Source: Octopus bimaculoides (lineage: Eukaryota). Taken from it: a stretch of DNA of 37,623 bases. Below the pieces are notes generated by a model. The model searched no databases. It saw nothing but the letters and a program-made list of their open reading frames with translations, and was not told where the DNA came from. The translations under genes were made by a program, and so were the position numbers. The stretch lies in the NCBI RefSeq assembly GCF_001194135.2, contig NC_068985.1:4311191-4348813 (forward strand). Reading direction: 5' to 3'. Shown here piece by piece: positions 1-37,623 of the stretch. Within the stretch, counting starts at the first letter, position 1, and every line of letters begins with the position of its first letter.

Positions 1-480
1 TATATATAAGATTCAGTTGAATTAGGCACTTAAATTAAGGCACCTTGCTATGTCGGTATAATCCGCACACCCAAAACACTATTAATTTAATATTGAATAT
101 GATGACTCCGTGCAGGGGAGTTTGTACCTGATATGTCTAAGAATTCTTTTTGATATACCAATATAATTTATATCATAATTCATAAAATAATTCTTATTTT
201 ATTTTAATTTAGCCTTATTTATATTACTGTTACACCTTTATATCATTGTGTAAAAAATAGTTTATAAAATTTATATAATATATTTTTATTAAATTTTCAT
301 GTATTTATATACCTTCATATATATTTGTGTAGCTTCTATAGCTTATAAAAGGTTTGGTAGTTTATAACGTCTTTTCCTAAAACTCAATGTATAATGCAAC
401 ATTATATTTTTTATATTTGTAATAACGTTATGTTTTATAAATTTTTTTATATTTATATTTGAGAATTTTATACATTTATT

Positions 481-905
481 TTTTTTTTCAGTTTCAGCTC
501 AGAGATGTGGCCATGCTGGAGCACCGCCGTTTTGCTACACTGTTATTACTGAGATCCTCCTCCAATATGTGGCACCTGGTGAAGAATGGAGTTTGATGTA
601 GATACCTTCATTTGCACCTCTTGCCGTGAGGTAGGTTCGTCTGGGACTCTCGACAGGAGGAGGTCCGGCCTTGATTTAAAAACTCCCACATCTATTTTCT
701 GTAGGTTCCTCAGGATCTGTGGGAGAATATTAAAAAGCCGTGGGTCCCTGAAACCCAGGTTGTTGCAGTAAGTGGCCCTGATGCGCGATGGCATTTTGGG
801 GATCTTTGGCATTGTGCAGTGTCGACCCGTTCTGGTATTGGTGTAGCTGTCAATGCCAAAATTTGGCACAATTCCTTCCAGATGTATATTACTGCATTCT
901 GCATT
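481..905 (-). mobile_element. CR1-group LINE 3' fragment (RT C-terminus, 3'UTR, poly-A)
   Basis: ORF 546..869(-) reads FRDPRLFNILPQILRNL...FKSRPDLLLSRVPDEP, homologous to the C-terminus of the LINE at 2314-3960. It is followed on the minus strand by ggcggtgctccagcatggccaca...gaaactg and an A-run (481-489). Confidence 0.85.
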
Positions 906-1989
906 TATGTTTATGATTTATAAATATTTTTTTCACAATTTATAAGTTTGTTTTTATATAATTTACTGGATATGAGAATCCTTATTTTAGTATATTTTTC
1001 AATCATACAATATAACCATTAAGTGTTTACATACCCAAACTGGTTTAAGTATTGTATCCGAATTAGTATATCTCTCATCCAATTTTCCCATATAATAGAT
1101 ACCATCTTTTACGATATCTTATATTTATCCACCATTAATGAAACGAATTTTTCTTATATTGGCCTAAAATATACTACGTATTTCTATTCATATGATAATT
1201 TAATTAAGTTATACTTTCATTATAGATTGTTTTTATCATCATTTTTTAAACATTATGCTTACGAAAAGACTCAATAGTTTTTCTTATATATTAAAATATC
1301 CCATTATTAGATTTTAAATTTAATTTCTATCCTTATTCTATGTATTGGTTTATATTTTCTCGGTTTAGTGTTATAAATTTGCTAAGTTATAAATTACAAC
1401 CCCACCCCGCATCCTTCCATTCTAATTTCCACCCTTGAACTTTATATTACTTATCTCTTTTGGGTTTTTTTATTATATTACCCTTTAATTTGATAATCTA
1501 AATAAGTACTAAACACCCCTATCCTTCTTTCTTCCATTTCTTACCCCTTCCCCACCAGACATTCCCTTCCAACTAAACCTTAACCTACTCTTTTGCGTAG
1601 ATAAAGCTAGATATATGGTTCCAGTACATTGAGAGTCTAGTAGATTGTCTGACATTAATTGATTGATCACCATTAACTAGAATACAGTTGTCAACTCTCA
1701 ATGCGTTTAATTCTAAATAGTTGAAGACTACATTCTACATAAAGTCTTCTAAATATAAGTAACTAGGTCACCACTCGTTTTATCCTGACCCCCCACCACC
1801 ACCAATATTTCCTTTGCTACTCTGTAAGTTATTGTTGACTTGACGTGATATGCATTATTTTCTAAATTCATTCTGCCACAGATATGACAACAGATACAAT
1901 GTAAATATTTTGATTTCCATTATTCGATGTAAATATGTTTTTAAAAATGGTCATATCCTTTATATCGTTAAAAAATGGTTATATCCATG

Positions 1990-2075
1990 TGGTCATCTGA
2001 CGAGAACGGTCTCTTCCATATGATGCGGTGTTTTCATTAATCAATTAAGGAGCCGCTTGAAACGGCCGTAAAGAA
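1990..2075 (+). ncRNA. Candidate degenerate type I hammerhead ribozyme (Penelope pLTR-like)
   Basis: CTGACGA at 1997-2003, an imperfect stem II (gaacggtctctt / aaggagccgctt), then GAAAC-GGCC-GTA at 2059-2070 containing the palindrome ACGGCCGT. Stem I pairs poorly. Confidence 0.45.
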
Positions 2076-2313
2076 TTAAAGCTTGTACATATCTTTGTTA
2101 CTCNNNNNNNNNNNNNNNNNNNNNNNNNNNNNNNNNNNNNNNNTATATATATATTATCATATATTATTATTTAAAACTGTTTTATTCGGCTCCGTGCGAC
2201 TTTCGCCAAAACTTAAAATAATACATGTAATTCCTATTAAATGTGTTGAGTGCTTTTTTTCTGTTTTTTTTTTCGTCTACTCACTCGTACATATATATAC
2301 ACATATATATATA

Positions 2314-3960
2314 CGCAACTGGTCCTGTTAGCTTCGCAACTATTCTCCTGAAGTCATGTAAGCAGGTTTTACCGAAACTACAGATACTTTTCCAAAGATT
2401 CCTTGCAAGTGGTAAACTTCCAAAAAAGCTGAAAGAAGACATTATATGCCCTATCCACAAAGGTGGAAGCAGAGCAGAGGCCAAACACTACAGGCCAATC
2501 TCTCTGACTTCACATATCAGTAAAGTCATGGAGAGAAACATCAGAAAGAAGTTGATAATGTTCCGAGAAGAAAATGACCGACTGAACAATACACAGCATG
2601 GCTTCCGTCCAGGAAGAAGCTGCCTCACACACCTCCTACAGCACTATGACTGGGTTTTGAAACAGCTGCTTGATCATTCAGATGTCAGTGTGATATACCT
2701 TGACTTTGCAAAGGCATTTGATTATGGGAGATAATTGCACGATAGGTCATAAGTACGAAACCTTGGCATTGCTGGTAAACAGGGAGAGTGGTCGCATGAC
2801 TTCCTTAAAGACAGACGTCAGGTAGTTGTAGCCAATGACGCCCTTTCTGAGGAAACGGAAATCCGATGTGGCGTCCCCCAGGGAACTGTTCTAGGGTCAT
2901 TACTGTTCATAATACCCTTCTTAGACATGTCCACAGTCATTCGGAAAGCCACTATCACTAGTTATGCCGATGATACAAAATTATCACAGGCAATAAAAAG
3001 CCAAGATGACGTCGTAAGCTTACAGCGGGACTCTGAATTCGAAGTATTAGTGGCCCGAAATAGACAACATGCAGTTTAATGCCGGGAAAATGACAAGCAC
3101 TGCACTATCAACACACGAATGCGCTACAGTCTGCAAATACAGGACACGAATGCATTACAGTCCCAGGATCACATGCAGTGAAAGACTTAGGGATCAGTAT
3201 GTGCTATGACGCATCATTTTATGTGTACATTACCAAGGTGGCAGCACAGCGCAAACAATTAGCAGGATGGATACTGAGGTCCTTCAAGACAAGAGACCAA
3301 GAAACTATGTTGCCACTGTGAAGATATTTGTTCTCAGCCTCCTGGAGTATTATCCCCAGTTGTGGTTACCACATAGTGCCAAACTAATAGCGGAGCTTGA
3401 AGCAGTCCAAGGCTAAAAGATCGAAGCAGTGCAGCAGATGAGCCCCAGGGATAGGCTGAGAAAACTGCAACTTTACTCCCAGGAGCGAAGGCGTGAAATA
3501 TATACAATAATCTACATATGGAAAATTCATGAAGGGCTAGTACTTAATTTTGGTGTTATACAAACGTCAGAACTGGCTGCATTGGTACCATTGGTTGCCA
3601 AAGGTACCATCCACGCCATATAAACTAGTTAGTGCAATATCCTGGGGTACAAAGACCCACAGCTCTTCCATTGCCTGCCACAAAACTTGAGAAATCTGCA
3701 TAAGGTGGAAGTAGATGTCTTCAAGAAAGAACTAGACATCCTCCAATCCACAATACCGGATGAATCAACAGCCCGACATGAGGTGCAGACGAGGGTAGTG
3801 GAATCAAACTCCCTTATACACCAAATAGGCCAGTAGCTGGGACAAACACACATACAAGTGTGGTTATGTGAAACACACAAGTCTGAGTAAATCACAAAGA
3901 CAACGGTACTCCAGTATGACCGCAGCCGCATGGCCTAAAGAAGTAAACGAATAAAAGAAG
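2314..3960 (+). pseudogene. 5'-truncated CR1-group LINE reverse transcriptase relic with frameshifts and stops
   Basis: Motifs PIHKGGS..YRPISLTSHISKVMER, QHGFRPGRSCLTHLL, VIYLDFAKAFD, GVPQGTVLG and YADDTKL (tatgccgatgat, ~2964). The C-terminal segment is at 3630-3835 and the 3'UTR ends near aataaaag (~3950). Confidence 0.93.
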
Positions 3961-4004
3961 GTATACTTATACATATAATGAATAAATCACATATCCTTAT
4001 TATT

Positions 4005-4246
4005 TTGAAGCCTGGTACTTATTCTATCGTTTTTTTTTTTGCCGAACCGCTAAGTTACAGGAACGTAAACACATCAACTGCGGGGGTGGAGGACAAACAC
4101 AGACACAAAGACACAAAGACACACACACATACATACACACATACACACACACATACACACACATACATGCATACATACAAACAGACAGACAGACATACAG
4201 ATAGACATACAGACAGACGTATATATATATATATATATATATATAT
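4005..4246 (-). mobile_element. SINE-A partial copy with internal CA/GACA/TA microsatellite
   Basis: gccgaaccgctaagttacaggaacgtaaacac matches the SINE-A body seen at 19335-19498 and 35718-36052. Confidence 0.75.
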
Positions 4247-4564
4247 NNNNNNNNNNNNNNNNNNNNNNNNNNNNNNNNNNNNNNNNNNNNNNNNNNNNNN
4301 NNNNNNNNNNNNNNNNNNNNNNNNNNNNNNNNNNNNNNNNNNNNNNNNNNNNNNNNNNNNNNNNNNNNNNNNNNNNNNNNNNNNNNNNNNNNNNNNNNNN
4401 NNNNNNNNNNNNNNNNNNNNNNNNNNNNNNNNNNNNNNNNNNNNNNNNNNNNNNNNNNNNNNNNNNNNNNNNNNNNNNNNNNNNNNNNNNNNNNNNNNNN
4501 NNNNNNNNNNNNNNNNNNNNNNNNNNNNNNNNNNNNNNNNNNNNNNNNNNNNNNNNNNNNNNNN

Positions 4565-4633
<69 letters not shown>
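4565..4633. repeat. (GT)n microsatellite at a gap edge
   Basis: Pure GT repeat. Confidence 0.98.
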
Positions 4634-4634
<1 letters not shown>

Positions 4635-5136
4635 CTGAAGAATTTGTTTTGTTGGACCTGATAGCATGTAGATTAAAATTCATTAAAGAGACGCTTCCGT
4701 TTCACACGTCCATTGCTACTCGTCAAAAGAAAAACAATTTTAGCAAATATAGGATAAAGAAGGCATTAAAAAGTGTCAGACGCCATAACACTTTTAGGCA
4801 GCTTTCCAAAAATATGTCCCAATTTCTTTCTCTAATTATTATATTAGGTCAGCATAAACTAATTGGACTAATCAACCAATACTGATTCAATGAGTGAAGT
4901 ATCACACACTCAATCATTTCTTATAATTTAACTAATTAGTTTCCTTGGATAATTAGTTTCTGAACAACTAGTTTTGTCTGGATACTCTTGGCTTTAGAAG
5001 AGACGTAACTGTACGATAAAGTGAACATTTCAAAAACAATATTAATCTAATCCAGCAATAAAACCAGACAAACAAATCGTGTTTTTGTGTGTTACCCTTT
5101 GTCAAGAGTTGGGCTACAGAGTTTTTCTCGGCTTCT

Positions 5137-5172
5137 CAACAGGCGTCGCTATGTGGTAAGAAGCTTGCTTCC
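5137..5172 (+). mobile_element. SINE-A 5' tRNA-head fragment (left part of a split SINE)
   Basis: caggcgtcgctatgtggtaagaagcttgcttcc matches the head of the uninterrupted copy at 26017. The continuation is at 7620. Confidence 0.8.
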
Positions 5173-5250
5173 GGTGAACAGAGGTGGATGTGGGCTAGCT
5201 GTGCTCCGTCCAATTAATGAAAACAAAGAACATTTGAAGAACTCGCCAGG

Positions 5251-5308
5251 GTAAGTCGGTTTTGTTGCTCAGCTGAGCAATAATTTGTTGTGTATTTTTC
5301 TTTTTCAG
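5251..5308 (+). other. Putative 58-nt GT-AG intron in the element's 5'UTR
   Basis: Donor CAGG|GTAAGT at 5251, then a polypyrimidine tract tatttttctttttCAG ending at 5308, with a tandem CAGCAG acceptor. Confidence 0.5.
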
Positions 5309-5939
5309 CAGGTTTTTGTTCAGCATTGCGACATTTTCGCTTGCCTTTGGCAGGTTTTTTGTGTTTGTTCGTTTACGAACAAAATTGTATGTTCATTCTC
5401 TGTGGTAGGCGGGTTCGTTCCTGCCATAGAGTGAAAATTTTTGCTTGGCTTTTTAGCCAGGAAANNNNNNNNNNNNNNNNNNNNNNNNNNNNNNNNNNNN
5501 NNNNNNNNNNNNNNNNNNNNNNNNNNNNNNNNNNNNNNNNNNNNNNNNNNNNNNNNNNNNNNNNNNNNNNNNNNNNNNNNNNNNNNNNNNNNNNNNNNNN
5601 NNNNNNNNNNNNNNNNNNNNNNNNNNNNNNNNNNNNNNNNNNNNNNNNNNNNNNNNNNNNNNNNNNNNNNNNNNNNNNNNNNNNNNNNNNNNNNNNNNNN
5701 NNNNNNNNNNNNNNNNNNNNNNNNNNNNNNNNNNNNNNNNNNNNNNNNNNNNNNNNNNNNNNNNNNNNNNNNNNNNNNNGCTCGGATTACCTAGTGGCTG
5801 GAATTTTTTTCCGTATTTGAACTGTTGTTTTTCTCCCTTTTCTGTCTATCTTTTTATTTGAATCTGTTTTTTTTTCTTTCTTCGCTTTCGTTTTTTTTTT
5901 TTTTACTCTATTCATTCATTTGTGATCTTTTCGAACTTT

Positions 5940-6979
5940 ATGGAAAAAAAAGTGAACAGTGAAGCCACTCTCTTGGAGTGGGATGTTATACCGCCCAAGC
6001 AGTGGGTGAGAGAGACGGAGAAGAGGACAGTGGTCTTGCGGACGTATTCGAGGTCCCGCAATGCCATTGCCCTCTTCAACAAAGAAACGATAGAGAAGGA
6101 GCTGGCGGCTTGTCTGCCAGCGAAGAACTTTTTTGTCTCAAGGGGAGTCAAATTTGCAACGGTGAGGTTGCTGTTTGACTCCCCCGAAGAGGCTGGCACT
6201 GCACCCAGCCACAGGGGGAGCAATTTTGTTTCCTCCCCACTTATTGTGGAAAAAAAATTGAGAGCCTGGGTATGCGGACTTCCCCCAGGTACCGAAGCTG
6301 GATGGATCACAGAGGCCATCCGGTGGGGCTTGGGAGAGAGTGGACCCAGGCTACTAAATGTAGACGTGGCTCCCGCAGTTGACTGGGAAGGGTCAAAGGC
6401 AACTTTGACCCTATGGACCCCGGTAGCTGTGGGAGATATTGTATTTCCGGACTTCCTAAAGATGACTGGCTGCAGGTATCCGGTGATACTTGAGGTTCGG
6501 CAACCTAGATGTCACCGGTGTCTGGAGCCTGGCCATTTGAAGAAGGGTTGCCGCCGGGACACTAAAGTGTCCCAGGAACGGGCACCCGTTGGAGAAAGTA
6601 GTCCTGCTCGGCAGGAAGGAAAAAATGAGGAGGTGGTAGCCCCAACAGATAGAGGTAGAAAGAGGAAGGCGGGCATTAATAATAGCCCGCCGAAACCTCA
6701 AAGAGATGTATAGGTGGAAGAGGGATTGAGTCCCACTGGTAAACCAGAGGACTCCTCCTCTCCCACCGGAAAAAAGAAAAAGAAAAGAAAGAAAAAAGTG
6801 CAAACGAATGTTGAACCACAGCCGGTGGGAATTGTGCCGCCGCCTGTGGAAATGTCTTTCCCTTCTCCGGAGGAAGAAGAAACGTTAGTCTTCTTCTTTA
6901 GAGAGGGGGAGGTAGAAAATGAATTAGAAAAGAGTCTTAGGGGAGAGGCCATGGCCTGCATACAGGATCCCGAGTGGCC
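5940..6979 (+). CDS. Gag-like ORF1 protein with a CCHC zinc knuckle; in-frame TAG at 6711-6713; runs into a gap
   Basis: First ATG at 5940. CHRCLEPGHLKKGC fits Cx2Cx4Hx4C. ORF 6714.. continues in the same frame with a KKKKKRKKK basic patch. Confidence 0.8.
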
Positions 6980-7619
6980 NNNNNNNNNNNNNNNNNNNNN
7001 NNNNNNNNNNNNNNNNNNNNNNNNNNNNNNNNNNNNNNNNNNNNNNNNNNNNNNNNNNNNNNNNNNNNNNNNNNNNNNNNNNNNNNNNNNNNNNNNNNNN
7101 NNNNNNNNNNNNNNNNNNNNNNNNNNNNNNNNNNNNNNNNNNNNNNNNNNNNNNNNNNNNNNNNNNNNNNNNNNNNNNNNNNNNNNNNNNNNNNNNNNNN
7201 NNNNNNNNNNNNNNNNNNNNNNNNNNNNNNNNNNNNNNNNNNNNNNNNNNNNNNNNNNNNNNNNNNNNNNNNNNNNNNNNNNNNNNNNNNNNNNNNNNNN
7301 NNNNNNNNNNNNNNNNNNNNNNNNNNNNNNNNNNNNNNNNNNNNNNNNNNNNTATGAACATTTATAAGTGGCTTGTTGCCTCATATAAAGAGGAAGAACA
7401 TTTGTGTTAATAATTTGTTTTACAAATTTGACCGACATGTATTGAACAAAGTTTTAGAGAGGTTATCAGTCGGCGGGCGCTGGTGCCTCTCCCATTTTCA
7501 TTCTTTCTTGTGTATTCATCTCCATTCATTAATGTCCGCGTCCAGCCCGTAGCTTCTTCGTTTGTCTGTCTTTGTTTGTCCCCTCTATGTAACGCCGTAT
7601 GGCGAATTTTTATGAAATA

Positions 7620-7895
7620 AAGAAGCTTGCTTCCCAACCACATGGTTCCTGGTTCAGTCTGACTGCATGGCGCCTTGGGCAAGTGTTTTCTATCATAGCC
7701 TAGGGCCGACCAAAGCTTTGAGTATGTCTTAGAATCTGTATTTGTCCCCCACCACTGCTTGACAACCAGTGTTGGCGTGTTTACGTCCCCGTAACTTAGC
7801 GGTTTGGCAAAACAGATTGATAGAATTGGTACCAGGCTTTTAAGCCCCAGTATGATCGCACTCTAATCACTGAAACAAGTAAAAGAATAAAGAAC
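7620..7895 (+). mobile_element. SINE-A remainder (right part of the split SINE)
   Basis: caaccacatggttcctggttcagtc...gggccgaccaaagc...gtttacgtccccgtaacttagcgg...tgaaacaagtaaaagaata. Confidence 0.85.
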
Positions 7896-9013
7896 GATAA
7901 AAAGCATGCAGCTTAGAAGGAAAGACATTCATCAACGCCATATTGAATTACACAGTTTTCTATTTTAAACGCATAATTGCAATTAACGCGTAATTAATCA
8001 TACAGAACCAAGAAAACAATGAGCTCTTCCCTGCACATAATACACCCAGATTTCTCATTTTTTTTTTTTTTTCATTATCCCTTCCTGGAACATTGGTAGT
8101 TATTTCTAAACGTGGCATTTTTTTTTCATTCTATATAAACTCAAAGAGATCTATCTGTCTTCCCATAATCCTTTCTTCCGGTCGATCATCCCCGTCGCCC
8201 CTCTGTATGACTCATTTATTACATTTAGAGCAGCTTACTACTTTATTCAATTCTAGGAAAAGCACCTACCGACCTCACATCTGTGGCTTTTGTCTTATTT
8301 TTTATTTTGCAATAAAATATCGCAAGTAACACGCACGAATAAAGCAAAAGGAAGCGTCCTTTAGACGAAATTCGGATCGTTGAGCACCTTCGTTATACGG
8401 CTATTTAAACATGCTCAGTAGAAAATAACTGTATAATCTGGAGATACATTAATCGAAGTTGCACTGGATACAGGCCACATTTTATGCAATCAACTGATGA
8501 TTCAATATATTGGAAGAGCTTCAGAATTGTTAATACAAATAATCAATTTATCGAACTTTCAAATAGCTCAGTCTTTTATGCAGGACAAGCGCCAATGTCT
8601 TACCTAAAATTGTCGCCAACATTTATAATTCAGATTGGAGAGATTTATAAAGCTGCTGCATATCAAGCTTTTTACTTACGACTTTGAAAACTTCTGCTTC
8701 ACTCACCAGAACTTCAAATATATTTCAGATCTGATTCGTAGGGAAAAACCAGGACATGGAAAACGAATTTCAGTGTCGACTGAATTTTATAAGCCAATTT
8801 CGAAATTTTAGCCGTTCAGGGAACCCAGGAAACCTCATAAATATTTCACAAATATTATGCTAATTATGGCCAATATCACAGAACATTGTACCCCTACTCA
8901 AGTTTTACCATCACCCTTAAAGCATTTGACAAAGTGTCTATGAAAAACCCCTTATAAATGAAACAATACAGGACAATAATGCTATCGTAGTTTTAACTTC
9001 TCATCAAAGCGCC

Positions 9014-9064
9014 ACCTGACGACATACACCATCTGACGACATGCACCATCTGACGACATACACC
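9014..9064. repeat. 17-bp minisatellite, 3 copies (atctgacgacatacacc)
   Basis: Units at 9014, 9031 and 9048; each unit differs from the consensus at no more than one base. Confidence 0.9.
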
Positions 9065-9172
9065 ACGTTTGTAGAATTGAATCATGACAAAGACTTCAGA
9101 TTGTAATTAATATAAATTCCTTATTTACATTATTTACATTTGACGGATATTTGTCCTCATCTTGTTTGTTGT

Positions 9173-9221
9173 TAACATAACGTTTCGGTTGATATACCCT
9201 CCAGCCTTCATCAGGTGTCTT
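9173..9221 (-). ncRNA. Minimal hammerhead motif, antisense arm of locus A
   Basis: Reverse complement reads ccaagacacCTGATGAaggctggagggtatatcaaccGAAAcgttatgtt, with 2 substitutions from the consensus of the five copies. Confidence 0.7.
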
Positions 9222-9451
9222 GGGGAAATTTCGAACCTGGGTTCCCATTCCTAAGGTATTTTTCCATTGTTATTATTATTAACCACTACGCTACAGGCAG
9301 ATGGCGTAGTGGTTAAGAGCGCGGGCTACTAACTCCAAGATTCCGAGTTCGATTCCTGGCAGTGACCTGAATAATAATAATAATAATAATAACAACAGCA
9401 ACATCGAAAAAATACCTTAGGAATGAGAACCCAGGTACAAAATGTTCCCAA

Positions 9452-9497
9452 GATACCTGATGAAGGCTGGAGGGTATATCAGCTGAAACGTTGTGTT
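9452..9497 (+). ncRNA. Minimal type I hammerhead ribozyme (Penelope-type)
   Basis: gatac-CTGATGA(9457)-a-ggctg[gagggtatat]cagct-GAAA-CGTT-gtgtt. Stem I is gatac/gtgtt, stem III is collapsed to palindromic ACGT, and predicted cleavage is after GUU (9492). Confidence 0.75.
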
Positions 9498-10289
9498 AAC
9501 AACAAACAAGATGAGGACAAATATCCCTCAAATGTAAATAATGTAAATAATGTATCAGCTGTCATGTGGTGCAGGGTGGGAACAACCACAGACTCAAAGA
9601 CACACACACACACACACACCCATAAATATAAATAAATGATGCTGGTGCTATGAAAAATCACTGGTGCTGGTGTCACAACTTTTAAATCTGCAATGTTTGC
9701 TTGTCTAAAGTTTTTGATATTCATTTATCACCTAAAATATTGATGCTGCTGCTTATCATATTTCTTTAATTTCATTTAACAATCCAGTCGTTCATAATTC
9801 CAAGCTCTATGGAATGCATTTATCTTAGAGAGATCTTTCAAAGCCAAGTAAAACAAAACCAGACTTCCACAATTTACTTGACCTCCAGCATGATATTCTG
9901 AAATGTGATGCATTAAATCTAGAGACTTATCATGAGAGTGTTGAATAATATTGTCATTCGAGGAAATAAATCTGTACAAAACCTGTGTGCGTCTGAAGTG
10001 TCATTTCATTCTACCAATCAAAATAATGAGAGAGTGCTGTGATTGTGGCCTGAAGTATTCTGGAAATATGATGATCGGTGGTCTGTAAACCAACTACTGT
10101 AGAACATTTCTGTGGTTGACACTCGGCTGCCCAATTCCTAACATTCCCGCTTCAGTCAGATTGGCTGCTTTTATTTATAAATAATTAATTCGTAAAAATG
10201 TTTAGATATGACGTTTCCTGTACTTAGTTTCTATCGTTCGACATTCATCTGAATTATAAATGGACACGGAAGAAGTAAAGCTTGACAGC

Positions 10290-10700
10290 TTACAAATAAA
10301 TTACATAGACTGGCGTCATTCTATGCTTTCTTTGCAAACATTTCTCTAGAATAAGCTACGTTCTACGGTGCCAGTAAGCAATGGCCAAGTCAATACTTAA
10401 AGATTCACAAATGAAAAACGCTGTAAGCACTCTCCCTTCTTTCCTGGTCCCAAGAATAATATTAAATACCTCACAATATTTTCCCTAATCCCTACGCCTA
10501 ACTGTTCTGCGATTAATTCTGATATCAACGCACTATCAGTAATCAAATCCACCTCTATGTTTTCTGTGGTTTTCTTCAGATGGATCACCGAGATATTCTA
10601 CATACCAAAATTAGAACACTCTCTCTCCTCTGTCTCACGAAGATTATGTTCAAAAATTCATTTTGTTTTCACCCTCAACATACACTCCCGAACTCGGGGT
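10290..10700 (-). pseudogene. Degenerate Tc1/mariner transposase N-terminal fragment
   Basis: TTENIEVDLITDSALISELIAEQLGVG resembles the mariner HTH region (ENIE.V..lI..d.r.ti.elAe.lgis). Confidence 0.5.
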
Positions 10701-10868
10701 CTTGGGGTTAGTAACCACTACACCATATGCCCGTGGCGTAGTGGTTAATGATAATACCATCGGGAAAATACCTTAGGAATGAGAACCCAGGTTCGAAATT
10801 CCCTCAGGATACCTGATGAAGGCTGGAGAGTATATCAACCGAAACATTGTGTTAACAACAAACAACAC
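10685..10868. mobile_element. Foldback tRNA-head / hammerhead element, locus B (opposite orientation, truncated)
   Basis: Centre ccatatgcccgtgg (10723-10736) is flanked by aaccactac/gtagtggtt. CTGATGA is at 10813 and GAAAC at 10841, with ACGT changed to ACAT. Confidence 0.8.
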
Positions 10869-11526
10869 TATCAGTTCAACATACACTCCTTGTTTGTGTG
10901 TGTGTGTGTGTGTGGGCAGGGAGCCATCTCTGACAACTTTCTTTTAAGCACTAGAAACCATTAGAAACCAGTAGAGAACGCTTGCTGATTGCGCATTATA
11001 TTTTTTTTACCAGCGACGACAGTCACAATATATTTTCTGTTTTCTTTTTTTTTTTTTTTTTTTTTGATAGCTAAGCAAGTTGTTTTTTTTTTTTATTTCA
11101 TCTTCCGACTCTCTTAAACATCACCGTTGCAGGCTAATTATCAACAGAGCTAAATTATTCAGCTCTATTTTTAGATTGGCAAGAATTACAACGTTTGTTT
11201 CCACATTACTGAAACTGCGTTGGGATGCAACGAAGTATTAGTTATGCCTGAAAGAGTATTTAGTTAGACGGAGCTGGTTGGACAATGCTACAAATATCAT
11301 CAGTCCATAAGATGTCGTTATAGATGATTCTAGAATGCGCATTGACTGGTATAATTGTTGTCCACAGCTAATAATAATCATTACTGAAGGTGGAGAGTCA
11401 TTAAAGATCGAAGTAACTGAGAGTTTTCCTTACAGAAATGTCAGAAATCGTCACGTAATTACTGCTTCCATGTTAAGTATAATTTACTTCTAATTAGTAA
11501 TTATTCTTAATACTTTTAATGTAGTA

Positions 11527-11745
11527 AGGCGGCAAGCTGACAGAACCGTTAGCACGCCGGACAAAATGCTTAGCTGCATTTCGTCCGTCTTCACGTTCTG
11601 ACTTCGAATTCCACCGAAGTCGACTTTACCTTTCATTCTTTCAGTGGTCAGTAAAATATATACCTGTTATACACTGGGGTCTATATAATCGACTTATCCC
11701 CACCCCCGGACTTGTCTTTATGCCAAAATTTTCAGTCAATATTTC
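11527..11745 (+). mobile_element. SINE-B (tRNA-derived)
   Basis: ggcggcaagctgacagaaccgttagcacgccgg...gtcgactttacctttcat..., the same family as 32947, 34952 and 37283. Confidence 0.88.
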
Positions 11746-12085
11746 TTATATAGCAATGTGCGGCTCTCCTTTTTTAGATGTGTTTTATTCAAAAGACTTA
11801 ATTATTGGGGTATTGCTTAAATAGGTTTATTAATAGGGTTACTATTGGGGTAGAAGTTGATAATTTGAAAATGTACGTTGAGCTACACGTTGAGTAACTG
11901 AACGGATCTTTTATTCAAACAAGTTAGAAACCATCGAGTCATTTCCTCACAGACGGCTGACGCGCATGCTCTTATTTCTTCCACACTCTCACACACTCTT
12001 CCTCTCTCTCTTCCTCTCGTTCTCTCCCGATTTTTCTTTCTCCCCCCCCCCTCTACCTCTCTCTCTCTCGGCTTATGCTTAAACT

Positions 12086-12410
12086 GGCTCTCCGTCGGTT
12101 TCGACGACTCGTGTTCCAGTTGGTCCGATCAACGGAACAGTTTGCTCGTGAAATTAACGTGCAAGTGGCTGAGTACTCCACAGACACGCGTATCCTTAGT
12201 GTAGTCTTCAGTGAGATTCAGCGTGACACAGAAGGTGACAAGACTGGTCCCCTTTGAATTACAGGTACCATTTATTTTCGTCAGCCGAGTGGACTGGGGG
12301 AACACGAAATGAAGTGTCTTGCTCAAGGAAACAATACGTCTGCAGGAATCGAATTCACGACCTTACGATCGTGAAGCGCATACCCTAACCCCTAAGCCAC
12401 GCGCGTTCAC
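12086..12410 (-). mobile_element. SINE-C (tRNA-derived)
   Basis: ccagttggtccgatcaacggaacag...gtgcaagtggctgag, with the reverse-strand B-box ggaatcgaattc near 12346. Confidence 0.88.
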
Positions 12411-13182
12411 CAGCTTCTGCTACGGTCAGTTGAGTCCCATCAACAACTCAGTCCATCCCGATACACTTGTCTCTCCCCTTTTCTTTATCCCCATATTCCC
12501 TGCCTTCCGAACAATGTGCCCTAAGATTTCATTTTGCCAGCGAAGGAATGAGTTCAAATCTTCTGGGCGCTGCGCCTCTGCCTAAATATGTCGTTTAAAA
12601 TATTCTGTATATGTACGAGTCGTGTTTGTTATTCCCTTACAACAGTTAAATAAAGTTATCAATACACGATTGGGTGCCATTTAGTTGAATGTTTGTAAGA
12701 GCTACAGTTCTGTAGAAGTAGTATGTTTATAATTCTTTCTATTTGAGAGGTAGGACACGGCTTTGATTAAACATTTTGCAGAATCACAAACGTCCATTAA
12801 GCTAGACGAATTCTACTTAAATATGATAGAATTTCTATTATCAAATAATCACGAGAAAGGCTACAAAGTGAAAATCCACTGTGACATGCAAATACCTCAT
12901 CGATTTTACTCTACTTGCTACAGGTATTTCACAACGAATTATAGCAAAGCTTTTTGCGTAACATTGATAAAAATATTATAGACATCAGAGTCTGTGAAAA
13001 AAAAAAATTGAATCAAGACTTTTATTGAATTAGGACTTTACGAGGCTTTTCATTGTTTAGAATGTCGTAAAGGTTGCGTGATAAAGAAAGTTGGATTCAA
13101 TACTTAATGAAATATATGAATTTTATTTTAGAGCTTTGTTTTAATAGAAGTGTTTTAGCTGAGTTTTTTGTTTTTTTTCCAG

Positions 13183-13205
13183 TTCGAGATGGATTATATC
13201 AGCAG
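13183..13205 (+). other. Candidate 23-nt host-gene microexon
   Basis: ttttttgttttttttccAG|TTCGAGATGGATTATATCAGCAG|GTATGA. All three frames are open. Confidence 0.35.
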
Positions 13206-14189
13206 GTATGAAATAATATAGCCACAGATAGGAAAAATATACATACTACACAGAACTAAACGTAGACTGGACTAAGGAAAATTGTTACGATAACTTGAAT
13301 ATTACTAAATAATATAAGGCTTGCAGGAAACAATATGAAGCAATACAAAACCCGAAGCTTATAGTTAACAATCAGCCTTGATCATGCAATCATCTTAAGT
13401 TTTACTTTCAAGTATTCGATTTTGCTATGAGGCTTTTCTTAATCTCGATTAGAAACACTAAAACCCTTTTCTGCACAAAACAAGTAACTTAATTATTTAG
13501 TCACGATTCACTCTCTGCTTTGTATTTTAACACGAAACTTAATCTTCGAATCAAAGAGCTTGAACATCATCACTCGATTTACTGGGAATGGCAACAAAAT
13601 CTCTCTCAATTCACGTCTATACAGTCTCAAAAAAGGTAAGACAACTTTAGATATTGTGATTCTACAGACTCTAAAAAGTAGGAGACAGTCATGAGTGGAG
13701 TGGCGTTGATAACATGTATACTCGGTAATCTAAATCAATAAACCAAATTATCCTCAAAACACACCGATATCATCATAGAAAGGAAGGCCACCTTTGGTAA
13801 TATTGATGTTCGTCCAACGGGTGTTTATTCGAGATTCGAGCAAGCTAGATGTAATATTATTGACTTTTTTCTTTACATAATGTCGTGCTGTTTAAGTGGT
13901 CGAATGCCAACTTGCTATGTTTATTCTTATCTATAACGCAGAACTGTATCCATTTGTCTGGACTTGGGTATATAAGGTTTTGTAGAGTGAGCTAAAAGAA
14001 AATAATAAAATGAACAGCAGCTACACAAAGCCAAATGTATGTTTAATTTGTTAATTTATACCCTAAACCCCTGCGTGATGAACTTCTGTGAAGAGAAGAG
14101 ATTCTCGTGCAAGATTAGCGCCACTTTGTCCTCTCTACCTTTCTATCACGTCATCAGTCAACTAAATATTGGTTGGTTTCCAGTATTAA

Positions 14190-14940
14190 CGAACCTTTCT
14201 ACATAATCTCTTGGCTTCTAACTAATTTTCTCAAGGTCACTACTTAACACATTCGTAGGACGTGTTGAAAGCTCCACCGAAGTCAGCCACAAACTGCAAG
14301 ATCTCGGCTCATCCATACTTAGTAAAAATAACTACCGTTTGTGCTTGGACGTTGTTATCCTTTCCAACTCGGTCACAGCAGCCCCGACTATCAACTTTTA
14401 CTAACCGAACACATTGCATCCTCTCACAGCCTTCACTGCTTTAAGCTTGCAGCTCCAGATAGTCCTGAGCTATTAACTACTATAATGGGCAACACCTTCT
14501 TCCAGTTTGAAGGGTCCATTTACAAACAACTCTCTCGATTGTTGATGGGGTCAAGCTCGTGAGGCCTATTTGCTGTTACGTACGTGGGCACTCAGCTGCT
14601 GTAACACCTGTACGTTTTTTATGCTAGTTATTTGGATGACATCCTCATATTAGCAACATTTTGCCAGGAAGCTGATAATATATACAATATGTTCAACAAT
14701 AATGATGAAGATATAAAATTCCAAGTGCAGCACGCTGATAACCCTGGTTCCTTACCATTGCTTGATGTTAAGCTCAGACTCAGACTCGAACTCGCGACGA
14801 ACGGATCCATATTTCCACTAACTTTGAGAACAAGTGGCATGCAAGGGCCTGCTTCTATATTATAATTCATCCCTGCCAATTAGAGCTAAGATGGCCTACA
14901 TTAGAAATTAAATTCATAGAATTCACAGTAAATGTAGAGA
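14190..14940 (+). pseudogene. Penelope-like element (PLE) reverse transcriptase relic
   Basis: LLTTIMGNTFFQFEGSIYKQLSRLLMGSS and YLDDILIL...MFNNNDEDIKFQV...SLPLLDV correspond to the PLE RT motifs NYF.F.g.iY.Q..GlaMGSpl, YvDD and F.....LpFLDv. Confidence 0.82.
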
Positions 14941-15959
14941 GGCATGAAGCAAAACACCGACACCATATAATTCGTCAATGGTGCCGCATATATGAAGAGA
15001 TTACCGTTTATAATTCTGCGTGATACTACTCACTAAGGGTCTATCGTGAGCGACTCTATCCATTCCTAAGGTGTCAGCAATCATCTCTGATGTCGAACGG
15101 GCAAATGAAGAACAAAAGCCCACACGCTCTAATTAGTTACATCAGAGCTTTTTCAAAAGCTACTGGCCTGGTCTTTCCCCAGTAGTCTTTCGTTTAAGTT
15201 TTTCGTTCAAGTGTGCAACATAAGAATCATCCTCTTCCCCTTCAGTCCAATAAATTATTTCATTCTTTGTGAGTTTGGTTCAATGTAACCATTAGCTTTC
15301 CGTTTACGATTCGAAGAGCTTTGAATCTCATTTCTTTGGTTTGTAGAGGGATTCACACCGAATGTCTGTCTCAATTCTTTTAAAACCACTCACATTTCTT
15401 CTACTCTCATTTTTTTCTTTTCGGAGCCGTTCCCGACGGTTTGCAATTTATGTCCAGCCTCAATTTGCTCCTGATCGCAGCAAAACAAAAGCGCATACTT
15501 CAGCTTCCTGGTCGCTGGTATCTGAGATACGGGTGAGATGTGACATTTTGGTCATCCTCGGAGCTGCGCTGCAACCGGTGGTGGTATAATCCCTTTATAA
15601 ATAACCGTGCTCCTCATCGAAATGGATTGACAATTAAACTCATGACGTCATGTGACGTAACATGACATCACACACTATAAATACACCATAAACTGATAAA
15701 ACAACGGTTCGGTAATTGTGTGAAACTTACAAAACACATTCTGTCGCCGATAACTGTGTAGACCATAATTGGGAGGTAATTAAATTACAAATCAACCCTT
15801 TAGAAATTAAAAATGAAAAAGACAAAAATAATAAAAATTAAACTTTCTAAAAGAGACACAATACAAACAGGAATATAATGTGGAAATATAAATCAAGTTT
15901 GGATATTTACACAACGAGGCAGAAAAGCCGTCATACAACAAAGGAGAAATAAAAGAAAA

Positions 15960-16750
15960 ATGGAAGAGAAAGAAATTGTTGCACGCAAACATCACTAAAG
16001 TAAGCACTGCCTAAGAGGAATCCAGAGAAGAAGGAGAAATGGATGGTTGATGAAATCGTATGGGAAATTTAAGAAAGAAACACTTGAATGGCTGGATATA
16101 GCGCCCTAAGTAAAATGATCTGTTTTTGGACGTAGAAAAACAAAACCGGACAGCAAAATAATCAATGCCGTGAAATTGAAAAACTTAATAACCAGAAGAA
16201 ATCCAAAGTAATGTTTGATAAAATAAAGATCACAGACGACAAATAGATGAGTAAAGAAAGGTTGGTGGGGGCATTAATGTAACATTAAAGAGTGAATGGA
16301 AACGTACTGGTTGATCACGAATAGATTGCATTTAGATAAGTCTGAATAAATAACGGATCTATAAGATGGTGAGAACATACCAACTATGCCTAATTTCGAA
16401 ACTGTTAATGGAAACACGATGTTAAAAATATATATATATACAAGGCAATAAAATGAATCAAAAATTTAAAGGAAAGTGAAGCGGATGCAATACCAGTAAA
16501 CGCATTGAAATCATTCAGATAACGACAATCTCGTTGAAATATGAGAGTCGCGTAATTTGATGAATAAATGTGGACATAAACGAATGGATGAGTAACAATC
16601 TGTCTTTGATCAATTACTAAAGAAACCAAAAATCTCAATTCTACCCGGAATTTAGAAATTAAAAACTAAGACCTGTCAAACACAGAATTACATCCAGAAT
16701 AAACAAAGAAATGAGCTGAGTGCAAATCGTGGAGGAAGGTCTCAGATTAA
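15960..16750 (+). pseudogene. RTE-clade LINE relic, 5' part (linker to early RT)
   Basis: KKEKWMVDEI, CREIEKLN..KSKVMFDKIK and DAIPVNALK resemble the RTE/BovB linker and GPD.IP.E.LK region. Heavily decayed. Confidence 0.6.
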
Positions 16751-16799
16751 ATACATGACTATTAATTAAGAGTTGTTCGCGTTTTGGATAGAAAGACTT

Positions 16800-16905
16800 C
16801 ATTTTGGTTCCTTGCAGCCTGAGTTCAAATCCGGCCGAAGTCAAATTTATACTTCGTTCTTTCGGGGTCAATAAATCGGTATCGCTATTAGACCTGGATC
16901 GGTTC
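16800..16905 (+). mobile_element. SINE-B fragment
   Basis: gagttcaaatccggccgaagtc...ctttcggggtcaataaa. Confidence 0.65.
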
Positions 16906-16924
16906 TTCTCCCTTTCTTTTTACT

Positions 16925-17232
<308 letters not shown>

Positions 17233-17611
17233 TTTCTTTCCCCTACAATAAATCGGCTGTGTTCTGGCTTGGAGAGTGATGAGCTCCCAAATTTAAAACG
17301 TCCGAGACATATCTTTTGTCACGACGGTGCCTCTTTGACTCAGTCGGAAGTTAAAGGTCCCACCACAACCCTCTGTGGAGGACCTCTAGATACAGACCGT
17401 AAATTTTACCGAAGCCTTAGAAATTATATCAAGTTTGCAAAGTTTACAAAGCAAAGATGATTAAGTGTCTATCGGAACGTGGAACATGCGATAAAGGCGT
17501 CTAAATGAGAATGAGGCACACTTCTAAATTACAAAGAACTTCTGGGAACGGCAGCAATGGTAACGAATGAACAGGGGGAAATCTCAGGACTTAAAATTTA
17601 AGAAGGATAGA

Positions 17612-17760
17612 GTGACGAGCTGACAGAAACGTTAGCACACCGGACGAAATGCTTTGCAGCATTTCGTATGTCTTTACGATTTGAGTTCAAATTCTGCCGA
17701 GATCAATTTTGCCTCTCATCCTTTCGGGGTCAATAAAATAAGTACCAGTTGAGCCCCGTG
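17612..17760 (+). mobile_element. SINE-B
   Basis: gacgagctgacagaaacgttagcacaccggacgaaatgc...catcctttcggggtcaataaaataagtaccag. Confidence 0.85.
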
Positions 17761-17769
17761 ATCTGCTGA

Positions 17770-18570
17770 CCTCGTGTCAAAATTTGAAGCCAAAATTCAG
17801 GAAAGAATTAGGCAAGGTTGTGTACTATCGTTTAGCCTAATTAAGCGACACATTAAGAAGATCTTCAGGAAAGCAGAAGACATTTCAAGAATGTTAATAG
17901 GATGTGCGGACATTAACAACGTTAGATGTTCTGGCATTACTGCCTTATTAACTTCCAGCGTAGGTGACCTACGGAACTTTGTAACAATGGTAAATGACCG
18001 AGGACTACAAAGGAATAATTTATGGTAATCATCAAAAGCCAACAGTCACCCACAAGAAATATTTCAAATGGGAAACAGCCACCAAAGATGATACATCTGG
18101 GATATATGCAATGGGAAAAAGAAGAAATTTAAAGTAAAAATCAAACGAAGAATTGGAAGATAGAATGTAAAGCAATATTAATATGGGAAACAGAAAAAAG
18201 GGTTATTAAAGTGATATTGTTGATTCTAATGTATGGAGATGAAGCGTATATATTAACAAAAGTATTATCAAATAAATTAGAAGCCGTTTACATGCGAACA
18301 TACAGAACAATTTTGATAATATGAAGATATAACTCAAAGCCTACGGTTTATTGCGAAGAACGGCAAAAACCAATAGTCATCATCAAAGGGACAAAGCTAA
18401 AATGTTTTAGACACTTAATTAGGGAAAATGGTTTAGGGAGGTTGTTCACAGAAAGGAAAATTAAGAGGGAAAGAGAAACGCAAAAACAAGAATTATGAGG
18501 GCGGATAATATTATGAAGTGGATAGATTAAAAATAAGCGCTTATATAAGGACAGTACAAAGATACAAGAT
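17770..18570 (+). pseudogene. RTE-clade LINE relic, 3' part (RT core and C-terminus)
   Basis: RIRQGCVLS...IGCADINNVRCSGITALL corresponds to GVRQGCvlSP...iGG.nINNLRYADDTaLL. LMYGDEAYILTK..KLEA corresponds to LLYG.E.WTl...kLeA. Confidence 0.8.
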
Positions 18571-18659
18571 GGCGTTTCATGGTATGCAGCCAGCTGAAAG
18601 TGGAATATGCCTGATGAGCATAATAAGGCATATGTGTGTATCCTTTTGGCATACAAATG

Positions 18660-18830
18660 CATATACATACATATATATTATATATATANNNNNNNNNNTA
18701 TATATATATATATATATATATACATACGTACATACAAGCACACACGCTCACGCACATACATAGATACACACTCACACGAACATATATACACACATATATA
18801 TATGTATATATGTATGCATGTATGTATGTA
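18660..18830. repeat. TA/CA compound microsatellite
   Basis: Directly visible. Confidence 0.95.
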
Positions 18831-19149
18831 TAGTAACAAGCTAACACGTTATTAATAATCTTGAGAATCGTTAAATATTGAATGTAACTGTATTAGAACG
18901 GAGTAGAATAATTTATCTGATGGCGGTTGAAGAATTTATCTGACGAAAATACAAAATTATCTGCTATACTTCCTGTTACATGTAGAGAAGTGATAATATT
19001 AGTTTCTATGAGCAAACCGTTTCTAGAACGCTAATTTGGCAGACAAATGGCGACAAGAACTTCCTCGTATAATCCTAACACACGCACCCATCATTCAACG
19101 CGTTTTTCTCAGGTTTTCCTGTGAGGGAGCCTGCTCTCACGCATATTGG

Positions 19150-19194
<45 letters not shown>

Positions 19195-19232
19195 CACACA
19201 CACACACACACACAATCACACACATACACACA
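19150..19232. repeat. (CA)n microsatellite
   Basis: Directly visible. Confidence 0.97.
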
Positions 19233-19334
19233 CCTGGTGAATATCTGAAACAAGATGAAAGCGCTAAATAAATAGTTATCCAAAATTCTGATTCCCTCTC
19301 TTAATATGTAGTCTATATATATATTCTTTTTTTC

Positions 19335-19498
19335 TTTTAACTTGTTTCAGTCATTTGACTGCGGCCATGCTAGAACACCACCCTTAGTCGAACAAATTGA
19401 CCCCAGGACTTATGTTTTGTAAGCCTAGTACTTATTCTATCGGTCTCTTTTGCCGTACCGCTAAATTACGGAGACGTAAACACACCAACATCGGCTGA
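19335..19498 (-). mobile_element. SINE-A 3' half
   Basis: tgtttcagtcatttgactgcggccatgctagaacacc...ttttgccgtaccgctaaattacggagacgtaaacac. Confidence 0.88.
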
Positions 19499-19569
19499 AA
19501 ATTACAAAAGTGATTTCAAGACCCAAGACTTCCGTGTATGGCTCATACTAGGCTCACTTTAAATTTCGT

Positions 19570-20713
19570 TTAACAGTATAAACGTTGCCATAGTAACGAA
19601 GCTAAAGCACGAAGAGTGAAGCCGCTTGGCTGCACAGATTGGCTGTAAACTCTAGTGTGCATGAAAACTAAGTCATAACATTCTAGCTCACTTCCACTAT
19701 TGACAGAAGTGCTTGGAAGGAAGGTGTGTAGCGTATGATCGTCGCATTGACCATTACAGAAGAGGTTGAGCAGAGAATCTGCATTAAAGTTTGCCAAGAA
19801 CTTGCCGGTTACCTGCTCAGAGGCCTACGCAAAGTTTTCAAAAAGTTTTCATCGTTCACGACACAATCAAGATCTTGTGCAACTGAAAACCGAGTGTCTT
19901 TTTGATCAGCTGAAAGCAGTTTTGGCACAAACTTGGCAGACACGCATCTCATACTCAAATCTTCAGTGATAATATACTAAAACTCTAACTTCTATCACTA
20001 ACCACAATTATATTTTTTATATTTATTGTGTGCGAAAGATTAATCTCTCAACGAACAATTATTTGATCAAATCACTTAAATACATCTTTAGAATAAGATA
20101 ACCGTCGTCCACTTGATTTTCATACTCAAATAGAAACAGGAGCCTTATTCATTTAATTTAATATATTATGATCTAATGTGGACAATTAAGATTTCAAGAC
20201 GCAAACTCAAACATTTATAGAACAAATTTTTTTTCATGGTCACTCTATATATATTCTTACTATTATTTTAACACTAATCTGCACGTCCGTTGATAACTCA
20301 CGGATGGTGAATCGACAATTTCCCCTTACAGCTGCTCGCACATCTGCGATGTTTTTCTCAGTTCTGCAGGTTTCGAGTCTCCCAGAACTTTCGTCAATAT
20401 TGACATCTTTTGGCCACTTTTGGTACACTTGTATGCATCTCATACACTCCTCTCCATACACTTTCGACAACTATGCGTAGTCCTCTGAGCAAGTATCGTC
20501 ATGGCAACTTTCTCTACGATGGTCAATACGCAGATCACACGCTACACAAGTACCTTCCAAGCACTGCTGTGAACAGCGGAAGTAAACTAGAAAGCTAAAA
20601 CTTAGTGTGCATACACAGTAGAGAACAAGGTCAATGTTCGCCAAGCAGTTTCAATCTGCGTGTTGTAGCTTCGTTACTATGGCAACAATCTGGATACTTA
20701 TTAACCGGAGCTC

Positions 20714-20716
<3 letters not shown>
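19570..20716. mobile_element. Mariner-derived inverted structure (two transposase 5' ends facing inward)
   Basis: gttgccatagtaacgaagcta (19584-19604) is the exact reverse complement of 20666-20686. The plus arm encodes EQRICIK. The minus arm encodes KVYGEECM...SGRLETCRTEKNIADVR...TIRELS and, after a ~280-bp insert, TEDLSMRCVSAKFVPKLLSADQK. The right terminus is ctcg-TA. Confidence 0.85.
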
Positions 20717-20745
<29 letters not shown>

Positions 20746-21723
20746 NNNNNNNNNNNNNNNNNNNNNNNNNNNNNNNNNNNNNNNNNNNNNNNNNNNNNNN
20801 NNNNNNNNNNNNNNNNNNNNNNNNNNNNNNNNNNNNNNNNNNNNNNNNNNNNNNNNNNNNNNNNNNNNNNNNNNNNNNNNNNNNNNNNNNNNNNNNNNNN
20901 NNNNNNNNNNNNNNNNNNNNNNNNNNNNNNNNNNNNNNNNNNNNNNNNNNNNNNNNNNNNNNNNNNNNNNNNNNNNNNNNNNNNNNNNNNNNNNNNNNNN
21001 NNNNNNNNNNNNNNNNNNNNNNNNNNNNNNNNNNNNNNNNNNNNNNNNNNNNNNNNNNNNNNNNNNNNNNNNNNNNNNNNNNNNNNNNNNNNNNNNNNNN
21101 NNNNNNNNNNNNNNNNNNNNNNNNNNNNNNNNNNNNNNNNNNNNNNNNNNNNNNNNNNNNNNNNNNNNNNNNNNNNNNNNNNNNNNNNNNNNNNNNNNNN
21201 NNNNNNNNNNNNNNNNNNNNNNNNNNNNNNNNNNNNNNNNNNNNNNNNNNNNNNNNNNNNNNNNNNNNNNNNNNNNNNNNNNNNNNNNNNNNNNNNNNNN
21301 NNNNNNNNNNNNNNNNNNNNNNNNNNNNNNNNNNNNNNNNNNNNNNNNNNNNNNNNNNNNNNNNNNNNNNNNNNNNNNNNNNNNNNNNNNNNNNNNNNNN
21401 NNNNNNNNNNNNNNNNNNNNNNNNNNNNNNNNNNNNNNNNNNNNNNNNNNNNNNNNNNNNNNNNNNNNNNNNNNNNNNNNNNNNNNNNNNNNNNNNNNNN
21501 NNNNNNNNNNNNNNNNNNNNNNNNNNNNNNNNNNNNNNNNNNNNNNNNNNNNNNNNNNNNNNNNNNNNNNNNNNNNNNNNNNNNNNNNNNNNNNNNNNNN
21601 NNNNNNNNNNNNNNNNNNNNNNNNNNNNNNNNNNNNNNNNNNNNNNNNNNNNNNNNNNNNNNNNNNNNNNNNNNNNNNNNNNNNNNNNNNNNNNNNNNNN
21701 NNNNNNNNNNNNNNNNNNNNNNN

Positions 21724-21769
<46 letters not shown>

Positions 21770-21794
21770 CACACACATATATATATATATATAA
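21724..21794. repeat. (CA)n-(TA)n microsatellite at a gap edge
   Basis: Directly visible. Confidence 0.95.
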
Positions 21795-22837
21795 TTGAGT
21801 AACTGTAAGTCGCACATTAAAAGTGAGGACCAGTTAGACAAAGGATATCAAATATATCCGACTGGATCCAAATGAAGTCTGCAATCAATCTCTTTTATAT
21901 TTCAAGTCGGCTTCTCTCCGTTTTTGTTTGTCGAATTAGCAATTGATGAAATATTTTCAGCTCCGTCTGTCCGCGCATTCAACGAATCGATAATGTTGCA
22001 TGCGTTTCATTTTCTCAATAGTTTCAGGTTTCTCACATATATATATATATATGTATATGCGTGTGTGTATGAGTGTTTGTCTGTCTGTTTGTGTATATGT
22101 ATGTATGTGTCTGCCTGTTTGTGTGCGAGTGTGTGTATGTGTATATTTTCACTTTTCTCTCTTCCTTTGCTATTCATTGGAAGTCGAGCTTCTAAAGGTT
22201 ATTTTGCACTTCTTTCTCAATATTATTTATATTTTATTCTATGATGCCAATTTTATCCCATAACTATTAGCATATTTATGTCTGTTCATCTTCTATGTTA
22301 TTCGATATTGACCATAAACAATTGGTGCCTGAGCTCAGGTGCATTGCTTCCAACTTAATGTTCTGAGCTCTATCTCTTCTACCGTCTTCACGTATGGACA
22401 CTGAAAATGGAATCAGAATTGTTGTTGGTGTTGTTGCTTTTGTTGCGTAGCCTCAAATCAGGTCCGATCAAGTATTTCATCCATGACCATCACGTATATT
22501 TTCAGACAATTTCTCAAATAACCACATATATACTGTGTCGTTTCATATTCAGTATGGCATGAGGTAATTTGTACGTTATTTCTAGTGCGTCAAACAATCA
22601 CGTAGAGGCACCCTCGTTTGTTCTTCAAATCAAGATAATAATTCTTTGTAATTTTCGAACAAGGCCAGAAATGTTTCAGTGGTGGGGCAGGAGCAAGTTG
22701 ATTGTATCAGATCCAGGACTTCAGTAAACCAGAAGAGAGTCCTAGAGTGTTAACAGGATGTAAGTACATCAACAACCTTCGATATTTCGGGCAATACACT
22801 CAGAAGAGTAGTAAATGAATACATTTGAGCACGGCTC

Positions 22838-23087
22838 TAACATTGGTTTCAGATTTTCGTACACGGCCTCCACTTTTGGTGGGAAGGGAGCAAGTCGATA
22901 ACATCGAACCCAGTACTTATTTTATGGACCCTGAAAATAACTGGTACTTATTTTATCGACCCCGAAAAGATGAAAGGCGAAGTCGACCCCGGAGAAAGCT
23001 GAACTGAGGACGTAATGGCGGACGAAATGCCGATAAGCATTTTATATTTTATCCGGCGCGCTAACAATTCTGCCAGCTCACCGCTTT
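22838..23087 (-). mobile_element. SINE-B with a short internal tandem duplication
   Basis: gtacttattttatggaccctgaaa / gtacttattttatcgaccccgaaa is duplicated. The copy ends ctaacaattctgccagctcaccg. Confidence 0.88.
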
Positions 23088-24247
23088 GTGTACACCTCTA
23101 ATGCTGCAGTATAAACTACACCATATTGATGCTGCTGGGATACAAAATCGATTCTTCGTGTGAACCAAATTACAACTAAATATCACTAGGGATGATCTAC
23201 AAATGTGGAAGTATATTATATCAGGAATAGTAATATCAATAATGTTAGACATTATAAGCACCAACAGAAATAAAAGGGATCTCTGATATGACTCGGTCTG
23301 CGAATCTATTACGTAATCTGTGATCTCATTTACGATTGCAATACAAGCGCCTGCTAATTATTTAATCATTTGCCTTAAATACTTATTAAATTTAATTTGA
23401 TCCAAAGGTTCAAATTAAATTTGAAATAGGGCACTAGCTATATTGGACAATAATATAATGGTGTATCCTTCTAGGCCAAGTGAGTGGCAAATTTTGTTAG
23501 GGCAGCGAAAAGAGATTATGATTTTTGGTATAAGCAGGCACAGGAACAGGGTTTGGTTGAGGAGTATAGTTGAGTCAGCTGACTTCAGTTGTTGCCCAGT
23601 TCTGTATTTTATCGACACTGGAAGGATAACAAGAAAAGGCGACAACGGCGAATTCTAGTTCAGAACATAAAGAATCAGAAATAAATATTACAAAATATTT
23701 TGTCCGAAACTCTAAAGATTCTGCCAGCTCAACACCGATTGTTGTGAAGAAATCCCAGTATTTGATTTAATGATATGAAATGGAATTGTAATCGGCAATT
23801 TGTCCTGTTCGGATGTTCAGTAGTTTTGCGGGAGTAGGGACTTACACCTAAGTTACAACAACACTTAGGCCTGAACTAGCTCAGGATGCAAAATACGTGT
23901 TAGGGGACGCAGTTATGGGTCATATAGAAGATGGTCGTATGACGAAGGCATGCAAAAATCGGAGGAGCGCTGGCCTCAAGACATAAGTCATACAGGCTCA
24001 CCGGCGTGGGATGTCATATGAATTTGTCCCCTTGCCAAGGAGGGGTTTAAATAAGGTAATTTGCCTCGGGAGTACGCTCAGGAATTCAAGAGGAATATGA
24101 ACAGTAAATAAACCAACTGAAAGCAACTGAATCTATCGTTGTATCTTTCCGCCATGAATTTTCTTAAGAGTGGAGTTCTGTGATCACTAAAGCCAGTGGA
24201 TGTGACGCATGAAGGAAATCAATAATACAGTCATCTGTAAACTATTG

Positions 24248-24378
24248 TACAGGGTGTCCACAAAGTCTGGCTACATGGAGTAAATAAAATCATAACATAA
24301 ACAATTAAATATAAGAAATAATAATTTCTTAAAGAATGTGTTAATCCCCATGTTCCTAGACTTTGTGGACACCCGGTA
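24248..24378. mobile_element. Tc1/mariner-type MITE (127 bp) with TA target duplication
   Basis: TA-cagggtgtccacaaagtct ... agactttgtggacacccgg-TA: 19-bp TIRs with one mismatch. Confidence 0.9.
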
Positions 24379-24934
24379 GAGACTTTCTTTTCTGTCGCAT
24401 ATTTGTGCGTATAATGTCTCAGAAATATGTATTCCAAAATCAATCTGTCATTTGAGAAATCGTGCAAAATTCCTTGTGTTATGCATTCAGTTTAATACTT
24501 TTTTCCAATAACTTTGCTTCTCAATACATTTTCCTGAGAAAATAATGTTTTTAATACAAATATATTTAACAACTGTTGTGTATAGCTTAGTCAGCTTCAC
24601 TTTGTTCGAATAATCCAATAGCATGTAATTAACAGGCCAAAGGTTTTGGATGCGATCCACACATCCAACATAGCGAGTTTTCTGCGTATCTAACTCATTG
24701 GGTCGAGGTGGCGGTCAATATTAAGCAGCCACAGGGGTTTCTTGTGAGATGTACAGCTGCGTCGATCTTATTATGCTATCATCCCACCGTAGCCATATTT
24801 GTCTTTATTTGATTAATAAGACCACGTGAGTAACCGCAGTAGAGCGGTTACGACTGGATACGACTGGATCTCAACATTCATCTCTCTTCTGGTTTGTCTG
24901 AAGGGATACACATCCACGTACGTTGTTGTTGTTG

Positions 24935-25235
24935 TTTTGTGTTGTCGAACAAATTCCACCGAGGTCTACTTTGCCTTTCATTCTTGCGAGGTCGATAAAA
25001 TAAGTACCAGTTGAGTACTGGGGTCGATGTAATCGACCTAACAGCTCCTCTCCCATAGTGCAAGCCTTGCACCAACATTTGAAACAATATCACATGCAGC
25101 TGCAACAGCAAGAACAACAGTAGATCCCTCCAGAAAAACACAAGCCAAATCTCCCTCATATCCCAATCTACGGTGTTTTTTTTTAATAGCAAGATACATT
25201 GTATAATGTAGTCCTAGATACATTATGTCCAATAC
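24935..25235 (+). mobile_element. SINE-B with a long-tail variant
   Basis: aattccaccgaggtctactttgcctttcat...ggggtcgatgtaatcgac. A similar tail fragment occurs at ~13580-13680. Confidence 0.7.
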
Positions 25236-25599
25236 AAACACAGAGTATTACTGCTAGAATGCTTTTCGTTCTATGTCCCCTTGACGGAGCTTAATCCTGG
25301 GCCGATTAAGGATGATGTAGAGAGTGGCTTTGAGTTTAATTAACAAACAGCCGTCAATACACTTCTATGAATAAATTTAATTCGGATCAAATATTTCCTG
25401 TCTTCAGATCTACGCCAAAGACATTTTAGCTCATCTTCCTTTATCCGCTTTCTCTGATGGAGTATTGATGTTTGATCAATCTGCTAGAAACAACAACCAA
25501 ATATTCTTCTAGTTGCTTCTTATATAAAGTCAGTATAGTTTGAAAACTGTAGTGCTAGGTACGTCACATGATGTCACGTGACCGAACAGACTCTCGGGT

Positions 25600-25852
25600 G
25601 TTATTATACATCGCTGGTTACAATGCACTTGGCATCGTTTTAGCTTCCGAAATGAAGCCAACCCGCTGGCTAGGCAAGCAGGCCAACATCCCACCTGATC
25701 GGAAGGCCAGACTGTCGTAAGTTTAGCCATTTACATCTGAGTAGAGTGGATTAACGTGCTCAAGAACATAACGCACCGTTCGGCCTGGGAATCGAACACA
25801 CAATGTCATGACCGTGAGTGCAGCACATCTACTCACTAGGCCACACGTCTTA
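25600..25852 (-). mobile_element. tRNA-derived SINE
   Basis: Reverse-strand B-box ctgggaatcgaac and head accgtgagtgcagcacatctactcactaggccac. Confidence 0.7.
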
Positions 25853-25955
25853 ACCCTAGTTATGTAATCCCTGAAAATACTGAAGGGACGAAATCTTGAT
25901 CACCTTTCACCATAGGTCTGCTCAGTCAGGTCTGTTCCGGGGGTTAAACAACGAA

Positions 25956-26015
25956 AACTGCATCAAACTGCATCAAACTGCATCAAACTGCATCAAACTG
26001 CATCAAACTGCATCA
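25956..26015. repeat. 10-bp tandem repeat, 6 perfect copies (aactgcatca)
   Basis: Directly visible, immediately 5' of a SINE-A head. Confidence 0.97.
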
Positions 26016-26016
26016 T

Positions 26017-26680
26017 AGGCGCAGGCCTGGTTGCGTGGTAAGAAGCTTGCCCCCTCCCACCAACCACATGGTTCCGGGTTCAGTCCTACTGCGTGGCACC
26101 TTAGGTAAGTGACTTCTACTTTAGCCTCGGGCCGACCAAAGCCTTCTGAGTAGATTTGGTAGACGGAAACTGAAAGAAGCCCGTCGTGTATTTATATATA
26201 TATATGTATGTATGTNNNNNNNNNNAGACGGAAACTGAAAGAAGCCCGTCGTGTATTTATATATATATATGTATGTATGTGTGTATGTATGTATGTATGT
26301 ATGTATATATGTATATGCTTGTGTGTCTGTCTTTGTTCCCCCGCCATCGCTTGACAACCGATGTCTGTGTGTTTACGTTCCCGTAACTTAGTGGTTCGAC
26401 AAAAGGAAGGCGGTAGAATAAATACTAGGCTTACAAAGAATAATCCCTGGGGTTCGATTTTTTTTCGACTAACACTCTTGAAGGCGGTGCTGCGGTAGCA
26501 TGGCCGTAGTTAAATTACTGAAACAAACAAAAGAATAAAAGAATAACAGAATAACAGAATGAAAGAATAAAAGAATAACAGAATAAAAGAATAACTGAAT
26601 AACAGAATGAAAGAATAAAAGAATAACAGAATAAAAGAATAACTGAATAACAGAATAATAGAATAAAAGAATAAAAGAAC
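26017..26680 (+). mobile_element. Full-length SINE-A with an expanded (gaataaaa/gaataaca)n tail
   Basis: Head ggcgcaggcctggttgcgtggtaagaagc, internal TA/TATG repeat, tail ggcggtgct...gcatggccg...tgaaac, then ~150 bp of 8-mer repeats. Confidence 0.92.
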
Positions 26681-26773
26681 ATCGACTTAGCTTTGAGGAA
26701 GAAGTAAATTTATAGCATGAAGCAAGCAATGACGATTTCGACACTGAAAAATATTTTGAGCTTCGACTGACCC

Positions 26774-26825
26774 CGCCGCTGCCGCCGCTGCCGCCGCTGC
26801 CGCCGCTGCCACCGTCGCCGCCGCT
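26774..26825. repeat. GC-rich (gccgccgct)n repeat
   Basis: About 4 nine-mer units plus degenerate GCC triplets. Confidence 0.93.
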
Positions 26826-27225
26826 TGTCTACACTTAATAACTAAACTTGTATATTGTATCCATCTCTCAGTCAATATTGCTTCTTCGTGTTAGTAAGGA
26901 GATTGCTGTTTGCAATGTTACAATTCTAATAACTTAAATATGCCAAAAACATGGAATGTTATCTTGTTCTATAAATATTGTTAATCATCAATATATTCAT
27001 CCGAGCCTTTGAAATACGATCGTTATATCCCAAGACCGGTTAATATTGTTAGCGATATTCCATGCATGATGTTCAGTCGACCGATCTATAATATTATCTG
27101 TGGATTTACATCTGTTTAACTTCACCTTTGTTTCATGTCATCTATAGAAATTTACCAATTATACATAATACAGACACAGTCGCATAAACACACAAACCCA
27201 CGCAAACACATTCTCATTCACCTAT

Positions 27226-27285
27226 AAACCATGTGTGTGTTTGTGTGTGTGTGTGAGAGAGACAGACAGACAGACAGACAGAGAG

Positions 27286-27322
<37 letters not shown>
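27226..27322. repeat. GT/GACA/GA compound microsatellite
   Basis: Directly visible. Confidence 0.95.
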
Positions 27323-27323
<1 letters not shown>

Positions 27324-27354
27324 CGTTACATATTTGAGGTCAAAATACAATGCA

Positions 27355-27572
27355 CATCTTGGTGTATGCTCACCATCCAAGATTCTGAGTTCGTACCTAA
27401 ATCCCTATTATTTGAGTAGGCGTAGAGTGCTGAACTGGTACTTATATTATCGACCTCGAAAAGACGAACGGCAAAGTCGACCTCGTCGGAATTTGAACTC
27501 AGAGCATAATGACGGACGAATCGCCGCTGAGCATTTTCGCCAGCGTGCTAACGATTTCGCCAGCTCGCTACC
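27355..27572 (-). mobile_element. SINE-B
   Basis: ctggtacttatattatcgacctcgaaaag...gtgctaacgatttcgccagctcgc. Confidence 0.85.
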
Positions 27573-27649
27573 TTGTACAAGCAGAATATTAAACGTTCTA
27601 CTCTTTTCTTATATCTTTCTTATACGGTTTGTGTCGCATGAGGGAAAAA

Positions 27650-27820
27650 GATTGGCCCTCCGTCGGTTACGACGACGAGTATTCCAGTTGAACCGATCAA
27701 CGGAACTGCCCGCTCGTGAAATTAATGTGCAAGTGGCTGAGCACTCCAGACTTAACATAGTACTCAGGGATATTCAGCCTAACACAGAATGTGGCAAGGT
27801 TGATATACGGGTACCACTCA
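27650..27820 (-). mobile_element. SINE-C 3' part, interrupted by the foldback element
   Basis: ccgtcggttacgacgacgagtattccagttgaaccgatcaacgg...gtgcaagtggctgagcactcc. Confidence 0.82.
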
Positions 27821-28098
27821 TTATTTACATTATTTACATTTGTCCTCATCTTGTTTGTTGTTAATACAACGTTTCGTCTGATATACCCTCCAGCCTTCAT
27901 CAGGTGTCTTGGGGAAATTTCGAACCTGGGTTCTCATTCCTAATGCATTTTTCCGATGTTATTCGAAATTTCTCCATGTTCGAAATTTCCTCAAGACACC
28001 TGATGAAGGCTGGAAAGTACATCAGCCGAAAGGTTGTGTTAACAACAAGCAAGATGAGGACAAATATCCGTCAAATGTAAATAATGAACATAATTCCT
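27820..28098. mobile_element. Foldback hammerhead element, locus C (centre deleted)
   Basis: The left arm (27820-27960) is the reverse complement of the right arm (27975-28098) over most of its length. CTGATGA occurs at 28000 on + and as tcatcag at ~27897 on -. Confidence 0.85.
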
Positions 28099-28549
28099 NN
28101 NNNNNNNNNNNNNNNNNNNNNNNNNNNNNNNNNNNNNNNNNNNNNNNNNNNNNNNNNNNNNNNNNNNNNNNNNNNNNNNNNNNNNNNNNNNNNNNNNNNN
28201 NNNNNNNNNNNNNNNNNNNNNNNNNNNNNNNNNNNNNNNNNNNNNNNNNNNNNNNNNNNNNNNNNNNNNNNNNNNNNNNNNNNNNNNNNNNNNNNNNNNN
28301 NNNNNNNNNNNNNNNNNNNNNNNNNNNNNNNNNNNNNNNNNNNNNNNNNNNNNNNNNNNNNNNNNNNNNNNNNNNNNNNNNNNNNNNNNNNNNNNNNNNN
28401 NNNNNNNNNNNNNNNNNNNNNNNNNNNNNNNNNNNNNNNNNNNNNNNNNNNNNNNNNNNNNNNNNNNNNNNNNNNNNNNNNNNNNNNNNNNNNNNNNNNN
28501 NNNNNNNNNNNNNNNNNNNNNNNNNNNNNNNNNNNNAAGAGCTTTGAAC

Positions 28550-29650
28550 ATGTTTTAATGAAATTTAAATACGAACATTACATCAGAAATTAAGACGAAG
28601 AAAAGGAAAGAATGATAGAACCTTAATGAGGAGAAGGAAAAGGTTGAAAGAGAGAACTGCCCCAACCGTTGAAAGAATGGAGGTGAGAGGTGCAAGCTTG
28701 TATTCATTGCTCGTTACAGAGATTAAAGGAAGGGCTGCTACAACCAATACGGCGACTAGCAATAACCAACAATAACCCCTTCCAGAGTCTCTTTCAGTAA
28801 CGTCAGAATCGGCGCTGCTGCGAGCGATAATGACATGAGCAGAAACACCTCTATGTCTCACATCATGATCAACAGCAACAACGACAAGACTTCATCACTA
28901 TTACCACCGTTAATATTAACCACCAACAACGACAACATGGAGAACAACAGCAGCTCCATCAAAAACATTGTTGGCACAAATAACACATTCTTCGCAAGAA
29001 CACGCTCACAAAAGCCGAATGGCAAGAAAAATATGGTCTTTTACCCCAAAACCAACCAAAAAAGTATGAAAAGTTCAAAAACTAAGGTAGACCAAGAGTT
29101 GCTTTAAAGATGTATCAAGGACAAGATTCTACAGACGATGAAGCAGAAACGAAAACTGAAAACTTCACCACCACACGAGCTTCGGAGAAATTGACCCTCT
29201 TCTCAGAGAACATGTGGAATCGAACATTGAAACTAACAATGCGAAGCGTACCACCAGGATTGAACCTGGGCCAACTGATAACGGCTCTATTGGCGTAAAA
29301 TATTAATAGCCAGCAATAGGTTAAACCCAACCAGTTCAATACAAACTGATTAAAGATTGATTTCGAAATGAAGTTATTGATAAGATTTGCAGACATGAAA
29401 AGGATTTCTGGCCCCATTTATTTTAAGACTGGGATGCAGATGCTCGAGATGCTGAAGGGCCCCAAATGTAACAATCATGGAGATTTGAGAGCTTTTTGTC
29501 CGCTGGCGAAGGAGGATATGAAGAAGAAAGAGAAACTTCACTGTCTAGCTTGCTATCATCGTAATTCGTACCGTAATAACAGCGAACACAATCAACCTGA
29601 CCAGCATTAACAACAACTAGAGTGATGACAACAGAACGGAGAAGTCATAT
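28550..29650 (+). pseudogene. Decayed gag-like LINE ORF1 relic
   Basis: RTLKLTMRSVPPGLNLGQLITALL resembles RAWVCGLPPGTEAGWITEAI of the 5940 ORF. GPKCNNHGDLRAFC keeps the Cx2Cx4Hx4C spacing with two ligands lost. Confidence 0.5.
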
Positions 29651-30234
29651 CAGTGTCATCGATGATGAAATCAGCGTCAGACAAGACCAACCATGTACAC
29701 CACATTACGATTTTCACCAAGAGGAAAAGGAAACAAAGAAAATGGTGTCAACGGAGAATAAAGGTATATATATATATAAGAAAGAACGAAAATACACACT
29801 AAGTATTAAAGTAATGGCTATGTTTTTTTTTAAACAAAGATATATACATACAAATAAATGATTTGATGTGGAATTAAGAAGTATAAAAGTCATTATTATG
29901 AGTCAATATAGAAAATCATACCGGTTTCGTCATCGTTGTTCACTGTCTTTCTATATTGTCTCATAAATCACCTTAAATCATATATATTTGTTTTTATAAA
30001 ACAAGCCATTACTTTTACACCCAGTGTGCATTTTTTTTTTGTTTCTTTTTACTTTTCCTCAATTTATATTACGTGTAGTCTTTTTTTCTTTGAAACCTGT
30101 ATCTATTATATATATATGCCACTAACCTCCGCTCCGCCAGCGACGAGGTATCAAAGACCAAATAAAATTTTCGAAACGAAAAGGACCACCAATTTCATTC
30201 GAAGCGGCCCAATTCTCAGTCGGATCGTTTAACA

Positions 30235-30285
30235 TTTATGTTAGGCTTCTGATTTGCGGTATGCAAATCAGAAGCCTCACATAAA
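30235..30285. other. Isolated 23-bp hairpin (1 mismatch, 5-nt loop)
   Basis: tttatgttaggcttctgatttgc-ggtat-gcaaatcagaagcctcacataaa. Confidence 0.9.
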
Positions 30286-30739
30286 TAACAGGACCATAAT
30301 TCGGAAATACAAGAACGAAATCTGCCAACAGAATTCAAACAACAAAAAAATGGTAAAAAAGAATAACATAAACGTAATAATCAAAACAATAAAGAATCCT
30401 CAACTATATCGTTGATGGAATGGTGAACTGACTATATTCCGATCAAATTTTCTGAGTATTCCAAGGTAGATTTTGACACATCACATCGAACCGACCAATT
30501 CGTGTGTAGATCTGGGAGATACAGTGATCGCATAGAATGTCCACAGTTTTTTGTGGTGGTTGACTGGACGGAGATCAATATTTTGATCTGCACACACAAG
30601 TTAATTAAGTTAATTAATTAGTTGGTATTTATCATCAGCAGTGGTTGGGAGTGTTATTAAGACCGTGACACATGACGTGTCGCTCTATACGAGGATCCAG
30701 TGCTTAGCGGCAGTGATATTTGAAGAACTTGAAAGAGGG

Positions 30740-32230
30740 CATCGAAACCAAATCGATCGCACTTCATAGTTTTAGCTGGACGGGTTGGAGCTGCAATTGT
30801 AGCTCACCCTAATCGCATATACATCCTCATATACATCACATGACGAGTGAAGATTAAATGAGTTTTGTGGTGGAAGACAGAAGTGCCAGGTGTAATGCAT
30901 GCGGCAGCACTAAACCTCCGAGGCCCTATTGCATCCCGAAGGGACTAAAAGAGCAGACCTTTCTTGATGCCAACACTACAAACACATCAACAGCACCAAG
31001 AGTTGTAGAAACTACAATGCCACAGACAGTAGCAGAAAAAGTATTATCAGCATCAACAACAGCGGTAACAACATCAGTGTCGACAACAATGATTACCGGA
31101 AGCTCAGTGTATCATTGTCAACGTGCAAAGTTTAACGCCACTAAATTCGCGCATTTGCCGAGCTGTTAATGAGTCAACTTTCAACAGGCGGTGATGCGAC
31201 GCTAATCGTCTTATTCTGGTGATTATTATAGAATTGATAGGCTTTAACAACGAAGTAACATTAAAGAGAAATAGACAAGGGTGGCTGCCAGGGACTAAAT
31301 TAAAATAGACGATTAGGTAAAGCGTCGGAAATGACGTGCTTCTGGCGTTAATAATTCTCGACTGTTTATTTCTTCAATGCGAAACATCGATACAGTGCTG
31401 TCAGAGCTAAGGAGTATGCTCTTGGATACAGAGAATGCGTGCTTTTGCGTAAACAGTTACATGATCGCAGCTGTCAGAGCCATGTCGTGGCAAAGTATAA
31501 AGAATTCAGTGTTTGATACACGAGACTGGTGCAAGATGCTCGATTCCTGGTAGGCTTGTGCGGTTTTTCCACAACTTTTTGACGAAACGGAAGTTCTATG
31601 TTGAAAATAGACTATAAAACGAGGCCTTCTTCTATTCTCTGTCATTCGGCAATTCAGCTGCTGGATAACCATCAATATTTTTCCTCCACTTAAATTCTCT
31701 GGAAGTTGGAGTAAAAGAGCGAACCGAAGACGTACTTACAAAGACCCTGGAAGCTGTGACAAAAATTAGCTGGTTGTTCTGTCCGGTGCTTTTGACTCAA
31801 AAGCTGTGAATAATTTATAGAAATTCTCAGTGAGCAGCATTGCAACTGTACATACAGGAAAACATGTCAGTGTGAGACACATATAAAACAACGAATCCGT
31901 TCTTGTGGCATTCGTTAGGCTGCGAGCATTGCCGACCGGTAGGAGTTTGTTGACTAGCTTTTGTCACGTGTAAGCTTGATCTGGCTATCGTTTGAAAGCA
32001 TGTTGAATTTCGTTTGTCGTTTGGCCGAGAGGTTTGTTGTATCTGGTAGCTATAGCGAAAGAATTTTTCTGGCTGGCGCAAATGAAGACAGCCCTATTCC
32101 TAAGACTGGAATGTGTGGTGAAAAAGAAGTTGTTGTTCTGCAGATTTGACAGGCGATGGAAGTGATGAATAGGCTTCTCTCCTGTAAGCTAAAAAATTAT
32201 AACTAGAAGAGAGCAGTTCCTCTTAAAGCA
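30740..32230 (+). pseudogene. Decayed, internally deleted Tx1/L1-type LINE (ORF1 knuckle plus probable ORF2 C-terminus)
   Basis: SFVVEDRSARCNACGSTKPPRPYC keeps the Cx2Cx4[H>P]x4C spacing. ASIADR*EFVD*LLSRVSLIWLSFESMLNFV (~31920-32010) resembles the Tx1 ORF2 post-zinc-finger region as recalled. Confidence 0.55.
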
Positions 32231-32384
32231 ATCCTGGAATTATGAGCGTCCGTAATTAGTTATCGACGATGGACCTTTCGTACTTTCGAGGTCGAAGTAT
32301 CCATTGCACACCACGATAGATGCTATCGACTACTTCCCTCCACCAAAAATTTCAGACATTCTCTCTTTAGTAGAAAGGGTTATC

Positions 32385-32940
32385 ATCATTATGAATGAGA
32401 GTAACGCATACCATAAAAGTGATGCAGGGCTACAAATATATGAAGCCTAACACACCCAGAATGACCAACCGTCTGATAAGGATACACCATGTACATACAT
32501 CACAACCATATGTGTACGACAAGGTGACTTCGTATTAAGATAAACAGCGGATGGCTTTTCAGATGGGGCCCAGTTAGAATTTTCTTAAGGTCGAAAAGCC
32601 CATCCCATTCAAAAGGTCCCTGAATAAGGGTTGCTTAAGGATGATGAACAAAACAACTGTGTTTCCCGAGGCGAATTATTCTAACCCTAAAGAACTCCTC
32701 TCAACACATGGCTATGATGCTTCCCCACTATTTCTGCTCGTAATCAGAGATGCACATATCGTCAGCCACGAAAGGACATGGTCATCTGGTTGAGGACAAG
32801 CAACTGACAAGCAAATGTGTAGTATTCAGCAGAATGTTTGTTGTATCCGATCTTTTATACGAAGACAAAATATTTACATAACACTTTCAATCAATTAGGA
32901 TCAGAAGCCATTCGAGCAGCTCCCTGGTACTGCATCAAGA
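32385..32940 (-). mobile_element. Interspersed repeat, probably a non-LTR 3' end or non-autonomous element
   Basis: Non-coding. Recognised from memory as a common octopus repeat; the minus strand ends in a degenerate (AAT)-like tail at ~32385-32395. Confidence 0.45.
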
Positions 32941-32946
32941 TATATT

Positions 32947-33180
32947 TGGCGGCGAGCTGGCAGAACCGTTTGCACGCTGGACGAAATGCTTAGCGGTATT
33001 TCCCCTGCCGCTACATTCTGAGATCAAATTCCTCCGAGGTAGACTTTGTCTTTCATCCTTTCGGGGTCGATTAAATAAGTACCAGTGAAACACTGGGGTC
33101 GATGTAATCGACTAGTCTCCTCCTCCAAAATTCCAGGCCTTGTGCTTTTAGTAGAAAAGATTATTATTACTACTACTATT
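32947..33180 (+). mobile_element. SINE-B
   Basis: ggcggcgagctggcagaaccg...ctttcatcctttcggggtcgattaaataagtaccag...ggggtcgatgtaatcgac. Confidence 0.92.
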
Positions 33181-33320
33181 ACAACTACTTCTACTACTAC
33201 TACTACACAGATAATCTCTATTAATCCTGGGCCATTATTTTGTCATTCCTCGTTAACAATTCTTTATTTCCAAACAATGCTTTGGTTTAATGTGGAAACG
33301 AAGAAGAAGAAGAAGAAGAA

Positions 33321-33369
<49 letters not shown>

Positions 33370-33370
33370 T
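33165..33370. repeat. (ACT)n, (AAG)n and (GAAA)n microsatellites
   Basis: Directly visible at 33165-33210 and 33300-33370. Confidence 0.9.
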
Positions 33371-33999
33371 CCATTCCTAATAAACATCTAACTCACCACT
33401 TTCCAGTTCGTGTTTATTATTTTCCTGAAACCTCTAAGAAGAATCAGTCATTTTGGATGACAGATTTCGTTATTCTTCCAAATTACTGGAACAAGTCTAC
33501 ATAATTAAATTTAGTCGTAAGAGTTGTAGGAGAGAAGCATCACTCATTATTACGACATATGGCTACATCGAAGGCCTTAGTACGGAAAGACTTGTGTAAT
33601 TGGAAAACTGTCACGTAACGACTTTCTCTCGGAATAAATTTCGGTGCAAATCCTTGCAAATTAATGTGGACAGCAGAAATGTCCGCCAGTATTTCAAACT
33701 TTCGCCACTTTCCAGAAACTCCATTTTCAAGAATATATAATCTCCAATTTACATAGACGAACGCAAAACAAATAAATGCCTCTGCAACCGTATAGGTGAA
33801 TAGGTTTGTTTACAGCATATAGAGTTGAATATAGACATAATTATATCTCTACAATGTGTTGTCAATCTGTGCATATTGAACTACAAACAGTGAGTTCGAT
33901 AACGTTCCTCCTCTCAGTAAATAACAAAAATCGAGTAAGGTGTTATTTGAACGTTAGCTTCCAGCTTCTGACCAACTCTCAGTTATTTCAATTTGTAGA

Positions 34000-34283
34000 A
34001 AGTTACCCTCCCAGGCACAAGTCCGGGCAAGGTGGTTTATGGAAGGCCAGCAGTCGCTCATTCATACCAGCCTCCCCTTTCCACACCACTGATGTTATCC
34101 AAGGGAAAGACAAAGGGGCCGATACAGCTTGGCACCAGTGACGTCGCAACTCATTTCTACAGCTGAGTGAACTGGAACAATGTGAAATAAAGTGTCTTGC
34201 TCAAGAACACAACACGCAGCCCGGTCCGGGAATCGAACTCACAACTTCAAGATCGTAATCCCGACGCTCTAATCACTGAGTCA
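34000..34283 (-). mobile_element. tRNA-derived SINE
   Basis: gtgtcttgctcaagaacacaacacgcagcccggtccgggaatcgaactc (reverse-strand B-box); shares its core with SINE-C. Confidence 0.82.
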
Positions 34284-34369
34284 ATTTATTGACATCATTA
34301 ATGCACCCTAAGGAAGAAAACTAATTCTATCTTTTAAACATCTATTTTTGAATGTACACAATTCAACAT

Positions 34370-34752
34370 TGTTGTTGGCACTCCGTCACTTACGACGTCG
34401 AGGGTTCCAGTTGATCCGATCAACAGAACAGCCTGTTCGTGAAAATAACGTGCACGTGGCTGAGAACTCCACAGACACGTGTACCCTTAACGTAGTTCTC
34501 GGAGATATTCAGCGTGACACAGTGTGACAAGGCTGACCTTTTGAATTACAGGCGCAACAGAAACAGGAAGAAAGAGTGAGAGAAAGTTGTGGTGAAAGAG
34601 TACAGCAGGGTTCGCCACCATCCTCTGCCGGAGCCTCGTGGAGCTTTAGGTATTTTCGCTCAATAAACACTCACAACGCCCGGTCTGGGAATCGAAACCG
34701 CGATCCTATGACCGCGGATCCGCTGCCCTAACCACTGGGCCATTGCGCCTCC
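34370..34752 (-). mobile_element. Full-length SINE-C with 14-bp TSD
   Basis: Flanks are acacaattcaacat (34356-34369) and acacaattcgacat (34753-34766). The head and the (caa)n tail are intact. Confidence 0.93.
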
Positions 34753-34951
34753 ACACAATTCGACATAACAAGAGATGAACTTGCAGCTAGCTAAGGATGA
34801 GAGTTGAAAATGTTTCGCAGACAAAGCCTATTCGCATCACATCGCCGCTACATGAGCGTCACACACTCTCGGTCCGTTCCTCTTTTATGTGTAAAATATG
34901 ATAGCGAATTTGAGCGAGTGGAACCGATATTTATATCTAAACAGTCCTAGG

Positions 34952-35150
34952 GTGACCAACTGGCAGAATCGTTAGCACGCCGGAGAAAATGCTTAGTAGC
35001 ACTTCGTCCGTCTTTACGTTTTTGGCGTCGACTTCACCTTTCATCATTTCGGGGTCGGTAAAATAAGTACCAGTTGATTACTGGAATCGATGTAACCGAC
35101 TTACTCCCTCCTCCGAAATCACTGGCCTTCTTACAAAATCTGAAACCTAT
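34952..35150 (+). mobile_element. SINE-B
   Basis: ctggcagaatcgttagcacgccgg...catttcggggtcggtaaaataagtaccag. Confidence 0.87.
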
Positions 35151-35717
35151 ATTTAAACAAGTTTAAAGCGGAATTTATAGCCGGCTTGACCGCAAACCTC
35201 CAAATTATGGCCTGAAAACATAAGTGGTGTAGTGGACTAGTGAAACTGTACACCCCTCTCACGTGACGAGTGGAATGATTCAGTCCCTATAAGTAAAGTG
35301 ACGTCGGCCAGTATCGAAAGAGTAGGTGTATACTGTGATGATAGTCGTGTCTGTACTGATATAGTAATTGTACTATGGTACTGAGTGGACGGTGTAACGA
35401 TCCAACCTTTTGAGGATAATAATACTGTACGACTAAGGGCCGTACAGTGCCATAAGAGAAAGATTCTATTGACGACTTCGGAATATAACAATATCTGTCA
35501 TAGCAACAACCGTCGGACAAAGATAGATACAAGAATAAGATCCTGGGAAAACGTGCCCACAATCCGCATTTGATTGACGTTTAGAGCAATTTGAATTCGT
35601 GTAGTTCGACCTCTTCAGAACCAGACAAGCACTTCCAATCTTCTCCATCATTTTCTGTTAAATAAAAACTTGACACTGTTCAGCAATTTTATTTTATCTT
35701 TAATTTTTTTATTTTTT

Positions 35718-36052
35718 TACCCGTTTTGGTCATCAGTTGCGGTCATGCTGGAGCACCGCCGCCTTGGAGAATGTTTTAGCCGAATGAATCCACCCCAATA
35801 CTTATTCTATCGGTCTTTTTTGCTAAATCAAGGGGATGTAAATACATCAACACCGATTGTCAAGCGATGGTGGAGGATAAACACAAACAGACACACGTGT
35901 CTGTTTGTTTATACGAGGAGGGGCTTCTTTTCAGTTTCCGTCGAGCTAATCCACTCACAAGTCGAAGACACTTGTCCAGGGCGCTACACAGTCAAATTGA
36001 ACCCGGAACCATGTGGTTAGGAAGCAAACTTCTCACCACACAACCCCGCCTA
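35718..36052 (-). mobile_element. Near full-length SINE-A
   Basis: gcggtcatgctggagcaccgcc ... acccggaaccatgtggttaggaagcaaacttctcaccacac. Confidence 0.9.
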
Positions 36053-36139
36053 CGTTTCTATCTTTTCTACGTTGCTCACAACACACTGCTTCCTGTTTCT
36101 CGAAATGATTCTATTTATTTGGAAAATCAACGTGTGCGT

Positions 36140-36156
36140 ACGCACGTGTACATATG

Positions 36157-36200
<44 letters not shown>

Positions 36201-36259
36201 NNNNNNNNNNNNNNNNNNNNNNNNNNNNNNNNNNNNNNNNNNNNNNNNNNNNNNNNNNN

Positions 36260-36317
<58 letters not shown>

Positions 36318-36350
36318 GTATACACACACAGATATGTATATATTAATGTA
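36140..36350. repeat. (TA)n microsatellite spanning a gap
   Basis: Directly visible. Confidence 0.95.
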
Positions 36351-36837
36351 TGTATGATCAGATCACTTAGAAGTAAATACGTATTTATAGGAACACGGTA
36401 TGAAGTTCCTTCCAATGCAACGTTTTGTTCGAAGTAAATAAATTATAGACATCGCTTCAAGTGAATTATAAAATCTGGTCTGTTTTGCAGATATTGTCTT
36501 TACTCTGTTCTGTACATACACATACACACACACACATACACACACACACATACATAATGTATATATAGAGAGAAAGAGAAGCAGAGAGAGAAAGAGAAGC
36601 AGAGATAGAAAGAGAAGCAAAGAGAGAAAGAGGTGAGGGGCAGAGCTATCTATAAACGTTAGATAAAATACATACAGGAAAATCGATTGAGTGGAATGTA
36701 ACCCTTCCATGGATATTTTCAATCTGTAAACCTCACTTAGAAAACATTATTTCCAGTATTCAATTTCTGTTCTGAATTCAAGACCTAGAGAGGCCAACTT
36801 TGCCTTCCATTTTTTCCGGCATCAATATAGTTAGCAC

Positions 36838-37020
36838 TAGAAATGGTTTGTTTGCGTCCCGGTAACTTAGCAGTTCGGCAAAAGAGCCCGACAGAATAAG
36901 TAGTAGGCTTACAAGAAATAAGTCCTGGGGTCGATTTCTCCGATTAAAGTCGGTGCTCCAGCATGGCCACTGTCTAATGACTGAAACAAGTAAAGAAAAA
37001 AGAATAAAAAATAAAGAAAA
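36838..37020 (+). mobile_element. SINE-A 3' half
   Basis: gtaacttagcagttcggcaaaagag...ggtgctccagcatggccac...gactgaaacaagtaaag. Confidence 0.88.
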
Positions 37021-37084
37021 CAGGATTCCTTATAAAATATTCAATTGTAAAAATATAAACAGATTTTTTAAAACAAGGAACGGT

Positions 37085-37157
37085 TAAGGGGTCCATCCGA
37101 GTAAATTAGGGATCAGACGGGGTCCACAGGTGAGAAATGGTTGAGAGCGGCTGGTCT
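37085..37157 (+). mobile_element. hAT-type MITE end fragment
   Basis: ggggtccacagg...aaatggttgagagcggctg resembles a hAT MITE 3' TIR region. Confidence 0.4.
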
Positions 37158-37241
37158 AATTAATAAAACATTTCCTTTTAAAGCCCGAAGGTATTAGAAA
37201 TGTCGGAATGATAGAAACGTCTCGCGGTATATGATCTAGTT

Positions 37242-37500
37242 CAGTGGTTCCCAACCTGGGGTCCACAAAGGTAGCAATGGGGAAGGCGGCGAGCTGGGAG
37301 AATCGCTAGCAAGCTGGGAGAAATGCTTAACGGGATGTCATCTGTCTTTACGTTCTAAGTTCAAATCACGCCGAGGTCGATTTTGTTTGTCATCCTTCCG
37401 TGATCGATAAATTAAGTACCAGTTGCGTACTGGGGTCGATCTAATTCACTGGCTCCCTTCCCAAAAAAATTTCAGGTAGTAATGAGGGTCCGTGAACTAA
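37242..37500 (+). mobile_element. hAT-type MITE 5' end interrupted by a SINE-B (37283-37473)
   Basis: cagtggttcccaacctggggtcc is a hAT-like terminus. The SINE is flanked by an imperfect TSD, aggtagcaatgggg / aggtagtaatgaggg. Confidence 0.7.
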
Positions 37501-37540
37501 ATTCAAAATCTATATATATTATATATGTGTGTGTGTGTTA

Positions 37541-37569
37541 CAATAATAATAATAGTAATAATAATAATG

Positions 37570-37623
<54 letters not shown>
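37541..37623. repeat. (AAT)n microsatellite
   Basis: Directly visible. Confidence 0.98.

Follow-up and report, generated by a model that had tools for sequence, protein, structure and literature searches.

The stretch of Octopus bimaculoides DNA analysed here, 37,623 nucleotides in length (hereafter the window), contains a foldback of 440 bp at positions 9116–9555, termed locus A. The initial annotation had placed a foldback of ~430 bp at 9121–9553; the foldback was recovered, and its extent proved to be slightly wider. Its inverted repeat arms (9116–9281 and 9390–9555) are 166 nt each, 89% complementary, and separated by 108 nt. At locus A, two copies of a short interspersed repeat of octopus are joined head to head. 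The right arm, on the plus strand, consists of a leader and tRNA-like head (9292–9369, defined by its sequence and the Rfam tRNA model), an (AAT)n spacer (9370–9392), a body (9393–9451), a hammerhead motif (9452–9497), and a 3′ tail of 58 nt (9498–9555). The tail ends with 2.5 units of (AATGTAAAT), and this 9-nt repeat runs to 9555. The left arm (9116–9291, minus strand) was delimited by the inverted repeat and by alignment of the two arms. Read along the minus strand, it comprises a 13-nt A-box fragment (9279–9291), which is all that is left of the tRNA-like head, followed by an (AAT)n-like spacer, the body, a hammerhead motif (9174–9219), and a (AATGTAAAT)n tail at approximately 9121–9146. 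All parts of the earlier description were recovered: a long arm with a tRNA-like head, (AAT)n, hammerhead, and repeat tail, and an inverted short arm lacking the tRNA body and keeping the hammerhead.

The two copies meet at a palindrome centre (9279–9316), and the same junction is found at a second locus described below. At this centre, two 13-nt sequences in perfect inverted repetition, TTAACCACTACGC / GCGTAGTGGTTAA, enclose a loop of 12 nt (9292–9303), which corresponds to the right arm's 5′ leader and lies approximately 10 nt upstream of the A box. A second B-box-like sequence, GGTTCGAAAT, is present in the body of other copies and is mutated to GGTACAAAAT in the right arm of locus A.

The head of the right arm carries an A box (TGGCGTAGTGG, 9302–9312) and a B box (GAGTTCGATTC, 9345–9355), which are 43 nt apart, a tRNA-like spacing. 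The Rfam tRNA model matched this head colinearly at 9302–9359 over the D, anticodon, and T arms (model positions 8–63), and the score was weak (12.8 bits, E = 2.4 in a 91-nt search); ARAGORN called no tRNA. Judged by these features, the head of the repeat is not a tRNA gene but probably a degenerate derivative of a tRNA in which the promoter boxes persist. Along the plus strand from the right arm onwards, the first run of four T residues occurs only at 9680, in agreement with the earlier remark that none precedes 9553. Hence, a Pol III transcript could run through the whole unit. The repeat is best described as a non-autonomous, non-coding, and dispersed element with a tRNA-like Pol III promoter head, and we infer that it is transcribed by Pol III.

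The repeat family and its three loci

Two further loci in the window carry the same repeat. Locus B (10675–10889, plus strand) is bounded by a perfect 14-bp target-site duplication, TCAACATACACTCC, at 10675–10688 and 10876–10889, which marks a retroposition event. Between the two duplicates lie an inverted tRNA-head fragment (10689–10724), a leader/spacer (10725–10735), and a short-head arm (10736–10875) containing a hammerhead motif on the plus strand (10808–10853). This arm ends 22 nt past the motif, that is, 27 nt past the predicted cut, and has no repeat tail. The tail is absent yet the target-site duplication is present, and no simple model explains both. At locus C, the left arm (27819–27964, minus strand) is 5′-truncated and retains a motif at 27863–27908 and a tail, and the right arm (27965–28098, plus strand) is 5′-truncated within the body, has a motif at 27995–28040, and runs into an assembly gap, one of many in the window. 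With both of its arms 5′-truncated, locus C has a junction of its own.

Within 37 kb, the family is thus represented by five arms, distributed over three loci; the arms are 84–93% identical. A search of the window with an arm-derived profile retrieved precisely these arms plus a head fragment, and nothing else. The 3′ module of the unit is approximately 150 nt long, extending from GGAAAAATACC to the tail, with the hammerhead lying 59 nt from the end. Outside the window, exact matches of two conserved stretches were absent from the metagenome, prokaryote-genome, and viral DNA collections searched, and no copy of the repeat was found in 63 kb comprising a locus of Argonauta hians and two loci of another eukaryote (ENA), which were reached via the LINE reverse transcriptase of the window. 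A peptide read from an open frame of the repeat had only one match in UniRef, a sequence of Octopus bimaculoides with 86% identity. The family is probably already present in octopus repeat libraries.

Head-to-head inversion was observed at each of the three loci, and the junctions are of at least two kinds. One of these is common to A and B: A (minus strand) and B (plus strand) align colinearly through the inversion junction over 154 nt without gaps (89% identity), and a helix II variant of the hammerhead motif, CAACC, occurs in both. Sharing of one junction implies that the palindrome itself was copied. On this alignment, one palindromic composite has been copied at least twice, and, given the separate junction of locus C, head-to-head joining has arisen at least twice independently.

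The whole of locus A folds into a hairpin of ~170 bp with a calculated energy of −266 kcal/mol, and its terminal inverted repeats are long and nearly perfect. Both properties would suit an origin other than retroposition: either a foldback DNA transposon or MITE whose terminal inverted repeats are 166 bp long, or an inverted duplication that arose locally. The foldback transposon or MITE was rejected, as the ends differ between loci and there is no constant short duplication. Loci B and C contradict it: locus B is a partial palindrome yet has its own 14-bp target-site duplication, and the junction of locus C differs. No short target-site duplication surrounds locus A, where a search for one gave only a chance-level 7-mer, and the two arms of A (90% identical) are no closer to each other than to the arms elsewhere (85–93%). 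In addition, the arm ends carry SINE-like repeat tails, and a Pol III head starts one of the arms. We consider that such a DNA-level origin is scarcely credible, and treat the repeat as a retroposon in what follows.

A read-through transcript of the whole of locus A would be predicted to fold into the same hairpin, burying both hammerhead motifs. The only sizeable Rfam match, to MIR2606, scored 49.6 bits, far under the threshold of 139.7 bits; this match reflects no more than the long hairpin.

The hammerhead motif

The window contains five copies of the hammerhead motif, at 9452–9497, 10808–10853, and 27995–28040 on the plus strand and at 9174–9219 and 27863–27908 on the minus strand. Our alignment returned the same five copies at loci A, B, and C as the initial annotation and confirmed its consensus, which in full reads GACAC-CUGAUGA-A-GGCUGG-AGGGUAUA-UCAGCC-GAAA-CG-UU-GUGUU. 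The CUGAUGA/GAAA core is intact in all five copies, and so is a bulged A between A9 and G10.1. Helix II of the consensus, GGCUGG/UCAGCC, has 6 bp including a G10.1–C11.1 pair. The open helix I, GACAC/GUGUU, has five pairs including a G·U, and 92% of its cells in the alignment are paired. At helix III positions 15.2–16.2, the palindrome ACGU followed by U is present in the consensus and in three of the five copies.

The stems of every copy depart from the consensus, and neither motif at locus A is an exact match to it. The right arm of A (GATAC CTGATGA A GGCTGG..TCAGCT GAAA CG TT GTGTT) is the only copy in which all helices pair; it does so with two wobbles, the 10.1–11.1 pair being G·U instead of G–C. 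Its predicted cut lies after 9492, where GAAACGTT ends, and the motif sequence at this place bears out the position after GUU that had been proposed. The left arm of A (GACAC CTGATGA A GGCTGG..TCAACC GAAA CG TT ATGTT) has a C·A mismatch in helix II and another at the first pair of helix I, and its predicted cut falls between 9179 and 9178. The copy at locus B has a C·A mismatch in helix II and ACAU in place of the palindrome. At locus C, the left arm has a G·A mismatch in helix II and also a mismatch in helix I; helices I and II of the right arm are perfect, and its helix III has a non-palindromic GG (AGGU). Several of the stem deviations among the copies fall at CpG sites.

The frequency of the motif was compared with expectation. 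The arrangement CTGATGA...GAAAC occurs four times in the window, against 0.24 expected; the copies of the motif are copies of one repeat and therefore count as one event. A strict descriptor was also applied, which called for the core, an optional bulge, five or more pairs in helix II, a palindromic helix III, U followed by H, and five or more pairs in helix I. It matched once in the window, in the right arm of A, and in none of 600 first-order Markov simulations of the window, so that a chance origin of the motif is unlikely.

Two checks proposed with the initial annotation were carried out, and neither lent support. The Rfam hammerhead models gave no match at the gathering score or at E ≤ 10, whether the whole window, the locus, or the 71-nt motif was searched. 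Among the five window copies, no compensatory change was found in helices I and II, no pair being altered on both sides. The minimal variant in the octopus repeat has no helix III of its own. Paired cells in the helices of the five copies amounted to 90.9%, compared with 91.7% in shuffled alignments, and substitutions break pairs as often as they do in the shuffles. By our count, there are 17 substitutions in 285 alignment cells and none in the 55 core cells, where approximately three would be expected; the unchanged core is thus only marginal evidence. Helices I and II are both present in the minimum-free-energy fold calculated for the consensus. For the double hammerhead, the pairing energy was −24.3 kcal/mol, compared with −27.2 kcal/mol for two separate monomers, indicating that the dimer is not favoured by simple energy rules.

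The resemblance to a hammerhead might be fortuitous, the repeat being real and its CTGATGA...GAAA arrangement never having formed a ribozyme. The lack of an Rfam hammerhead match and of covariation would be expected in that case; moreover, the five copies represent only one independent sequence family, and a scan of many windows picks out coincidences. Against this stand the absence of a descriptor match in all 600 simulated windows, each of 35 kb, the presence of all four features that lie beyond the core search (described below), and the insertion habit of the host element, which is like the one seen in Penelope-like elements (PLEs). We regard a fortuitous resemblance as improbable. At the level of sequence, the motif fits the PLE-type pattern of a minimal type I hammerhead, and in our reading the founder of the family carried a complete minimal hammerhead, of which the copies in the window are neutrally decaying descendants.

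Insertion habit and the candidate mobilising partner

The minimal hammerheads of PLEs have non-random marks beyond the descriptor used to search for them, including the G10.1–C11.1 pair and the palindromic positions 15.2–16.2, and in them helix II is long and helix I short (PMC4209133). The octopus consensus has all four of the listed marks as well as the long helix II and short helix I. It resembles the PLE type I motifs (PMC4209133; Lunse et al. 2017) in its CUGAUGA and GAAA core with the extra nucleotide between A9 and G10.1, in the G10.1–C11.1 pair, the 6-bp helix II, and the open 5-bp helix I, and in its palindromic CG where a helix III of its own is absent, an arrangement with which it could act only as a dimer. 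PLE minimal hammerheads occur in thousands of dispersed copies per genome, and their cleavage in vitro is poor (PMC4209133). Unlike them, the octopus motif sits in a short tRNA-headed Pol III element and not in the terminal repeat of an element encoding reverse transcriptase.

The insertions also resemble those of PLEs, which are known for an inverted 5′-truncated copy beside the main copy, variable end extensions, and a bias for microsatellites (PMC8557442). The initial annotation had pointed to inverted copies as a PLE habit; this is a known trait (PMC8557442), and it is present at all three octopus loci. Pairs of minimal hammerheads on opposite strands, 100–700 bp apart, have already been reported (PMC4209133), and the paired motifs of locus A, like those of locus C, lie on opposite strands. 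Locus B directly adjoins a (TG)n run and locus A lies approximately 40 nt from a (CA)n run, although in a microsatellite-rich genome such adjacency is a weak sign of PLE activity. PLEs are present and expanded in octopus genomes (PMC13282606; PMC8967140). A PLE-looking reverse-transcriptase remnant stitched together at 14260–15020 had no Pfam match and no homologue, and was not counted as a PLE.

From these results, we propose, with slightly better than even confidence, that 9116–9555 is one insertion of an octopus non-autonomous retroposon family, consisting of two head-to-head copies and produced by a PLE-type mechanism as follows. In its full form, the unit would begin with a leader of 12 nt, followed by a degenerate head that derives from a tRNA and contains the A and B boxes, a linker of (AAT)n, and a 3′ module of ~150 nt ending in (AATGTAAAT)n. 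Pol III would start approximately 10 nt upstream of the A box, read through the unit, and stop in the flanking DNA. The 3′ module, either taken from or mimicking a PLE terminal repeat, would then be recognised by the reverse transcriptase and endonuclease of a PLE. Integration would yield inverted head-to-head structures, as in PLE insertions, and at least one palindrome (that of loci A and B) would later have been copied as a unit. Of the five steps, these latter two have direct support here. The fifth concerns the hammerhead: because it has no helix III of its own, it could cut, after GUU, only when two RNAs pair via the palindrome ACGU.

The palindrome centre, which is the leader, lies roughly where Pol III would start, some 10 nt upstream of the A box. 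Such a position would be consistent with a template switch at the RNA's 5′ end, at the end of first-strand synthesis. Both sides of the predicted cut site are retained in the genomic copies, including 59 nt downstream. The retained downstream part implies that the RNA that was reverse-transcribed was not cut there, and the retention of both sides implies that cleavage is not required before reverse transcription. For the motif, a role as a passenger or in recognition would appear at least as likely as one in processing.

The repeat could instead be an ordinary tRNA SINE that depends on a LINE (stringent tail-repeat type), its 3′ stem and (AATGTAAAT)n tail being recognised by a LINE of the L2, CR1, or RTE kind. 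Its head-to-head structures would then have arisen by twin priming or by priming on both nicked strands, and the hammerhead motif would be a relic or a coincidence without a role. Short tandem-repeat tails are typical of SINEs dependent on L2- or CR1-type LINEs, and the octopus tail resembles them. The 14-bp duplication at locus B is within the usual LINE range, and the topology of this locus, whose junction holds the RNA's 5′ end, agrees with twin priming. The window also contains a LINE reverse-transcriptase remnant (2231–3318), and RTE, CR1, and Dong LINEs are the most abundant autonomous elements in octopus (PMC13282606). Twin priming, however, does not give two tail-bearing arms, as found at loci A and C, and head-to-head structures at three of three loci would be unusual for LINE-driven SINEs. 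The repeat profile has no similarity to the LINE remnant of the window or to the related LINE fragments L002 and L003. Furthermore, a coincidental motif is difficult to reconcile with a descriptor that the motif satisfies and that none of the 600 simulated windows did, and with the PLE-specific extras. We therefore judged LINE-dependent mobilisation to be unlikely, at roughly one chance in a handful.

Returning to the PLE-type mechanism, we infer that a PLE was the mobilising partner of the repeat, from the sequence of the motif and the form of the insertions. The case for a SINE riding on PLEs is plausible but unproven. The idea of PLE passengers is itself already current.

Comparison with known elements

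Hammerheads in elements with a Pol III head have their nearest precedents in SMalpha and Sjalpha of Schistosoma, Pol III SINE-like elements with hammerheads (PMC6765202; PMC8490949). As summarised in these two papers, they are, like the octopus repeat, short, non-coding, high-copy, and apparently Pol III-transcribed elements with a type I hammerhead (Ferbeyre et al. 1998; Laha et al. 2000). The hammerhead of SMalpha is canonical, having loops and a short helix III, and the element is often arranged in tandem arrays, from which the ribozyme frees monomers. In contrast, the octopus element has the PLE-type minimal motif and head-to-head inversions, with no tandem arrays in the window.

Animal retrozymes, which are likewise non-autonomous and hammerhead-bearing (PMC7229834; Li et al. 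2026 preprint, 10.64898/2026.07.22.740005), have been proposed as derivatives of PLE terminal repeats that use PLE enzymes (PMC7229834; 10.64898/2026.07.22.740005). Those of the non-LTR kind form head-to-tail tandem repeats that release circular RNAs (PMC7229834). Unlike the octopus repeat, retrozymes have no tRNA head, and the octopus loci have no unit between two ribozymes of the same strand. The label 'retrozyme' in the initial annotation was accordingly not retained: direct head-to-tail tandems of the unit are absent from the window and the motifs lie on opposite strands, so that no unit could be excised from one transcript.

The octopus SINEs OK, OR1, and OR2 (Ohshima and Okada 1994; PMC4758252) resemble the repeat by description, through a tRNA-derived head, the octopus host, and a high copy number; OR2 is described as a CORE SINE (PMC4758252). 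The family may be one of the SINEs described in 1994. The initial annotation had known of no described family with the present combination. As far as a Pol III head with a hammerhead is concerned, this did not hold, since SMalpha and Sjalpha show that the combination is not new. For cephalopods it stood: in the literature searched, we found no mention of a hammerhead in a SINE of octopus or any other cephalopod, nor did we find a tRNA-headed SINE tied to a PLE. The repeat is thus a real octopus family, with a minimal hammerhead of the PLE type and inverted insertions like those of PLEs, and it is not a new class of element.

SINEs are normally described as passengers of LINEs. We consider it possible, though doubtful on balance, that the octopus repeat is the first explicit SINE to parasitise a PLE and not a LINE, combining a Pol III tRNA head with a PLE terminal module that carries a minimal hammerhead, and having its head-to-head palindromes copied again. 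If so, the SINE partnership would extend to a third class of retroelements, and the repeat would provide a small, abundant, and Pol III-driven model for the purpose of PLE minimal hammerheads and for the origin of inverted insertions. In that case, perfect 170-bp RNA hairpins would also form in quantity in read-through transcripts of the palindromes, and these hairpins would be candidate substrates for RNA editing or small-RNA pathways. Should the tail prove to be common with a LINE, the finding would be reduced to that of an old SINE whose motif is a relic or arose by chance. Octopus SINEs are the main lineage-specific expansion of the genome, and the enzyme that drives them therefore bears on how these genomes grew. 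SINEs make up ~12% of an octopus genome.

Ends and surroundings of the hammerhead-bearing repeats

Locus B, which belongs to the SINE-like family that carries the hammerhead motif, stops 27 nt past the predicted cleavage site (10854-10889), and ACTATCAGT replaces the usual tail. The 14-bp target-site duplication of this locus is perfect despite the missing tail, and a (TG)n run adjoins the locus. At locus A, the foldback of two head-to-head arms of the same family, the flank directly past the tail (9553-9571, TATCAGCTGTCATGTGGTG) showed a 79% match to 9477-9495 (TATCAGCTGAAACGTTGTG), which is the 3' half of the hammerhead in the right arm. The CAGCTG variant unique to this arm was also found in the flank. 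The flank may represent an incomplete second copy, or the resemblance may be due to chance.

The Rfam microRNA-precursor model MIR2606 scored 49.6 bits on the centre of the foldback at 9232-9439 (-), below the threshold of 139.7. This score stems from the long hairpin rather than from a known microRNA. Locus A is preceded, at a distance of 50 nt, by a 17-nt tandem repeat (CCATCTGACGACATACA, 3.2 units, 9012-9065).

A second dispersed repeat

Repeat comparison of the window identified another dispersed repeat, which is distinct from the hammerhead-bearing family and more abundant, with at least seven copies. Six are on the + strand (11525-11710, 17608-17793, 24944-25050, 32945-33130, 34948-35113, and 37282-37467) and one is on the - strand (27426-27574); 3' parts are located at 12085-12231, 27653-27799, and 34376-34522. 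The repeat is SINE-like, and B-box sequences of the GAGTTCAAATTCC type are present in it. A copy of this repeat precedes locus C, a pair of 5'-truncated head-to-head arms of the hammerhead-bearing family, with a gap of approximately 20 nt.

A LINE remnant, a possible second reverse transcriptase and other candidate frames

The stretch 14260-15020 (+) contains LDVVS..., YLDDI..., and LPLLDV... across three frames and reads like a degraded Penelope-type reverse transcriptase; neither Pfam nor protein search confirmed this identity. On inspection, a short frame at 20243-20470 (-) resembles the N-terminal region of a mariner-type transposase; the Pfam search yielded no match. The intact open frame at 5862-6710 (+) encodes 283 amino acids with a weak match to a CCHC zinc knuckle, and its product may be a retroelement protein of the gag-like or ORF1 kind. 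A LINE reverse-transcriptase remnant, spread over three frames, was detected with Pfam RVT_1 at 2231-3318 (+). Its nearest relatives showed 60-67% identity; among them is a protein from Argonauta hians, an octopod.
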